Of a stretch of DNA of 64,000 bases, positions 1 through 64,000 are shown in pieces. The stretch is from positions 32,001 to 96,000 of the forward strand of contig JBBTCT010000015.1 in assembly GCA_038060895.1 (NCBI GenBank), written 5' to 3'. Both the position numbers and the translations under genes were made by a program. The DNA is from Planctomycetota bacterium. GTDB taxonomy: Bacteria; Planctomycetota; MHYJ01; WSZJ01. The notes beneath the pieces are model-generated. The model had not been told where the DNA came from. It did not search any database and saw only the letters and a list, made by a program, of their open reading frames with translations. The stretch's first letter is position 1. Every line of letters starts with the position of its first letter.

Positions 1-465
1 GGCGCCAGTCGCGGCCGGCAGTCGCTCGAAAGCGGCCGGCGCGTGCTTCACGTAGTAAGCCTGGATCTCTTCCATGAGCGCTTCTTCCGGTGGCTTCCCG
101 GCCAGCCTGAGAATGTTCTTCATCTCGCCCATGATCCTCGGCCACTCGTCGCGGACGACCACGTCGGGCGCCGGCGTGGCGTGACACTCCCCGCACGCCG
201 CGCGCAATCCGGCGGGGCCCCGTTCGATGAAGGGCGTCACGTTGTCGCCGAAGCGCCAGCCGCGGGCGGCTGGAAGCGGTAGCGGGGGATGGTCGGGGGG
301 CTTGACTGGCGGTTCGTCGGGCGGCCTGACCGGCGGCGGGACAGGTTGCGCCATCCGGGGCGTCGGCCGCGGCCGCTCCGCAGGTTTCCTTCCCCACCAC
401 GCCATGCCCAGCGCGAGCGCCAGGACCGCCGCGATTCCCGCCGCCGCCCCCGCGCGACCTCTCAT
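1..465 (-). CDS. Membrane-anchored c-type cytochrome domain protein (N-terminal part; runs off the window)
   Basis: Not in the ORF track. Manual translation from the ATG at 465 (ATGA overlap with the upstream stop) gives MRGRAGAAAGIAAVLALALGMAWW, a Pro-rich linker, the CGECH heme motif, then WPRIMGEM. The frame is open to position 1. Confidence 0.7.
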   Translation of the reverse strand, partial: MRGRAGAAAGIAAVLALALGMAWWGRKPAERPRPTPRMAQPVPPPVRPPDEPPVKPPDHPPLPLPAARGWRFGDNVTPFIERGPAGLRAACGECHATPAPDVVVRDEWPRIMGEMKNILRLAGKPPEEALMEEIQAYYVKHAPAAFERLPAATGA

Positions 466-1211
466 TGACCGAGCTCCAGCCGCTGGACCAGCTTCTCGTC
501 GAATCCCGCCGCGGTCATCCGCTTCTGCGCCCCAGCGATGTCGTAGGCCACACGACGGAACTCGACGACGTCCTCCGTCGAGTCGTAGAGCGCCCAGGCC
601 GCCTTCGCGCACCGGTCACGGGGCTGCCCCACGCTCCCGGGGTTGATCAGGTACGCCTTCGCGTCGGCGAGCTGCACCACCGCGACATCCGGCTTCTCCT
701 CGAACTTCGCCTCCACCTTCGTCGCCGTCGCCATCGCCGGCACGTGCGTGTGGCCGAAAAAACACACGTGCACGTCCGGCATCGTCATCCGCAGGTACTG
801 GATGTTCTCCTGGTAGGCCTCGTACGTGAGCAGGTACTCGTCCTCGTTGCGCGGCGAGCCGTGGACGAACAGCAGGCCGTCGTCCGTCGCGAGCTGAAGA
901 GGCAGGCTTTTGAGGTCGAGCAGCTGGTCGGGGCGCAGGAGGTCGCGCGAGTACTCGATCGTCTTCCGCTTGTCATCCCGGCTGACCAGCTCGATCGACG
1001 TCACGCCGGTGATGTACCTCTCGTGGTTCCCGCAGATTCCCTTCGCCTTCCATTGACGCACTGCGTCAACGCACTCCACCGGGCTCGCGCCGTACCCCAC
1101 CAGGTCGCCCAGGTGGATGACCCGGTCCGGCTTCTCCTTCTTCACCGCGGCCATCACGGCCTGAAGCGCTTCGAGATTCGCATGTACGTCCGCGAGGATC
1201 GCGTATCTCAA
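462..1211 (-). CDS. Calcineurin-like metallophosphoesterase
   Basis: Motifs DVHAN, GDLVGYG, GNHE, HGSP, GHTH, NPGSVGQPRD. TTG start overlaps the nadK stop. Confidence 0.9.
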   Translation of the reverse strand: MRYAILADVHANLEALQAVMAAVKKEKPDRVIHLGDLVGYGASPVECVDAVRQWKAKGICGNHERYITGVTSIELVSRDDKRKTIEYSRDLLRPDQLLDLKSLPLQLATDDGLLFVHGSPRNEDEYLLTYEAYQENIQYLRMTMPDVHVCFFGHTHVPAMATATKVEAKFEEKPDVAVVQLADAKAYLINPGSVGQPRDRCAKAAWALYDSTEDVVEFRRVAYDIAGAQKRMTAAGFDEKLVQRLELGQ

Positions 1212-2056
1212 GGCAGCCTGGGGGTGAGCGCCCCTGCGAATCCCATTTTGTCGCGAAGGGCCGCGAACCACGCGCCGGGACCCGGGTGCACCAGGCGGAA
1301 CGGCTTTCGCGTCCGCCGGATCGTCACCACGTCGCCGTCGGCCACCGGGACGACCTCCTGCCCGTCCACCGTCAGCATCACGTCGCCGTTCCGCCGCGCC
1401 ATCTCGATCCGGATCGCCCGCCGCGCCGGCAGCACGATCGGCCTCATCGACAGCGAGTGCGGACAGATCGGCGTGATGATCATCGCTTCCAGCTCCGGGT
1501 CCACGATCGGCCCCCCCGCCGCCATCGAGTGCGCCGTGGATCCCGACGGCGTCGCGACGATCAGCCCGTCGCCGGACACGAGCGTGAACGGTTCTTCGCC
1601 GACGACGAGGCGAAGGTGGACCATGCGCGACACGGAGCCCCGGGCGATGACGGCGTCGTTGAGCGCGAGGAGGGTCCGCTTGCGGGAAGCGCCGGCGATC
1701 TCGACTTCGAACATAATGCGGTCGCTGGTGCGCATCGGGGACTTCGTGAGCTTCTCGATGGAGGCGCGGACCGTTTCGAGAGGAACTTCGGCCAGGAATC
1801 CCAGGCGGCCGGTGTTGACCCCGAGGACTGGAATGGCGTTCCCGGCGAGCCGGCGCGCAAGCGACAGAATCGACCCGTCGCCGCCGAAGAGAACGATCAG
1901 GTCGGCCCTGGCGCGCGACAGGTCTGCGGAGCCGTCGAGGTCGCGCAGGACCACCCTGAAGCGCTTCTGGAGCCACTTCTCATGCGCAGCGATGGCCGCC
2001 GCGCTGCGCTCCTTGCGCGAGTCGCCGACCAGGATGATCGTTGGGGAGCGTTTCAT
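1208..2056 (-). CDS. nadK: NAD(+) kinase
   Basis: Motifs GGDGS, GRLGFL, LNDAV, DGLIVATPSGSTAH. ATG overlaps the dxs stop (TAATG). Confidence 0.95.
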   Translation of the reverse strand: MKRSPTIILVGDSRKERSAAAIAAHEKWLQKRFRVVLRDLDGSADLSRARADLIVLFGGDGSILSLARRLAGNAIPVLGVNTGRLGFLAEVPLETVRASIEKLTKSPMRTSDRIMFEVEIAGASRKRTLLALNDAVIARGSVSRMVHLRLVVGEEPFTLVSGDGLIVATPSGSTAHSMAAGGPIVDPELEAMIITPICPHSLSMRPIVLPARRAIRIEMARRNGDVMLTVDGQEVVPVADGDVVTIRRTRKPFRLVHPGPGAWFAALRDKMGFAGALTPRLP

Positions 2057-4017
2057 TAGATGGAAATCGGTTTGGTGATCACTCCAGCCCGCTCCGCGCA
2101 CTTCGCCGCCGACCGGGCAATTCCTGTGGCATCGAGTCCCAGCATCTCCAGCAGCTTCGGCCTGGAACCGTGCTCGATGAAACGGTCCGGAATCCCGATC
2201 CTCGCGATCTTCCGCGCGTCCGCGCCGCACGTCTGCGCCGCTTCAAGCACCGCCGACCCGAACCCTCCGAGCAGCTGGTGGTCTTCCACGGTCAGCACGA
2301 ACGGCTGCTCGCCGCACAGGCGCTGCACGGCATCCTCATCGACCGGCTTCGCGAAGCGCGCGTTGACCACGGCCAGGTCCAGCCCCTTCTCGGCGAGCCG
2401 GCGCGCGGCATCGAGCGCCGGGTACACCATCGCCCCGTACGCCAGGATGGCGCCCTGCTTGCCCTCGCGCACCCACTCCGCTTCGCCCAGGCGGATTTCC
2501 TTCCCGAACAGCACGGTTTCGCCGTCGGGGACGTTGGAGCGCGGGTACCGGAGGGCGACCGAGAGGTCCTGCTTGAGCGCCCACTCCATCATGCGGAACA
2601 ACTCGTGGCCGTCCTTGGGAGCGGCGACGGCGATGTTCGGAAACGGACGGATGTAGGCGATGTCGAAGACGCCGTGGTGCGTGGGGCCGTCGTCGCCGGC
2701 GATGCCGCCGCGGTCGAGGCAGAAGAGGACGGGGTTCCGGTTGAGGCAGACCTCGTGCATGATCTGGTCGAACGCGCGCTGGAGAAACGTCGAGTAGATT
2801 GCGGCGATCGGGCGGTTGCCCGCGAGCGCGAGGCCGCTGGCGAACGCGATGGCGTGCTGTTCGCAGATGCCGGCGTCGTAGTACCGGTCGGGATATTCCT
2901 TCTGGAATTTCGAGAGGCCCGTGCCTTCCGGCATCGCGGCGTTCAGCGCGAGCACGCGCTTGTCCTGCCGCGCGAGCTCGATCGCGCTTTCGGCAAAGAC
3001 CTGCGTCCACGTCTTCGTCGGCGCCGGCGGCTTCGACGGTTCGATCTTTCCGCTGGCCTCCACGGACGCGGACGGCTGGGCCGGATTCGCGAGCTTCAGC
3101 GCCGGCGCCGCGCCGATTTTTGCGGCATGCGCCCGCTGCGAATCCGTCTCCGCCCCCGGATGCCCGTGTCCCTTCTCCGTCAGCACGTGGAGCAGCACCG
3201 GTTTGCGGATGTCCCTGACCTGCCGGAGCGCCTTCTCGACCGCCTCGAGGTCGTGGCCGTCGACGGGGCCGAAGTAGTCGAACCCCAGCTCCTCGAAAAT
3301 GTTTACGCCGTGAATCGTGTGCTTCACGCCGTGCGCCACCGTTTCGAGCACGCGCTCCATCGGCATGCCCACGAACGGCAGCTTCTCAATCAGGCTCTTC
3401 AACTCCTGCTTCGCTTCGCGGTAGATCGGCGCCGCGCGGATCTTGTCGAGGTACTTGGCAAGCGCGCCGACGGTCTGGCTGATCGACCAGCGGTTGTCGT
3501 TGAGGATGACGAGAAGCGGCTTTTTCATGCCGCCGGCGTTGTTGAGGCCTTCGTAAGCGACGCCGCACGTCATCGACCCGTCGCCGACGACGGCGACGAC
3601 CTTCCGTTCGCGGCCCTGGTGCTGGTCGCCCGCGAGCACGCCCAGGGCGGTCGAAACGGCCGTGCCGGCATGGCCGAACATGTAGACGTCCTGGGGGCTC
3701 TCGGCGGGGCATGCGAAGCCGGAGAGTCCTCCGAACTGGCGCAAGGTCCTGAAGCGCTCGCGGCGGCCGGTGACGAGCTTGTGCGGGTAAACCTGGTGGG
3801 AGACGTCCCAGATCAGGCGGTCGTTGGCGAAGTCAAAGACCCTGTGAAGCGCCAGGGTGAGTTCGACGACGCCCAGGGCCGAGCCGAGGTGTCCGCCGGT
3901 CTGGTGGGTGACCAGTTCAATTTCGTCTCGGATCTCCTGGGCGACCTGCTTGAGCTGCTCCAGGGAGAGCGGCTTCAAGTCTGCGGGGGAGTTGATGCCG
4001 TCGAGGATCCGCGCCAT
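2056..4017 (-). CDS. dxs: 1-deoxy-D-xylulose-5-phosphate synthase
   Basis: Motifs GGHLGSALG, WDVSHQVYPHK, TPP motif GDGSM..LNDN, GICEQHA, GDDGPTHHG. Confidence 0.97.
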   Translation of the reverse strand: MARILDGINSPADLKPLSLEQLKQVAQEIRDEIELVTHQTGGHLGSALGVVELTLALHRVFDFANDRLIWDVSHQVYPHKLVTGRRERFRTLRQFGGLSGFACPAESPQDVYMFGHAGTAVSTALGVLAGDQHQGRERKVVAVVGDGSMTCGVAYEGLNNAGGMKKPLLVILNDNRWSISQTVGALAKYLDKIRAAPIYREAKQELKSLIEKLPFVGMPMERVLETVAHGVKHTIHGVNIFEELGFDYFGPVDGHDLEAVEKALRQVRDIRKPVLLHVLTEKGHGHPGAETDSQRAHAAKIGAAPALKLANPAQPSASVEASGKIEPSKPPAPTKTWTQVFAESAIELARQDKRVLALNAAMPEGTGLSKFQKEYPDRYYDAGICEQHAIAFASGLALAGNRPIAAIYSTFLQRAFDQIMHEVCLNRNPVLFCLDRGGIAGDDGPTHHGVFDIAYIRPFPNIAVAAPKDGHELFRMMEWALKQDLSVALRYPRSNVPDGETVLFGKEIRLGEAEWVREGKQGAILAYGAMVYPALDAARRLAEKGLDLAVVNARFAKPVDEDAVQRLCGEQPFVLTVEDHQLLGGFGSAVLEAAQTCGADARKIARIGIPDRFIEHGSRPKLLEMLGLDATGIARSAAKCAERAGVITKPISI

Positions 4018-4208
4018 GAACGGGCCCCTACCGAAGGGAAACTCGACGCTCGGGGTGCCGCCACGGCGGCGGCTCTCCGCGTCCGTCGTAACCGTCGCGG
4101 CCCCAAAAGCTTGCAGCGACGGGCCCTTCACTTTACTCCGAAAATTGTCCGTGCGCAATCCATCCTGCTAGCATACGCGGCTCGGCGATCAAAGGAGGCC
4201 GACACGCC

Positions 4209-6185
4209 CTGAGTATCCTCGCCAAAGCTCACGAACTGGTCTTCGGGAAGCCGAAAGACCCCACCGATCCGAAGGTCTTCCACCGACTCTCGCTCATCGC
4301 CTTCTTCGCGTGGGTCGGCCTCGGCGCCGACGGACTGTCGTCTTCGGCCTACGGCCCTGAAGAATCCTTCAAGGAACTCTTCAAGGCCAACCACCAGTCC
4401 CTGGCCCTCTTCCTCGCCGCCGCCACTGCCTTCACCGTCTTCATCATTTCGTCCACCTACAACAAGGTCATCGAGGTCTTCCCGACCGGCGGTGGCGGCT
4501 ATCTCGTTGCAACGAAACTCCTCGGCGGCGGCGCAGGCCTGGTCTCAGGCGCTTCGCTCATGGTGGACTACGTCCTGACCGTCGCGATCTCGCTCGCAGC
4601 CGCCAGCAAGGCCATCTTTTCCATTCCGGTCCTGCATCCCTGGGCCCACCTCAGCCTCTGGCTCACGCTCGGATTCCTGGCCGTCCTCACCTACCTGAAC
4701 ATTCGTGGCGTCAAGGAGTCCACCCTCGTCCTCACCCCGATCTTCCTGACATTCCTGCTCACCCACGCCATCGTCATCGGATGGGGAATCTTCGGGCACT
4801 CGAAAGATCTCTCCGACATCGCAGGCGATGCCGCCACCACCGTCAGCAAGGCACGCTCGGAAGGTTCCCTCTGGATCCTCTTCACGGGATTCATGCTCGC
4901 CTACACCATGGGCGCCGGCACGTACACCGGCATCGAAGCGGTCTCGAATTCCATGAACGTCCTTCGTGATCCGAAGGTGGAGACGGGGAAGCGGACCATG
5001 CGCCTGATGGCCTGGTCCCTCGCCATCACGGCCGGAGGCATCCTCATGTGCTACCTCCTCCTGGACGTCAAGCCGAAGGGAGACAAGTCCCTCAACGGCA
5101 TCATGATTGAAGCGGTGGCCGGGACGTGGAACCTCACGCCCGGGTGGTTCGCCACGTTCGTCTTCATCACGCTCTTTTCCGAGGCCGCCCTGTTGATCGC
5201 GGCCGCGCAGGCCGGGTTTCTCGGCGGCCCGGCGGTGCTCTCGAACATGGCTCTGGACTCCTGGGTCCCGCACCGTTTCGCCAACCTCTCGGACCGCCTG
5301 GTGACGATGAACGGTGTCGTTTTGATGGCCGCCGCGGCCGGTGCGCTCATCGTCGGGACGAGGGGCAAGGTTGAAACCCTCGTCATCATGTACTCGATAA
5401 ACGTGTTCATCGTGTTCGTGCTCACGCAGATCGGGATGAGCGTCCACTGGATCAAGGTGCGCCGCCGCGTCAAGGCCTGGTGGCGGAATCTCGCTCTCAA
5501 CACCGTCGGCCTCGTGCTCTGCGCCACCATCCTGCTGTTCACCGTGATCCAGAAGTTCACGCACGGCGGCTACGTCACCGTGATCATCACCCTGGGGCTG
5601 GTGACATTCTGCCTCGTCGTGAAACTCCATTACCGCAAGGTCTCCCGCCTCCTCCGGCGCCTCGACATGGCTTTCAGGGAAATACCGGAAGCGGCCACCG
5701 ATCCCGGACTCGTCAATCCGGGCGAGGACGCGCCCACGGCGGTCCTTTTCGTCGGTTCTTATGGCGGCTTCGGCATCCACACGTTTTTCGCCATTCACAA
5801 GGCCTGGCCGCGCTACTACCAGCGCTTCATTTTTCTTTCTGTCGGCGTCGTCGACACCGCGCACTTCAAGGGAGTCGAAGAAGTCGAAAACCTCGAGCGC
5901 GAGACCGAGAACACGATCCGAAAGTACGTCCGCCTCGCGCGAGGGCAGGGGTGCTACGCCGTCGGTGAGTACAAGATTGGCCCCGACGCCGTCGAGCTGA
6001 TGATGGACATGGCGCGAAAAATGAAGAAGGAGTACCCGCAGGCCGTGTTCTTCAGTGGAAAGCTCGTCTTCCCGACCGAGAACTGGATGACGCGATTCCT
6101 GCACAACCAGACCGCCTACGCCGTGCAGCGGGAAATGCAGTTCGACGGGATGACCATGATCGTGCTGCCGGTAAGGGCGATCTAG
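4209..6185 (+). CDS. APC-superfamily permease, KimA/YdaO-like (probable CUG start)
   Basis: The frame is open 117 codons upstream of the ORF-track ATG and encodes LGADGLSSSAYGPEE and FPTGGGGYLVA. TGIEAVSN lies downstream. SD AAAGGAGG at 4191-4198 precedes CTG at 4209. Confidence 0.85.
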   Translation: MSILAKAHELVFGKPKDPTDPKVFHRLSLIAFFAWVGLGADGLSSSAYGPEESFKELFKANHQSLALFLAAATAFTVFIISSTYNKVIEVFPTGGGGYLVATKLLGGGAGLVSGASLMVDYVLTVAISLAAASKAIFSIPVLHPWAHLSLWLTLGFLAVLTYLNIRGVKESTLVLTPIFLTFLLTHAIVIGWGIFGHSKDLSDIAGDAATTVSKARSEGSLWILFTGFMLAYTMGAGTYTGIEAVSNSMNVLRDPKVETGKRTMRLMAWSLAITAGGILMCYLLLDVKPKGDKSLNGIMIEAVAGTWNLTPGWFATFVFITLFSEAALLIAAAQAGFLGGPAVLSNMALDSWVPHRFANLSDRLVTMNGVVLMAAAAGALIVGTRGKVETLVIMYSINVFIVFVLTQIGMSVHWIKVRRRVKAWWRNLALNTVGLVLCATILLFTVIQKFTHGGYVTVIITLGLVTFCLVVKLHYRKVSRLLRRLDMAFREIPEAATDPGLVNPGEDAPTAVLFVGSYGGFGIHTFFAIHKAWPRYYQRFIFLSVGVVDTAHFKGVEEVENLERETENTIRKYVRLARGQGCYAVGEYKIGPDAVELMMDMARKMKKEYPQAVFFSGKLVFPTENWMTRFLHNQTAYAVQREMQFDGMTMIVLPVRAI

Positions 6186-6191
6186 CGACGG

Positions 6192-7244
6192 CTACTTCGC
6201 GCGGCTGGGAAGCGTCACGGCGCGGACCTGGCCGTCCTGGCACGCCAGGATCAGCACGTCGCGCGCGGCCACCGCCGGCAAAGACGGGCGCGACGGAAGC
6301 GTTGCGCGCCAGACCTCGTCGCCGGTGGACATGTCGCAGCCGACCAGCGGCCCTTCGTGGTCCAAGCGCAGCCCGAACCCCCCTGCTTCGTGCAGGACGG
6401 AATGAAAGGCGGCCGTTTCTTTTCCACTCGCGCTGTCCACCACGTGCGTCATGCCCTTGTTGATCCACGCGACCGACATCCCCCAGGCCCTCGCCGTCGC
6501 GCCACTCTCGCCGCCCAGGGCCCACCGGAGATCGCCCGTTGCCGCGTCCAGTGCGACGATCGTCCCCTTTTCGCCCGTGGCGATCGCCAGTGAACCCAGG
6601 AGGCTCAACCCGTAGGTTTCCCCTTCGGTCCTGTACGTCCACTTCGCTTTGCCCGTGGAAGCATCCACCGCGGTCAGCGCATTCTTCCTGCCGTAGATCA
6701 CCACCGCCCCACCGGCCGCAGGCGACGGGTAAACCGCTTCCGCTTCCTTCACGCGCCACGCTTCCTTTCCCGTCCTGGCGTCGAACGCCGCCAGCCCGCC
6801 GTGGACAGCGCAGAAGACCCGCCCTCCCCCCGTTGCCGGCGCCCTCGTCGAGCGGAAGTCGCCCTGGCCGCCACCCACCGCCGTTGACCACAGGCGCTCG
6901 CCCGTCTTCGCGACCACCGCCGTCAGCGAAGAGGTGTTTCCTTCCAGCGTCGTCCATCCTTCCACGAACGCCACCACGTCTCCGTCTGTCGCGGGGCCCT
7001 GCGTCCCACCCTGCGTTGCGACCGACCACCGCTCCTTCCCCGTCTCAAGGTCGAATGCTTTGAGAACCCCATCAGCGACGCCGTCGGGCGGCGGTGTCCG
7101 GGAGGCGAGCACGAAGACGCTCTTTTCCGACACAACCGGGGTCGCGAGCTGATCGCACCCGGTGCCCGCTTCCCATTTCACTTTGGGCTCGGCCGTGGCA
7201 ACGAGGGCGAACAGGGAAGCGGCGAGGGCAAGTTGTCGGCGCAT
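6192..7244 (-). CDS. Secreted PQQ-like (BamB-type) beta-propeller protein
   Basis: Signal peptide and repeated A-x-D-x-x-T-G-x-x-x-W blade motifs. Confidence 0.85.
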   Translation of the reverse strand: MRRQLALAASLFALVATAEPKVKWEAGTGCDQLATPVVSEKSVFVLASRTPPPDGVADGVLKAFDLETGKERWSVATQGGTQGPATDGDVVAFVEGWTTLEGNTSSLTAVVAKTGERLWSTAVGGGQGDFRSTRAPATGGGRVFCAVHGGLAAFDARTGKEAWRVKEAEAVYPSPAAGGAVVIYGRKNALTAVDASTGKAKWTYRTEGETYGLSLLGSLAIATGEKGTIVALDAATGDLRWALGGESGATARAWGMSVAWINKGMTHVVDSASGKETAAFHSVLHEAGGFGLRLDHEGPLVGCDMSTGDEVWRATLPSRPSLPAVAARDVLILACQDGQVRAVTLPSRAK

Positions 7245-7336
7245 GGGAAGTTCCTCCTGGGGGAAACGGAGCTGATCTGACGCGTGCAAGCTACGCAAGT
7301 TCTCCCAATTCCGCGACCGTCCACTAGACTCTGGCG

Positions 7337-8143
7337 ATGCGCTTCGTCGTCCTCGCCTCCGGTTCCAGCGGAAACGTCTCTGCCGTCTGGAACGGCACGC
7401 GCGGGCTGCTCATCGACGCGGGGACCGGGTCGTCAAAGTCGATCGAGGCCGCGCTACGTACGGCCGGTCTGCGTCCCGAGGGAATCGCGGGCATTCTCGT
7501 CACTCACGCTCACTCGGACCATTTCGGCCGGCCGGCCCGCATCTTCGCGAAAAAATACGGAGTCCCGGTCCTCACCCACCGCGACACCTACGCTGCCGCC
7601 TGCCGCCGCGCCCGCGACTTTCACGGCATGGACACGCTCGGCCACGTCCGCTTCCTTACCGAAAACGCCGACCACCTTCACGACGACTTCGAGATCCGCA
7701 CCTGGAGCGTCCCCCACGGCACCGAGTCCGCGGGCCGTCCGCTCGCATTTACGATCCGGTGCAACGGACGCACGGTGTTCTACGCGACCGACCTGGGGAT
7801 GGTGCCCCCCTACCTGATCCAGGCCATGCGCGACGCCGACTTCGTCCTGCTCGAGTCGAATTACGACGAGGAAATGGAAGTCACCTCCGGCCGGCCGGAC
7901 CACCTGATTGACTGGGTGACGGGACCGACCGGCCACCTGTCGAACGACCAGGCGGCGGAAGCGCTGGCGCTCGTGTTCGAGCCGGGGCACAAGAAGTACC
8001 CGAAGCGGGTGGTGCTGGGACATTTGTCGGAGGATTGCAATCTGCCTGCGCTGGCGATCGCGGCGATCCGTCCCCGTTTGCCGGTGCACGTTGAGCTGCA
8101 CATTGCGCCGCGGTATGAAGCGAGCGCGGTGTGGGATGTGTGA
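7337..8143 (+). CDS. MBL-fold metallo-hydrolase, YycJ/WalJ-like
   Basis: Motifs LASGSSGN, THAHSDH, ATDLG, LESNYD, GHLSN, GHLS. Confidence 0.9.
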   Translation: MRFVVLASGSSGNVSAVWNGTRGLLIDAGTGSSKSIEAALRTAGLRPEGIAGILVTHAHSDHFGRPARIFAKKYGVPVLTHRDTYAAACRRARDFHGMDTLGHVRFLTENADHLHDDFEIRTWSVPHGTESAGRPLAFTIRCNGRTVFYATDLGMVPPYLIQAMRDADFVLLESNYDEEMEVTSGRPDHLIDWVTGPTGHLSNDQAAEALALVFEPGHKKYPKRVVLGHLSEDCNLPALAIAAIRPRLPVHVELHIAPRYEASAVWDV

Positions 8144-8484
8144 CTGGTCCGCTGCCTGAAATCGCCCTGAAGGACGGGGTCCTGACCGACCTCAAGTCCG
8201 AGGAATGAACGCCGCGCCGTTGTGATAGGCTGCATCCTTCGTCCTGGTTCGCGGTCCCGAGCCCACTCCCGGGCGCACCGCCCTCGGCCGTGAGGGCTGC
8301 ACTTCTCCGGGAGACCCGCCACATGTCCGGCTCGCTCCGCTTCGGGTCCCCTGCACCGGGCTCCCCCAACCGGCGTCCTGCCACGCCCCCGCCGACCGCC
8401 CGCTCTCCTGAGCCCGCGACGACCGCGCGGACCGCCCATCGTCCGGCCCGCCGGGTTCACGGCGCGCCCGCCCGGAGGAATTGC

Positions 8485-8880
8485 ATGAACTACCGCTTTG
8501 TTTTCGCCCTCGCCTTTCTGGCCGTCGCCGCCGCCGGTTGCGGTCCCGGAAGCATCTCCGTCACCAGGGGAAACAAGACGCTCACGCTGTTCGAACCCGA
8601 GGCCGCGACGGTGAAGCAGGGGGAAAGCGTGAAGGTGGAAGTCAAAATCAGCCGCGAGAACTTTACGGACCCGGTGTCCGTTCGCTTCGAGGGCCTGCCC
8701 CCGGGCGTGACGACGGACAACTCCACGACGTTCAACAACGGTCAGGACTCGATGAACCTCAATTTCCACGCGACGGCGGCCGCGCCTGCGGTGACGAATC
8801 AGGAAGTGAAGATCATCGCCGAGGCTTCGGGCGGGATGGCGACGAAGCTGACGATGAAGCTGTCCGTGAAGGCGAAGTAA
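8485..8880 (+). CDS. Small lipoprotein with Ig-like beta-rich domain
   Basis: SD GGAGG, lipobox AAGC, and an FEGLPPGVT strand pattern. Confidence 0.75.
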   Translation: MNYRFVFALAFLAVAAAGCGPGSISVTRGNKTLTLFEPEAATVKQGESVKVEVKISRENFTDPVSVRFEGLPPGVTTDNSTTFNNGQDSMNLNFHATAAAPAVTNQEVKIIAEASGGMATKLTMKLSVKAK

Positions 8881-8892
8881 CAAACCGGCGGG

Positions 8893-8916
8893 GCGGCGGG
8901 CCCGATGGCCCGCCGT
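8893..8916. terminator. GC-rich hairpin between convergent genes
   Basis: GCGGCGGGCC-cgat-GGCCCGCCGT. Confidence 0.5.
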
Positions 8917-9440
8917 CACGCTTTTGCCGGAAGCGGCGCATGGGCAGGCTTCGGCCCGCGCCATTGTTCCAGCACGAACCAGGCCGCCCCGACGCAGATG
9001 AATGCGTCCGCGAGGTTGAAAATGGGGAAGTTGAAGCAGTAGAAGTGGATGAAGTCGCGCACGGCACCGCAGGCAATCCGGTCGTGCAGATTCCCGATGG
9101 TCCCTCCCGCGATGAATGCGAGCGCCAGAGTCGTGGGCCACCTTGGCGATTTCTGGCGAAGGAAGCATCCGAAGATCAGCGGCAGGGCCGAGAGCGAAAA
9201 CGAAGCGATGACCCACCTCGCGTTTTTTTCCGAAAGCAGGCTCCACGCGATCCCCGGGTTCAGCGCGGTTTCGAACCGGAGGACGCCGGTGACGATCTCT
9301 TGAGGGTGTCCCGCGGCCGCGGGGCCGAGGCGGGAAAAGGCCTCAGATTTACTCCACAGGTCCAGGGTCGCTGAGAGCAGCACGACAGCGGCGAACGCGA
9401 ACCGCGTCCGTCGGGATCTGTCGGCTGAGTCGTCGCTCAT
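8916..9440 (-). CDS. lspA: Lipoprotein signal peptidase II
   Basis: Motifs DLWSK, NPGIAWS, GGTIGNLHDR, VRDFI, FNLADAFI. Confidence 0.93.
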   Translation of the reverse strand: MSDDSADRSRRTRFAFAAVVLLSATLDLWSKSEAFSRLGPAAAGHPQEIVTGVLRFETALNPGIAWSLLSEKNARWVIASFSLSALPLIFGCFLRQKSPRWPTTLALAFIAGGTIGNLHDRIACGAVRDFIHFYCFNFPIFNLADAFICVGAAWFVLEQWRGPKPAHAPLPAKA

Positions 9441-9648
9441 GACGTTCTCGATCCTTCAAGAGCCGGTCTGGTTGCGATTCGGGCACCCGTGCGGAGAGGT
9501 GGATGCACGGCAGTTCCATTTGAAGATTCCAAAAAAGCCGGCGGATTGTCGCCGCCCGTCCGGATTGGCGAATTTGATTGAATGCAGATCGCGCTCCGGG
9601 TCGTTATGATTAATGGACTTAAGCGACCCTCATTCTCAGGGAGAAACC

Positions 9649-10239
9649 ATGCTGATCGTCATCGCCGTAATCTCCGCGCTCGCCGGCGGAATCCTCTACT
9701 CAAGCCTCTTCGAGTGGACCCTTCACAAGTTCGTCATGCACCGCCCCATCCTCGGGTTCCGCTACCCGTTCAAGGCCCACGCCCTGACGCACCATCGCAT
9801 CTTTTCGTGGGACGCGACGTACTTGCTTCAGCGAGACGAGGACCTGTCGAACGTCACCTTCGCGTGGTGGAACTTCCCGGCGCTCCTCGGGATCAACGCC
9901 GTGTTCGTCGGCGGTGTTGCCCTGGCCATCGCGGGCGGCCTGAACGCCTACTTCTGGACCATCGGGCCCGTCGCGCTCGGCGTCCTCGCCGCCTATTACT
10001 TCACCTACGAATACCTGCACTTCTGCATGCACGTCCGCACCGGCAGGTGGTTCGAGAACACGGCCTGGTTCCGCTTCATCGACGACCATCACCGCATGCA
10101 CCACCGCAACCCGCGCAGCAACCTGAACGTCGTTCTGCCGCTGGCGGACTTCCTGCTCCGGACGAAGGCGCCGGGGCTCGCGCCGGTTTACCGGCTGGCG
10201 GCGGAAGCGCGGCGCGATTCGATCCTGAGCGGGCGGTAG
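9649..10239 (+). CDS. Fatty acid hydroxylase/sterol desaturase family membrane protein
   Basis: His boxes HKFVMH, HALTHH, HFCMH, HHRMHH with TM segments. Confidence 0.85.
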   Translation: MLIVIAVISALAGGILYSSLFEWTLHKFVMHRPILGFRYPFKAHALTHHRIFSWDATYLLQRDEDLSNVTFAWWNFPALLGINAVFVGGVALAIAGGLNAYFWTIGPVALGVLAAYYFTYEYLHFCMHVRTGRWFENTAWFRFIDDHHRMHHRNPRSNLNVVLPLADFLLRTKAPGLAPVYRLAAEARRDSILSGR

Positions 10240-10266
10240 CAGCGAGGCCGGGGCTTCCGCGGGCGG

Positions 10267-11358
10267 TCAATCCCCGAACGAGATGCCGAGGTCCCGGGCC
10301 GTTTTCATCGAGTCGCAGTCGAGCGGGACGGCTTTCATCCGCTTCGTGGCTTCCTCCAGGGGAACGTAGCGCACCGAAGGCGGGTCGAGCGCGACCATGA
10401 TCCCGCTGTGGCCCTCCCCGAGCGCGCGGATGGCGGCGGCGCCGAAACGAAGCGCGATCAGGCGGTCGAAGGTCGTCGGCGTGCCGCCGCGGAGGAGGTG
10501 GCCCAGCACCACGACGCGCGTCTCCTTGCCGGTGAGGGCCTGAATCTCGGCCCCGATCTTCTCCCCGACTCCGCCGAGGCGCTCGGCGCGGCCGGCCTCT
10601 TTCGAAATCACGGAGAGGTCCCCGCCCTTCGGTTTGGCCCCCTCGGCAACCACCACGATGGAAAACGTATGCCCGGACTTCTCGCGATCGAGGATTTTCT
10701 CAGCGACCTTGTGCAGGTCATACGGGATCTCCGGGATCAGGATGGCATCGACGGTGCTCGAGATGCCCGTGTTGAGCGCGATCCACCCTGCATACCGCCC
10801 CATGACCTCGACGACCATGACCCGCCGGTGCGCCGCGGCGGTGGAGTGCAGCCGGTCCACGCATTCCGTCGCGAAGGAAACGGCCGTGTCGAACCCGAAC
10901 GTGATCACCGTTCCTTCCAGGTCGTTGTCGATCGTCTTCGGCACCCCGATCACGCGCACCCCCTTCTTCGAGAGGTGATTCGCGATCGTCAGCGACCCGT
11001 CCCCACCGATCGAAATCAGCGCGTCGAACCCGTGGCTGCGAAGCGCCCGCACCAGCTCGTCCGTCCGGTCGAGCTCCACCACCGTCCCGTCGGCGATTTT
11101 CGTGGGGTACTTCATCGGATTCCCGCGGTTCGTCGTCCCGATAATCGTCCCGCCGAGGTGCGTGATCCCACGGACGCGCTCGCGCGTCAGCGGTATCAGC
11201 CCTTCGCCGTGATAACGCTCGGGAAACAACAGTCCGTCGAATCCTTCACGGATCCCCCACGCTTCCCATCCGCGCTGAATCGCCGCCACCACCGCCGCGC
11301 GGATCACCGCGTTGAGCCCAGGCGCGTCGCCGCCTCCGGTTGAGATTGCGATTTTCAT
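10267..11358 (-). CDS. pfkA: 6-phosphofructokinase
   Basis: Motifs TGGGDAPGLN, GGDGS, PKTIDND, EVMGRYAGW, LGHLLRGG. Confidence 0.95.
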   Translation of the reverse strand: MKIAISTGGGDAPGLNAVIRAAVVAAIQRGWEAWGIREGFDGLLFPERYHGEGLIPLTRERVRGITHLGGTIIGTTNRGNPMKYPTKIADGTVVELDRTDELVRALRSHGFDALISIGGDGSLTIANHLSKKGVRVIGVPKTIDNDLEGTVITFGFDTAVSFATECVDRLHSTAAAHRRVMVVEVMGRYAGWIALNTGISSTVDAILIPEIPYDLHKVAEKILDREKSGHTFSIVVVAEGAKPKGGDLSVISKEAGRAERLGGVGEKIGAEIQALTGKETRVVVLGHLLRGGTPTTFDRLIALRFGAAAIRALGEGHSGIMVALDPPSVRYVPLEEATKRMKAVPLDCDSMKTARDLGISFGD

Positions 11359-11482
11359 GCTTTCTCCCTTACTTCCCGGTGAATCGGGCTGCGAACCCGG
11401 CGGGGTCGAACGTTTCGACTCGGCCACTCGAGAAGAGGATGCAGCGCTTCCCATCCGAGCCGCACTCGGAGCAGAACATCGG

Positions 11483-11743
11483 CTAGGACGGCTCCACGGT
11501 CTTGACGGCCTCCTGCAGCGCCGCCATCGCCTTCTCAGACCCGCCGGCCTCCGCGACGATCGAGCGGAACACTTCCCGCAACGCCTCCGCGCCCAGCACC
11601 GTGTCGTTGAGGAGCCGGTAAAGCGAAGCGTTCTCAAGCGGCACCGCGTAGAAGATGTCCTCGTACTGGGCCTTGTCCAGGACGAGCCGGTGCGCCCCGT
11701 GGACGATGGCGAAGCGGCCTTCCGCCGTTTTTTCTATGTTCAT
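11483..11743 (-). CDS. Hypothetical protein
   Basis: 86-aa ORF with a purine-rich upstream region and coding-like codon use. No motif recognised. Confidence 0.6.
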   Translation of the reverse strand: MNIEKTAEGRFAIVHGAHRLVLDKAQYEDIFYAVPLENASLYRLLNDTVLGAEALREVFRSIVAEAGGSEKAMAALQEAVKTVEPS

Positions 11744-11934
11744 CTCGTTTCCTTCATCGCCGGTCGAAGTGGCGGGTCCGGATCTTACCACTTGCCCTGC
11801 CGTGGGAAGGGGCCGCGACGTTCGCGATAAAACAGGGCTGTAATTCCTTGTTGGGCAGATTCGGGCGCCGATATCCTCCCTGCGACGGGAATTGCTTCAG
11901 TCGTCCACCTGAGCCTCACTTGGGAGATCGGTCG

Positions 11935-12237
11935 ATGAGAACCTGTCTTGTCCTCGCAGCCTTTGCATTCCTGTTCGCGACAGGCTGCTCCACGACGGTC
12001 GTGGAAAACGACGGCGACGAAGTTGAAGAGAACGACGGAGAAGCGCACGACGCGGACAGCGGTGATGTGTGGGACGGGACGCGCTGGGTCGTCATCGGCG
12101 GCGGGCACCGCCATCACAACGGCTGCGGCCATCACTTCCATCACGGCGTCTGGAATCACCATCCTGCGAACCACGTGTTCGTCGGCAATCACCACCATTT
12201 CAGAGTCCGGGTCGTCCACCGCAGGCGGAGGCACTAG
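11935..12237 (+). CDS. Small lipoprotein with an acidic segment and His-rich C-terminus
   Basis: SD GGGAG, lipobox ATGC, then ENDGDEVEENDGE and HRHHNGCGHHFHH...HHHF...HRRRRH. Confidence 0.75.
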   Translation: MRTCLVLAAFAFLFATGCSTTVVENDGDEVEENDGEAHDADSGDVWDGTRWVVIGGGHRHHNGCGHHFHHGVWNHHPANHVFVGNHHHFRVRVVHRRRRH

Positions 12238-12304
12238 AGCCTGCGGGCGCTGAGTTGAACCTCCGGCGGGCGGCGCGACGTGGCGCCGTCCGTCGAGGAG
12301 CGCC

Positions 12305-14257
12305 TCAGGATTCGCATCGTCCCCCGAGGATTTCCGCGAGGAATTTCTCGGCGCGGCGGTAGAAATCGAGCCGGTTCGCCGGCCGCGCGAACCCGTGGCC
12401 CTCGTTTTCATAGACCGCGTACTCGACCTTGAGACCCTTTGATTCCATCGCCTTGACGAACTGGTCGCTTTCGGCCCGTTTGACCCGGGGATCGTTCGCA
12501 CCCTGCGCGATCAGCATCGGGGAGCGGACGTTCTGCACATGGAAGAGCGGGCTGCGTCCCCGCAGGAATTCAATTTCAGCCTTCTCTTCGACCGTCTGGT
12601 CGGCCGGGTCCTTGGGCTGGCCCGCGCGCTTGCCGCCGTCGTAGCGGGGAATGCGCCCGACCCTGTCGTCAAGCTGGCGCCGGGCGCTCGTCCAGTACGG
12701 CGGGATCGTGTTGAGAAACGTCTCCAGGCTGCTCGGGCCGACGAGGCTGACGCCACCGGCGTACAGCTCCGGAGTGAAGGTCATGCCGCAGAGCGTGGCG
12801 AACCCACCGTAACTCCCGCCGTAGATGACGACACGCGCCGGATCCGCGACGCCCTGCCGGACGGCCCAGGCCACGGCGTCGCTCAAGTCGTTGAGCATCG
12901 CCCCGCCCCACTCCCGGTCCCCGGCGTTCAGAAACGCCTTGCCGTAGCTCGTGCTCCCCCGGTAGTTGACCTGCAGGCACGCGTATCCCCGGTTGGCCAG
13001 CCACTGCGCTTCCGCGTGATACCCCCAGCTGTCCCGAGTCCACGGCCCCCCGTGGACGTTGAGGACCATCGGGCCCGGCCCTTGCCAGTCGTTGGGAAGC
13101 GTGAGGTAGCCGTGCACGAGAAGGCCGTCGCGCGAATCGAATCGCACGGGGGTCATGGAAGCGAGCGAGTAGTCGAGAAGTTCGGGGCGGTGATGGAAGA
13201 GGAGGCGGGCTTCTGCCTTGTCGCGATCGTAGTCGTACCAGGCCATGGGTCCGTCGTCCGCCGCGAATTCGACGAGCCAGCGGCGGTTGTCGAGAGTGCG
13301 GCTGATCACCCCCATGTTGCCGCGAGCGACGTCGCGGAGCCGCGCGAAGTCGGCTGCGACGGCCGGGTCGATGACCTCCCAGTCCAACCGCTCGCGATTG
13401 AATGCCACGGCCTCGATGGTGTGCGCGGTCGGGTGCCGCTGAGCGCCGTAGAGATCCCACGCCGGATCGGCCGCCATGACTCGGGACTCCCCGCCGGACA
13501 GCCGGATTTCGACCAGCGCCGCCGTGTTGCGCCCACGGCTGTCCCGCAGAAGCAGGCCTTCGTTGTCGGGAGTGAATCCGATCACGCCGCTCGTGAAGAA
13601 GTCCTCGGCCGAAAGACGGAACAACTCGCGAAGCAGGCCACCCCCGGCGTCGCGGACCAGCACGGCGCCTCCGCCATCGGGCAACGCCTCGATGCGCCCC
13701 CGCACGCGCAGGTCGTTGTCGATCAGCCACACCAGGAGAAGCGGGCCAGCCTCTTCGACGAGTTCGAGCGAACCCGTCCGGACGTTCAGCCGCCACGCGT
13801 CGTGCTGGCGAACGTCGCGGCGGTTCAGCCCGATCATCACTTCGTCGGGCCGCCTCGGGCGCGCGGCCAGGATCCGCGCCTGGATCTTGTGCCCGGCTTC
13901 CCTGTCGTCCGGCGTCAGCGCCCGCGTCTCGCCGCCGGCAATATCCACTGCGAACAGGCGATGGTTCTCGTCGCCATCGCGGTCCTGCGTGTAGAGGACC
14001 TGCGCTCCGTTGAACGCCCACGAGTAGTTGAAAACGCCGCGCCCGCGATCCGCCGTCAGCGGCCGGTCGTCCTGGGCCCCCACCGTCCGCATCCAGAGAT
14101 TGAGCACTCCGTCCGAAGGCGCGACCCACGTGAGGTAACGCCCGTCCGGCGACAGGCTCGGCGAAGCATTCCGCGCGTTGCCGAAGAGCACGGTTCGCGG
14201 AATGAGCGAACTGCTGTTCTTCGTGGCGGGGAGTCCGGGCGCAGGAGAGGGGCTCAC
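12305..14257 (-). CDS. S9 family (prolyl oligopeptidase/acylaminoacyl) peptidase
   Basis: Motifs VHGGPW, NYRGS, GGSYGG, DPRV, EGHGF. Start placed at a GTG 8 nt after a TAGGAT box; ATG 14290 is an alternative. Confidence 0.92.
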   Translation of the reverse strand: MSPSPAPGLPATKNSSSLIPRTVLFGNARNASPSLSPDGRYLTWVAPSDGVLNLWMRTVGAQDDRPLTADRGRGVFNYSWAFNGAQVLYTQDRDGDENHRLFAVDIAGGETRALTPDDREAGHKIQARILAARPRRPDEVMIGLNRRDVRQHDAWRLNVRTGSLELVEEAGPLLLVWLIDNDLRVRGRIEALPDGGGAVLVRDAGGGLLRELFRLSAEDFFTSGVIGFTPDNEGLLLRDSRGRNTAALVEIRLSGGESRVMAADPAWDLYGAQRHPTAHTIEAVAFNRERLDWEVIDPAVAADFARLRDVARGNMGVISRTLDNRRWLVEFAADDGPMAWYDYDRDKAEARLLFHHRPELLDYSLASMTPVRFDSRDGLLVHGYLTLPNDWQGPGPMVLNVHGGPWTRDSWGYHAEAQWLANRGYACLQVNYRGSTSYGKAFLNAGDREWGGAMLNDLSDAVAWAVRQGVADPARVVIYGGSYGGFATLCGMTFTPELYAGGVSLVGPSSLETFLNTIPPYWTSARRQLDDRVGRIPRYDGGKRAGQPKDPADQTVEEKAEIEFLRGRSPLFHVQNVRSPMLIAQGANDPRVKRAESDQFVKAMESKGLKVEYAVYENEGHGFARPANRLDFYRRAEKFLAEILGGRCES

Positions 14258-14294
14258 GGACACGCATCCTAACGATTCCGGAAGCGGCATCCGG

Positions 14295-14852
14295 CTATTC
14301 CTTCGGTCCACGGAGCCCCATGAACGCGAACGCAAGGGTCAGCGGGATGGCCAGAGCCAGGAAGAACGCGTTCCACCGCGGCCCGTCAAACTCGGTCATC
14401 GCTTCGACGAGCAACTGGATTTCGCCCGTGAGCACCCACGCCACCGCCTGCGCGTACAGGATCAGGCCGACGCCGCCCGCGGTCGCGGCAGTCATCACGA
14501 CGCCCATCGACATGAGAATGACGCACAGGACGAAGCAGCCGCCGGCCAGTGCGAGCACGATGAGAGAAGCGACAAGCGTCTTCGGGCGGAACAGGCCAGG
14601 AAAGCGCGCGGCGAAGCGTTCCAGGCGCGTTTCGGGCTCCTGTTCGGCTTCAGCGGCGGCCGGCGTCGGCGGCGCGACGTTCTCTCCGGTCTGCAGATTC
14701 AGCCCGCAGCGAACGCACAACACGGTGTCCGCAGGCCAGTTCACCGCGCAATTCGGGCATAGAACCGGCCCGGCGGCGGCTCGGCCGCCGACGCTTCCAG
14801 CGTTTTCGGCGGGCGGGAGGAGCGGAGCCGGCTCGACTGGATCCATGACCAT
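14295..14852 (-). CDS. Membrane protein with N-terminal zinc ribbon
   Basis: CPNC..CVRCG followed by about 3 hydrophobic segments. Confidence 0.7.
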   Translation of the reverse strand: MVMDPVEPAPLLPPAENAGSVGGRAAAGPVLCPNCAVNWPADTVLCVRCGLNLQTGENVAPPTPAAAEAEQEPETRLERFAARFPGLFRPKTLVASLIVLALAGGCFVLCVILMSMGVVMTAATAGGVGLILYAQAVAWVLTGEIQLLVEAMTEFDGPRWNAFFLALAIPLTLAFAFMGLRGPKE

Positions 14853-14919
14853 CCCCGACTGAAAGTGACTCCTGCCTGTATCCCGGATTTGCGGCTTGTC
14901 TTGAGGATTGAACCGGAAT

Positions 14920-15351
14920 CTAGCGAAGGTGCTTCCAGCGTTCCTTCACGCGCAGCCGGGAATTGCCAGCTGGGACAGCCGGCATTTGCGCAACCGGGTT
15001 CAGCGACAGCTTCGCGGCGCGGGCGGCTTGAAGCGCTTCGAGCAGTTCCGGCAGGCCGCGTTCCCACCGCCGCCCGAGCGGGATCTCGATCAGCCAACCG
15101 GCCCGTTCCGCCCGCCGGACCGTGTCCGCGGCGACGGCCCAGACGCCTTCCCCGGGAGCGCGAGTTCCCTTCCACTCCGGATCGACGATGAACGCCATCC
15201 ACGCTTTCGTGTTCGAGGGAGGCGACACCGAACGAAGCGCCCACATTTCGTCAAACCAGTCTTCCCGTCCGTGCTCGACGAACTCCCGGCGCCACCCGTT
15301 CGACGCGAGCGACTTGAGAATCCTGACTTCCATCTGCCGGCGGGTGCCCAC
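14920..15351 (-). CDS. Hypothetical Trp-rich protein
   Basis: SD AAGGAGG before GTG. No family recognised. Confidence 0.6.
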   Translation of the reverse strand: MGTRRQMEVRILKSLASNGWRREFVEHGREDWFDEMWALRSVSPPSNTKAWMAFIVDPEWKGTRAPGEGVWAVAADTVRRAERAGWLIEIPLGRRWERGLPELLEALQAARAAKLSLNPVAQMPAVPAGNSRLRVKERWKHLR

Positions 15352-15378
15352 GGGGTTCCTCCTTGAACTGAAGCGAGT

Positions 15379-16173
15379 CTACTCCAGCCGGAACCGTGCG
15401 GCGATGCGATCCACGACGTCGTCGCTCGCTTCCTCGTCCCAGTTGAAGTAGTACTCGTCCGAGACGAAGTCGCCGGGGACGCCGGCCTTCGCCAACGCTG
15501 CTTCCATTTCGACAAGCATCGCGCCGTTGCCGACGAGGTGGAAGTGCGTCTCGCGCGGACGGTGAATCAGCGGCGGCACGCTCTCCCCGAGGCGGCCGCG
15601 GAGCCCGGTCCAGGCTGATTCGGGGCGCGACAGGGTCGGCGCCCACTTGAAGTTGGAGTACGCGGCCGACAGCGCGTCGAGTTCCGCGCGAGGGCCGACG
15701 TCCTGCTCCTCGCGGAAGCCCACGAAAAGCGACAGCGGCCGCATTTCGAGGCCGTTCTCGAGCACGTACCGGAAGTACCCGAAGAGCGGTCCGACGCCCG
15801 TGCCGGTCGCCAGCCCGACCACCTGCCGTGCCCGGGAATTGACTTCGCGCCGGATCGGGTTGTGGTGGACGCCCGAGAATTCGACGAAACCGTCGGGGCC
15901 AAGCGCGGCGAGCCGGGGCGTCATGCGTCCCGTCGGGATCACGCGGTAAATGACGCTGAACGTCCGCGCCGACGCGTCGGCCCACGTCACCGTGTAGGCG
16001 TGCTTCAGCGCCGTACCGCCCTCGCCAATCCTGAGGGCCAGCACGTTCCCCGGCTCGTACGGGACCGGGTGCTCATCCTCCGCCCGGAGCGTGATCCAGC
16101 GCGAGCCCCGGGCGAACTCCCGGTTCGAGAGGACGGTCGCACGGCGCCACAGATTGGTCCAGTCGTTCGGCAT
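15379..16173 (-). CDS. FAD/NAD(P)-binding oxidoreductase (ferredoxin-reductase-like)
   Basis: HAYTV (RxY[ST]-like), GRMTPRL, ATGTGVGP, LVGNGAM. Confidence 0.85.
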   Translation of the reverse strand: MPNDWTNLWRRATVLSNREFARGSRWITLRAEDEHPVPYEPGNVLALRIGEGGTALKHAYTVTWADASARTFSVIYRVIPTGRMTPRLAALGPDGFVEFSGVHHNPIRREVNSRARQVVGLATGTGVGPLFGYFRYVLENGLEMRPLSLFVGFREEQDVGPRAELDALSAAYSNFKWAPTLSRPESAWTGLRGRLGESVPPLIHRPRETHFHLVGNGAMLVEMEAALAKAGVPGDFVSDEYYFNWDEEASDDVVDRIAARFRLE

Positions 16174-16194
16174 GCCGGGAATGAAGTCTACGCT

Positions 16195-16791
16195 CTACCC
16201 CAGCAGGGCCTCCAGTTCCCGTTTTGCGTCCTCCATGGTCGGGTCGAGTCGGAGCGCTTCCTGAAAATCCTTTACCGCCCCGGCGAGGTCCCCCTGATAG
16301 GAGCGGACGAGCCCGCAGTGGAACCGGGGACGCGCGTAGAGGGGAGACAGCAGGATCGCTTCGTCGAAAGCCTGAAGCGCGCCGATGAAATCGCGGTATC
16401 TCAGGAGCTGGAGCCCGCGATTGTTCCAGGCTGCGGAGTTGTCGCCGGACGCGTCGAGGGCGGCAAGGATGTCTCCGAGGGCGCCTTCCTCGTCGCCGCT
16501 CAACTCGCGCGCGACGCCGCGGTTGTTCCAGGCCGGTGAGTAGGTGGGAAGGAGATCGATCGCCTTCGTAAACTCCGCGATGCTGGCGGCCCATTCACCC
16601 CGGCGGAGGCTCTCGACGCCTGCGTTGAAATGACGTCCCGCCGGCCCGATGTTCTTCGACTCGGCGTCGTTGGCGTCCAGGGACGATTCCTCCCGCTCCA
16701 GGGGAGTCTCGGTGAAGCGCTTCAGGATGGGCGGGGTCTTTGTCGAGAGTTCCTGCCCTTCGGGCACAACGACGATCGGTTCCGTTTCCAT
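16195..16791 (-). CDS. Tetratricopeptide repeat protein
   Basis: Repeated AWNNRG / A..L.P TPR units. SD GAGGGAG precedes ATG 16791. Confidence 0.88.
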
Positions 16792-17078
16792 GTCGGTCTC
16801 CCTCAGTTTCATGGAAAGGCGGTAAGCAATCGAGGTGCCCCGGACGCGCGGGACTTCCCGGTTTCGACACTAGGGGAAAGGCCGGGGTAACGCGACCGGC
16901 AGCCGGGGGAAGAGCCGCAAGCGCCCCAATCCGGGGCTCCGCTTCGAGATTCCACGCCTCCCCACGGGAAATTCTTACGGCGGCTCGCGGGTCAATTTGA
17001 CGCGGGGCAGCTTTCGGGAGGATCATTTCGACCCGGCACGGCCCCGGTTTCCCGGAAGCCATGCCGGCCACGAAGTCG

Positions 17079-17327
17079 CTACTCCCTGAAAAAAGTGGTT
17101 CCGCAGCTCGCCATCGAAGCGGCCGGAGGGCATGCAGCACTTCTTGAAAACGCCTCCCGGACCCGCAGGGGCAGAGGTCGTTCCTGCCCAGTTTCTCGAA
17201 GAGCTCCTTGTCGCCGTGCACGACGCGGCGGCCCTTCTTCACGTGGGTCTCGGAAGGGAAGCCTCGGCGGCGCTTACTGGTCGGCTTGCGGAAAGCAGCG
17301 TTCGTCGTCGTTGGGGATGAGTGCCAT
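17079..17327 (-). CDS. SEC-C motif small protein encoded across three +1 frame transitions (putative programmed frameshifting)
   Basis: SD AGAGGAGG plus ATG 17327. Skipping one base at each TTT-C gives [81 protein letters not shown] (81 aa) with a complete SEC-C motif. Confidence 0.75.
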
Positions 17328-17423
17328 ACGGACCTCCTCTCAAAAGGAAAGGCGCGTCAAGCGCGGCGTCTTGATCGTGATTCCCGTCGAAAGGTTCAGG
17401 GATGGCGGCGGGGCAGCCCGGAA

Positions 17424-17720
17424 TCAGAGAAGCATGAGTTCGACGCCGTCGTCCGCTTCGCCGCCGCCGACTCCGTGCGCGCGGATGATCTCCACGATCG
17501 TCTCGAACCTGGGGAGCGTCCGCCGCGAACGGCCCGAGTGCGTCCATCGCAGGACGAATCCGCCCTTGGGCGTGCCGAAACCCCCGCGCAGGATGTCGTT
17601 GAACGCGTCGAGGTTGCGGCCCCACTTTGCGCCGGGGATGAGCACCCGGGAGATTTCGTCGTAGAACTCCTCAAGAGTTCCGAAGCGAGTGCCGTCGAAT
17701 TCCAGAACGGGTTTTGCCAT
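17424..17720 (-). CDS. Barstar-family ribonuclease inhibitor
   Basis: Barstar signature LEEFYDEISRVL..WGRNLDAFNDIL...VLRW. Confidence 0.85.
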   Translation of the reverse strand: MAKPVLEFDGTRFGTLEEFYDEISRVLIPGAKWGRNLDAFNDILRGGFGTPKGGFVLRWTHSGRSRRTLPRFETIVEIIRAHGVGGGEADDGVELMLL

Positions 17721-17800
17721 GGGGTGAGGAGAAGATATCACGGCCTCGAGATCAACGTCGTTTTGGGTCCCGTCGCCACGCAAGGTGTCCGCAAGCGGTC

Positions 17801-17832
17801 TGTATCCAAATGTGTATATAATTCTGTATACT
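17801..17832 (+). promoter_or_regulatory. TA operon promoter/operator
   Basis: TGTAT at 17801, 17813 and 17825 (exact 12-bp period), overlapping TATAAT (17817-17822) and TATACT (17827-17832). Confidence 0.6.
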
Positions 17833-17859
17833 TGCCAGTGACACCTGAAGGAGGAGTTC

Positions 17860-18105
17860 ATGAGCTTGACCGTCCGCATCCATTCGACAACTCACATCGC
17901 GCTCAAGGGTCTCTCGAAGGCAACCGGCAAGTCCATGCAGGATGTCCTGTCGCTGGCCATTGATGAATTTCGTCGGAAGTGGATGCTGGCGGCGACGGCG
18001 GAAGCCTTGAGTGAGTTGCGAAAGGACCCCAAGGCCTGGAATCAACTGATGGCGGAGCAGAAAGTGTGGGAGGGAACTCTCGCCGACGGACTTGAGCGGG
18101 AATGA
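17860..18105 (+). CDS. Ribbon-helix-helix-type antitoxin
   Basis: N-terminal TVRI strand plus helices, C-terminal WEGTLADGL. ATGA overlap with the toxin gene. Confidence 0.85.
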   Translation: MSLTVRIHSTTHIALKGLSKATGKSMQDVLSLAIDEFRRKWMLAATAEALSELRKDPKAWNQLMAEQKVWEGTLADGLERE

Positions 18106-18461
18106 AGACCTCCATTCCGCGTCGAGGTGAAGTCTGGCGACTCGATTTCGATCCTGCTCAAGGCCACGAGCAGGCGGGCTTGCGACCCGCCCTCATCGTG
18201 TCGGATGATGACTTCAACCGTTTGCCCTGGCGGCTTTGCGTGGTTCTCCCTCTGTCAACGACACTCCGCTTGTTTTCGCTTCATGTAACGATCCATCCCC
18301 CCGAGGGCGGGTGTCGACAGCCGAGCGTCATCATGTGCCAGCACCTGCGCTCGGTCAGTCTCGACAGGTTGGACAAAAGGCTCGGGACGGTTACGGACGC
18401 GACTCTCGCGGAAGTGGACTTCAGGCTGAAGTCGATCCTGGCGCTGGCGGGGCGGGCCTGA
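18102..18461 (+). CDS. mazF: PemK/MazF family endoribonuclease toxin
   Basis: RRGEVW..FDPAQGHEQAGLRPALIVS..FN, QHLRSVSLDRL. Confidence 0.93.
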   Translation: MKTSIPRRGEVWRLDFDPAQGHEQAGLRPALIVSDDDFNRLPWRLCVVLPLSTTLRLFSLHVTIHPPEGGCRQPSVIMCQHLRSVSLDRLDKRLGTVTDATLAEVDFRLKSILALAGRA

Positions 18462-18493
18462 AAGAGGCGGCTGCCTCGCAACTCTCTGCGGAT

Positions 18494-21253
18494 CTACCTT
18501 CTCTCCGGACTCTGCCGCGGTCGCTTCCCGACTTCCATGTCGATCGTCGCGAGGCGCATGTAGAACATTCCGAGGCCGGCGCCGCCTGGGAAAAGGCCTT
18601 CGCCGTCCCAGGGCAGGAGGGTGGAGGCGCCTTCAGGACGCTCCGCCCAGGGGCCCGGCGCCGGGCCGGCCGATGCGCGCAGCGTGTCGGCAATGCGCCG
18701 CGCTTCGTCGAGCCACGCGCCGTCGCGGGTCAGTTCGAATGCGTCGAGGAACAGTTCGCCGAGGCCGGCGCCGCCGGTGGAGAAGTCGGCGGTGGTGAAG
18801 GGATGCTGGGGTTCCTGGTCCATCGCGCGCTTCACGCCCGCGGCCGCGGCGCGGAGGAGGTCGGTGTACTGGGGGTCTTTGGCGGCGGCGCTGAGGCGGG
18901 CGAAGAATCTTGCGATGCCCGCGGTGCCGTAGGACCAGCCAGGGAGGGGAGCGGCGGGGCCCTCGCCGGCGGTGGCGGGCCAGAGGGCGGTGCCCTCGGC
19001 GCGCCTGGCCTGGTCGGAGAGCCAGGAGGCGATGCGCCGCGGGGTCTCGAGCCACTTGTCGTCCTTGGTGGCGGAGTGGGCGCGGAGGAACGCCAGTCCG
19101 ATTCCGGCCGCGCCGTGGGCGATGCCGGTGTACGTGCGCGGCAACGACAGCTGCGCGCGCCACCAGCAGCGGCCGCCAAGCTCGGTCTTCACCGCGTCGA
19201 GCCACGTCACCGCCTCGAGTGCCAGCTCGCGCCACCGCGAGTCGTTCGTCGCATCGGCGAGTTCGAACAGGAACAGCGCAATCCCGGCCGCGCCGCCGGC
19301 GATCGTCGTGTCGTCTCCCCAGCTGGCCCCGCCATTCTCTCGCTTCGCGTCCGCCGCTATCCGCTCCCCGGCCGCAACCGCCGCGTCGAGGTACCGCCGG
19401 TCGCCGAAGACGCGGAAACCCTCCACCAGCACGCTCCCAATCCCGGCCGCCCCGCTGTGCAGCCCGCCCCGCGCCATCGTCGCCAGCGTGCCGTCCGGCA
19501 GCCGGTACGTGTCCTCCCACGCCATCGACGCTCCGTCGCGCTTCCCGGCCGCCACCATCGCATCCAGCAACCCTCGCGCCCGGGCGCCCTGCGTGCCGTC
19601 GCCCGTCGCGCGCAGGAGATTCATCTGGAAGAGCGCCACGCCGGCGGCGCCGTCCCAGAGGTTCCATCGAAGAGGCTCGGCGCCGCCCGCGGCGGTCCCC
19701 GAGGCGTCGCGCGCGGCCTGGATGGCGTCACTCGAAGCGCGCGCCGTCTCGAACAGCGTCTCGCGGTCCTGGTCCTCGCCGGCCGCGCCGGTGCGCAGAA
19801 GAAAGCGGATTTCCACGCCCGCCACCAGCGTCTGCGCCGGAAAGTCGAGCTGCACGTGCAGGATCCGTTTCGCCCCCCAGTACTCCACCGCGGCGATCGC
19901 GGGGCCGACGCGGATGTCGCGCGCGCCGGCCTTAGCGTCGAGGACGCGCAGCTTGATCGGAAGCGGCATGTCGTCGGGCCACTCGATCTGCGTGAGGACA
20001 CGGGCGTTGAGAAGGGCGTCCTTGCGGCCGAAGCCGTACTGGAAGACGTCGGTGAGCGTGGCGCGCAGCCCGGGTTCCCGGATCGTGACCTTCACGCGGA
20101 TGCCGTTTTCAAGGCGCTCCGTCTCAAGGACGTACGCCTGCCTCGGCGCGGGATTGAACGGACGGTAGTCCGGATCGCCGAAGCCGATGCGCGACAGCGC
20201 ACCGCGCGCGAGCGTGTCGCCCCAGTCCCGGTTCGGCGCGGCCTTGCCCTCTGCGATTTTCGGGAGTCGAAGCGGCGACTGTCGGAGCAACAGCAGTGCG
20301 GAGTCCGCCGTAGTCTTGTGCGTTTCGCCGATCGACAACCCCCGGGCCACCATCAGTTCCATCTCCTGCATCGCGGTCACGCCGTGCCCGGGGTCCGTCG
20401 CGCCGAAAAAGCCCGTCGCGCCGCGCGACAGCAGCGCGAGCGCAAACGACTTGTCGATCGGCGTCGACCTCGGCGGACGCGGCGCCGCCGAGACCGGCCC
20501 CTCGTACCACTTGTTTGTCACTCCCGAGTACACCGGACCCCCGAACGCGACGGCGGGAAACAGGTCCAGCGCGGCGAGCTGGTCGGCGTCAACGCTGCCC
20601 GCGATTCCTTCCGGGCGGCCATATCCCCAGAACTGAAGAACCCCCGCGCCTTCAAGCCGTTTCACGTCCGCCTCCGACGGCTTCAGGTGCCGCGCCAGCA
20701 GTCTCTCCCACCCGTCGAGCCACGTCTGGTCGCCTTCGACCTCCAGGTCCGCTTCGCTCGGTCCGAAGTCCACCAGCCGCTTCGGCAGCAGCTGCCGGTC
20801 CGCCTCGACGCGTTTTTCGTTCGCGAGCAGCGCGAGCGCCGCTTCCGGCGAAACACCCGTCACGAATCCGAGGCGGAAATCCATCGCGAAGTCGGAGTCG
20901 AGCCCGGTCGCGACCTCGAGGAGCCGATAGACGAAGTCGACGTCGAGAGATTCCGGCTTCACCACGACGGTCACCGTTCCGGGCGCCAGCGCGAGCAATT
21001 CAGCGCGCGCCACGGTCGCGTCGTCCCCCGCGAATCGCACTACCGTCGCGTTGCGCCGCTTCGCAGCCTCGGCCACCACCGCCGCCCAGGCATCATCCGC
21101 CGCGACGTTGGTCAGCACCGCGGCGCGCTCGATGGAATCCGGACGAGGCATCGAGACGGCGCTTCGGGGCGTCAGCACCGGTTCTTCCGCGTACGCGGTT
21201 TCGATCGCCAGCGCGAGACATACGAATGCGTTGAGGGGAGAACGACGCGTCAC
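18494..21253 (-). CDS. Secreted fusion: caspase/gingipain(C25)-like N-domain plus LanC-like alpha/alpha-toroid C-domain
   Basis: Signal peptide; GFVTG..., FGDP motif; C-terminal repeats GLHSGAAGI, GIAHGAAGI, GWSYGTAGI, GLFPGGAGL. Confidence 0.7.
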   Translation of the reverse strand: MTRRSPLNAFVCLALAIETAYAEEPVLTPRSAVSMPRPDSIERAAVLTNVAADDAWAAVVAEAAKRRNATVVRFAGDDATVARAELLALAPGTVTVVVKPESLDVDFVYRLLEVATGLDSDFAMDFRLGFVTGVSPEAALALLANEKRVEADRQLLPKRLVDFGPSEADLEVEGDQTWLDGWERLLARHLKPSEADVKRLEGAGVLQFWGYGRPEGIAGSVDADQLAALDLFPAVAFGGPVYSGVTNKWYEGPVSAAPRPPRSTPIDKSFALALLSRGATGFFGATDPGHGVTAMQEMELMVARGLSIGETHKTTADSALLLLRQSPLRLPKIAEGKAAPNRDWGDTLARGALSRIGFGDPDYRPFNPAPRQAYVLETERLENGIRVKVTIREPGLRATLTDVFQYGFGRKDALLNARVLTQIEWPDDMPLPIKLRVLDAKAGARDIRVGPAIAAVEYWGAKRILHVQLDFPAQTLVAGVEIRFLLRTGAAGEDQDRETLFETARASSDAIQAARDASGTAAGGAEPLRWNLWDGAAGVALFQMNLLRATGDGTQGARARGLLDAMVAAGKRDGASMAWEDTYRLPDGTLATMARGGLHSGAAGIGSVLVEGFRVFGDRRYLDAAVAAGERIAADAKRENGGASWGDDTTIAGGAAGIALFLFELADATNDSRWRELALEAVTWLDAVKTELGGRCWWRAQLSLPRTYTGIAHGAAGIGLAFLRAHSATKDDKWLETPRRIASWLSDQARRAEGTALWPATAGEGPAAPLPGWSYGTAGIARFFARLSAAAKDPQYTDLLRAAAAGVKRAMDQEPQHPFTTADFSTGGAGLGELFLDAFELTRDGAWLDEARRIADTLRASAGPAPGPWAERPEGASTLLPWDGEGLFPGGAGLGMFYMRLATIDMEVGKRPRQSPERR

Positions 21254-22158
21254 GACGTCCTCGCAATCACAAACTTCATCACTTCAGCCAGCTCTTCACC
21301 TTTTTTCCCGAAGTCTTCCAGCGCGCCCAACGCTCTTCCCGCAAGCCGCGCTGCCTCGCGCCGCGACTTGTCGAGGCCGAAGACCAGCGGATAGGTCGCT
21401 TTGCCGGATCTGGCGTCCTTGCCCGCGGTCTTGCCAAGCTGCCACGACGGCGCGGTCATGTCGAGGACGTCATCGGCAATCTGGAAAGCCAGTCCGAGGT
21501 TTTCTCCGAATTCGGTCAGCGTCTTGTATTCACCCGAGTCCGCCTTGCCGCAGATCGCGCCGGCCTGGACGGAAGCGCGGAGCAAGGCGGCGGTTTTCTT
21601 CCTGTGAATGAAGCGCACCAGCGCCGGGGTCGGCGAGCCTTTTTCGCCCTCGAGGTCCGCCTGCTGGCCTCCGACCATGCCGCGCGCCCCGGCCGCGTCG
21701 GCGATTACCTTGATGAGTTCAGGGACCATCGAAGCGGGAGATTTCGCGAGGGTCTCGAAGGCGAGCGTGAGCAGCGCGTCCCCCGCCAGGATGGCGGTCG
21801 CTTCGTCGAACGCCTTGTGGCAGCTCGGCTTCCCGCGGCGGAAGTTGTCGTCGTCCATTGCGGGGAGGTCGTCGTGGATGAGCGAATACGTGTGGATCAT
21901 TTCAAGAGCCGCAGCGGCAGGAAGCGCGTCCTTCTCGCGCCCGCCCACGAGCCGGCAGGTCAGCAGCGCCAGCGTCGGTCGCAGGCGCTTGCCGCCCGCG
22001 AAGAGCGAATAGCGCATCGCGCGGTGCAGGCGGCGCGGCTCCTCGAGGCCCGAGGGAACGTTGACGTCCATGTACGACTCGACCATCTGGGAGCACGCGC
22101 CGAGGAGGGAGGCGGCGCGGGAGGGGGGAGGTGCAGGTGTCAGGCGGCGCTTGGTCAT
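21250..22158 (-). CDS. ispA: Polyprenyl (farnesyl) diphosphate synthase
   Basis: Motifs GGKRLRP, HTYSLIHDDLPAMDDD, GQQAD, KTAAL, FQIADDVLD. Confidence 0.95.
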   Translation of the reverse strand: MTKRRLTPAPPPSRAASLLGACSQMVESYMDVNVPSGLEEPRRLHRAMRYSLFAGGKRLRPTLALLTCRLVGGREKDALPAAAALEMIHTYSLIHDDLPAMDDDNFRRGKPSCHKAFDEATAILAGDALLTLAFETLAKSPASMVPELIKVIADAAGARGMVGGQQADLEGEKGSPTPALVRFIHRKKTAALLRASVQAGAICGKADSGEYKTLTEFGENLGLAFQIADDVLDMTAPSWQLGKTAGKDARSGKATYPLVFGLDKSRREAARLAGRALGALEDFGKKGEELAEVMKFVIARTS

Positions 22159-22236
22159 CGGGATCGCGACCTCAATCGAAAGGGAATACGCGGATGAAGG
22201 CGAATGACGCGGAAAGAGCCGCGGACTCGGCCCGGC

Positions 22237-22536
22237 CTAGAAATCAATCTCTCCCGACTGATGCTTCTTCCGGTCTTCTTTCTCCTTGTCCACCGCCTTC
22301 TTCACTTCGAACGGCTGCGGTTCCAGCTCGCCGCCGTCTCCCTTCAGCAGGATCTGCACCTTCTTCTCCGCACGGTCGAGGATCTCGTGGCACTTTTTCA
22401 GCGCCGCGACGCCCTCCTCGTAAGTCTGCAGCGACTCCTCGAGCCCCAGCTCGCCGCCCTCGAGCGACGACACCGATTTCTCGAGCGCCTCGAGGTGCTC
22501 TTCGAATTTCTTTTCCTTCTCCTTGTCCTTCGCCAC
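22237..22536 (-). CDS. xseB: Exodeoxyribonuclease VII small subunit
   Basis: FEEHLEALE...LEESLQTYEEG...AEKKV. Lies between xseA and ispA. Confidence 0.93.
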   Translation of the reverse strand: MAKDKEKEKKFEEHLEALEKSVSSLEGGELGLEESLQTYEEGVAALKKCHEILDRAEKKVQILLKGDGGELEPQPFEVKKAVDKEKEDRKKHQSGEIDF

Positions 22537-22549
22537 GGCTTCCCCCTCT

Positions 22550-23929
22550 CTACTGCGGCCTTGCCTCGCGCGGCGGCGCGGGCTTGATCTCGATCACCTT
22601 GCTCGTCAGTTCCGCACGCTCCAGCGACGTCCTCACGATATCTCCGGGCGCGACCTGGCCGGCGCGCCGGAGAACCTCTCCCGTTTTCGCATGCCTCGTC
22701 ATCGAATATCCGCGCGCCAGGACGCGAAGCGGCGACAGCGCGTCGAGTTTTCCCGCGGCGGCCGAGACCTTCTCTCGCTTCCGGGCCGCCATCACGCGCA
22801 GCGCCGGTCCCATCCGGGGCGACAGTTCGGCCACGCGGCGTCGCGAGACGTCAAGCCGCTCCCGCAACGCCGAGCCCAGCCGCGGCCTCAGGCCGTCGAT
22901 CCGGGCGCGACCGCGCTCCGACAGGCCCCGCAGCGCGACGTCCATTCGCGGTGCCAGCCCGTCCAGCCGCTGGCGGAAGCGCTCGATCAGATCCTGCGGC
23001 CGCGCGAGTCCCCTCGAGCGCCCCAGGTCCTCCAGCCGCTGCCGCAGCATCGCGATGTCTTCAACCAGCGCCTTTCGCAGCCGCCCCCCGAAATCGTCCA
23101 GGTGCCGAACCAGCACCTCGAGGTCCGGCACCGCCAGCTCCGCCGCCTCGCTCGGCGTCTGCGCCCGCAGGTCGGCGACCAGGTCGGCGAGAGTCACGTC
23201 GATCTCGTGTCCCACCGCGCTGATGACGGGCAGAGGACACGCCGCAATCGCCCGCGCCAGGGCTTCGTCGTTGAACGCCCCCAGGTCCTCCGCGCTCCCG
23301 CCTCCGCGCCCGATGATGACCACGTCGATGTCGTCGCGCTTCGAGATCCACTCCATCGCCCTGACCATCGACGGCGCCGCTTCTGCTCCCTGCACCGCCA
23401 CCGGGTAAATCCAGACTCCCATCCCGGGGAAGCGCCGCTCCATCACCGTCAGCATGTCCTTCACGGCTGCCGAGGTGGGGCTCGTCACGAGCGCGACGCG
23501 TCGCGGCAGAAAGGGAAGCGGCTTCTTTCTCGCGGGATCGAAGAGGCCTTCTTTCTCGAGTTTCTCCTTGAGCTGCATCAGAGCGAGCTGCTGTGCGCCG
23601 AGCCCCTGCGGCTCGACGTGCTCCGCAACGAGCTGGTACTCCCCCTGCGGTTCGTACACCGTGACTTTCCCCAGGACCATCACCTTCAGCCCGTCCTTCA
23701 TCTCGAACCGAAGCTTCGCTCCCACGCCCGCGAACAGCGCCACTTTCAACTGGCTCCCCGTGTCCTTGAGCGACAGGTACGCGTGCCCGCTTCGCAGGAT
23801 CTTCCGGTAGTTCGAAACTTCGCCCTCGACCCAGACCCGGCCGATCTGTCCCTCCGCCAGCTCCCGCACGGCCCTTGCAATCGTCGAGGGGGTCCAGACT
23901 TTCGCCGCGGCGGCCGGCTGGGGGCTCAC
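22550..23929 (-). CDS. xseA: Exodeoxyribonuclease VII large subunit
   Basis: VWVEGEVSN, SGHAYLSLKD, GRGGGSAEDL, SAVGHEID, LSPLRVLARGYS. GTG start overlaps the ymdB stop. Confidence 0.95.
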   Translation of the reverse strand: MSPQPAAAAKVWTPSTIARAVRELAEGQIGRVWVEGEVSNYRKILRSGHAYLSLKDTGSQLKVALFAGVGAKLRFEMKDGLKVMVLGKVTVYEPQGEYQLVAEHVEPQGLGAQQLALMQLKEKLEKEGLFDPARKKPLPFLPRRVALVTSPTSAAVKDMLTVMERRFPGMGVWIYPVAVQGAEAAPSMVRAMEWISKRDDIDVVIIGRGGGSAEDLGAFNDEALARAIAACPLPVISAVGHEIDVTLADLVADLRAQTPSEAAELAVPDLEVLVRHLDDFGGRLRKALVEDIAMLRQRLEDLGRSRGLARPQDLIERFRQRLDGLAPRMDVALRGLSERGRARIDGLRPRLGSALRERLDVSRRRVAELSPRMGPALRVMAARKREKVSAAAGKLDALSPLRVLARGYSMTRHAKTGEVLRRAGQVAPGDIVRTSLERAELTSKVIEIKPAPPREARPQ

Positions 23930-24720
23930 GCGCCCACCCGGACCTGGAAGCGATCGCAGGCCAGCGCGCGGCCGGAGTCGAGGTCGACGGTCGCGACGCA
24001 GCCGGAGATGCGGACGTCGTTGGAGGCGACGTCGAACGGCATGGGCATCCCCGTGACGAAGTGGCGGAGGACCTTGTCCTTGTCGCGGCCGAGGATGGAG
24101 TCGTAGGGGCCGGTCATGCCGACGTCGGAAATGAAGGCCGTGCCTTTCGGCAGGACGGTTTCGTCGGCGGTCGGGATGTGCGTGTGCGTCCCGAAAAGGA
24201 GCGACACGCGCCCGTCCAGCATCCACCCGAGCGCGACCTTTTCGCTCGTGGCCTCCGCGTGCACGTCGAGCACGACGACGTTCGTGTGCTGCCGAAGGGC
24301 CTCGACGGCGCGCTCTGCCGCAAGAAAGGGATTGTCCGCCGGCGTGTTCATGAATACGCGCCCCTGGACCTGCGCCACGCCGATCTTGAACCCGTTGCGC
24401 GACTCGAACACCTGCCAACCCAGGCCCGCCGCCGCGTCCGGGTAATTGCACGGCCGCACGATCCTGCAGCCGTTCGTCAGCAGCGGGATGATTTCCTTCT
24501 TCTTGAAGATGTGGTCCCCGCTCGTGATCGCGTCCGCCCCGGCAATCAGCAGGTCCTCGTAAAGCGACGGCGTCAGCCCGCTCCCGCCCGCGATGTTCTC
24601 GCCGTTCACCACCGCAAACTCGATCTCCTGCTCGCGCTTCGCCTTCTTCAGCCAGCCCTTCAGCGCATCCCGCCCGGGGGTTCCGACCACGTCGCCGATG
24701 GCCATGATCTTGATTTTCAT
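23926..24720 (-). CDS. ymdB: YmdB-like metallophosphoesterase (TIGR00282 type)
   Basis: IGDVVG, NGEN, HAEATSEK, GTHTHIPTAD, DVGMTGP. Confidence 0.92.
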   Translation of the reverse strand: MKIKIMAIGDVVGTPGRDALKGWLKKAKREQEIEFAVVNGENIAGGSGLTPSLYEDLLIAGADAITSGDHIFKKKEIIPLLTNGCRIVRPCNYPDAAAGLGWQVFESRNGFKIGVAQVQGRVFMNTPADNPFLAAERAVEALRQHTNVVVLDVHAEATSEKVALGWMLDGRVSLLFGTHTHIPTADETVLPKGTAFISDVGMTGPYDSILGRDKDKVLRHFVTGMPMPFDVASNDVRISGCVATVDLDSGRALACDRFQVRVGA

Positions 24721-24768
24721 TCGGGGAAGAGTCTACCCGCGGGTCGCTTCGCGGGACAGACTCCGGCG

Positions 24769-24901
24769 GCTTCCCTCTGAGCCCGGGCGAAAATCCTGCG
24801 GGGCAAGCTGCGTCGGCCCAGTGATGGTTCTTGAGCGGGCTCGCGCAATCGGGCCGACTCCGCCCGCCCCGCAGGATTTTCGCCCGGGCTCAGAGGGAAG
24901 C
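24769..24901. repeat. REP/MITE-like element with perfect 36-bp terminal inverted repeats
   Basis: GCTTCCCTCTGAGCCCGGGCGAAAATCCTGCGGGGC (24769-24804) and its exact reverse complement at 24866-24901. Confidence 0.85.
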
Positions 24902-24982
24902 GAATGCACCGCCCTCAAGTTCTTCGCATGGACACGAACACATAAACAGGAGCCGAAAGCCGCGGTTGGCAAGACCCCAGGG

Positions 24983-25088
24983 CGGGCGAAAATTCCGTGG
25001 GGTCGGGCGGAGTCGGCCCGAAAAAACGAAAACTTCTCACAAACCATCACTGGGCCGACGCAGCCTGAGCCTGCGGGATTTTCGCCCG
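24983..25088. repeat. Diverged inverted copy of the 24769-24901 element
   Basis: Contains GGGCGGAGTCGGCCCG and AACCATCACTGGGCCGACGCAGC, the reverse complements of the first element's interior, with CGGGCGAAAAT/ATTTTCGCCCG ends. Confidence 0.8.
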
Positions 25089-25219
25089 GCCTCTCGGAAA
25101 AACGCGATTCTCCGAGGGGAAAAAGGCCGATTTTCCTTGCGTCCCTAGGGGATTCCGCTCAAATCCCCCTCAGTTCCGAGATAAAACCAACGCCCGTACC
25201 CCCCATTACAGGAGGACCG

Positions 25220-25492
25220 ATGGCCGCCAAAAAGTCCGGTCGCAAGCCCAGCGCCGCGTTCATGAAGCCGATGACGATCAGCTCCGAGCTGGCCGCCGTG
25301 ATCGGCGCCGCCCCGGCGCCCCGCACCCAGGTCACGAAGAAGATCTGGGACTACATCAAGAAGAACGGGCTGCAGGATTCGAAGAACCGCCGGAACATCA
25401 ACGCCGACGACAAGCTCAAGGCGGTATTCGGCGGCAAGAAGCAGGTTTCCATGTTCGAGATGACGAAGCTCGTGAGCAAGCACCTGAAATAG
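25220..25492 (+). CDS. Stand-alone SWIB/MDM2 domain protein
   Basis: FMKP..SSELAAVIG..RTQVTKKIWDYIKKNGLQD..INADDKL..MFEMTKLVSKHL. SD AGGAGG. Confidence 0.93.
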   Translation: MAAKKSGRKPSAAFMKPMTISSELAAVIGAAPAPRTQVTKKIWDYIKKNGLQDSKNRRNINADDKLKAVFGGKKQVSMFEMTKLVSKHLK

Positions 25493-25508
25493 CATCGCGT
25501 TCAAAGAG

Positions 25509-25540
25509 AAGCCCCCGCTCGAGGAGCGGGGGCTTTTTTT
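25509..25540 (+). terminator. Rho-independent terminator
   Basis: AAGCCCCCGCTC-gag-GAGCGGGGGCTT followed by a T run. Confidence 0.9.
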
Positions 25541-25547
25541 GTAGGGC

Positions 25548-25717
25548 GGAAAACGACAACTTCAAAACCGCGAACTCTCAAGCAAGGGGCCAACTACAAA
25601 CGGCAACCGCATTCGCGCGCCTCTTCGCCCACCCGACTTGAAGTTCTCCGTTTGAAGTTGCCCTTTGCTTGAAACTTGAAACTTGAAGTTGAAATTGAAA
25701 TTGAAATTGCTGTTTCC
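25548..25717. repeat. Fold-back element of short tandem repeats (TTGAAA-type)
   Basis: Left arm TCAAGCAAGGGGCCAACTACAAACGG pairs imperfectly with CCGTTTGAAGTTGCCCTTTGCTTGA, followed by a tandem TTGAAAC/TTGAAA run. Confidence 0.7.
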
Positions 25718-25738
25718 CTGCGCCGAAGGCGCAGGGGT

Positions 25739-27289
25739 CTACCTCGCATACTCCGTCACCCTCGTTTCCCTGATCACCGTCACTCGAATCTCGCCGGGGT
25801 ACGTCATCTCCGCCTCAATCCTCTTCGCAATCTCCTTCGCCACGATGAGCGCATTCGAATCGTCGATCTTCGAAGCGTTCACCAGCACTCGAAGCTCGCG
25901 TCCTGCCTGGATCGCGAACGCGCCCTCGACCCCCGCCTGGCTCGTCGCGATCCGCTCCAGATCCTGCAGGCGCTTGATGTAGCGCTCCATGCTCTCGCCG
26001 CGCGCGCCGGGGCGCGAGGCGCTGATCGCGTCTGCAGCGGCGGTGAGGATGCAGTACGGCGTCTCGGCCTTCTCCGTCTCGTGATGCCGCAATGCCGTAT
26101 CGCAAACTGCGAACGGCTCCTCGGCCCGCTTCAGCAGGTCGTACCCGAGCTGGGGGTGCGTGCCTTCCATCTCCTGGTCGAGCGCCTTGCCGATGTCGTG
26201 GAGCAGCCCGGCACGCTTCGCGAGAACCGGGTCGAGCCCGATCTCGCCGGCCATGATCGACGCGAGCTTGGCGACCTCAATGGAGTGCTTGAGGACGTTC
26301 TGGCCGTAGCTGGTGCGGAAGCGCAGGCGGCCGAGGATCGGGATGACCTTGGGCGACAGGCGCTGGATGTCGAGCTCGTAGCACGTCTGCTTGCCGGTCT
26401 GCATGACCAGCTCTTCCATTTCCTTCTTCGTCGCCTCGACGAGCTCCTCGATCCGGGTTGGGTGGATGCGCCCGTCCTGGACGAGTTTTTCCATCGTGCG
26501 GCGCGCCGTCTCGCGACGGATCGGTTCGAAACCGGACAGGATGATCACTCCGGGCGTGTCATCGACGATGACGTCGACCCCCGTGGCCTTTTCGAAGGCG
26601 CGGATGTTGCGTCCTTCGCGGCCGATGATCCGGCCCTTCATTTCCTCGCTCGGCAGGTCCACCGACGACGTCGTGTTTTCCGAGCTGTGGTCCGACGCGG
26701 TGCGTTGAATTGCCATGATCACGTACTTGCGCGCTTCTTCGTCCGCCCGCTCTTTCCCGAGCTCCTGCGCCTTTCGGATGCGCGCCGCGACGTCGTTGGC
26801 GAGCTCCGCCTGCAGCCGCTCATAAAACGTCCGCGTCGCCTCGTCCTTGCCCATCCCGGAGAGCCGTTCCAGCGTCTTCTGCTGGTCCGTGACCGCCTTC
26901 GTCAGCTCAACCTGCTTCGCCTCGACGCTCTTCGTCTTGTCCGCAAGCGACTGCTCGGTGGCCTCAATTTGCTTCTGCCGGCGCGCCTGGTCTTCCTGCT
27001 TCCGGTCGAGCAGGTCCTCTTTCTTCTGGACCGCACGCTCCTGGTTCTTGATCTCGTCGAGCTTCTGGAAGCGCTCTTTCTCCGCTTCCGAGCGGAGCTT
27101 GAGCACCTCGTCCTTGCCCCTGAGCTGGGCTTCCTTGACCGAAGCCTCACCGCGCTCCTTGGCCTCGGATTCGATCAGGCGCGCCTTGTCTTTCGCGCCG
27201 GCGACGACGTTCCTCGCAAGGAGGAAGCACGCGCCAACACCACCTGCGGCGCCTACGGCCACGCCGATGACGAGTGAGAGGACGTCCAT
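25739..27289 (-). CDS. rny: Ribonuclease Y
   Basis: N-terminal TM, coiled coil, KH domain (MKGRIIGREGRNIR), HD domain (RTSYGQNVLKHS..LLHDIGK), ADAISASRPGAR. Confidence 0.97.
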   Translation of the reverse strand: MDVLSLVIGVAVGAAGGVGACFLLARNVVAGAKDKARLIESEAKERGEASVKEAQLRGKDEVLKLRSEAEKERFQKLDEIKNQERAVQKKEDLLDRKQEDQARRQKQIEATEQSLADKTKSVEAKQVELTKAVTDQQKTLERLSGMGKDEATRTFYERLQAELANDVAARIRKAQELGKERADEEARKYVIMAIQRTASDHSSENTTSSVDLPSEEMKGRIIGREGRNIRAFEKATGVDVIVDDTPGVIILSGFEPIRRETARRTMEKLVQDGRIHPTRIEELVEATKKEMEELVMQTGKQTCYELDIQRLSPKVIPILGRLRFRTSYGQNVLKHSIEVAKLASIMAGEIGLDPVLAKRAGLLHDIGKALDQEMEGTHPQLGYDLLKRAEEPFAVCDTALRHHETEKAETPYCILTAAADAISASRPGARGESMERYIKRLQDLERIATSQAGVEGAFAIQAGRELRVLVNASKIDDSNALIVAKEIAKRIEAEMTYPGEIRVTVIRETRVTEYAR

Positions 27290-27683
27290 TTCAACCCCTT
27301 CAGCCCGGCGAACCGGGCGACGTTAAAGGGCAGGGGGTTGCGAGGGTGAGGTCCGGATCAGGCCGCGGCCCGCGCACGAGTTCGCTCTCGGGCCTCGAGC
27401 CTGCGCGAGGCAGGCAGAGATCCGGGTGGACCGGTGCGGGTGGCGAAGCGAGCCGAGGGGCCCGGCTTCGTGGGAAGCGGTGTCATTTCTCGGCCGCGGA
27501 ACGGAGCCACTGCGGGAGCCGAAGCGGCGACGGAGTCGCAGCGAGCGGGGGAACCCGTGATGGCGATCGCGAAGCGGAAGAGAAGTCTGAGTCCGGACAT
27601 CTTTTGGATTAGATCCCTGGCAACGTGCTGCCGTGACCTTTAGGGACGAATTTGTGGCTTTCTGGGCCACTTCAAGGAGCGGA

Positions 27684-27713
27684 ATCGTAACGGAGGGGGA
27701 ACGAAAGGGTCAA
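27684..27713 (-). promoter_or_regulatory. sigma70-type promoter upstream of rny
   Basis: Minus strand TTGACC-N18-TACGAT. Confidence 0.55.
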
Positions 27714-27843
27714 GGGGAAATTGCGATCGGAGGCCATTTCATTTTGATATTTCAGATTGAAATGTTGCATAAGATATTAAATATATGGAAGTTGCGATGG
27801 AATCAGGGCTTGTAATCGCCGCTGTTTCATTCTGTACGGCAAT

Positions 27844-27871
27844 AAAAAAGCCCCTCTTTTCAGAGGGGCTT
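27844..27871 (-). terminator. Rho-independent terminator after the SH3 gene
   Basis: Minus strand AAGCCCCTCT-gaaa-AGAGGGGCTT-TTTT. Confidence 0.85.
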
Positions 27872-27900
27872 CTCGTTGATCTCCAGCAGGGCGCGGCTCT

Positions 27901-29040
27901 CTACTCCATCACTTCCAATTCCTCAACTTCGATGACCTTCGGCCCGTCTTCCCATCCCTCCGGCGGATCGTGAATCGTCCCCTTCGTGATGCGAATCCGG
28001 TTGTGCCAGTAGCGCCGCAGATCGAGCGTATCGCTGTGCAGGTAGTACAGCGTCACTCCCGCTTCCACGACCTTGTGCGTCCCGGGCCGGCCGAACATCG
28101 AACCGACCTCCTCTACCCAACCCTGCGCGACGGCCTTCTTGTCCGACCCCTTCTTGACCGACTTCGCCGCCTGCTCCAGCTGCCACTTCTGCTCGAGCTC
28201 CGCAATCCGCTTCTCGTACTCCGACTTCTGGACCTGGCTGGTCTCGTCCAGCGACTTCACGAGGCTCTGGAGTTCCTGGAGGCCACGCAGGTAGTCGGCT
28301 TTCTCCTTCGCGCGCGCGGTCGTCTTTTCGTCCACGCCTTCCGACGCAGCGATTTCGTCGAACGCGGAGATCGCGGCGCCGTAGTCGCGCTCAGCGGGTT
28401 CCGCCTCGCCCTGTTCCTTCAGGAGCGCCTCGGCCGCCTGCCACGCGGTCAGCCGGGCCTTGGACTTCTCTTCGCCCGCGATCCGATCGCTTTCCTTCCG
28501 GGCTTCCTCCCCCTGGATCGCCGCGTAATCGCCCTTCACGGAAACGAATTTCTTCGAGACGAACGCAAAGACGCCTTTCGGCGGCTCGATCTTGAAGTAG
28601 GTTCCGATGGAATCCTGGCCGACGATCTTCACGGATTCGCCGGGCTGGAGCTGGCCGATGACGGGGTGAGAAGTGTCGGGTGTGGGGCGCAGGTTGATGT
28701 TGTCGCCCTTGACGGTCCCGGTGTCGCCGCTGCGGTCGATGTACTGGGCGGAAACCCAGCAGGCGGCGGACTTGGGTGCGAGGATCTTGAAGAAGTCGCC
28801 GGATTCGCCGGCGATGAGGACTTTGTCGCCCTTGTTCGCGACGCACACGATGCGGTGATTCATCGTGTTGCCGGCGCGGACATTGACGTTGGCCGCTGAG
28901 ATTTCTCCGAGGACCAGCTTTTCCTCGGCGGCAGCGGCGGGTGGTGCGTTTTCGGGCGTTTTGGCCGGCTCGTCAGCTAGCGCGCCGCCCGACAGGGCGA
29001 GCGCCAGCGCGAGAACGGCGGGCGGCGGGATGAAGCGCAT
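27901..29040 (-). CDS. Secreted protein with two bacterial SH3 domains and a coiled coil
   Basis: Signal peptide; NVNVRAG...CWVSAQYI and NINLRPTP...AFVSKKFV SH3b-like repeats. Confidence 0.85.
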   Translation of the reverse strand: MRFIPPPAVLALALALSGGALADEPAKTPENAPPAAAAEEKLVLGEISAANVNVRAGNTMNHRIVCVANKGDKVLIAGESGDFFKILAPKSAACWVSAQYIDRSGDTGTVKGDNINLRPTPDTSHPVIGQLQPGESVKIVGQDSIGTYFKIEPPKGVFAFVSKKFVSVKGDYAAIQGEEARKESDRIAGEEKSKARLTAWQAAEALLKEQGEAEPAERDYGAAISAFDEIAASEGVDEKTTARAKEKADYLRGLQELQSLVKSLDETSQVQKSEYEKRIAELEQKWQLEQAAKSVKKGSDKKAVAQGWVEEVGSMFGRPGTHKVVEAGVTLYYLHSDTLDLRRYWHNRIRITKGTIHDPPEGWEDGPKVIEVEELEVME

Positions 29041-29123
29041 GGCGGGGTTCTCCTCTCTCCGGTGAAATGTTGAAGGGCTACGTCGGTGTATATCGGAAGG
29101 GGGGAGGGAGGAAGTGGAGCTGA

Positions 29124-30788
<1,665 letters not shown>

Positions 30789-30847
30789 CGATTGCGAGCC
30801 GGCCCGGGCTTGCCCGGGCCTGCTCGGCGCTTTGCGCGAGGTCGAGC

Positions 30848-30933
30848 GACAAATCCCAACTCCAACTTCAACCCCAAATCCCAAGTCGTTAATACAATTG
30901 GGGTTGGGGTTGGAGTTGGAGTTGGGATTTGTC
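30848..30933. repeat. Fold-back hexamer array (CCAACY/RGTTGG)
   Basis: 30-bp arms at 30848-30877 and 30904-30933 are reverse complements with one mismatch. Confidence 0.85.
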
Positions 30934-31095
30934 ATTCTTCGGCGCGCTCCGCGCAGAGCAAAGCGCATCTGACGAAGTTCAGCCGAACTTTGTATTGACC
31001 TTCGCCGATAAACCCTTATCCTGCCGCCCCTTCCGCGCCCCCCATGTCAGGGGGGCGCGCCCGTTTTTCAGGAAACCCGCAACATGATTCGCCCC

Positions 31096-33195
<2,100 letters not shown>

Positions 33196-33214
33196 GGGTC
33201 CGGTGAAACAGGTT

Positions 33215-33253
33215 CGCGGGCCGGGGGAGCGATTCCCCGGCCCGCGTTGTTTT
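33215..33253 (+). terminator. Terminator after fusA
   Basis: CGCGGGCCGGGG-N8-CCCCGGCCCGCG-TTGTTTT. Confidence 0.8.
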
Positions 33254-33356
33254 GCGGGGCGACGACTTTCTTCCAAAGGACTCATCGCGCCCCTACCTCA
33301 TTCCCCACAGGCGCCTGCGTGTTAACATCCGGCCCTCTACCTCGGAGATTCCGACC

Positions 33357-34091
33357 ATGGCCGTTCCCGCCCAGCCACGCGCCCCGATGCTCGACGCCGT
33401 CGGGATCCTGAAGGAAGCCTGGGAACTCTTCACCCGCCAGTGGCAGGCCTGGCTGCTCATCGGGCTCTGTTTCATGCTGATGGCCTTGTGCCTTGCCGTG
33501 ACCTGCATCGGGATCATCCTCATGGGCGCGCTGCACGCCGGCCTGTACGTCGCCGCGTTCAAGCAGCTGCGCGGGCAGACCCCGGAGGTGCGGGACCTGT
33601 TCGAAGGCTTCCAGTGGTTCGGCCCCACGACGCTCCTCATGATCATTTCCGGGTTCTGCGTCTTCCTGGGCATGCTCTGCTGCATCATCCCCGGGCTCGT
33701 CCTTGCCGTCTGGTGGTACTTCGCCCTGCCGCTCTGCGTTTCGCACGGCCTCGGCGCGACGGACGCGATGGCGATGTCCAAGGCGAAAGTGAAGGAGGGA
33801 TTCTGGGACGTCGTAGTCCTGATCCTGATCATCATCGCGGTGAATTTCGTCGCGGGCATGGTTCCCTTCGGCCAGATCCTGGTCGGCCTTCCGATCCAGA
33901 CGCTCATGATCGCCATTGCTCACCGCGACCTGTTCGGCCTCGAGGGGGCTCTTCCCCCGGTCGGTCGCGGGCCGGCGCCTTCAGTCCAGGGCGTGATGCC
34001 GGCGCAGGGAGCGGTCGCGTGTCCGAAGTGCAATGCGCCGAACGTGCCGGGGCACAAGTTCTGCACGGCTTGTGGTGGGCTCATTGCGTAG
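33357..34091 (+). CDS. Integral membrane protein with C-terminal zinc ribbon
   Basis: Several TM segments; CPKCNAPN..KFCTACG. Confidence 0.8.
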   Translation: MAVPAQPRAPMLDAVGILKEAWELFTRQWQAWLLIGLCFMLMALCLAVTCIGIILMGALHAGLYVAAFKQLRGQTPEVRDLFEGFQWFGPTTLLMIISGFCVFLGMLCCIIPGLVLAVWWYFALPLCVSHGLGATDAMAMSKAKVKEGFWDVVVLILIIIAVNFVAGMVPFGQILVGLPIQTLMIAIAHRDLFGLEGALPPVGRGPAPSVQGVMPAQGAVACPKCNAPNVPGHKFCTACGGLIA

Positions 34092-34235
34092 GAAAACGAC
34101 AACAACGAAACGAAAAACGAAAAAGTAAAAACGAAAGACGAAAAGAACGGCCAGGCCGCTCTTGAACATGGCCTGGCCGCTCCTTTCGTTTTTCGTTTTT
34201 ACTTTTTCGTTTTTCGTTTCGTTGTTGTCGTTCTC
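34092..34235. repeat. Long fold-back heptamer array (AAAACGA/TCGTTTT)
   Basis: Arms of about 66 bp (34092-34157, 34170-34235), nearly complementary, with a 12-nt loop. Confidence 0.9.
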
Positions 34236-34274
34236 GTTGCGACGCCCCTCCCGCCGGACTAGACTCATCCGCAC

Positions 34275-34817
34275 ATGCGCCTCTCCATGGAAATCTTCGG
34301 CATCCCCCAGGACCACGTCGACCCCCTCAAGAAGGCCGTCGACGAAGCCTACGCCAAGTTCCTCTACAAGGACGGCAGCGCCAAGGCCAAGACCGTCATC
34401 AAGAAACACGAGGGCACCTGCCCTTTCACGGGCAACCGCTGGATCCACGTCCTCATCGACGGCCTCGAAGCCCTCGAACTCAAGGACGTCTCCCGCTTCC
34501 AGGAATCCGTCTACCGCGCCCACCCCCTTCGTACCGATCCCGTCGTCGCCGACAACATGTACCTCAAGCTCGAACAGGCGGCCGCCGCGGAAGCCGAAGC
34601 GGAGGCGGCGGAAGAGGGCGAGGAAGAACTGGCCTGCTGGGTCTGCTCGCGGGTCGACGGCGAAGAATGCTACGACTACGATTCGAGCGAGGCGTATACG
34701 ATCGAGGTCCGTTTCCACGAGGATGCCAAGGTCCCGCTGTGCAGCGTCTGCCTGCAGCTCTTCCTCTATCACGACGAGTGGGAGGACGAGGATGCGGAAG
34801 AAGGAGAGAGCGAATGA
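34275..34817 (+). CDS. Hypothetical acidic protein with Cys pairs
   Basis: CPFTG, CWVC, CSVC and Glu/Asp-rich tracts. ATGA overlap with the next gene. Confidence 0.7.
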   Translation: MRLSMEIFGIPQDHVDPLKKAVDEAYAKFLYKDGSAKAKTVIKKHEGTCPFTGNRWIHVLIDGLEALELKDVSRFQESVYRAHPLRTDPVVADNMYLKLEQAAAAEAEAEAAEEGEEELACWVCSRVDGEECYDYDSSEAYTIEVRFHEDAKVPLCSVCLQLFLYHDEWEDEDAEEGESE

Positions 34818-35659
34818 AGCGCGCGTGGTGGATCGTTCCGGCGGCGGTTCTGTTGCTGGTTGGGTGCGACATGCGCTCGCCGGCGCAGAAGAAGAAGGAA
34901 GCCGAGGAAGAGGCGAGGCGCAAAGCCGCGGCGAACGCGGGTCCGGTCGTGCGGCCGGAACCACCTGAGGAACCGCACGTGCTGGTCAAGGCGGCGTCCG
35001 GAGGGGCGGAAACGGTGCAGCGGGCGTCGGTGGCCCTGGTCAAGGTCGGCCGCGACGGCGTGATCGAGTGCTCGCGCCTGACGTTCGAGATGGGACAGTT
35101 GCGCAAGACGGAAAAGGGCGGCGCTTCCTCGAGCAGCGGGTGCTGCACCGCGACGGATCCGCCCGAGGTGCGCGCGATGGGCGGGATCTTCGACCAGCTG
35201 CGCGGTTCCGCGTACACGGCCGCTTCGCCGCCGTGCGAGGAGCCCGTCATCCTGGACGGGGACTACAAGGCGAGCTGGCTCCATGCGCGCAAGGTGCTGG
35301 AGACAATGGCCCGCGCGAACATGACGCGGCTATTTTTCGCCACGAGCACGAAGCCGGAGAGCCTGCAGGGGATTCCTGCGAAGCTTCCCGCGAACTGGAA
35401 CGCAGCCGAAGCGATCCCGGCGAAGGCGAAGCGGGTGGACGTGGCCGCGAAAGGGAAGGACCTGCAGATCTCGATCGACGGCGCCGTCTACAAGGACGTT
35501 GCGTCTGCCGTCAGTGCGCTTCAGAAGGCCGGCGTGACGGAGATCGGGATTCATCCTGCGGACTCGAAGACGCCGCTGTGGGCGGTTGTGAAGGGGGTGG
35601 AGATTTCCAATTCGATTGCGCCGGCGGGGCCGGTCCGGTTCGTGATGGTGGACCGCTGA
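34814..35659 (+). CDS. Lipoprotein with ExbD/TolR-like periplasmic repeat(s)
   Basis: Lipobox LVGC. PVILDGDYKASW..VLETMARA...LFFA resembles the ExbD C-domain. Confidence 0.6.
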   Translation: MKRAWWIVPAAVLLLVGCDMRSPAQKKKEAEEEARRKAAANAGPVVRPEPPEEPHVLVKAASGGAETVQRASVALVKVGRDGVIECSRLTFEMGQLRKTEKGGASSSSGCCTATDPPEVRAMGGIFDQLRGSAYTAASPPCEEPVILDGDYKASWLHARKVLETMARANMTRLFFATSTKPESLQGIPAKLPANWNAAEAIPAKAKRVDVAAKGKDLQISIDGAVYKDVASAVSALQKAGVTEIGIHPADSKTPLWAVVKGVEISNSIAPAGPVRFVMVDR

Positions 35660-35669
35660 CGCTCCCTTA

Positions 35670-37850
<2,181 letters not shown>

Positions 37851-37853
37851 CCG

Positions 37854-39344
37854 TCAGCCTGGCTTGCGGGCGGCGACGCCGGCCATCAGCAGCTTGGCGA
37901 TTGCCCACTCGGTGGCGCGTTCGCTTGCGTCGCCCAGTCCCGGGTCCATGGGGCGCGTGCCTCCCAGGACGAGGCGCCGGCCTTCTCCTGCGGCCTGAAG
38001 CGCGATTTCGAGCCCGTCGACGCGGCCGAAAAACGTTCCTTCTTCGGCGCCGGGCAGAGGCACGAGGGGGACCTCGAATGCCCTGGAGACTCGCTCGGAC
38101 AGTTCTTCGACGGTCAGGGAGGGAGTGAGGATGAGTTCGCTGCGGAAGCGTTCGCCGACTCTCTCGACCGGGATGCCGTAGGGAGTCGGATTGGCAGTCG
38201 GGATCGCGCCGGGCTGTTCCATGCGCGGCACCGGGACGGGCGGATAGGACGGCAGGCGGCTCGACACGGGGGAGTCCTCGGCGGCGGCGGGCGCCTGGGA
38301 AGGCGTGCGGCGGGCTTGCGGCGGCGCCGGGGCAGGAGGAGCCGAAGCCGGCTTGCGGGCGGCCGGGCGGTCGGTTGCCGGCCGACGGACGGGCGGCGGC
38401 GCGGCGGGAGCGGGCGTCGCTTCACGAACCCGCAGCGCGGGGTCGGCGTAAACGGGCACGACAAACGTCGCGTTCCCCGCGGCTCCCGGGGCCCACGGGC
38501 CGACTTCGAGTTCCCAGAAGCGCGACGGTTTCCGGAAGCGAGTGGCAAGCGAAGGCGGGGCGGAGATTTCGAGGATGACCTCGACGACGCCACCGACGAT
38601 CTCGGCGTCCTCCGTCCAGCGCCACAATTCGCGCACGGTCACCTGGCCGCCCGCCCGGCCTGCGATCTCGAGGCAACGAAGCGTGGCGCGCATCCGCGGA
38701 CCGTAACCGAGCATCCGGGGTGTTGGGAGGTATCGAGCCTGGAGCGTTCCCCCGGTTGCGAACGGGTAGGTATGGAACTGGAGCCGGCCGCGGCCGCGCA
38801 GCTTGAGCACGACCATGCCGAAGAGGGCCAGCGCGAGTTCGACAGCCGCGGGCGCAAAGAGGAGCCCGGCGAAGAACCGGTTCGTGTGAAGGCCGGCCGT
38901 GTAGAGGATCCAGCCGGCCGGAACCATCGCAGCCAGCGCAATCGGAACCGCGACCAGCCGTTCCCTCACGCGCACGGCAATCCGGTCGCCCACCCCCTCC
39001 GGATCCCAGGGCCACTCCCACTTCCAGGGGCCCACCGGCCTGAAGTGCGCCCCGCGCCCGCGTGTCAGTCCCCGGAAGACTGCCGCGATTCCCTGCGCGA
39101 AGAAGACGGCGCCAAGAAACGCGAGAAAGGCCTGGGCTGCCTGAAGCTCAATTCCAAGAACGAGTTTTCCGGCCAGCAGCGCTTCTCCACGGAAGACCAG
39201 CGCGACGGCGGCGGCCAGGAAGATAGCGCCAGGCAGGAGGTGAACGACGCGCGAGCCCTCCGGTGCCGCTGGAGGCGCGCGATGATAGGTCGCGCCCTGG
39301 TCCGGTGATTCCTTCGCCGCTTGAACGGGCGAATCCTGGCCCAT
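37854..39344 (-). CDS. Hypothetical membrane protein with Pro/Ala-rich linker
   Basis: About 4 TM segments, WKWEWPW, Pro-rich region. TAGAAT lies 6 nt before the ATG. Confidence 0.65.
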   Translation of the reverse strand: MGQDSPVQAAKESPDQGATYHRAPPAAPEGSRVVHLLPGAIFLAAAVALVFRGEALLAGKLVLGIELQAAQAFLAFLGAVFFAQGIAAVFRGLTRGRGAHFRPVGPWKWEWPWDPEGVGDRIAVRVRERLVAVPIALAAMVPAGWILYTAGLHTNRFFAGLLFAPAAVELALALFGMVVLKLRGRGRLQFHTYPFATGGTLQARYLPTPRMLGYGPRMRATLRCLEIAGRAGGQVTVRELWRWTEDAEIVGGVVEVILEISAPPSLATRFRKPSRFWELEVGPWAPGAAGNATFVVPVYADPALRVREATPAPAAPPPVRRPATDRPAARKPASAPPAPAPPQARRTPSQAPAAAEDSPVSSRLPSYPPVPVPRMEQPGAIPTANPTPYGIPVERVGERFRSELILTPSLTVEELSERVSRAFEVPLVPLPGAEEGTFFGRVDGLEIALQAAGEGRRLVLGGTRPMDPGLGDASERATEWAIAKLLMAGVAARKPG

Positions 39345-39430
39345 GCCGGCATTCTACGCTGGCGCGCGCGATCGCAGCGGGCCGATCTCGGCCTACTTGT
39401 GAGGCGGCAACGAATCTGTCTTGACAAGAG

Positions 39431-39462
39431 CGTGAATGATAATCATTCACAGCATGAATGGA
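39431..39462. repeat. Palindromic direct repeat, copy 1 (just past the ATPase stop)
   Basis: CGTGAATGATAATCATTCA-CAGCATGAATGGA. Confidence 0.85.
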
Positions 39463-39464
39463 TT

Positions 39465-40709
39465 TCACAGACCCAGCGCGGTCCCAAGCGGCACCGCCCA
39501 CACCCGTTCCGCGATGCGCTCCAGTTCCTTGCCGTTGTGAAGCAGCAGGCCGAACGGAGCGAGCGCACCGTACTCCGAGAGAAAGGTCTGCACGTGGCGG
39601 GCGTCGTGCAGGGACGGTTTCTGCGACGATTTGATCTCGATCGGAATCACCTTTCCGGACGTCTCAACGACGAAGTCCACTTCTTCACCCGTCGACGTCC
39701 GCCAGTAACACACCGCCGGACGCGGAGTGCACGTCTCTGACCACGCCAGCAGGTCAAGCAACACGAGGTTTTCCAGCAGGAATCCGCCCATCCCGCTTCC
39801 GCGCAACTCGAGCGGGGATTCCACGCCGGCGAGGTGCGCGGCCAGCCCGGTGTCGCACCAGAACAGCCGCGGCGTGCGGATGAGTCGCTTGGTGCGGTTG
39901 ATTGCGTACCCGGGAACCCTGTGGATCAGGCAGGTGGCCTCGAGCAGGTTGAGGTAGCGGTGGACTGTCGGCTGCGGCATTCCGGCGTCGCGGCTGAGGT
40001 CCGTCTGGTTGACCATGGCGCCGGTGCGAAGTGCCGCCATCCGCATGAGCCGGCGGAAGTCCGCAAGGTCGGCCACCGTGGAAATGTCGCGCAGGTCCCG
40101 CTCGAGATAGGTGCGGACGTAGCCGTCGAGCCAGAAGCGGCGGTGCGCGTCGCCGCGAACGAGGGCGGCGCCGGGGAAGCCTCCCCGGAAGAGCCGATTG
40201 GGAAGATCGTCCAGGTGACGCCCCGGTGACCTGAGGCGGCCAGGGTCGGTCAGCAGGCGATCCCACGGGCCCGTCGCTGCGTGCCCCGCAATTTCCGACA
40301 CGGTGAGCGGGTGCAGTTCGAAATAGGCCGCGCGGCCCGCAAGCGACTCGGAGACCGATTTCAGGAGCGCCAGGTTCGCCGAACCCGTGAGAAGGAACCG
40401 TCCGGGCCTGCGACTGCGGTCTACTTCGCGCTTTACCGCGACCAGCACGCCCGGCGAGCGCTGCACTTCGTCCACAACGACAGGCCAGCGTGCCTGGAGA
40501 AGAGCTGCCGGTTCGCGGCGGATGCGATCGAGAGTGTCGTAGTCGTCGAGAGTCAGGTATCGCATGCGGGGCCCAGGGAGCAGATGGTGCACGAGCGTGC
40601 TCTTGCCCGTCTGGCGCGCGCCCGTGACGATGACAACGGGCATGGTCCGCATGGCGGCGCGGACGGCAGGGGCAATGTGGCGGGGAAGGAGTTTTGTGCC
40701 GTTACTCAT
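39465..40709 (-). CDS. AAA_14 + DUF4143-type ATPase (AAA, wHTH, C-terminal REase-like EIK motif)
   Basis: TGARQTGKST, VDEVQR, LTGSA, ESLAGR, GGFP, TYLERD, DTGL, LENLV, YWR..EVDFV..IEIK. Confidence 0.92.
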   Translation of the reverse strand: MSNGTKLLPRHIAPAVRAAMRTMPVVIVTGARQTGKSTLVHHLLPGPRMRYLTLDDYDTLDRIRREPAALLQARWPVVVDEVQRSPGVLVAVKREVDRSRRPGRFLLTGSANLALLKSVSESLAGRAAYFELHPLTVSEIAGHAATGPWDRLLTDPGRLRSPGRHLDDLPNRLFRGGFPGAALVRGDAHRRFWLDGYVRTYLERDLRDISTVADLADFRRLMRMAALRTGAMVNQTDLSRDAGMPQPTVHRYLNLLEATCLIHRVPGYAINRTKRLIRTPRLFWCDTGLAAHLAGVESPLELRGSGMGGFLLENLVLLDLLAWSETCTPRPAVCYWRTSTGEEVDFVVETSGKVIPIEIKSSQKPSLHDARHVQTFLSEYGALAPFGLLLHNGKELERIAERVWAVPLGTALGL

Positions 40710-40711
40710 GA

Positions 40712-40743
40712 CGTGAATGATAATCATTCATACGATGAATGAA
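40712..40743. repeat. Palindromic direct repeat, copy 2 (just before the ATPase start)
   Basis: CGTGAATGATAATCATTCA-TACGATGAATGAA. The 19-bp core is identical to copy 1; 28/32 overall. Confidence 0.85.
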
Positions 40744-40848
40744 CAGACAAATCGCGGACTGACGTCGCGGCTGTCGGCAAGACGGCCTCCTGGTCGTTCG
40801 ATCGCTTCATTGCCTCCACTATCCGATTTCCGGATCATGCCCGCCCCC

Positions 40849-42846
40849 ATGAGCCTCTCCCTTTCTTCACTGAACGCCGCGCAACGCAAGGCGGCCGAGA
40901 CGCTGGAGGGACCGGTGCTCGTGCTCGCCGGAGCCGGGACGGGGAAGACGAAGGTGCTTACGACGCGGCTGGCGCTCCTCCTCTCGAAGGGCCACAAGCC
41001 CGCTTCGCTCCTTGCCGTGACTTTTACGAACAAGGCGGCGCGCGAGATGAGGGCGCGGGCGGTGAAGCTGGCGGGGCCGCCGGCGAAGGAAGTCTGGCTC
41101 TCGACGTTTCACTCGCTGTGTGCGCGGATTCTGCGGAAGGACATCGAGGTCCTCGGGTGGCGGAGGGACTTCGCCATCTACGACGACTCGGACCAGGAGT
41201 CGGTCGTACGTTCCGTCCTCAAGGAATTGCGCGTCCCCGGCGTGCAGGCGACGGCGGATGTCGTGAAGTGGCGGATCGGTGCGGCGAAGAACCGGGGGTG
41301 GGGCGCGGCGGAGATGGCGAAGGAGTCCGGGGACGACGTGGACATCGTCGCGGCGCGCGCGTTCGAAAAGTACCAGGCGGGGTTGAAGTCGCGCAACGCG
41401 CTGGACTTCGACGACCTGCTGTCGCTGACGGTACGGCTTTTCCGCGAACACCCGGGCGTCCTGGAAAAGTATCGCAAGCAGTTCCGCTACCTCATGGTCG
41501 ACGAGTATCAGGACACCAACGCGGTGCAGTACGAGATCGTGCAGTCGCTCGCCGGGAAGCACCGGAACCTCTTCGTCGTTGGCGACGACGACCAGTCGAT
41601 CTACGGGTGGCGCGGGGCGGATCACGCGCACATCCTCCACTTCGAGGCGGACTTCCCGGGGGCGACGGTCGTGCGGCTCGAGCAGAACTACCGTTCGACC
41701 GAGGCGATCCTCGAGGCGGCCAACGAGTTGATCCGGCACAACGCGGCGCGGCATCCCAAGACGCTCTTCTCGAAGCTTGGCGCCGGCGCCCCGGTGCGCA
41801 CGGTGCTGCTTTACGACGAACGTGCGGAAGCGCTCTGGGTCGCGGATCAAATAAAAACATCGGCGCGCCGCCGCTCCGCCTTCGCGGTCCTTTTCCGCAC
41901 AAACGCCGAGACCCGCCCCTTCGAGGAACAGCTGCGCCTCGCCCGCATCCCCTACAGCGTCGTCGGCGGCCAGCGCTTCTACGACCGCCGGGAAGTCCGC
42001 GACGTCCTCGCCTACCTCCGCGTCGCTTCCAACCCGCACGACGACGCCGCGCTCGCGCGCATCGCAAACGTCCCGCCGCGCGGCATCGGCGAAACTTCGA
42101 TGGAGAAGCTCGACACCTTTGCGGCGTCGAAAGGCCTCCCGCTCTTCGACGCGTTCCGCCGTGCCGACGAGGCCGGCCTTTCGCCGGGAACCGCCGAGTC
42201 CGCGAAACGGTTCGCGGCGAAGGTGGAGGCCTGGCGGGGAAAAATCGGAAAGGACGCGGCCCGTGGCGCGCGCGACATGGTCGAGGACCTGGATCTCTTC
42301 GGCGAGTTGCGCCGCGAGACGGAAAACACGGAATCCGCGGAAGCGCGCGTCAATTCGATCGAGAGCGTTCTCGACGACCTCTCGGCGCACGCGCGCGGCG
42401 GCGGCGACCTGCGCGGTTACCTTGAGAAGGTCGCGCTCATGGACAAGGAGGAGCCGGACGACGAACAGAAGGAGGCGGTCACGCTTCTGACCGCCCACGC
42501 GGCCAAAGGGCTGGAATTCCCCGTCGTTTTCGTCGTCGGGATGACCGACGGCATCTTCCCTCACCGGCGCTCGACGGCGGACGAGAAAGGACTCGAGGAG
42601 GAGCGGCGGTTGCTCTATGTCGCGATGACGCGTGCAAAAGAAGAGCTCGTCCTGACGCGTCCCGAGCACCGCACCAGCCGCGGAAAAACCGGGAAGTCGC
42701 TTGCGTCTCGCTTTCTCGTCGAACTCCCCGGCCATGTCCAGAGGGAAGCGCCCGGCAAGCGCGAACTCACCTCGGACGAGACGGCTGCACTGGACGCGAA
42801 GATCCAGGCGATCCTTGCGGGCGGCGAGAGGCCGCCCACTACTTGA
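40849..42846 (+). CDS. UvrD/Rep/PcrA family DNA helicase
   Basis: LAGAGTGKT, TFTNKAA, VDEYQD, VGDDDQSIYGWRGA, QNYRS, HAAKGLEF, EERRLLYVAMTRA. Confidence 0.96.
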   Translation: MSLSLSSLNAAQRKAAETLEGPVLVLAGAGTGKTKVLTTRLALLLSKGHKPASLLAVTFTNKAAREMRARAVKLAGPPAKEVWLSTFHSLCARILRKDIEVLGWRRDFAIYDDSDQESVVRSVLKELRVPGVQATADVVKWRIGAAKNRGWGAAEMAKESGDDVDIVAARAFEKYQAGLKSRNALDFDDLLSLTVRLFREHPGVLEKYRKQFRYLMVDEYQDTNAVQYEIVQSLAGKHRNLFVVGDDDQSIYGWRGADHAHILHFEADFPGATVVRLEQNYRSTEAILEAANELIRHNAARHPKTLFSKLGAGAPVRTVLLYDERAEALWVADQIKTSARRRSAFAVLFRTNAETRPFEEQLRLARIPYSVVGGQRFYDRREVRDVLAYLRVASNPHDDAALARIANVPPRGIGETSMEKLDTFAASKGLPLFDAFRRADEAGLSPGTAESAKRFAAKVEAWRGKIGKDAARGARDMVEDLDLFGELRRETENTESAEARVNSIESVLDDLSAHARGGGDLRGYLEKVALMDKEEPDDEQKEAVTLLTAHAAKGLEFPVVFVVGMTDGIFPHRRSTADEKGLEEERRLLYVAMTRAKEELVLTRPEHRTSRGKTGKSLASRFLVELPGHVQREAPGKRELTSDETAALDAKIQAILAGGERPPTT

Positions 42847-42898
42847 TCGGCATTTCCGCGGTCAACCGGTAGAATCCGCGCCCTGCCAGAACTTGGGA

Positions 42899-44071
42899 AT
42901 GCGCGTCATGGCCAGGAATGCCAGCTCACTTCTGCTCGTCTTCGCGATCCGTCGCGGCCTTGTCAGCGCGGAAGCGGCGCTTCGCATCGCCGACGACTGC
43001 GATTCAGGTGGCGATTTGCGCCGCCTGCTGCTCGAGACAGGCCGGCTGGACGAACCGCAGCTCAAGGCCCTGGAAGCAGAGGCCGAAGCCTGGCGCGCGG
43101 TGCGCACGCAGAATCCCGTGGAACTCGAAGCCGCGAACCGGTCCGACGTCACGGTGCCGATGCTGCCCTCGGATCCGTCAGAGGCTCCACTTCCGGCGGT
43201 TCGGCCTGCTTTCCGCTACGTTCTCGGGGAGGAACTGGGAAGCGGCGGCGTGGGGCGGGTCGTCGAGGCGATAGACCAGGACTTTGGCCGGCGGGTGGCG
43301 CTCAAGATCCTGAAGCCCGGGGCGGGGCGCGCTGCGGTCGAGCGGTTGCAGACCGAGGCGCGGATCACGGGCCAGCTGGAGCACCCGAACATCGTGCCCG
43401 TGCATGAAATCGGGACGCTTCCGCGGACGAACGAAGTGTTCTTCTCGATGAAGCGCATAGTCGGGCGGGACATGCGGCAGGTGATCCGCGACGGTACCTG
43501 GAGGCCGCGCCGGCTGGTGGAGGCGTTTCGCGACGTGTGCCGGGCCATTGCGTACGCGCACGCGAAGGGGATCATCCACCGCGATCTCAAGCCGGCGAAC
43601 GTGATGCTGGGGGATTTCGGGGAAGTGCTGGTCGTGGACTGGGGTCTTGCCCGGGTGGTGGGGCCGCGCGTCCTGACCGGGGAACCCGGTGAACTCGTCG
43701 CCGAGCCTCGGCGCCTGGCGAAGACGCCCTCGGGGCTGGTGCGCGGGACGCCGAGTTACATGTCGCCCGAGCAGGCGGCGGGGAACACGGAACTGATCGA
43801 CGAGCGGAGCGACGTCTATGGCCTGGGCGCAACCCTCTACGAAATCCTGTCCGGCCGGGCGCCCTTCGAGAGTCCGGCGCTCGCTGAAACGATCAAGCTC
43901 GTCCTTGCGGGCAATCCGCCTCCACCGGCGAAATTCCGCAAGACCGCCCCGGAACTGGACCGTATCTGCCTGAAGGCGATGGCCCTGAAGCGGGAAGACC
44001 GGTACGGCTCGGTGGTGGAGATGGGCCAGGATCTCGAGGAGTTCCTGCAGGGACCGGCCGAGCTACTTTGA
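42899..44071 (+). CDS. Hanks-type Ser/Thr protein kinase
   Basis: GSGGVG, VALK, HRDLKPAN, DWGLA, GTPSYMSPEQ. Confidence 0.93.
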   Translation: MRVMARNASSLLLVFAIRRGLVSAEAALRIADDCDSGGDLRRLLLETGRLDEPQLKALEAEAEAWRAVRTQNPVELEAANRSDVTVPMLPSDPSEAPLPAVRPAFRYVLGEELGSGGVGRVVEAIDQDFGRRVALKILKPGAGRAAVERLQTEARITGQLEHPNIVPVHEIGTLPRTNEVFFSMKRIVGRDMRQVIRDGTWRPRRLVEAFRDVCRAIAYAHAKGIIHRDLKPANVMLGDFGEVLVVDWGLARVVGPRVLTGEPGELVAEPRRLAKTPSGLVRGTPSYMSPEQAAGNTELIDERSDVYGLGATLYEILSGRAPFESPALAETIKLVLAGNPPPPAKFRKTAPELDRICLKAMALKREDRYGSVVEMGQDLEEFLQGPAELL

Positions 44072-45520
44072 TTCGAACCACCAGCTCAACCGGAATTTAG
44101 CCGCGCGCGGCCAGTCGCTCCTGCCGCCGTCTTCTCCCTCGCGCGCCGCCAGCGCCGCATAGAGCGGCTTCGCCTCGTCTCTCTTCCCGGACTGCTCGAG
44201 CGCCCAGGCGTCGCGCATCGCCTTCTCGCGGTCCCGTTCGCGGGCGACCGGCGGGTAGTCGTCGGTGAACCTCGCGACGGTCTCGGCGTACTGTTTCTTC
44301 TGCGCCCACGGCCACTTCGCGTACGCCTCGAGGAGCGCCTTCTGGCGTCTGAGCTGGAACGGGCTCGGCACCGCCTCCGTTTTCGCGGCGTCCGCGAGCA
44401 GCTTGTCGAGGCGCGGCAGCTCCGCCTGGGCGAATTTCTGCAGCTCGGTGCGAAGGGCAAGGACGGCTTTCTTGTCGGCGAGCGTGACTTTGCGATCGAG
44501 CTCGATCTCGGCTATGCGCGCGACGGCGTCGGGCCAGCGGTCCTGCGCGAGAAGCGCCGTGACTTCCTTCACGTACTTGTCTTCGCTCTTCGAGAGCACG
44601 AGAGGCTCGGGCTGCGGTGCCGCGACCCCGCTGGCGGGCGGATAGGGGAGCGAGCCGGGACCGCCGAGGTCGTTGATGGCGTCGCGCGTGATCTGGAGGC
44701 AGCGGAAATTGACGTCATGCCCCATTTTCGGGATCTCGTGGTAGAGCACCGGCAGGCCCCAGTTCGCCAGCACGTTCGCGTAGTGACGGACTGCGGGAAG
44801 CACTTCGAAATTCCCCGCCTTCTCCGTCTCCAGCTCGCCGACGGTGCAGAACGTCGGGATCGGGGGCATCGTTTCCTTCTTTCCGGCGCCTCCGCTCGAG
44901 TAGAGGAAGAGGGCGCGGAACGGAAACGTCGCCGGGTCCTCTTTCCACCAGTCCACTGCCCACCCGCTCGACCACGCCGTTCCCCACGAAAAACCGCCGA
45001 CGAACACGCGATCCGGGTCCACCGGCTGCTCCCTCATCGTTTTCTCGAGCAGCCACCGGCATCCCTTGATGACGACATCCGGTTTCGCGAGCGTCGGCAG
45101 CCCCATCTTTCCCGTCCCGTCCGCCTGCAGCTCCTGGTACTGCACCCCGATCACGATCACCGGGTCGCGCTCGGTCGTGATCTGCGCCAGCACGCCGACG
45201 CGACCCTTGCCGCGATCGCCGTTCCCGTGAAACACGAACATCAGCGCGTACCGTTTCGACTTGTCGAGGTTCTTCGGAAGCGACAGGTACCCCGTCATCT
45301 TCTCGCACCCCGGTTCCTCGATGTTCAGCTCGGAGAAGTCCGAGGGCCCCTTTACGACCGGGTTCGCTTCGCCGCCGCCCAGCCGGGATTGGGGGAGGAA
45401 CTTTGCGGCGTCCGTCGCGGCGCGATCGCGAACGCGCGCGCCGGCTTCCGGCGCAGGATCCTCCGCGAAAGAGGCGAGGGCGGACAGAAGCGCTGCAAGG
45501 GCGGGGAACGGTGCACGCAT
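44063..45520 (-). CDS. Secreted alpha/beta-hydrolase-fold protein
   Basis: Signal peptide; FHGNG, DPDRVFVGGFSWG (GxSxG), MGHD; helical C-terminus. Confidence 0.75.
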   Translation of the reverse strand: MRAPFPALAALLSALASFAEDPAPEAGARVRDRAATDAAKFLPQSRLGGGEANPVVKGPSDFSELNIEEPGCEKMTGYLSLPKNLDKSKRYALMFVFHGNGDRGKGRVGVLAQITTERDPVIVIGVQYQELQADGTGKMGLPTLAKPDVVIKGCRWLLEKTMREQPVDPDRVFVGGFSWGTAWSSGWAVDWWKEDPATFPFRALFLYSSGGAGKKETMPPIPTFCTVGELETEKAGNFEVLPAVRHYANVLANWGLPVLYHEIPKMGHDVNFRCLQITRDAINDLGGPGSLPYPPASGVAAPQPEPLVLSKSEDKYVKEVTALLAQDRWPDAVARIAEIELDRKVTLADKKAVLALRTELQKFAQAELPRLDKLLADAAKTEAVPSPFQLRRQKALLEAYAKWPWAQKKQYAETVARFTDDYPPVARERDREKAMRDAWALEQSGKRDEAKPLYAALAAREGEDGGRSDWPRAAKFRLSWWFESK

Positions 45521-45632
45521 GACAAGTCCTCCCGGGAAAGTCGTCGCAGTCTAGCGACTCGCGGGCGTTTCGGACGCGCATCAATGGAACGGGCGCGGAC
45601 TCCCGGGGGGAGGCCCGCGCCCGAACGTGACC

Positions 45633-46181
45633 TTACTTCAGGTCGTCGATTCCTTCTTCTTCCGCATCCGTGGTTTCCTCCCCGCCGCAACCACGCTCGT
45701 CCACGCCGTCGTCCTTCCGCGGCTCCTCCTTGGCGCCTCCGTCGCGCCTGACTTCCGGCTTGCGGACGCTGCCGCCCTCCGGCTTCTTCACCGCGTCCTT
45801 GACGGTCTTCCGGGCTCTTTCCATCTCCTCCTGCATCCGCTTCTTCGCCTCTTCGACCTTCTTCAGGAAATCTCGCTTGAACGCCCCAGGATCGACCTTT
45901 CCACCGCCGGCCGCGGGCTTGCGACCCTCAACCTTCGCGCCGCCATCTTTCACTTCGACCTGCACGTCGGCGGAAGCCTCGGCCTTGGCTTCGGCCTTCG
46001 CTTCCGCACTGGCGTCCGCCTTCGCCTCGGCCTTCCCCTCGTCGTGCGCTTCCTTGTGGTCTTCCGCGTGGGCTACCTTGTGATCCTCCTTCTTGACCTC
46101 CTTGCGGACTACTTTGTCCTCGGCGCGGGCGACGGAAGCGGCGAGGAGTCCTGCGATGGCGAGAGCGATGGCGAAGCGCAT
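45633..46181 (-). CDS. Secreted charged low-complexity protein
   Basis: SD AGGAGG; signal peptide ending ARA; AEAKA repeats. Confidence 0.75.
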   Translation of the reverse strand: MRFAIALAIAGLLAASVARAEDKVVRKEVKKEDHKVAHAEDHKEAHDEGKAEAKADASAEAKAEAKAEASADVQVEVKDGGAKVEGRKPAAGGGKVDPGAFKRDFLKKVEEAKKRMQEEMERARKTVKDAVKKPEGGSVRKPEVRRDGGAKEEPRKDDGVDERGCGGEETTDAEEEGIDDLK

Positions 46182-46293
46182 GTCAATCCTCCTGGTTAGG
46201 TTTCGGGGCTTTTCTCGGAGCAAAGTTGGATACGACGGTCGAAGGGAAGGGCTCCCGGGAATCTGGATGGAATTCCGTGGAAATTGACAGTTC

Positions 46294-46322
46294 CGTAAGT
46301 TGTTTCTCCCCAATGAGTTAGG
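46294..46322. promoter_or_regulatory. 29-bp semi-palindromic motif, copy 2
   Basis: CGTAAGTTGT-N8-AAT-N3-TTAGG. Confidence 0.45.
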
Positions 46323-46390
46323 AAGTGACGCATCGGGCGACTGAAACCGATCCGGGCATTCTGCGGCTTCCGGCGTATACATTCCCGGTG

Positions 46391-47026
46391 ATGCCCGAAC
46401 TCATTCCCGGCGGCGAAACCGTCCCTCTTGACTGGGCGTCCGAGCCCGACGAGCTGCTCATGCTCCGGGTTCAGTCCGGGGACACGCGCGCGCTCGAACT
46501 GCTGATCCAGCGCTGGTCCCCACGCCTGGCCGGCCTGTTCTACAGGCTCACGGGCGATCCCCACGCGGGAGACGACCTCCTCCAGGAGACCTTCCTTCGC
46601 GTCTGGGCCTCACGCGACTCGTTCCGCCGCGACGCTCGCTTCTCGCCGTGGATTCACACCATCGCGCGCAACCTGGCCACCGACCGTGCGAAGAGCCGCA
46701 GCCGCAAACCGTTCCATCGCGCGCTGAACGTGACCGGAGCGCCCGGCAGCAACACGACGCTGCTCGGCAAGATTCCCGACCACGCGACGACGCCCTTCGC
46801 CGCGGCGTCGCGCCTCGAACTGCTGGCGAAACTCGATGAGGCTCTTCGCGCCGTCCCGGAGCCGTACCGTGAGGCCGTGGTCCTCTGCGACCTCCAGCAC
46901 CTCAGTTACGACGACGCGGCCCAGGTCATCGGCGTCCCCGCGAAGACCGTCAGCTCCCGCCTCGCACGCGGGCGCGAGCACCTGCGCAACGCGCTGAGCG
47001 CATTCAGGAGCGGCCCCCTCCCATGA
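46391..47026 (+). CDS. ECF RNA polymerase sigma factor
   Basis: DDLLQETFLRVW, FSPWIHTIARN, LSYDDAA..TVSSRLARGR. Confidence 0.93.
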   Translation: MPELIPGGETVPLDWASEPDELLMLRVQSGDTRALELLIQRWSPRLAGLFYRLTGDPHAGDDLLQETFLRVWASRDSFRRDARFSPWIHTIARNLATDRAKSRSRKPFHRALNVTGAPGSNTTLLGKIPDHATTPFAAASRLELLAKLDEALRAVPEPYREAVVLCDLQHLSYDDAAQVIGVPAKTVSSRLARGREHLRNALSAFRSGPLP

Positions 47027-47796
47027 ACTGCAACCAAGCCCGGGACGCCCTTTCGGCTCTTCTCGACAACGCGCTGACGTCCGATGAAGCGCGTGCCGCC
47101 GAGGAACATGCCGCCTCGTGCGCGGCCTGCCGGGCGCTGAGGAAGGAGCTTGCGGAGGTGCGGCAGCTGTTGCGCGGAATCGACGACGCCGACGAGCCGC
47201 CCGGGCTTGCGGCGAGCGTGGGTCGCGACGTGATGGCCAGCATTCTCGGCCGCCCTCCCGGCGCGAAACCGGCCGCTTCCCGCTCCGCCGACGGTGGTGC
47301 ACGCGCCATCGCGTGGACCGCGGCCGGCATTTCAGCGCTGGCACTGGCCGCCGCGGCGACGTGGGCGGTGTGGGAAAGTTCGAAGCGCGAAGAGAAGCGC
47401 GAGGAGCGCCCTGCGATTCCGGCCCCCGCGACCGGCGCTGCGCCCACCGATACACCGGTCAAGCCGGAGCCGGACCCCGTGCGCCCGGATCCTCCTCCTG
47501 TAAAGCCTGACCCGCCTCCTGTGAAGCCGCCGCGCCCCGCGCCGACGCATCACGGACACCTCGAGGTCCGGGCGACCGATGCCGCCACGCGCGACGCCGT
47601 CCGCGACCTGTTCCGCAGGTGGCACGGCACGTTTTCCGCCTCGGAACCCGACGTGAACGGCATGAGCGCGCTCCTGGTGGATTTCGAAGGGTCGGCCGGA
47701 GATGCAGCCGACGGCTTCGAAAAACTCCTCCGCGAATTTCAGCGCGAGCACGGGGCTTCGCTTCGCTATTGGAACTACTCGTCCGAGACGAGGTGA
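47023..47796 (+). CDS. zf-HC2 (ZAS) anti-sigma factor
   Basis: MNC..LSALLD..HAASCAAC, a TM segment and a Pro-rich linker. Coupled to the sigma gene. Confidence 0.88.
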   Translation: MNCNQARDALSALLDNALTSDEARAAEEHAASCAACRALRKELAEVRQLLRGIDDADEPPGLAASVGRDVMASILGRPPGAKPAASRSADGGARAIAWTAAGISALALAAAATWAVWESSKREEKREERPAIPAPATGAAPTDTPVKPEPDPVRPDPPPVKPDPPPVKPPRPAPTHHGHLEVRATDAATRDAVRDLFRRWHGTFSASEPDVNGMSALLVDFEGSAGDAADGFEKLLREFQREHGASLRYWNYSSETR

Positions 47797-47824
47797 AGCG
47801 GGCGTCCTCGCGTAGACTGCGCGG

Positions 47825-49255
47825 GTGCCCGAGAATCCAATCGGCCAGATCGCCGTCGAATCCGGACTCATCTCCGCCGAACAGCGCGACGCCGCGCTGA
47901 AAATCCAGGCCGACCTTCGCACGCAGGACCTGTACATGCGCGTCGGCGAAATTCTCGCGCGCCGGACCCTCCTCCAGCCCTCGCAGGTCCGCGAACTCCT
48001 CGAGAAACAGGGACTCGCCCTCGTCCGCTGCCGCTTCTGCGGGAAGCAGTACAACGCCCGCAACTGGTCGGCCGGCCGCGGCCGTTGCCCCTGCGGGGGC
48101 GACCTGGATCTCGCGCCGCCGGAAGCGCCGCTCTCGGTTTCCGGCAACGCCGCGATGGCGAAGGTTGACGACTCCGGGCCCGACAAGCCGCCGCCCGCCG
48201 TCGGATCGCTTCGCGGCCGCTACTTCGGCAAGTACCCGCTCCTCGAGGAACTCGGCCGCGGCGCCATGGGTCTCGTCTACAAGGCCCACGATCCCGCCCT
48301 CGGCCGCCCGATCGCCATCAAGGTTCTCATCGACGCCGGCACGCCCGACGAAAGCGCGAAACGCCGGCACCAGTTCCTGCAGGAAGCGCGCTCTGCCGCA
48401 AAGCTGCGCCACCCGTCGATCGTCGCCGTCCACGAGGTCGGCCAGTCCGAGGGCTCGGGCTACTTCACCATGGACTTCATCGACGGCGCTCCGCTGTCGG
48501 CCCTGATCAAGGAGGAACAGGATCACGGCCGGCCGCTCGCGTTCGAGAATTCCGAGAAACCGCTTCCCCACGTCATCGAATGGATGCACGACGTCGCCCT
48601 CGCGCTTCAGCACGCTCACCAGGCCGGCCTGCTGCACTGCGACGTGAAGCCGGGCAACATCCTGATCGACCGGCGCAACAAGGCGCTGCTCTCCGATTTT
48701 TCCGCCGCGCGCGGCGTTCGCTTCAACAAGGGCGATCCGAATTCGAAACGCGTCCTGGGAACGCTTCTCTACATGGCGCCCGAGCAGGCCAGGGGCGCAG
48801 CGAAGGAAGTCGGGATCGCCAGCGACCTCTGGGCGTGCGGGGCGGTTCTGTTCGTGTTGCTGACAGGGAAGCGGCCCTTCGGGGGCGAGACGGCGATCGA
48901 CATCCGGCGTTCGATCGTGACGAAGCCGGCGGCGGCGCCGCGTTCGCTCAACCCGCGGATCCCGAAGGATCTCGAGGGAATCGTGGTGAAGTGCCTGCAA
49001 AAGGATCCGAAGCTGCGCTACGAATCGGCGAAAGACCTTGCGGACGATCTGCAGCGGTACCTGGACGGGAAACCGGTCGCTGCCCCTGTGTTCAAGGAGG
49101 CGCCGTCCGGGCCGCCGGTGTGGAAAGACAGGAAGGTCTGGGTTGCGGTGGCGATCGGAGTGGTGTTGATTGCGGGGATGATCGGGTTTGGTTGGGTGAT
49201 GAAGAAAGCCGGAGGCAGGAAGGACAGGTATGAGGTTCCCGAGGAGCAGCGGTGA
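47825..49255 (+). CDS. Membrane-anchored Ser/Thr protein kinase with Zn-ribbon N-terminus
   Basis: CRFC..CPCG, GRGAMG, IAIK, HCDVKPGN, DFS, GTLLYMAPEQ, C-terminal TM. Confidence 0.9.
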   Translation: MPENPIGQIAVESGLISAEQRDAALKIQADLRTQDLYMRVGEILARRTLLQPSQVRELLEKQGLALVRCRFCGKQYNARNWSAGRGRCPCGGDLDLAPPEAPLSVSGNAAMAKVDDSGPDKPPPAVGSLRGRYFGKYPLLEELGRGAMGLVYKAHDPALGRPIAIKVLIDAGTPDESAKRRHQFLQEARSAAKLRHPSIVAVHEVGQSEGSGYFTMDFIDGAPLSALIKEEQDHGRPLAFENSEKPLPHVIEWMHDVALALQHAHQAGLLHCDVKPGNILIDRRNKALLSDFSAARGVRFNKGDPNSKRVLGTLLYMAPEQARGAAKEVGIASDLWACGAVLFVLLTGKRPFGGETAIDIRRSIVTKPAAAPRSLNPRIPKDLEGIVVKCLQKDPKLRYESAKDLADDLQRYLDGKPVAAPVFKEAPSGPPVWKDRKVWVAVAIGVVLIAGMIGFGWVMKKAGGRKDRYEVPEEQR

Positions 49256-49306
49256 GAAGCCCTTGCCGCTCCCTCCGCTCGCTACCATAATCCGCCCCCC
49301 CGACTC

Positions 49307-49771
49307 ATGCCCAACACCCTTCGCCCGGCGCAGGACGGAAAAGGCAAGCGCTTCGCCATCGCTGCCGCGCTCTTCAACGAGGAGATCGTCAAATCTCTCG
49401 TCGATGCCGCGGTGAAGACGCTGGAAGCGCGCGGCGTCGCGACGGACGACATCTGCATCGCGTGGGTTCCGGGTTCGTTCGAGCTGCCGCTGGCGGCGCA
49501 GAAATTCGCGAAGACGGGCCGGTACGCCGCCGTGATCTGCCTGGGAGTGCTCGTCAAGGGGCAGACGCGCCACGACGAAGTCGTCTGCGACGCCGCCGCG
49601 CGCGGCATCTCCGAGGTCTCACTCGATACCGGCGTCCCCTGCGCCTTCGGGGTCATCACGGCCCCTTCCCGCCAGCACGCCCTCGACCGCGCCGGCTCCG
49701 AGATCAATCGCGGCGCCGAGGCCGCTGAAGCCGCGCTCGAAATGGCCGACGTCCTCCCGAGGATCGAATGA
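49307..49771 (+). CDS. ribH: 6,7-dimethyl-8-ribityllumazine synthase
   Basis: FNEEIV, VPGSFELP, ICLGVLVKGQTRH, FGVIT. Confidence 0.95.
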   Translation: MPNTLRPAQDGKGKRFAIAAALFNEEIVKSLVDAAVKTLEARGVATDDICIAWVPGSFELPLAAQKFAKTGRYAAVICLGVLVKGQTRHDEVVCDAAARGISEVSLDTGVPCAFGVITAPSRQHALDRAGSEINRGAEAAEAALEMADVLPRIE

Positions 49772-50217
49772 GGCGTCGCACCCAGTCACGCCGCCTCGCA
49801 CTTCAGTGGCTGTACAAATCCGACCTCACGGGCGATTGGGAAGCGTCGGATCTGGAGACGTACCTGGGGCTGCGGGGGGATCCGGAAGAGGTGCGGAAGC
49901 TGGCGAGGGACATCGTCGAGGGTGTGGTCGCGAAGAAGGGAAAACTCGACGCCGAGATCACGCGCATCGCCGAGAACTGGGACATCAGCCGGATGGCCAC
50001 GATTGACCGCAACGTCATCCGCCTCGCGGCGTGGGAACTGATTTTCACGGACACTCCGGGGCCCGTGATCCTGAACGAGGCGGTCGAGCTGGCGAAGGCG
50101 TTCTCAACGGAGAATTCCGGCGCCTTCGTGAACGGGATCCTGGACCGCATCCGGCCGGAGAGAGAGAAGATCCGGGCCGAAATGGACGTAGACCTCAAAG
50201 ACAAGGAGAAGGAGTAG
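49768..50217 (+). CDS. nusB: Transcription antitermination factor NusB
   Basis: RRTQSRRLALQWLY, IDRNVIRLA, NEAVELAK, FVNGILD. Confidence 0.95.
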   Translation: MRRRTQSRRLALQWLYKSDLTGDWEASDLETYLGLRGDPEEVRKLARDIVEGVVAKKGKLDAEITRIAENWDISRMATIDRNVIRLAAWELIFTDTPGPVILNEAVELAKAFSTENSGAFVNGILDRIRPEREKIRAEMDVDLKDKEKE

Positions 50218-50262
50218 GAGGAGAGCCTGTTCCTTTCTTCCTGCTGCTAAGATCGTTCTCGC

Positions 50263-51219
50263 ATGGGCCTCTTCGGCAAAGCGTTCGAAAAAATCAAGGC
50301 CGGCCTCGCGAAGACCAAGAAGGTCCTCACGACGCCGATCCAGGACCTGTTCGTCCTCACGCGGAAGCTCGACGAGGCTTTCATCGACGAGCTCGAGGAA
50401 ACGCTGATCACAGCGGACATCGGCGTGGCGACCGCGACGAAAATCATCGAAGACCTGAAGTTCAAGTACAAGCACAAGGAAATCATGGAAGTGCCGCAGG
50501 TGCATGCGTACCTGCAGGCCAGCCTGCTCAGGCAGCTTCAGTCGATTCCGAGGGCGGTCCGGTACGCGCCGTCGGGCCCGACCGTCATCCTGATTGCCGG
50601 CGTGAACGGGACGGGGAAGACCACTTCCGTCGCGAAACTTGCCCACTGGTTCCACGCCGAAGGCAAGAAAGTGATTCTCGGCGCGTGCGACACTTTCCGC
50701 GCGGCGGCGATCGAGCAGCTGACGATCTGGTCGGGTCGTCTCGGGGTGGAGATCGTGAAGCACCAGATGAACGCGGATCCTGCCGCGGTGGCGTTCGACG
50801 CTGTCGAAGCGGCGATCGCGCGGAAGGCGGACGTTCTGCTGATCGACACGGCGGGGCGGCTGCATACGAAACAGAATCTCATGACGGAGCTCGGGAAAAT
50901 CCGGCGCGTGATCCAGAAGAAGCTGCCGGAAGCGCCGCACGAGACCTGGCTCGTCCTGGACGCGACGACGGGCCAGAACGCCGTGAACCAGGCCAGGGCG
51001 TTCAACGAGACTCTTCAGGTGACCGGGCTCGTGCTGGCGAAGCTCGACGGCACGGCAAAGGGCGGCGTGGTGATCGCGATCGAGGAACAGCTCAAGCTAC
51101 CCGTGAAATTCGTCGGCGTCGGCGAGCAGATCGAGGACGTGGAGATCTTTGAACCGGAAGCCTTCGTGAAGGCGCTGCTGGACCTCGACAAAACAGAAGC
51201 GTCTGCGGCGGCGAAGTGA
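50263..51219 (+). CDS. ftsY: SRP receptor FtsY
   Basis: GVNGTGKTT, DTFRAAA, DTAGRLH, KLDGTAKGG, GVGE. Confidence 0.96.
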   Translation: MGLFGKAFEKIKAGLAKTKKVLTTPIQDLFVLTRKLDEAFIDELEETLITADIGVATATKIIEDLKFKYKHKEIMEVPQVHAYLQASLLRQLQSIPRAVRYAPSGPTVILIAGVNGTGKTTSVAKLAHWFHAEGKKVILGACDTFRAAAIEQLTIWSGRLGVEIVKHQMNADPAAVAFDAVEAAIARKADVLLIDTAGRLHTKQNLMTELGKIRRVIQKKLPEAPHETWLVLDATTGQNAVNQARAFNETLQVTGLVLAKLDGTAKGGVVIAIEEQLKLPVKFVGVGEQIEDVEIFEPEAFVKALLDLDKTEASAAAK

Positions 51220-51273
51220 CGGAGCCGCGCGCCATGACCACAGCGGCCCTTCCCGGTGTATCTTAGAGCGCGA

Positions 51274-52614
51274 ATGAGTCCGATCTCCGCCCGCTTCCTG
51301 CCCTCGCTGCTGCTCTGCGCCGCCGCGGCGCTGGCGTCCGCGGAAACGCCGAAAGTCGAAATCGGCGGGTCGCACGACGACGAGACGTTTCGAAAAGAGG
51401 CGCGCGGGGCGCTGCGCCACGCGTTTCCGGTTTTTTGCGAACTGGGCGGCGTGAAGCTGGAAAAGGATGCGCCCTACGTGCTCAACGTGTACCGGCTGCG
51501 CGACGAATACCTTAAGGCCGACCGCGAGCTCAACGGCGGGCGCTTCGCGAACAACGGCGGATTCTTCTCGGTCGATACCGGCGAGGCGCACCTGCTCATG
51601 GCCCCGAGGGTGGACCCGGAGTTCACGGGGCGCGTCCCGCTTACCGAGCGCATGCGCACGCTCATCGTCCATGAGACCTCGCACATGTTCTGGCGGCGCC
51701 ACGTCCCCTGGTATCCCGGCGCGCCCCAGTGGGCGCTCGAGGGCATGGCGGAATACTGCGCGGAAAGGGAAATCGGGAAGGACGCCCTGTTCGGGATCTA
51801 CTTCTCGACGGGAATGCACGCCCTGCGCCGCGCGATCGCTTCCGGCCGGCTCGTGCCGCTCGAGGACGTCGTCGCGATGGACCTCTCGGCGCAACCGGAC
51901 GCGTTTCTTCGCGACCTTTACTACCGGGAGTCGTGGGCGCTGGTGAAGTGGCTGGTTGAGACGAAACCGGAGGCGTGGGCGGCGCTCGTGCGCGATTTCG
52001 AGGGAGTCTCGGACCGCGAAGAGGCCGCGGCCCGCGGCAGGACGTTTTTCGCAAAGAGGGTCGGCGCTCCGCGAGAGGTCCAGAAGGCGTGGACGGACTG
52101 GATTGACGGGCTTGCGATCGGGAACTGGGAGATGAAGTACGGGGATTGGCGGCTGGACGCCGGCGAGATGGAAGGCACCGCCTACCCGAATACCGGGTCC
52201 GCCATCCTCAACGAGCAGGATCTGAAAGGGAACGCAGCGGTTCAGGCGGAGGTCTGGATCCAGGATCTCGCCAACGGCCAGGCCGACATCGTGATCGGTG
52301 CGTGGGATGACCGCGCGCGCAACATGGTGAAAGTCGCGTTCATGAAGTCGGGGATGACCGCCCTGCTCGTGCTGAAGGAAGATCGATGGGAGCGCGCGGC
52401 TTTCTCGCAGAGCGCGCCGGTCGCCATCCCCGCAGAGACATGGAAAGCCGTCAGGGTCGAAATCGAGGGCCGCACCGTCCGGGCGCTCGTGGACGACAAG
52501 CCCGTGCTCGAGCACCAGATCGCCGACGAGGACGTCCGGCTCGACGGGCGATGGGGATTCGGGAATTACGACAGCTCCGTCCGGTTCCGCCGCTGGAAGG
52601 TCGAAATGAAATGA
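51274..52614 (+). CDS. Secreted gluzincin-type metallopeptidase domain plus C-terminal lectin-like beta-sandwich
   Basis: HETSH..W..EGMAEY; C-terminal W..VRVEIEG..VRALVDD..GRWGF. Confidence 0.7.
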   Translation: MSPISARFLPSLLLCAAAALASAETPKVEIGGSHDDETFRKEARGALRHAFPVFCELGGVKLEKDAPYVLNVYRLRDEYLKADRELNGGRFANNGGFFSVDTGEAHLLMAPRVDPEFTGRVPLTERMRTLIVHETSHMFWRRHVPWYPGAPQWALEGMAEYCAEREIGKDALFGIYFSTGMHALRRAIASGRLVPLEDVVAMDLSAQPDAFLRDLYYRESWALVKWLVETKPEAWAALVRDFEGVSDREEAAARGRTFFAKRVGAPREVQKAWTDWIDGLAIGNWEMKYGDWRLDAGEMEGTAYPNTGSAILNEQDLKGNAAVQAEVWIQDLANGQADIVIGAWDDRARNMVKVAFMKSGMTALLVLKEDRWERAAFSQSAPVAIPAETWKAVRVEIEGRTVRALVDDKPVLEHQIADEDVRLDGRWGFGNYDSSVRFRRWKVEMK

Positions 52615-53324
52615 GCTCGACCGCCACGAAGGTCGTCGAGACGCTGCTGGCCGCATTCGGCCCGCAGAAGTGGTGGCCCGCTGAAACGCCCTTTGAAGTC
52701 TGCGTCGGAGCGATTCTTGCACAGAATACGAGCTGGAAAAACGTCGAGCTGGCGATCGGGAATTTGAAGCGGATTGCCGTGGCAGAGTCGGGAGCCAGTA
52801 GTCGGGAGTCGGGAGAGAACGGACTTACCGCAGAGTTGATTGTCAGCCTGGGCCTGGCCAGATTGGAAACGGTCATCAAGCCTGCCGGCACCTTCAGGGT
52901 GAAGGCGAAACGCCTCATGCGCTTCTGCAAGTGGCTGCACGAAGAACATGGCGGGTCCATCGAGGGGCTGTTCGATCGCGCCGCGGAGCCGCTGCGCGAC
53001 ATGTTGCTCGAGGTCCAGGGTATCGGGCCTGAAACGGCGGACGCGATCGCCCTCTACGCTGCCGGCAAGGAGACGTTCGTCGCCGACTCTTACACGCACC
53101 GGATTCTCGCCCGCCACGGATGGCTCGACTGGGAGTCGGGATACGACGACGTGCGCGGCTGGTGGATGGACGCTCTTCCGCGCGACGCCGCGCTCTATAA
53201 CGAGGCCCACGCGCTTCTCGTCAAGACCGCCAAGGAATACTGCAAGGCCAGGCCGAAGTGTGACGGGTGCCCGCTTCAGCAGATGCTTCCCGACGGCGGC
53301 CCGCGGGAGCGTGAGCGATGGTAA
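52611..53324 (+). CDS. Endonuclease III-related HhH-GPD protein
   Basis: WWPAETPFEV, ILAQNTSW, GIGPETAD, ADSYT.RI, YC..RPKCDGCPL. Confidence 0.9.
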   Translation: MSSTATKVVETLLAAFGPQKWWPAETPFEVCVGAILAQNTSWKNVELAIGNLKRIAVAESGASSRESGENGLTAELIVSLGLARLETVIKPAGTFRVKAKRLMRFCKWLHEEHGGSIEGLFDRAAEPLRDMLLEVQGIGPETADAIALYAAGKETFVADSYTHRILARHGWLDWESGYDDVRGWWMDALPRDAALYNEAHALLVKTAKEYCKARPKCDGCPLQQMLPDGGPRERERW

Positions 53325-54232
53325 AGGGACGGGTCGTGCGGATTGTCGGGAACGAGTTCCACGTCGAGACCGAGACGGCGATGCTCCGGTGCAGCCTGAC
53401 GAACAAGGTGCGCCGCTCGAAGGATGGGGCGAACAAGCCGGCGGCGGTCGGCGACGAGGTCGAGGTCGAGCCGGGGGAGGCGGGCGAAGGGACTTTCCTG
53501 AAGACGCTTCCGAGAAAAACAAAACTCTGCCGGGCCAAGGGATCGCAGGGGCGGATTGAAGGCGTGCTGGTCGCAAATGCGGAGCAGGTGCTCGCGGTTT
53601 TTTCGGCGCGTTCGCCGGATCCGGATTTCCGCGCGGTCGACCGGGCGCTCGTCATGGGAGAGGCCGGCCGGATGAAATGTGCGATTGCGATCAACAAAAC
53701 GGACCTGGCGCCGCCGCCGCCCGAAGTCGCGGCGTACCGCGCGGCGGGGTATCCGGTGTTCGAGACCTCCGCGGTAGCGGGGAAGGGGCTCGACGAAGTG
53801 CGCGCGTGGATTGCCGGTACGACGACGGTGCTGATGGGCCCGAGCGGCGTCGGGAAATCCAGCCTGCTCAACGCGATCGATCCCGAATGGAAGCGGAAGA
53901 TCGGTGCGCTGTCCGAGAAGATCGAAGAAGGCCGGCACACGACGACGTGGGTCGAGATGCTGCCGCTTCCCGGCGGCGGCTGGATCGTGGACACGCCCGG
54001 GATCGAGTCGTTCGGATTGTGGGGGCTGGAATCGGCGGATCTCGCCGCGTATTACCCGGAGATGCGCCCGTTCGAGGGGAAGTGCAAGTACCGGGACTGC
54101 CGGCACGATTCGGAACCGGGGTGCGCGGTGAAGGCGGGGGTTGAGGCAGGCGCGATTTCGGTGAAGAGGTGGGAAGGGTACCTGGTGCTGCAGAGGGAGA
54201 TGGCGGCAGTGGAGAATGCGCCGAGAAGGTAA
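53318..54232 (+). CDS. rsgA: Ribosome small subunit-dependent GTPase A
   Basis: NKTDL, GPSGVGKSS, GRHTT, DTPG, CKYRDCRHDSEPGCAV. Confidence 0.95.
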   Translation: MVKGRVVRIVGNEFHVETETAMLRCSLTNKVRRSKDGANKPAAVGDEVEVEPGEAGEGTFLKTLPRKTKLCRAKGSQGRIEGVLVANAEQVLAVFSARSPDPDFRAVDRALVMGEAGRMKCAIAINKTDLAPPPPEVAAYRAAGYPVFETSAVAGKGLDEVRAWIAGTTTVLMGPSGVGKSSLLNAIDPEWKRKIGALSEKIEEGRHTTTWVEMLPLPGGGWIVDTPGIESFGLWGLESADLAAYYPEMRPFEGKCKYRDCRHDSEPGCAVKAGVEAGAISVKRWEGYLVLQREMAAVENAPRR

Positions 54233-54255
54233 GTGGAAGGAAGAAATGGGGTGAC

Positions 54256-54415
54256 GAAAGGACTAATTTCTAATATCTAATATGTAATACATAATATCGA
54301 ATGCGCAGGGCGCGCGCACCGAGCGGTGAGTGAATTCCGGGACACTGCGCCCCATCAGGAAGTCGTTCATTAGAAATTGGATATTAGATATTCGATATTC
54401 ATCATTAAGCCTTTC
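54256..54415. repeat. AT-rich fold-back heptamer array (CTAATAT/ATATTAG)
   Basis: CTAATTTCTAATATCTAATATGTAATACATAATATCGAAT ... ATTAGAAATTGGATATTAGATATTCGATATT, bounded by GAAAGG/CCTTTC. Confidence 0.8.
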
Positions 54416-54551
54416 TTCCCGCTACTGCGTGCCTCTCCGTTCGTTTACAATTCTTATGAACCTTAGGCACCACAAGGTCCGATAACAAACACAGGGGGTC
54501 CGGCGAACGGCACAGCCGTCACGTGGCAAAGGGGAGAAGGAGAGGCTCATC

Positions 54552-55850
54552 ATGATCCGCATGGAACCCAACGTCGTCCTTCGCTTCTCGGCCCTGCTCG
54601 ACGAGTTCATCAAGATCCGCTCGTTCAGCGCCGCCGAAATCAGCGAACTCCTGCACTTTGCCCGCGTCCCGGACAAGAACGCCTACCGCGGACTCGTCGT
54701 CAACGCCTGCGTCATCGCGTATCCCGAACTCGCGGACGCCGCTTCACGCAGGATCCCCGCCGGCCGGCGGGCGATCGACGAGGAGTTTTACCGGCTGTGC
54801 GTCGAAGTGAATCCTGCGCTCGACATCACGCAGGTCGTTCTCCCCGCGGCGTCGGAGCCGAAGTCCCAGCTGCACCTGCTCAACGCGCCGCAGCCGGAGC
54901 CCGCGCAGGAGATGGCGAAAGTGGCGCGGCTCGAAGAGCGGCTTGCGGAGCGCGTCATCGGCCAGTCGGACGCGGTGCACGCGGTCGCGCAGGTCGTGCG
55001 TCGTGCGGCGGCCGGGCTGCGCGACACGTCGCGGCCGATGGGGACGTTCTTCTTCATCGGGCAGACGGGCGTGGGGAAGACCGAGCTCGCGAAGGCGCTC
55101 ACGGACACGGTATTCGACGACCGCTCGCGCATGGTCCGCATCGATTGCAGCGAATACGCCCTGCCGCACGAGTACGCCAAGCTGATCGGCGCGCCTCCCG
55201 GGTACATCGGCCACAACGAGGGCGGATTCCTCACCGAGGAGATGAAAAAGAAGGGCAAGGCCGTCGTGCTCTTCGACGAAATCGAAAAGGCCGACCAGAA
55301 AGTACACAACCTCCTGCTGCAGCTGTTCGACGAGGGCTTCATCACCGACTCCCACGGCGCGCGCATCTCGTTCGCCGACGCCATCGTCATCCTGACCTCG
55401 AACGTCGGCGTCGAGGAAGTCCGCGAGGCCCGCGAACGGATCGGCTTCGACCGCTCGAAGCGCGCTGGCCTCGACCGCGAGGCGCTGTTCGGCTGCACCG
55501 TGGACGCCCTGAAGAAAGAGTTCCGTCCCGAATTCCTCAATCGCATCGACGAGGTCGTGCTCTTCAATCCGCTCGGGCTTGACGACTGCGTGCGCATCGT
55601 CGAGAAGTTCCTCGGCGAGGTCGTCCACCACGCGACGCGCGCCGACCTGCGCCTCACCTGGACGTCGCCCGTGCCGAGGTTTCTCGCGGAAGCAGGCTTC
55701 AGCCCGGAGTACGGCGCTCGCGAACTGAGGCGGACCGTGACCGACCTCGTGGAAAACCCTCTGGCAGACGGGATCCTGGAAGGTGAGTTCCACCGCGGGG
55801 ACGAAGTGCAGATGGTGGTGAAGCGCGGAGGGATCGCCTTCAGAAATTGA
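54552..55850 (+). CDS. Clp/Hsp100-type ATPase with a single D2-like AAA+ module
   Basis: RVIGQ, GQTGVGKTE, LIGAPPGYIG, VLFDEIEKA, TSNVG, IGF, FRPEFLNRID, YGARELRR. Confidence 0.9.
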   Translation: MIRMEPNVVLRFSALLDEFIKIRSFSAAEISELLHFARVPDKNAYRGLVVNACVIAYPELADAASRRIPAGRRAIDEEFYRLCVEVNPALDITQVVLPAASEPKSQLHLLNAPQPEPAQEMAKVARLEERLAERVIGQSDAVHAVAQVVRRAAAGLRDTSRPMGTFFFIGQTGVGKTELAKALTDTVFDDRSRMVRIDCSEYALPHEYAKLIGAPPGYIGHNEGGFLTEEMKKKGKAVVLFDEIEKADQKVHNLLLQLFDEGFITDSHGARISFADAIVILTSNVGVEEVREARERIGFDRSKRAGLDREALFGCTVDALKKEFRPEFLNRIDEVVLFNPLGLDDCVRIVEKFLGEVVHHATRADLRLTWTSPVPRFLAEAGFSPEYGARELRRTVTDLVENPLADGILEGEFHRGDEVQMVVKRGGIAFRN

Positions 55851-55925
55851 CGGGGTTGTTAGGGGTTGGGAGTTCCGGAAGTTGAGTTCCGGGTTCCGCG
55901 TTCCGGGTTCCGCGTGGGGTTGGGG
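55851..55925. repeat. Tandem GTTCCG(G/C) and GGGGTT repeats between convergent genes
   Basis: GAGTTCCGGAAGTTGAGTTCCGGGTTCCGCGTTCCGGGTTCCGCGTGGGGTTGGGG. Confidence 0.65.
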
Positions 55926-56426
55926 TCAGGTGTGGCGAGTCTTGCGCCGAACCGCGGTCGGGGGAGTGAGGCGCTTCGCCAGGAAGATCGCCCCTTCGAG
56001 CGGATTGTGGCAGTAGGGCGCCGTCTTCTTGAACCCCAGCGTTCGGTAGATGCCGAGAGCCGTTTCCAGTCTCGACACCGAATCCAGCTTCATCGTGCGG
56101 TACCCGAGCTTCCGTCCCCGCTCGACGATCGCCTCCGCCAGCGCGCGGCCGATTCCCAGGCCCCGGAAGCGCGGGCGCACGAACATCCTCTTCATTTCGC
56201 ACGCGCCGCGGCCGAGGCTTCGCAGTGCCACGCAACCGGCCGCGCTGTTGCCATGGCGGGCGAGGAGGAGCGCGCCGCCGGGAGGTCCGTAGCGGCCCGG
56301 AAGGCCGGCGAGCTCTTCCTCGAACGACTGGAAGCACAGGTCAACGCCCAGAAACGCCTGGTATTCGCGAAAGAGACGGCGAATGGTCGACAGGTCCGGG
56401 CCCCTGGTGACGTTGACGATTCCCAT
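55926..56426 (-). CDS. GNAT family N-acetyltransferase
   Basis: DLCFQSFEEELAGLPGRY, CEMKRMFV..FRGLGIG, A..IY..LGF. Confidence 0.92.
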   Translation of the reverse strand: MGIVNVTRGPDLSTIRRLFREYQAFLGVDLCFQSFEEELAGLPGRYGPPGGALLLARHGNSAAGCVALRSLGRGACEMKRMFVRPRFRGLGIGRALAEAIVERGRKLGYRTMKLDSVSRLETALGIYRTLGFKKTAPYCHNPLEGAIFLAKRLTPPTAVRRKTRHT

Positions 56427-56512
56427 GTCGGGAGATTACCAACTTCGGCGGGATGGCCGGAAATCCCGCAATAATGCGGGGTCGGCGGAGTTTCCTTCTC
56501 AAAGGAGCCTTC

Positions 56513-57475
56513 ATGCGAAACACCTGTCTCTCCCTGGTCCTCCTCGCCGGAATTTCCTGCCCGGGACTTGCGGAAGAGGCCGGGACGCGCAGCGGCATCG
56601 CCTGGTACGGAACCTGGGAGCGCGGTCTCCGCGTCGCGAAATCCACGGGCCGCCCGATCCTGCTCATCTCCGCCGCGCCGCAGTGCCACGGCATCTCGGG
56701 GCTGTGGTGACCCGGAAAGCAGAAGATGGACGGGAGTTTCCTGTCCATGCCGGCAGTGATCGAAGCCTCGAAGGAGTTCGTCTGCATCCGGCTCGCGACG
56801 TACGAAAGCAAGGAAGAAGCGGAAGTCATCAAGTCGTACTTCATCGGCGCTTCAGGCGAGCTTGAAAACACCGTCTTTGCCCTGCTGGCGCCCGACGGAA
56901 CGAAGATCGGTCGCGCCGCCCGTTCTCCCTCGGCGGTGTACGCCGACGCCGCGCAACTGGCGGACGCCATGAATCAGGTTGCGGCGAAATACGAAGCGCG
57001 CAAGGACGGCAAGTGGGAGCTGCCGGTGATGAAGAACCTGCGGCTCGCAATCGACGTCGCGGCCTGCGACGGGCTCGCCGTCGTCGTGACCCTGGCGGCG
57101 GACAAGCAGGGCGCGGCCGCGCTGGAAGCGACGCTCGCTCCCGTGGCATGGAAAGAGCCGGTTGCGGGGAAATTCATTTACGCGACGGTCACGGAGCCGA
57201 AGGAGCTGGATGTCCTGAAGGGCGTGACGAAAAAGAGCGGCTTCCTCGTGATCGCGCCCGACACCTACGGGCTGGCAGGGAAGGTGCTGCTGGAGATCGA
57301 CCCGAAGTCAGCGCCGAAGGACCTTGAAGTGAGCCTTCAAAAGGGCGCATCGCTTCACAAACCCGTGGAAAAGGACCCCGCCGCGCACATCCGGGAAGGG
57401 CGTCGCCTGGGAATCGACTGGAAAACCGAGATTCCTGACACCGATCCTGGCCCGGGAGGAAAGGGCCCTCGCTGA
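56513..57475 (+). CDS. Putative secreted thioredoxin-like selenoprotein (in-frame UGA at 56708-56710)
   Basis: Two track ORFs lie in the same frame, separated by a single TGA: signal peptide-IAWYGTWERGLRVAKSTGRPILLISAAPQCHGISGLW-U-PGKQKMDGSFLSMPAVIEASKEFVCIRL. A hairpin follows the UGA. Confidence 0.75.
56711..56753 (+). promoter_or_regulatory. Candidate bacterial SECIS element
   Basis: ATGGACGGGA-GTT-TCCTGTCCAT (56726-56748), plus a possible lower CCGG/CCGG stem, immediately 3' of the UGA. Confidence 0.65.
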
Positions 57476-57622
57476 GAATTCCGGGAAGTGCAGGGTTGCT
57501 CGAATTCGTACACCCCGCGGGCGAGGCTGCACGCCGTCGCCGTCCTTTGTTCCGCTGAATCAGCTCCCCCATGCGGCACGGAAAATGAGGTAGGAACCCC
57601 ATCGATACAAGCGGGGGGAGCC

Positions 57623-57727
57623 ATGGAACTGCTGTTCACGTTCGTTCTCGAGCTGGTGCTCCGGTTCTTCTGGAACCGGGTCCTGGGGCTTCCGCTCCCG
57701 GAGTGGTTTCTGAATCGGAGGCGCTGA
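57623..57727 (+). CDS. Small hydrophobic peptide (34 aa)
   Basis: G-rich SD; MELLFTFVLELVLRFFW... Confidence 0.4.
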   Translation: MELLFTFVLELVLRFFWNRVLGLPLPEWFLNRRR

Positions 57728-57739
57728 GAGGAGGCAATC

Positions 57740-57928
57740 ATGTGGTGCGTCCTGCTCTGCATCCTGTTCGATTGCATCTTCTGGCTTTGCGTTGCCGGCG
57801 ACCACTCGGCAGTAGCCCGGCGACCATCGAAGGGTGAAATCTCGCCGATCTGGATTTTCGTAAGCCTGGCGGCGTGTGGGCTGTTGTTGCTTCTCTATCT
57901 CAAACCGGGCAGTAGCCTGCGGCGTTGA
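57740..57928 (+). CDS. Small membrane protein (62 aa)
   Basis: SD GAGGAGG and two hydrophobic segments. Confidence 0.45.
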   Translation: MWCVLLCILFDCIFWLCVAGDHSAVARRPSKGEISPIWIFVSLAACGLLLLLYLKPGSSLRR

Positions 57929-57971
57929 AGCGCGCTGGCTTGTCCGTTCATCGAGGGCTAGGATTGCTTTT

Positions 57972-59030
57972 GTGAAGCGCTCCCTTGTTTCGATCGGCGT
58001 GATTTGCGCCGCGCTGTTGACTTCCTGCACCACCATCAAAGCCCACCTGATGGCCCGCGCTGCGACCAATGGGCTGTATTCGATCGCGAGCTACGAGGCC
58101 CAGGTCACGGAGCGCGGCCTGCTGCGGCGCGAGCCTGGGGTGCCGGTCGTCAAGACGGTCATCTACGAGCGTCCGTGGAAAGTGCGGGCCGAGGTCGTGG
58201 CACCCGCTGAACACGCCGGAGAGCTCTTCGTGTTCGACGGCGAAACGATGTCGATCTGGTGGCCCCAGTCCCGGATCGGGTTGCGGATCCGGGGGCTGGA
58301 GATTCCAGGCCGGCGCGAAGTCGCCGGCGTGATGCTCGAGAGTTTCACCTGGGTCCTTGGCCACTACGATCTGGACGACGAGGGACCGGGCCATCGCGCG
58401 GGGCGCGACGTCGAGCATTGGCGGTGCGATCCGATTGCCGAAGCGCCGCTCATCAAGCCGTACGACGCGTGGCTGGACGTCGAGAATCTGATGCCGCTTC
58501 AGGTCTCGATCAAGAACGCGCAGGGTGGCGAGTGGTACGGCATGGAGTTCGACTCGATTGACCTGGGCGCCGTGATTCCGCCGGGCGCGTTCCGGTTTGA
58601 GTTCCCCGAAGACGCGATGGTTTTCGACTGCGACCTGGGCAGTCCGGGCGTGACGATCGCCGAGGCGCAGGAGCTCGTGACGTTCCCGATCCTGCAGCCT
58701 GCGGAGTTGCCTGAAGGGCATTCGGTGCACAAGGTCATCCTGGGGGGAGACCTGGAAGCGGCGCCGATCGTGGCGCTGCTGATGCCCAAGGGCGCGCGCT
58801 GGCTGTCCCTGAGCGAAATGCTGAACCGGGGGCCGGCCAACCTTCCGGCGGTCGGAATACCTGTTCCGATCGGCGACGGGGAAGGGGTCCTGAATTTCGC
58901 GTTCGGCTTTACTATTCTCAGCTGGCCTGTGGAAAACACTTCCCTGACGCTGATCGGCAACCTGCCGTATCCCGAGATGATCGCAATCGCCGCTTCGGTC
59001 CCTCCCGTATCATCCGGACCTGCGAAGTGA
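57972..59030 (+). CDS. LolA-like lipoprotein-sorting family lipoprotein
   Basis: Lipobox LTSC; P.KVRAE, FVFDGE, WLD..MPL, IPPGAFRFEFP; second domain AQELVTFPILQP. Confidence 0.75.
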   Translation: MKRSLVSIGVICAALLTSCTTIKAHLMARAATNGLYSIASYEAQVTERGLLRREPGVPVVKTVIYERPWKVRAEVVAPAEHAGELFVFDGETMSIWWPQSRIGLRIRGLEIPGRREVAGVMLESFTWVLGHYDLDDEGPGHRAGRDVEHWRCDPIAEAPLIKPYDAWLDVENLMPLQVSIKNAQGGEWYGMEFDSIDLGAVIPPGAFRFEFPEDAMVFDCDLGSPGVTIAEAQELVTFPILQPAELPEGHSVHKVILGGDLEAAPIVALLMPKGARWLSLSEMLNRGPANLPAVGIPVPIGDGEGVLNFAFGFTILSWPVENTSLTLIGNLPYPEMIAIAASVPPVSSGPAK

Positions 59031-59061
59031 ATCGCGAACTTCTGGACATCGGAGTCGTCGC

Positions 59062-60999
59062 ATGAGCCCGTCGCTGCAGGCAGCCCCTTTCGGTTCGTGG
59101 ACTTCCCCGATCACAACGGCCCTGATCACAGGTGAGACCATCGGGCTCGGCCAGCCTTCCTTTCATGCCGGCGAGATCTTCTGGACCGAGTCTCGCCCGA
59201 ACGAAGGCGGCCGCACTGCCCTGGTTCGCCGCGCTGGAGACCTGACGCCTCTTCCATTCAACGTCAGGACGCGCGTGAACGAATACGGCGGCGGCGCTTA
59301 CCTCGCCGGATCCGATGCCGTCTGGTTCTCGAACGACGTCGACAAACGCGTCTACTCGATCGACCGCGGTCAGACCCCGAGGCCCCTCACGCCCGCCGGA
59401 AAAATGCGCTTCGCCGATTTCGAGTTCGACGCACTCCGCGGGCGGCTGATCTGCGTCCGCGAAGACCACAACGTCACCGGAACGCAGGCCGAAACGACGC
59501 TTGCCGCGATTTCGCTCGACCGGGAATCCGAGGGAACCGTTCTTGTCCGTGGGAGCGACTTCTACTCATCTCCCAGGCTCAGCCCGGACGGGTCGCAGCT
59601 CGCGTGGCTTTCCTGGAATCATCCGAACATGCCGTGGGACGGGACCGAACTCCGTGTAGCGCAAATCCGCCCGGACGGTTCCCTCGGCGAAGCGCGTCTC
59701 GTCGCCGGCGGCGCCGAGGAATCGATCTTCCAGCCGGAGTGGTCCCCCGACGGCGTCCTGCACTTCGTGTCCGATCGCACGGGCTTCTGGAACATCTGCC
59801 GCGAGCGAAATGGCCGCGTGGAGCCGCTGACCGAACGCAAAGCCGAATTCGGGCGCCCGCAGTGGAACTTCGGCACTTCGACCTATGGATTCGATTCCGC
59901 GAAACGCATCGTGTGCCTCTTCTGCGAAGGCGGAGCCTGGCACCTGGCCCTCCTGGAGACGGAGACCGGGCGCCTCGATGAAGTCTCGGTTCCTTACACG
60001 GAAATGAGAGCGCTTCGAACCTCGCCCGGCCGCGCCCTGTTCCTCGCGGGTTCTCCGACCGAACCGGAAGCGCTGGTTCTGCTCGACCTGGCATCGCGGA
60101 AGACCGAGGTGATCCGCCGCTCGAGCGCGGCGGTGGTTGACCCCGCTTATCTGTCGCCCGCGGTGCCGATCGAATTCCCGACCGCGCGCGGCCTGTCGGC
60201 GCACGCCCTCTACTACGCGCCCCGAAACCGAGATTTCGCCGCGCCGGCAGGACAGCTGCCGCCGCTTCTCGTCGCCTGCCACGGTGGGCCGACGAGCGCC
60301 GCCACCAGCGAACTCGATCTCGAGACGCAGTTCTGGACCAGCCGCGGTTGCGCCGTCGTGGACGTGAACTACGGCGGGAGCACCGGCTACGGCCGCGCCT
60401 ACCGCGAGCGCCTGAACGGACAGTGGGGGATCGTGGACTTGGAGGACTGCGAAGCGGCGGCGCGCCATCTCGTTAAGCGCGGGCTTGCCGACCCGAAGCG
60501 CATCGCGATTCGCGGCGGAAGCGCCGGCGGCTACACGACGCTGCGCGCGCTGACGCGAAGCCGCGTCTTCAGCGCGGGAGCGAGCTACTACGGCATCGGG
60601 GACCTGGAAGTGCTCGCGGACGACTTTGGGCACAAGTTCGAGTGGAAGTACAGCGTGCGGCTCGTAGGTCCGTGGCCCGAGGCTCGCGAACTCTATCGCG
60701 ATCGCTCACCGGTGTGGGAGGCGGACCGGATCACAGCGCCCGTGATTTTCCTGCAGGGACTCGACGACGTCGTCTGCCCTCCGCGCCAGACGGAGATGAT
60801 GGTCGATGCTCTTCGGAAGCGTGGCGCGCCGTTCGCCTACCTCGCATTCGAGAGGGAGGGGCACGGCTTCCGCCGCGCGGAGACGATCGCGCGCGCCCTG
60901 GAGGCCGAGCTTTCGTTTTACTCCCGCGTGTTCGGGTTCGAGCCCGCGGGGGGCGCCGCGCCGATCCCTTTTGAGGGCAGCCTGCCGCGTCCCGAATGA
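59062..60999 (+). CDS. S9 family peptidase
   Basis: APFGSWTSPI, W.HPNMPW, HGGPT, NYGGSTGYG, GGSAGG, EGHGFR. Confidence 0.94.
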   Translation: MSPSLQAAPFGSWTSPITTALITGETIGLGQPSFHAGEIFWTESRPNEGGRTALVRRAGDLTPLPFNVRTRVNEYGGGAYLAGSDAVWFSNDVDKRVYSIDRGQTPRPLTPAGKMRFADFEFDALRGRLICVREDHNVTGTQAETTLAAISLDRESEGTVLVRGSDFYSSPRLSPDGSQLAWLSWNHPNMPWDGTELRVAQIRPDGSLGEARLVAGGAEESIFQPEWSPDGVLHFVSDRTGFWNICRERNGRVEPLTERKAEFGRPQWNFGTSTYGFDSAKRIVCLFCEGGAWHLALLETETGRLDEVSVPYTEMRALRTSPGRALFLAGSPTEPEALVLLDLASRKTEVIRRSSAAVVDPAYLSPAVPIEFPTARGLSAHALYYAPRNRDFAAPAGQLPPLLVACHGGPTSAATSELDLETQFWTSRGCAVVDVNYGGSTGYGRAYRERLNGQWGIVDLEDCEAAARHLVKRGLADPKRIAIRGGSAGGYTTLRALTRSRVFSAGASYYGIGDLEVLADDFGHKFEWKYSVRLVGPWPEARELYRDRSPVWEADRITAPVIFLQGLDDVVCPPRQTEMMVDALRKRGAPFAYLAFEREGHGFRRAETIARALEAELSFYSRVFGFEPAGGAAPIPFEGSLPRPE

Positions 61000-61041
61000 C
61001 GTTGACCTGCGGCCGGACCGCATGGTGTCGTTTTGGAACTC

Positions 61042-61317
61042 ATGCGACTCTTCGGCCCCAAACGCATCTCCTGCCCCGGCGGCCAGTGGACGACGGTCCT
61101 GAAGACGTCTTTCGCGCAGATGCCGAAATCGTGGTCCGTGCACTTCGAAGGAGAGCCACGGGGGGAGTTCGAGGAAAAGAAGTCGGCGTGGATTTTCCCG
61201 GGGACTCCGAAGCGGGGGCCGCTCTCGCCGGAAATGACCTTCTACCGCGGATACTGGAATACGTTCTTCATCGTCCGTGTGTGCCCGGCAGCGGATATCG
61301 TGGCCGTCGTCGATTGA
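61042..61317 (+). CDS. Hypothetical protein
   Basis: 91-aa ORF filling the gap between co-oriented genes. Confidence 0.55.
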   Translation: MRLFGPKRISCPGGQWTTVLKTSFAQMPKSWSVHFEGEPRGEFEEKKSAWIFPGTPKRGPLSPEMTFYRGYWNTFFIVRVCPAADIVAVVD

Positions 61318-61330
61318 AGGGAGGCACGGC

Positions 61331-62611
61331 ATGAAGATCGCGTGGTCGCTCGTCGCCGTTCTCGCCGTTGCCGTGCAGGCAGGCCCGCAGCCGCCGGAAA
61401 TCGACTACGTCGACGAGCAGGATGACGCCAAGGCGGCGCTGATGCTCGAAAAGCTCCTGAAGAAGCCGCTGACGGCGAAAGACGCCGCGCGCATCGCCGA
61501 CACGATCGCAAAGAAACGCCTCTATGCGACGGGGCTCAAGGACACGCAGACGCTGAAGTTCGAATGCCCCGACGGGGTGTCCCGCGAGTTCACGTACTAC
61601 CTCCCGAAGAAGTACGCCCCGAACAAGGCCGTGCCCGTCGTCGTGTGGCTGCACGGCGCCATCAGCCAGCCCCCGCCGGGAGGAGGGCACCACGAGTCGA
61701 AAACGTTCGGCGCGGCCGTCGAGGAACTCGGCCCGATCATGGTGGGCCCCTCGACCCACAGCAAAGTCGAGTGGGGCGAACCCGCGAACCGCGCGCTTTT
61801 GCGCCACGCGGTCGAGTACGTGAAGCGCAACTTCCGCGTCGACGACGACCGCGTCTACCTCGCCGGGGATTCCGATGGCGGCCGCGGCACGTACGCCATC
61901 CTCGAGACGCTCGCGGGGACGTTCGCCTGCGCGATCCCCGTCATCGGATCGCCCGGCGGCGTCACGCGCTTCAATAACTTGCGCAATCTCTCCCTCCTCG
62001 CCATCAACGGCGAGAAAGACGGACTGTTTACCATCGCCGAAGTCCGCAAGGACGTCGAAGGCATGAAGGCCTCCGGCATCGACATCACGTTCGTCGAGAT
62101 GGCGGGGAAGGGGCACGACCCGAGCCTCTTCATCCAGAAGGGCGACGCCGTGCGCAAGTTCATCCTCGCGCATACGCGAGATCCCTTCCCGAAGACCGTG
62201 CACTGGTGCGTGGACAAGACGGAGGGGGAAACCGCGCTGAAGTTCCCGGCGAACACGTTCCGGTGGATCCGGATCGAGGAGGCGGGGGAGGCAAAGAGCC
62301 AGCATGCGTTCGAGGATGCGTCGAAGGGGCTGCTGCGGGCCGACCTGCCGCGGATCGAGGCGGTGCGGGACGGGAACAAGATCGTCGTGCGCACGAGCGG
62401 GGTCACGAAGTACACGGTGCTGCTCGCGCCGGGGATGGTCGATTTCGCGAAGCCGGTCGTGATCGAGACGAACGGGAAGCCGTCGTTCGAGGGAACGGTC
62501 GTTGCTGACGCGCGGACGGTGCTTGAAGAAGCGCGGCAGTTTCGAGATGGGAAGCTCGTTTTCCAGGCGCGCGTCACGGTTGAAGTCGACGCTTTGCCCC
62601 GGGACAAGTAG
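61331..62611 (+). CDS. Secreted alpha/beta hydrolase (esterase-like)
   Basis: Signal peptide; WLHG, DDRVYLAGDSDGG, GEKD, GKGHD. Confidence 0.8.
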   Translation: MKIAWSLVAVLAVAVQAGPQPPEIDYVDEQDDAKAALMLEKLLKKPLTAKDAARIADTIAKKRLYATGLKDTQTLKFECPDGVSREFTYYLPKKYAPNKAVPVVVWLHGAISQPPPGGGHHESKTFGAAVEELGPIMVGPSTHSKVEWGEPANRALLRHAVEYVKRNFRVDDDRVYLAGDSDGGRGTYAILETLAGTFACAIPVIGSPGGVTRFNNLRNLSLLAINGEKDGLFTIAEVRKDVEGMKASGIDITFVEMAGKGHDPSLFIQKGDAVRKFILAHTRDPFPKTVHWCVDKTEGETALKFPANTFRWIRIEEAGEAKSQHAFEDASKGLLRADLPRIEAVRDGNKIVVRTSGVTKYTVLLAPGMVDFAKPVVIETNGKPSFEGTVVADARTVLEEARQFRDGKLVFQARVTVEVDALPRDK

Positions 62612-63939
62612 TGCGCCGCTTCTTCAATCTCCCGAACGTAATCCTGCTGTCACTGGCGCTTGGGGTCCTGTTCGGGTGGATCGCCGGAAGCGCCGGGCTC
62701 CTCAAGGCGGGATTTCTTCTGGAGCTTCTTAAGCTCGGCGGCGACTTGTTCAAGAGCCTGATCTTCATGGTCATCGTGCCGCTGGTTTTCGTTTCGCTCA
62801 TCTGCGGGATGATGTCGATCGGCGACCTGCGAAAGCTCGGACGGGTGGCGGGCCGCACGCTGGTTCTCTACTTCATCACGGCTGCGCTCGCGTGCATCGT
62901 CGCGATCTTTCTGGTCAATGCGATCAAGCCCGGGCATGCGATCGCGAAGGAGACCCGCGACCGCATCGCGAAGGAGCACGAGGCGAAGCAGAAAGAGATC
63001 GTCGGCAAGATCAAGACCACAGAACACACGCCCTGGACATTCATCCGGGGGATCGTTCCGAACAACGTCTTCTCCGTGATGACCAGCAACTCGCAGATGC
63101 TCCCGGTGATCTTCTTCGCGCTTCTCTTCGGCCTGTGTGCGGCCATGATCGATTCGAAGCGCCGCGAGCACCTGGCGTACACGTTCGAGTCGCTGAGCCT
63201 CGTGATGGTGCGCATGATCCAGGCCGTGATGTTCACGGCGCCCGTGGGCGTTTTCTGCCTGATTGCCGTCGCGACGGCCTCGATCGGCATCGAGGTCGTG
63301 AAGGCCATGGCGCTTTACTGCGTCGTCGTGGTGCTCGCGCTGTCCATCCAGTTCTTCGTCGTGTACGGCGGGGTCATCCGGCTGCTGACGCGGCTTCGCT
63401 TCACCGACTTCGTCCGCGCCTGCCGCCCCGCGCTCGTCACCGCGTTCTCGACGTCCTCCAGCGCCGCTTCGCTCCCGGTCAACATGGAGTGCGTGAACAA
63501 GCGGCTCAACGTCTCGACGAGCGTGACGAGCTTCGTCCTGCCGATCGGGACGACGGTGAACATGGACGGCACGGCGATCATGCAGACGGTCGCGACGGTC
63601 TTCATCGCGCAGCTTTACGCAATTGATCTGACCGTCACGCAGCAGATCGGTGTCATTCTGACCGCGATGCTCGCAGCCGTCGGCACCGCCCCCGTTCCCG
63701 CCGCCGGCATCGCGATGCTCGTCATCATTCTCGAGCCTCTCGGCATCCCTCTGACGGGCATCGCCCTCATCTGGGCCGTCGACCGCCCTCTCGACATGTT
63801 GCGCACAGTCGTCAACGTCGTCGGGGACGGAGTCGCGGCGGCGGCGGTGGGGACGATGGAGGGGGAGGATGTGAAGTACGTGCCTGAAGAGGCCGCAGTC
63901 GGTTTTCAACTTCCTACCGGAGATTCCCAATACCCGTAG
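62611..63939 (+). CDS. Dicarboxylate/amino acid:cation symporter (GltP family)
   Basis: AFSTSSSAASLP, LPIGTTVNMDGT, DRPLDMLRTVVNVVGD. Confidence 0.95.
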   Translation: MRRFFNLPNVILLSLALGVLFGWIAGSAGLLKAGFLLELLKLGGDLFKSLIFMVIVPLVFVSLICGMMSIGDLRKLGRVAGRTLVLYFITAALACIVAIFLVNAIKPGHAIAKETRDRIAKEHEAKQKEIVGKIKTTEHTPWTFIRGIVPNNVFSVMTSNSQMLPVIFFALLFGLCAAMIDSKRREHLAYTFESLSLVMVRMIQAVMFTAPVGVFCLIAVATASIGIEVVKAMALYCVVVVLALSIQFFVVYGGVIRLLTRLRFTDFVRACRPALVTAFSTSSSAASLPVNMECVNKRLNVSTSVTSFVLPIGTTVNMDGTAIMQTVATVFIAQLYAIDLTVTQQIGVILTAMLAAVGTAPVPAAGIAMLVIILEPLGIPLTGIALIWAVDRPLDMLRTVVNVVGDGVAAAAVGTMEGEDVKYVPEEAAVGFQLPTGDSQYP

Positions 63940-64000
63940 CTGGAGAGGCCAATCGCCATGCGAAAACAAGCGGGCGTGTCAGGTCGGCACACAGGTCTAT

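Follow-up and report, generated by a model that had tools for sequence, protein, structure and literature searches.

In the 64,000-nt stretch of DNA analysed here (the window), a minus-strand mini-gene at 17079-17327 yields an 81-residue protein when three +1 shifts are made at TTT-C (with TTTC read as F). Judged from sequence comparison, this gene is likely to be a functional member of a widespread and unannotated family of basic proteins of about 80 residues with a SEC-C zinc knuckle, and its full product would, in our assessment, probably be made only through serial +1 ribosomal frameshifting at Phe UUU-pyrimidine sites. Two properties expected of programmed +1 frameshifting are found: the P-site codon is re-pairable (UUU-C at all three window sites, with a tRNA-Phe of anticodon GAA) and the positions are conserved, at least one shift being required in 76 of 77 loci and the segments between shifts having pN/pS values of 0.21-0.38 in their own frames.

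Layout of the mini-gene and its predicted product

The features of the mini-gene, all on the minus strand, are the following:

17333..17340, minus strand: Shine-Dalgarno sequence AGAGGAGG, 5 nt 5' of the ATG
17325..17327, minus strand: start codon ATG (sequence read)
17292..17327, minus strand: leader segment A in frame 0, the ATG and 11 codons, the last two being TGC TTT, with an acidic patch (NDDE) and a C-F end
17291..17294, minus strand: shift site 1, TTT-C (TTT 17294-17292, C 17291), next 0-frame codon CCG
17274..17276, minus strand: 0-frame stop TAA after site 1 (sequence read)
17147..17290, minus strand: segment B in the +1 frame, basic N-terminal part and first half of the SEC-C motif (…CPCGSGRRF)
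17153..17158, minus strand: SD-like word GGGAGG, 3 nt upstream of the site-2 TTT
17146..17149, minus strand: shift site 2, CGT TTT C (TTT 17149-17147, C 17146), next 0-frame codon CAA
17089..17145, minus strand: segments C and D in the +2 frame, KKCC completing the SEC-C motif, then …SGRFDG…NHFF
17088..17094, minus strand: shift site 3, TTT TTT-C, next 0-frame codon CAG
17079..17087, minus strand: tail AGG GAG TAG (R-E-stop), in the same frame as the start ATG
about 17033..17067 (core), minus strand: GC-rich hairpin with a GAAA loop 3' of the stop, -39.6 kcal/mol, z -3.75

An earlier note on this DNA had described the Shine-Dalgarno sequence, the ATG at 17327 and the three UUU-C junctions correctly to the base, and the R-E-stop tail that it expected after the third shift (17087-17079) is indeed in the frame of the start codon. 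The GAAA hairpin that it had described at about 17037-17067 is real, and its count of three non-junction Phe codons, all UUC, needs a correction, since there are four, of which three are TTC and the fourth, which opens TTT-TTT-C, is TTT. The cassette common to the window and its congeners ends at this hairpin, which is possibly a terminator; in the window copy a terminator scan detected no T-tract. A GGAGG-type Shine-Dalgarno sequence precedes the ATG also in the congeners G003 and G004 (alignment), and an Rfam scan returned only a sub-threshold isrL match lying outside the mini-gene.

Only 15.6% of the Phe codons in 976 long ORFs of the window's genome are TTT, so that three TTT junctions are not what chance would lead one to expect. 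The housekeeping tRNA-Phe of this genome has the anticodon GAA. The 0-frame codon after site 2 (CAA) is rare in the genome (2.7 per 1000 codons), and those after site 1 (CCG, 29.9) and site 3 (CAG, 25.4) are common, which leaves no obvious A-site slowdown at these two sites; within the window, a rare 0-frame codon and an SD-like word are thus found at site 2 only.

The 81-residue reading matches the Pfam SEC-C domain (PF02810) over residues 48-66 with 39.6 bits (cut-off 20.4) and E 4.7e-10. All four metal ligands of the motif (C-x-C…C-[CH]) are present, the last two Cys being reached only past shift 2, as the earlier note had stated, and on the basis of this motif the product is predicted to form a zinc or iron knuckle. 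The AlphaFold2 model of an in-frame homologue (P0016, from a 22-row alignment) is mostly of low confidence (mean pLDDT 58.7), with values of 63-76 confined to the knuckle. The SecA tail, YecA and YchJ share the C-x-C…C-C knuckle of PF02810, and the SecA metal-binding domain is described in a preprint as binding SecB and ribosomes (bioRxiv 10.1101/613315). Unlike these, the mini-gene protein has only about 80 residues, an N-terminal half that is basic, conserved and peculiar to it, and no curated family model. Membership of YecA/YchJ was considered and rejected, since the NCBIfam scores (29-34 bits against cut-offs of 140-158; at best 33.7 against 140 and 29.8 against 149) reflect the motif only.

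NCBIfam and PADLOC searches matched the SEC-C motif and nothing beyond, and a search of the ESM Atlas returned SEC-C clusters labelled 'hypothetical protein' and no others. Database proteins of 55 and 64 residues correspond to parts of family ORFs, which points to an annotation blind spot, the gene being called as one of these fragments or missed altogether. No published account of the family was found in a literature search that covered abstracts and text passages, among them passages of PMC3711429.

Recurrent shift positions across the family

Homologues were collected by a tblastn genome scan, in which 576 of 600 stretches were confirmed and the best 80 were kept; as the top matches of at least 576, these loci are a non-random sample. 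Of 84 loci, 79 were classed at sites 2 and 2b (L055, L058 and L107, having no motif, were dropped, and site 2 was unclear in L081 and L083) and 77 at all sites, for which L057 (at a contig end) and L074 were also left out. L011, L054 and L072 were additionally left out of the selection analysis, and L011, L029, L054, L072 and L093 out of the tree and compensation analysis. Segment frames were anchored on the CC and DG motifs.

Four Phe shift positions (sites 1, 2, 2b and 3) recur across the family. With eight loci of unresolved site 1 scored as unshifted there, the 77 loci, from many phyla, require three +1 shifts in 58 cases, two in 13, one in four, four in one and none in one. Cultivable carriers of the family include Gimesia, Stieleria magnilauensis and Sphingomonas naasensis. 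At site 2, 49 of 51 shifted loci shift on TTT, as do 28 of 31 at site 2b, and 21 of the 26 members that are in frame at site 2 have TTC. One pyrimidine, C or T, is skipped, and the 0-frame codon that would come next is a stop or its C-variant: at site 1 CGA (32), TGA (26) and CCG (4) among 66 loci, at site 2 CAA (40) and TAA (5) among the 51 shifted loci, and at site 3 TAG (31), CAG (17) and CCG (6) among 59 shifted loci. A stop stands in this position in 26/66, 6/51, 24/31 and 32/59 loci at sites 1, 2, 2b and 3, respectively. An SD-like word within 15 nt upstream of site 2 occurs in 16 of the 51 shifted loci versus none of the 26 in-frame ones.

Where site 1 is followed by a sense codon, a 0-frame stop comes 3-5 codons further on in 27 of 40 loci, and the Ser codon AGT, which creates such a stop, is used in 19 of these 40 versus 2 of the 26 stop-type loci (p 0.0009). 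The last two leader residues are [C/F/S]-F across 66 loci, 46 of which have D or E at position -4. At the other end of the gene, where the earlier note had held the third shift to be the least constrained, the comparative data back this shift, since 35 of the 59 shifted loci have an RE* (26) or RD* (9) tail past it (R* in a further 6) and in-frame members end likewise; in the form TTT TAG, the shift is worth just two extra residues.

Some required shifts stand at codons that are not slippery (TTT-G in L067, a displaced shift at AAG-G in L059, and ATA and GTA at site 2b in L039 and L041), as in the congener G004, where site 2 is TCT instead of TTT, so that some copies are dead or another route exists. 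In L042, site 2b reads CTT TGA, like the shift site of prfB. The site-1 shift called in L060 is probably false, an in-frame ATG being present, and lengths above 90 residues arise because the script sometimes picked an ATG too far upstream.

Selection on each frame and competing explanations

Segment B has a pN/pS of 0.21 in its own frame versus 1.9-2.0 in the other two (74 loci), and segments C and D have 0.38 and 0.36 in their own frames, with 0.97-1.29 in the others. Entropy is 1.37-1.49 at codon position 3 and 0.41-0.85 at positions 1 and 2. By these codon-level measures, every body segment (B, C and D) is under purifying selection in its own frame; in the leader, where the entropies at the three positions are 1.62/1.46/1.67, protein-level constraint is not seen. 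Where one shift site is lost, another seems to have been gained in compensation, site 3 being missing in 9 of the 10 loci that have both sites 2 and 2b versus 7 of 62 others, a comparison that is phylogenetically uncontrolled. None of the 69 inner branches of the 72-row family tree is well supported, which makes the gain/loss counts (8, 6 and 10) rough and leaves an independent-pairs test of this compensation with a single pair on supported branches, and so with no power.

The pieces might instead be translated separately or in part, the leader being a small upstream ORF and the body starting at the ATG of MSKRR or by re-initiation and ending at the first stop, in which case the 55- and 64-residue database forms, which match such ORFs, would be real proteins made with no slipping. 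A start that dispenses with shift 1 is available in the 25 of 77 loci that have an in-frame ATG at the 'M' position of MSKRR, and the 26 loci with no break at site 2 encode the whole zinc motif in one frame. We consider this reading unlikely, because the other 52 loci have Thr, Ser or another codon at that position, and in 20 of the 77, window included, none of the codons ATG, GTG and TTG precedes the conserved SKRR in frame B. To assemble all four Cys of the motif, 51 of the 77 loci need two frames; segment D and the R-[ED]-stop tail show conservation and selection past the stops, and rare fully in-frame members (such as P0016 and the tail of L043) carry this same leader, core and tail in a single ORF.

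The frame could also be restored by means other than ribosomal slippage, such as RNA polymerase slippage, editing of the RNA by deletion of one U or C, or a dedicated tRNA that decodes four bases. The six-T run at site 3 would suit the first of these, and an odd tRNA with an 8-nt anticodon loop, lying in an array of 34 tRNAs on another contig, the last. We give these routes a somewhat lower probability than separate translation, since the runs at sites 1 and 2 have only 3-4 T (3 at site 2 of G003) and polymerase slippage needs far longer ones, the loop of the odd tRNA (tatg) fits neither UUUC nor UUUU, and a special tRNA cannot be common to the many phyla that carry this design.

Slightly less probable again is a decaying pseudogene, that is, three 1-nt insertions in a once intact SEC-C gene that has decayed recently, a reading already contradicted by the comparative data. 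The family proper occurs in only four of the eight genomes of the genus (best E 1e-11 or lower), the matches in the other four being weak (E 1e-4 to 5e-7) and limited to the SEC-C motif, from query residue 44 on, with the exception of G001, whose best match covers residues 12-65 with E 1.1e-4. Such patchiness would suit decay, as would the 5'-truncated copy of G005, the loss of TTT at site 2 in G004, and gene callers that leave the mini-gene unannotated (as in plasmid matches with no feature). Against this, the frame change is kept at all three sites in G003 and G004 and at sites 2 and 3 in G005. Site 1 (TGC TTT CCG) is identical in the window, G003 and G004, and site 3 (TTT TTT-C) in G003, G004 and G005; site 2 of G003 keeps its shift with a run of three T rather than four. 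The window and G003 differ by 17.5 synonymous and 4.5 non-synonymous changes. A comparison with homologues had been set beforehand as a check on the shifts, and it finds UUU-Y kept at the same junctions in the congeners and across phyla, the same +1 breaks falling at the same Phe codons in all but one of the 77 loci. The core is free of other indels or stops, each shifted frame is under the selection described above, TTT is specific to the breaks and the backup stops co-vary with site type, and random decay would not yield solely +1 events solely at UUU-Y.

That the extra bases are sequencing or assembly errors is an explanation with practically no chance of being right, for although the genome comes from a metagenome bin of 47 contigs and 86.5% completeness and T-runs occur at all three window sites, it is already refuted by the family comparison, with the same breaks in at least 70 other assemblies (isolates and complete chromosomes included), and by independent assembled contigs from two other studies (Logan), which match the window with 0 differences and 0 gaps (X3 record 8, 16900-17367; X7 record 22, 17026-17260; X4 record 16, 16908-17127; X4 record 20, 17194-17500) and keep the T-runs at the three sites, against one of the refuting conditions named in the earlier note. 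A 173-nt contig of X3 with 'GC put in' at 17148 was set aside, as it matches only 17133-17166 with low likeness and belongs to another SEC-C gene.

Related systems, proposed mechanism and possible role

The nearest parallel is prfB (RF2), whose canonical CTT TGA C site is kept in the window's genome. In both genes a P-site tRNA would slip +1 to a cognate codon that overlaps the first, ahead of an A-site codon whose reading is slow in prfB and, at site 2, may be slow in the window copy, and both have an SD-like word 3 nt upstream of the shift codon (here GGGAGG-CGT-TTT-C), the spacing known for prfB. The mini-gene differs in having three serial shifts in about 80 codons rather than one, in its shift codon (UUU, not CUU), in an A-site codon that is often sense (CAA, CGA, CAG, CCG), and in a product that is no release factor and has no known feedback loop.

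The tetranucleotide itself, UUU plus a pyrimidine with re-pairing of tRNA-Phe to UUY, is reported for +1 sites of YopN-TyeA (Yersinia) and FseA (a Mesorhizobium ICE) and, as UUU_CGN, of influenza PA-X and amalgaviruses (PMC5009743, PMC5052127); UUU CGA is also the commonest form of site 1 in the mini-gene family (32/66). These are described as single shifts that join two ORFs or add a C-terminal domain, in contrast to up to four alternative sites in one tiny ORF here, usually three that must all be passed. Euplotes nuclear genes and Perkinsus mitochondrial cox1 are described as needing two or more +1 shifts each, always at one type of codon; there the shifts are genome-wide and belong to an altered decoding system, whereas here they concern a single family in otherwise ordinary bacteria of many phyla.

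In the mechanism that we propose, translation would begin at the Shine-Dalgarno sequence and ATG of the short acidic leader. At each of the three sites, the P-site peptidyl-tRNA-Phe (GAA) would un-pair from UUU and re-pair on UUC one base downstream, and ribosomes that do not slip would stop short or, if at site 3, continue into the hairpin. With three slips needed in series, output would scale roughly with the cube of the slippage efficiency, a steep gate that could respond to a longer empty A site or to loosened pairing of tRNA-Phe. We infer the slip itself from the known behaviour of UUU_Y, where slippage amounts to a few percent, and at this level three slips in series would give a very low yield.

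As to the setting in which such a gate might work, 12 of the 80 loci have RNA-repair genes (RtcB, PrfH-like, Hen1, RNA ligase, Thg1, HD-kinase, Ro60) no more than 3 kb away on one side or the other, a neighbourhood that suggests a link of the family to RNA damage or repair. The co-occurrence that the earlier note had thought worth looking for is therefore seen in the family and not in the window, where no RNA-repair operon surrounds the gene; its neighbours there are a Barstar-like gene, a TPR protein and MazEF, and RtcB lies on another contig. The gene is not phage-borne as a rule, given that phage records gave no match, viral contigs held five family loci (three of them good) and a plasmid search yielded two unannotated copies on Manganitrophus megaplasmids (no feature annotated under the matches) and a weaker match on a Lactococcus plasmid (57% identity over 55% of the query), the latter to an annotated SEC-C domain gene.

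The idea of a serial recoding device, put forward in the earlier note, has strong comparative backing as regards +1 shifting at UUU-Y; the functions attached to it (sensor of fidelity or of tRNA damage or modification, or leader) stay conjectural. Tentatively, and as a possibility that we would not call probable, the family could be a built-in, ultrasensitive meter of reading-frame maintenance, its protein being made in useful amounts only upon an empty A site or loosened tRNA-Phe. Ribotoxin-cleaved tRNAs or 16S rRNA, starvation, release-factor shortage or hypomodified tRNA-Phe might trigger it, and the product, acting on ribosomes or RNA, might belong to RNA-repair responses or serve as their switch, possibly with RF2-like feedback; the preference for three gates (58/77) would then have been selected for a cubic dose-response.

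To our knowledge, programmed +1 frameshifting in bacterial cellular genes is limited to very few cases with a single shift each, and a conserved gene family of many phyla with three shifts in a row in an ORF of about 80 codons would have no bacterial precedent. If true, slippage at UUU-pyrimidine has the efficiency or the inducibility to serve as a gate, and the mini-gene is a natural reporter for frame maintenance. A 2016 review of recoding found starvation- or stress-specific trans-frame proteins conceivable, adding that 'no examples are known' (PMC5009743), a question that the mini-gene family makes testable. That it recurs in front of RtcB, Hen1/kinase/ligase and Ro60 genes suggests that bacterial RNA repair has a component or regulator that has so far gone unrecognised.

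Anatomy of the mini-gene and its surroundings

The minus-strand reading of this stretch put forward in the earlier note, in which an SD and an ATG are followed by three TTT-C junctions and by an RE-TAG back in the start frame, is borne out by the sequence. We refer to the three junctions as sites 1, 2 and 3, and to a further recurrent Phe position found in other members of the family as site 2b.

Features of the mini-gene (17079-17327) and its neighbourhood
17340-17333, minus: SD AGAGGAGG, upstream of the ATG
17327 to 17294-17291, minus: leader frame, 12 codons from the ATG to TGC TTT, then C (site 1); TAA stop six codons on
up to 17149-17146, minus: +1 frame with a basic stretch and the first half of the SEC-C motif, ending in CGT TTT C (site 2)
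up to 17094-17088, minus: next +1 frame, after the second shift, with KKCC, running on to TTT TTT C (site 3)
after the third +1, minus: tail AGG GAG TAG, which returns to the start-codon frame
3' of the stop, minus: hairpin with a GAAA loop
17424-17879, minus: Barstar-like (RNase inhibitor) gene, directly upstream of the mini-gene on the same strand
17860-18105, plus: MazE-like gene, divergent
18102-18461, plus: MazF/PemK toxin gene, paired with the MazE-like gene
downstream of the mini-gene: TPR protein gene

On the minus strand of the window, the +1 frame contains no ATG, GTG or TTG 5' of its GTG at 17242. When each TTTC is read as F, the 81-aa product scores 39.6 bits against Pfam SEC-C (cut-off 20.4). 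The product is small (about 80 aa) and basic, with a single SEC-C knuckle; no curated family among the NCBIfam and PADLOC profiles is specific to it, and the AlphaFold model, made for the in-frame homologue P0016, is mostly of low confidence beyond the knuckle. Folding confirmed the proposed hairpin (-39.6 kcal/mol, z -3.75), and a pattern scan found no T-tract terminator there. Three Phe codons outside the junctions are TTC, as had been noticed, but a fourth exists and is TTT, a codon that makes up 15.6% of Phe codons in 976 long ORFs of the host genome (65.8% GC). An SD-like GGGAGG lies 3 nt 5' of the site-2 TTT in the window; the 0-frame codons that follow sites 1 and 3 are in common use, which counts against a slippage model.

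Recurrent shift sites across the family

A protein search returned 2207 small SEC-C proteins from many phyla (about 65-88% identity among the 120 matches listed), typically 55 aa long and ending in SGRF, or 64 aa long and ending in YYF; some have a leader like that of the window, but in frame. In a one-genome-per-species scan, at least 576 of 600 matching stretches were confirmed; the best 80 loci were retained, which makes them a non-random sample, and isolates as well as complete chromosomes are among their sources. When 84 loci were read position by position, 79 could be classed at the inner sites: a +1 shift is found at site 2 (F|KKCC) alone in 41, at site 2b (GRF|DG) alone in 21, at both in 10 and at neither in 5, with 2 more shifted at site 2 and ambiguous at site 2b. 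In 66 loci a conserved start is found upstream in the -1 frame. Its leader has roughly 10 or more aa (the scripted ATG choice over-extends some), ends in [C/F/S]-F and is followed by TTT CGA, TTT TGA or TTT CCG, then GAG in the +1 frame. At the other end, the last TTT precedes TAG, CAG or CCG, and the +1 frame gives R-[E/D]-stop (RE* 26, RD* 9, R* 6, n=59); members in frame there end alike. Homologous DNA thus keeps +1 shifts at recurrent Phe sites. Three shifts are needed in 58 of 77 loci; 13 loci need two, 4 need one, a single locus needs four, and one can be read without any. In this count eight loci with an ambiguous site 1 are scored as unshifted there, and the site-1 call for L060, which has an in-frame ATG, is probably false. 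At 25 of the 77 loci, translation could begin at an internal ATG and so avoid shift 1.

The shifted codon is TTT in 49/51 loci at site 2 and in 28/31 at site 2b, one exception being CTT TGA, the motif of prfB, and the skipped base is a pyrimidine. In-frame members have TTC at site 2 in 21/26 cases and allow Tyr at site 2b. The next 0-frame codon is CGA (32), TGA (26) or CCG (4) at site 1, CAA (40) or TAA (5) at site 2, TGA (24) or CGA (7) at site 2b, and TAG (31), CAG (17) or CCG (6) at site 3. At loci with a sense codon at site 1, the 0 frame reaches a stop within 3-5 codons in 27/40 cases; the use of AGT for Ser creates this backup stop in 19/40 sense-type against 2/26 stop-type loci (p 0.0009). 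The 15 nt 5' of site 2 contain an SD-like word in 16/51 shifted and in 0/26 in-frame loci.

Against the model, five copies lack a slippery codon at a required shift: that of the congener G004 and those at loci L067, L059, L039 and L041. In the last four the frame changes outside UUU-Y, at TTT-G (L067), AAG-G (L059, a Lysobacter isolate), ATA-C (L039) and GTA-T (L041), contexts that could reflect decay or a second shifting route. In a planctomycete copy (L093:3093-3166), TGA replaces the second Lys codon of KKCC (TTC AAA TGA TGC TGC), which could mark a dead copy or a further recoding event.

Sequencing error, selection and movement of the cassette

The host genome is a metagenome bin, and miscalled bases in the T-runs would produce the same broken frames. 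Logan contigs from two other studies match the mini-gene stretch with zero differences and zero gaps (set X3 over 16900-17367, X7 over 17026-17260, X4 over 16908-17127 and 17194-17500), so the frame changes are not an error. In addition, prfB of this genome (region L113, G000:C6, about locus 2500-2600, minus strand) has the canonical CTT TGA C +1 site after about 21 codons; a known +1 site has thus come through assembly intact, and recoding of this kind is in use in the organism.

Selection was analysed over 74 loci in the segments between shifts, B (site 1 to 2) and C and D (after site 2), with frames anchored on CC and DG, a mild circularity. Entropies at codon positions 1/2/3 are 0.49/0.41/1.49 in B, 0.85/0.71/1.37 in C and 0.83/0.65/1.41 in D, with own-frame pN/pS of 0.21, 0.38 and 0.36 respectively, against 0.97-1.96 in the remaining frames. 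By these measures, B, C and D each bear the marks of translation when read in their own frame.

Among eight genomes from the genus, the family proper is present in four, namely G000, G003, G004 and G005 (best E at or below 1e-11); matches in the other four are weak and confined to the SEC-C motif, except the best one of G001 (query residues 12-65, E 1.1e-4). In G003 and G004 the SD and ATG are both present and the frame still changes at sites 1, 2 and 3; in G005 it does so at sites 2 and 3. Site 2 of G003, CGG TTT C, keeps the shift with a run of three T instead of four. In a comparison of G003 with the window, segment B shows 17.5 synonymous changes and 4.5 non-synonymous ones. Two observations count against the model: site 2 of G004 is TCT, and the G005 copy is without its 5' half. 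The window and the congeners' loci (L009, L010, L011) share only about 310 bp (roughly 17041-17354: mini-gene, SD and hairpin) between differing flanking genes, which argues that the mini-gene moves as a cassette. Since phyla are also intermingled in the family tree (28 label changes, where 14 would be the minimum), this cassette seems to have been transferred horizontally.

A putative serial gate at Phe codons

In the mechanism that we propose, ribosomes would initiate at the leader and P-site tRNA-Phe(GAA) would re-pair from UUU to UUY at each site, the zinc-knuckle protein being made only by ribosomes that slip at all three. Because three slips are required, output would scale as about the cube of slippage, and the gate's response to a slow A site, or to loosened tRNA-Phe pairing, would be steep. 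The site anatomy fits such re-pairing. UUU_Y +1 sites are used by YopN-TyeA and FseA (PMC5009743), and the commonest 0-frame codon at site 1, CGA, gives the UUU_CGN type described as the +1 motif of amalgaviruses (PMC5052127). The housekeeping tRNA-Phe of the host has anticodon GAA and A36-A37-A38, and MiaA is encoded; we infer the modification state of this tRNA. Outside the window, an array (contig C22:195134-199316) packs 34 of the genome's 85 tRNA genes into about 4.2 kb, including a second tRNA-Phe(GAA) with G37 in place of A37 and an unusual tRNA whose anticodon loop has 8 nt (C22:196109-196184).

Site 3 is absent in 9/10 loci with both inner sites and in 7/62 others (p 1.2e-6, ignoring relatedness in a tree that is not resolved). 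This apparent compensation, together with the predominance of three-shift loci, suggests selection for about three gates. Searches of the main text of articles found no published account of this family or of a bacterial cellular gene with serial +1 shifts, and passages of the GeneTack survey (PMC3711429) describe neither.

In the window, the Barstar-like and MazE/MazF genes (17424-18461) form a small cluster of toxin and immunity genes directed at RNA, and RtcB is encoded on a different contig from the mini-gene. Elsewhere, RNA-repair genes lie within 3 kb in 12/80 loci from several phyla, in most cases immediately 3' of the mini-gene and co-oriented with it, in contexts that otherwise vary: RtcB with a PrfH-like factor (L030, L091), Ro60 and RtcB (L047), RNA ligase, HD-kinase and Hen1 (L038, L043), kinase, Thg1-like protein and RNA ligase (L049), Hen1 (L033, L051, L063) and Ro60-like proteins (L048, L070, L077). 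The chance expectation would be about 1% per locus, an estimate rather than a measured control. We hypothesize that the mini-gene acts as a sensor with a role in RNA repair.

Follow-up and report, generated by a model that had tools for sequence, protein, structure and literature searches.

The ATPase-nuclease gene described here is bracketed by two copies of one palindromic box, and we give somewhat better than an even chance to the view that both are cognate operator copies belonging to a gene of the PDC-S01 type, which encodes an ATPase-nuclease (AAA_14 + wHTH + DUF4143). The upstream palindrome appears to be built into a self-contained, probably leaderless promoter, with a -35-like TTG, the hexamer TATCAT and a start 7 nt further on, and the box travels with the gene subfamily across phyla. 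Judging from the sequences compared, the second copy behind the stop codon is the new element, a conserved peculiarity of one genus. The features lie as follows in the window, which is the whole stretch of 64,000 nucleotides that was analysed:

40712..40743, minus strand: upstream array, the putative operator, consisting of the palindrome at 40714-40730 with a half-site beside it at 40735-40743, and overlapping the core promoter.
40717..40722, minus strand: -10-like hexamer TATCAT, inside the box and 7 nt before the start codon (40707-40709), in a leaderless-type layout.
39465..40709, minus strand: ATPase-nuclease gene, 414 aa, Pfam AAA_14 and DUF4143, PADLOC PDC-S01.
39431..39465, minus strand: downstream copy of the array, consisting of the palindrome at 39433-39449 and the half-site AATCCATTCAT (gene orientation).

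The 19-mer CGTGAATGATAATCATTCA has just two exact matches in the window, at 39431-39449 and 40712-40730, against 0 expected in shuffled sequence (100 shuffles). The two sites form a direct repeat with 27/30 identity across 30 nt and a spacing of 1281 bp, and a hand count over the 32-nt extension gave 28/32, in agreement with the repeat and the extension reported in the first-pass annotation. The perfect palindromic core and the third half-site beside both copies, also described there, were found again on rereading the sequence: the 17 nt of the core, TGAATGAT-A-ATCATTCA, form a perfect 8-1-8 palindrome, and ATGAATG stands on the plus strand 5 nt past each box copy. The claim that the boxes flank the ATG and the stop codon held as to position, while the strand of the gene had to be corrected to minus; 40712-40730 is therefore the upstream copy, 2 nt ahead of the ATG at 40707-40709, and 39431-39449 the downstream copy, 15 nt past the stop codon at 39465-39467, with its half-site beginning directly after that codon. 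The TATCAT hexamer, annotated 7 nt before the ATG, was confirmed on the minus strand. An alternative in-frame ATG at 40725-40727, inside the upstream box, would give a protein of 420 aa. The genome (5,418,064 bp, 86.5% complete) has no further match to the 17-mer beyond these two sites, even when 3 mismatches are allowed, and in a whole-genome scan the 13-bp core with at most 1 mismatch was confined to this locus.

The encoded protein matches Pfam AAA_14 (E 1.6e-24) and DUF4143 (E 5.2e-43), as well as the PADLOC PDC-S01 model PDLC04790 (E 6.5e-121, residues 6-409), which denotes a candidate defence family. Its domains are arranged as an AAA+ P-loop domain, a wHTH at about residues 215-280 and a C-terminal DUF4143 domain of PD-(D/E)XK type. 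The AF2 model of the ATPase has a mean pLDDT of 91.9, and its Foldseek matches are Orc1/Cdc6, RFC, the archaeal AAA+ proteins 2qen and 2fna, and Cdn1/Card1; a PDB sequence search with the ATPase returned no match. The P-loop, Walker B and D...ExK residues are intact, G35, K36, T38, E81, D345, E358 and K360 being invariant among 52 homologues and D80 nearly so. A homodimer prediction with two copies scored 0.00, a value that counts neither for nor against binding. Contigs from RNA libraries overlap parts of the gene, an overlap that is not proof of transcription. No recombinase family was matched in a Pfam scan of 8 neighbouring ORFs (33981-45520), in line with the earlier statement that no recombinase is adjacent.

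PDC-S01 is among the commonest candidate defence genes of bacteria and archaea; the accessible part of one source gives about 39,000 systems and rank fourth among such genes (PMC12988326). One PDC-S01 member has been assayed in E. coli and, in the available portion of that preprint, falls outside the four protective systems (bioRxiv 10.1101/2024.09.26.614923). No operator or DNA target was found in the accessible parts of the literature on DUF4143, PDC-S01 and COG1373.

The exact 17-mer was found at 80 public loci in many phyla, and an ATPase homologue begins right at the box in 58/80 of them. The homologues from outside the clade at such loci are 44-54% identical to the protein reported here. 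The box lies 9-27 nt before aligned residue 1 in 54/54 full-length homologues, counting L055 and L071, two loci where a tandem box-like copy stands at that position. Further homologues from the same phylum all have an upstream box (5/5, with 0-3 mismatches), and several exact-box loci carry arrays with a 22-bp period. The consensus of 41 loci reads ATTCAc-N3-gTGAATGATTATCATTCAc-N3-ATGAAt, and the layout with TATCAT inside the box also holds there. In 13/17 homologues that are more distant, another palindrome, its arms at least 6 long, stands in the same place; the predicted recognition helix and wing vary together with the palindrome, in a qualitative comparison with few independent changes. 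Boxes without an ATPase gene also occur in other phyla: such an orphan box is the sole copy in 5/5 genomes checked, and in 4/5 of these no homologue above 39% identity was found. ATPase coding remnants adjoin some orphan boxes (L061, L114/L129 and L130). Viral contigs have the exact box at 17 loci and the ATPase at 0/17.

The 58/80 co-occurrence, the leaderless layout and the different palindromes at more distant paralogues suggest that the upstream box is most likely a portable self-operator of the gene family. Reading of both boxes by the ATPase's own wHTH would fit the joint travel of box and gene as well as the private palindromes. The protein most likely binds the upstream box through this domain, as a dimer or as phased dimers, in a geometry with half-sites every 11 bp and boxes every 22 bp, and binding would shut off its own gene. 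A sigma-70 consensus scan under a stricter rule scored no promoter at the upstream box. The sigma-54 activator encoded next door was considered as the box binder and rejected, since the box keeps its gene in contexts without the activator. As a defined 19-bp sequence that stays with one subfamily from phylum to phylum, the site provides a handle for binding, structural and regulation work.

The downstream copy, a duplicate array directly after the stop codon, has a much narrower distribution. Both boxes are present in 5/5 in-clade cassettes, 1280-1282 bp apart, and each box is 16-17/17 identical across the five. Among same-box relatives outside this genus-level clade, 0/56 have a box behind the gene, nor does any of four variant-box or other-subfamily homologues. 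The pairing of boxes around homologous genes, which the first-pass annotation had put forward for comparison, therefore holds within the genus and breaks down outside it, where the upstream box stands alone. Among 401 genomes sampled in the phylum, the box with at most 1 mismatch is found in 14, and two boxes only in the 3 of this genus. Since the gene does well with one box outside the clade, the second is not needed for its basic function.

Within the clade, similarity among the cassettes ends at the outer edge of each box, beyond which the flanking DNA is unalignable, and fourfold-degenerate sites are 47-57% identical, which is near saturation. The downstream copy thus appears to have been kept by selection in this clade. 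The spacing of 7 nt from TATCAT to the ATG or GTG is found in 5/5 cassettes. The centre base, in gene orientation, is T in 5/5 upstream boxes; among the downstream boxes, three cassettes have T there and two have A. The downstream box precedes a co-directional gene in G000, G003 and L199 and a convergent gene in G005 and G006, and this variation in neighbour directions and centre base argues against a single promoter-type role for it. Gene conversion between the copies was rejected, as the linkers, and also the centre base in G005 and G006, differ within one genome. The protein most likely docks at the downstream copy as well; this could aid repression by looping the 1.28-kb gene or could alternatively block transcription out of or into the gene. 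This genus-specific copy offers a natural test for proteins acting on two distant sites, as in looping, and for whether the patchy distribution for which such genes are well known is driven by flanking repeats.

The five cassettes are found in three contexts: at the uvrD locus in G000, G003 and G005; in G006 with a cupin gene on one side and a DUF1579 gene on the other; and in L199 with a GDSL-lipase gene plus a small ORF on one side and a kinase gene on the other. Together with the similarity ending at the boxes and the single-box locus of G001, this bears out the earlier proposal of a discrete unit. The comparison with relatives for an empty site was also productive. G001 has, at its uvrD-like/membrane-protein locus, a single box and no ATPase gene; it is the only relative with a box but without the gene, and its box is the only one with 2 mismatches. 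On local alignment, this single box may stem from recombination between the boxes or from a deletion in which one array was spared. G002 has no box at its uvrD locus, where gene loss took both boxes and did not use them. The uvrD-like gene of G004 is 97% identical to that of G003, and the adjoining 480 bp share nothing with G003. No empty site was found for the G006 context, the cupin and DUF1579 flanks of which lie on different contigs in relatives, or for the L199 context, where an orthologue of the flank gene lies at G000:C9:261 kb and synteny stops there. As a side effect, the direct repeats would allow clean gene loss leaving one box.

No tRNA genes were found in the other in-clade contexts, L044 and L199, and the usual marks of a transposon or integrase island were not seen: the cassette is a single-gene unit with no transposase or integrase Pfam match nearby. 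Contigs of 4 runs over 38900-41300 showed no box-to-box joint or circle junction, contigs being a form of data that drops rare forms, and contigs from a second study span each box with 0 differences. In distant members of the family the gene lies between duplicated host sequences of 29-72 bp, namely the 3' ends of NadC-like, PBP-like and HtpX-like genes and two tRNA-Glu genes. In the wider family, bracketing repeats were found in 7/106 cases, barely above the within-locus controls (2/106 and 4/106). The boxes of the present gene do not seem to be a duplicated host target, as had been suggested, since the upstream box serves in all likelihood as the promoter-operator of the family in many phyla.

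The three contexts of the five cassettes and the single-box locus fit a recombination role of the boxes just as well as an operator role. The boxes could be the ends of a recombinase-free mobile cassette, which would form a circle by box recombination and re-enter, Campbell-type, at orphan operators; the box-binding nuclease may help by cutting at the boxes, and the downstream box would then be kept for mobility and not for regulation. We consider this unlikely. The confinement of similarity to the interval from box to box in three contexts, the G001 locus and the orphan boxes all agree with it, and in 3/5 cassettes the downstream copy preserves its left arm better than the upstream copy does, as a circle junction would predict. 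The host duplicates around distant members match insertion with long target duplication, as set out in the accessible part of PMC2853133. However, the fourfold-site divergence of the cassettes equals that of uvrD, so that no recent movement is visible, and across phyla the gene has spread together with a single box. The G002 loss, the contigs without a joint or circle (given that these drop rare forms) and the small excess of bracketing repeats over controls also speak against it, and we know of no catalytic mechanism for the ATPase-nuclease. That the ATPase-nuclease and its operator constitute a minimal recombinase-free mobile gene, with both ends recognised, exit as a circle and re-entry at orphan operators, seems to us more doubtful still; were it true, one site would serve the fourth most common candidate defence gene both as operator and for attachment. 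We give little credit to the downstream box being a functionless remnant, left by a tandem duplication or by a second gene copy since deleted. Such an origin would account for ATGAATGGATT after the G005 downstream box, which resembles the first codons of another gene copy, and for the coding remnants beside some orphan boxes. But a relic would have decayed, as the G001 box without a gene has begun to do, and the downstream boxes have not: all five are nearly or fully identical despite near-saturated neutral sites and unalignable flanks.

Two further readings concern the boxes as such. They might act as hairpins in RNA or ssDNA, hiding the start codon on the 5' side and serving as a terminator or stabilising stem on the 3' side. 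Both regions can fold: the box gives a stem of 7-8 bp, and the z-scores of the 76-nt stretches are -2.3 (downstream) and -1.7 (upstream). We nevertheless find this improbable, as the upstream box precedes the transcript start if TATCAT is the -10 element, no T-run follows, the search for intrinsic terminators (GC-rich stem and T-run) gave 0 terminator-like sites in 39250-40900, and an Rfam search matched no family. Furthermore, compensatory changes are absent, and the strict identity, including the AT-rich centre, with half-sites phased at 11 bp makes a pattern typical of protein-DNA recognition. The first-pass annotation had also drawn attention to the Fur box and to a scan near iron genes. 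On this reading, the boxes would be ordinary Fur-family boxes of the host controlling two adjacent promoters. The extended 19-mer agrees with the E. coli 19-bp Fur consensus at 15/19 positions, and the genome encodes one Fur-family protein. A scan of the whole genome, however, revealed no other such boxes and hence no regulon, the box with up to 3 mismatches being restricted to these two places, and elsewhere in the genome a single site comes within 4 mismatches of the Fur consensus. The box also stays with the ATPase gene in many phyla and in several genomic settings, the downstream box of G005 and G006 lies between convergent genes with no promoter there, and the promoter region of the Fur-family gene itself has a different palindrome. 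The Fur reading is thus rejected, as one that is close to refuted and retains hardly any probability. For annotators, this is a caution that a near-perfect Fur-like palindrome need not mean a Fur site.

The operator interpretation, which we prefer, can be set beside several known systems. The box resembles a Fur box in being an AT-rich 9-1-9 palindrome with 15 of the 19 positions of the E. coli consensus, and differs in having no regulon here and in being tied to a single gene family from phylum to phylum. Insertion with long target duplication is known, from the accessible part of the work of Furuta, Abe and Kobayashi (2010, PMC2853133), for restriction-modification units. As described there, the likeness lies in a unit without a mobility gene, in flanking direct repeats and in a single copy at the empty locus of a relative, and distant members of the ATPase family show the classical form. 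The present repeat, at 27/30, is at or below the 30-bp threshold given in the accessible part of PMC2853133, and it would be the cassette's own operator, not host target DNA.

Archaeal Orc1/Cdc6 proteins likewise combine an AAA+ domain with a wHTH (Foldseek match 2qby, a similarity of fold only) and have inverted-repeat sites by their own gene; unlike them, the protein reported here has an added PD-(D/E)XK nuclease domain, and its locus gives no sign of an origin. REPs flank RAYT genes, which encode an HUH transposase, and are present in hundreds of copies per genome. Here too a gene has on either side a palindrome which its product, in our case putatively, recognises, but there are two copies only and the enzyme is a different one. 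Auxiliary operators that form repression loops are known from lac (O1-O2), gal (OE-OI) and deo, where a second operator copy likewise stands some way off, within the regulated gene or beyond it; the 1281 bp here are larger and span the whole gene, and a loop over it would be hypothetical. Finally, in type II restriction-modification systems the C-boxes are read by C proteins, each a small HTH protein that stands alone. To our knowledge, C-boxes are not repeated behind the gene, unlike the box reported here. The two systems share a portable defence unit that brings along a palindromic operator, set on a promoter of leaderless type, and encodes the reader itself; in the present case this reader would be an HTH placed inside a 414-aa ATPase-nuclease.

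The exact 19-mer pair that the first-pass annotation placed around the ATPase gene was recovered: CGTGAATGATAATCATTCA occurs in two exact copies in the window (expected count 0 over 100 shuffles), forming a direct repeat of 27/30 identity at a spacing of 1281 bp, and the additional half-site described beside both copies is present 5 nt from each. One box indeed lies 2 nt before the ATG and the other past the stop; since the gene is on the minus strand, the upstream copy is the one at 40712-40730, and the copy at 39431-39449 lies past the stop.

35670-37850: sigma-54 activator gene
37854-39344, minus strand: 496-aa ORF without a Pfam family, membrane-like as judged from sequence alone
39431-39449: downstream box, 15 nt 3' of the stop of the minus-strand ATPase gene
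39465-40709, minus strand: ATPase gene, 414 aa (an in-frame ATG within the box would yield 420 aa)
40712-40730: upstream box, 2 nt 5' of the start codon of the minus-strand ATPase gene
40849-42846: UvrD-type helicase gene, divergent from the ATPase gene

The ATPase matches the Pfam families AAA_14 and DUF4143, with a weak HTH match at residues 232-258, and PADLOC assigns it to the phage-defence candidate PDC-S01 (E 6.5e-121). The absence of an adjacent recombinase was borne out, none of the 8 neighbouring ORFs scanned with Pfam matching a recombinase family. The motif TAGAAT is conserved 7-8 nt 5' of the ATG of the membrane-like gene in four genomes (window 39345-39365, minus strand, and the relatives G001, G002 and G003), so this gene also looks leaderless.

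The exact 17-mer, searched in one genome per prokaryotic species, was found in at least 121 stretches, of which 80 loci were examined. An ATPase homologue begins at the box in 58/80 loci, with 44-54% identity to the ATPase out of clade and 86-90% in three in-clade loci (tblastn, among the matches listed). According to the record titles, these loci belong to Planctomycetota, Acidobacteriota, Gemmatimonadota, Chloroflexota, Nitrospirota, Myxococcota, Bacteroidota and others. Among the matches listed, 54 homologues are full-length, and the exact box stands 9-27 nt ahead of aligned residue 1 in all save L055 and L071, where it lies farther upstream (-62 and -59) and degenerate tandem copies occupy the usual position. 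Of these 54 loci, 44 have an ATG or GTG exactly 21 nt past the box's first base, and in the remaining 10 the box itself opens the reading frame. The 41-locus consensus, ATTCAc-N3-gTGAATGATTATCATTCAc-N3-ATGAAt, comprises four half-sites in an 11-bp phase; some same-box loci contain three or four boxes repeating every 22 bp, and a TTG-type -35 is often seen by eye 18 nt ahead of TATCAT. All five additional homologues obtained from 401 sampled genomes of the same phylum are likewise preceded by the box (5/5, 0-3 mismatches). By these comparisons, the upstream box belongs to the ATPase gene family. In one same-box homologue from Nitrospirales (L101), a perfect 29-nt inverted repeat flanks the gene (2422-2450 and 3812-3840), with one arm roughly 100 nt ahead of the start and the other 78 nt past the stop.

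Among 17 more remote homologues (32-53% identical), 13 have a palindrome whose arms are 6 or longer at the corresponding position. L007 shares the box itself, L008 and L009 each depart from it by one base, and the others have markedly different palindromes. Within the same-box group, the aligned sequence of the predicted recognition helix and wing is lpQPTVHRyLnLLE...NRTKRL; it shifts stepwise in variant-box homologues. The AF2 model of the ATPase is confident (pLDDT 91.9) and is similar to Orc1/Cdc6, RFC subunits and wHTH-bearing archaeal AAA+ proteins, and in its nuclease half to Cdn1/Card1. We infer that the ATPase binds its own operator and represses its own gene.

The downstream copy is a special feature of the cassette of the present genus. 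The orthologous gene (84-90% identity) was found in the window's own genome (G000), in its relatives G003, G005 and G006, and in metagenome contig L199 (87%), and all five cassettes have both boxes, 1280-1282 bp apart and each 16-17/17 identical. No second box follows the stop in any of 56 same-box relatives out of clade (within 200 nt; 1.5 kb for L007), comprising 51 loci (up to 4 mismatches; among the matches listed), L007 (up to 3) and 5 phylum-sample loci (up to 4); pairing of boxes around homologous ATPase genes thus holds within the clade and fails beyond it. For L008-L011, the four homologues preceded by a variant box or another palindrome, the palindrome in front of each gene likewise lacks a second copy. 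In the 401-genome sample, a box with at most 1 mismatch occurs in 14 genomes, and two boxes only in three genomes of the genus; a reversed-pattern control matched 1 genome. Identity at fourfold-degenerate sites is 47-57% for the ATPase genes and 51-72% for uvrD, which marks the cassettes as old, and unconstrained DNA would be expected to be scrambled. Similarity between cassettes ends within a few bases beyond the outer side of each box. Within a genome, the linkers of the two copies are not identical, nor is the centre base in G005 and G006, so the pair is maintained by selection rather than by gene conversion. The downstream box of G000 and L199, alone among the cassettes, is surrounded by a short extra inverted repeat (GTCTGTGA ... 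TCA(A)GACAGA; window 39405-39480; L199:2900-2990), so that about 20 nt beyond the box are common to both despite different contexts.

The cassette lies between uvrD and the membrane-like gene in G000 and G003; next to uvrD in G005, where the membrane-like gene is missing and a convergent sigma-54 activator gene therefore directly abuts the downstream box; flanked by a cupin gene and a convergent DUF1579 gene in G006; and, in L199, flanked by a kinase gene on one side and by a GDSL-lipase gene plus small ORF on the other. Based on uvrD identities, the genomes read as G003, G004 and G001, then G000 and G002, then G005, then G006, a grouping in which the uvrD-locus cassette would be ancestral, G001 and G002 would be losses, and G004 is probably another. 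G002, whose uvrD is the closest to that of G000 (90%), has a boxless 105-bp spacer, and G001 a 218-bp spacer with a single array whose box has 2 mismatches, which is the kind of single-box empty site to be looked for in relatives. Exactly one box thus remained in one loss and both were removed in another. Between the uvrD-like gene and the cassette, G003 and G005 share a conserved small ORF on the cassette strand (L046:2239-2508 in G003, 89 aa, without a Pfam family; matching L045 stretch ending at 6002 in G005); it stops some 25-30 nt short of the upstream box and is absent in G000 and G001.

Among exact-box loci, 22/80 are without an ATPase gene (among the matches listed) and form two groups: loci in AT-rich genomes, and about eight GC-rich orphans in unrelated intergenic DNA. 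ATPase coding remnants adjoin some orphans (L061, L114/L129, L130). The orphan is the sole box copy in 5/5 orphan genomes checked, and no homologue above 39% identity was found in four of these. In two Acidobacteriota genomes (L093 and L123, about 2480-2540), both devoid of a cognate ATPase, the orphan array is extended to a near-identical palindrome of about 55 bp; the two loci differ, MBL/HepT-like genes adjoining one array and a DinB-type polymerase gene the other. In viral contigs L287, L292 and L294 (about 1985-2045), the exact box is embedded in an extended series of AT-rich palindromes that look like it, and no ATPase homologue lies within 2 kb.

The Fur-box reading of the first-pass annotation did not survive a genome scan. 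The extended 19-mer agrees with the E. coli Fur consensus at 15/19 positions, and only one other site in the genome lies within 4 mismatches of this consensus. Across the assembly as a whole (5.42 Mb, 65.8% GC, 86.5% complete), the two cassette boxes are the sole occurrences of the 17-bp palindrome (up to 3 mismatches) and of its 13-bp core (up to 1 mismatch); a host Fur regulon was ruled out for want of further sites at these thresholds, and that the boxes are Fur sites is highly improbable. The single Fur-family gene of the genome has a different palindrome in its own promoter region. About 200 nt upstream of this gene (G000:C1 457444-457803, L301) and about 20 nt past TTGACA, TGAGACT-C-AGTCTCA may be the regulator's own site.

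Most likely, the two boxes are a self-operator pair. The upstream box would serve to repress a leaderless promoter, and we consider it rather probable that the downstream box is retained for control, as an extra docking site acting via a loop or a roadblock. On this reading, the repeats would as a side effect also permit clean deletion of the gene between them. That the boxes are cassette ends in recombinase-free movement is unlikely. Less likely still are a functionless downstream relic, which is improbable given the signs of selection on an old pair, and an RNA-level hairpin, a slightly fainter prospect.

Direct repeats also bracket four distant family members in a screen of 125, of 49 bp (L208), 53 bp (L224), 29 bp (L211) and about 72 bp (L231, two tRNA-Glu genes), a signal that is weak by count (7/106 vs 2/106 and 4/106 in shifted-window controls). 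In L208, L224 and L211 the repeats duplicate the final codons and stop of the upstream host gene, which is NadC-like, PBP-like and HtpX-like, respectively, from the C-termini by eye. In L231, the DUF4143 ATPase gene has a tRNA-Glu(UUC) gene on either side (141-211 and 1536-1608); the two are near-identical and lie on the strand opposite to it. The repeats of all four loci show the same pattern as insertion with long target duplication, a term used in PMC2853133 for restriction-modification units. In contrast to such insertions, the flanking repeat in the present genus is the cassette's own probable operator rather than host DNA.
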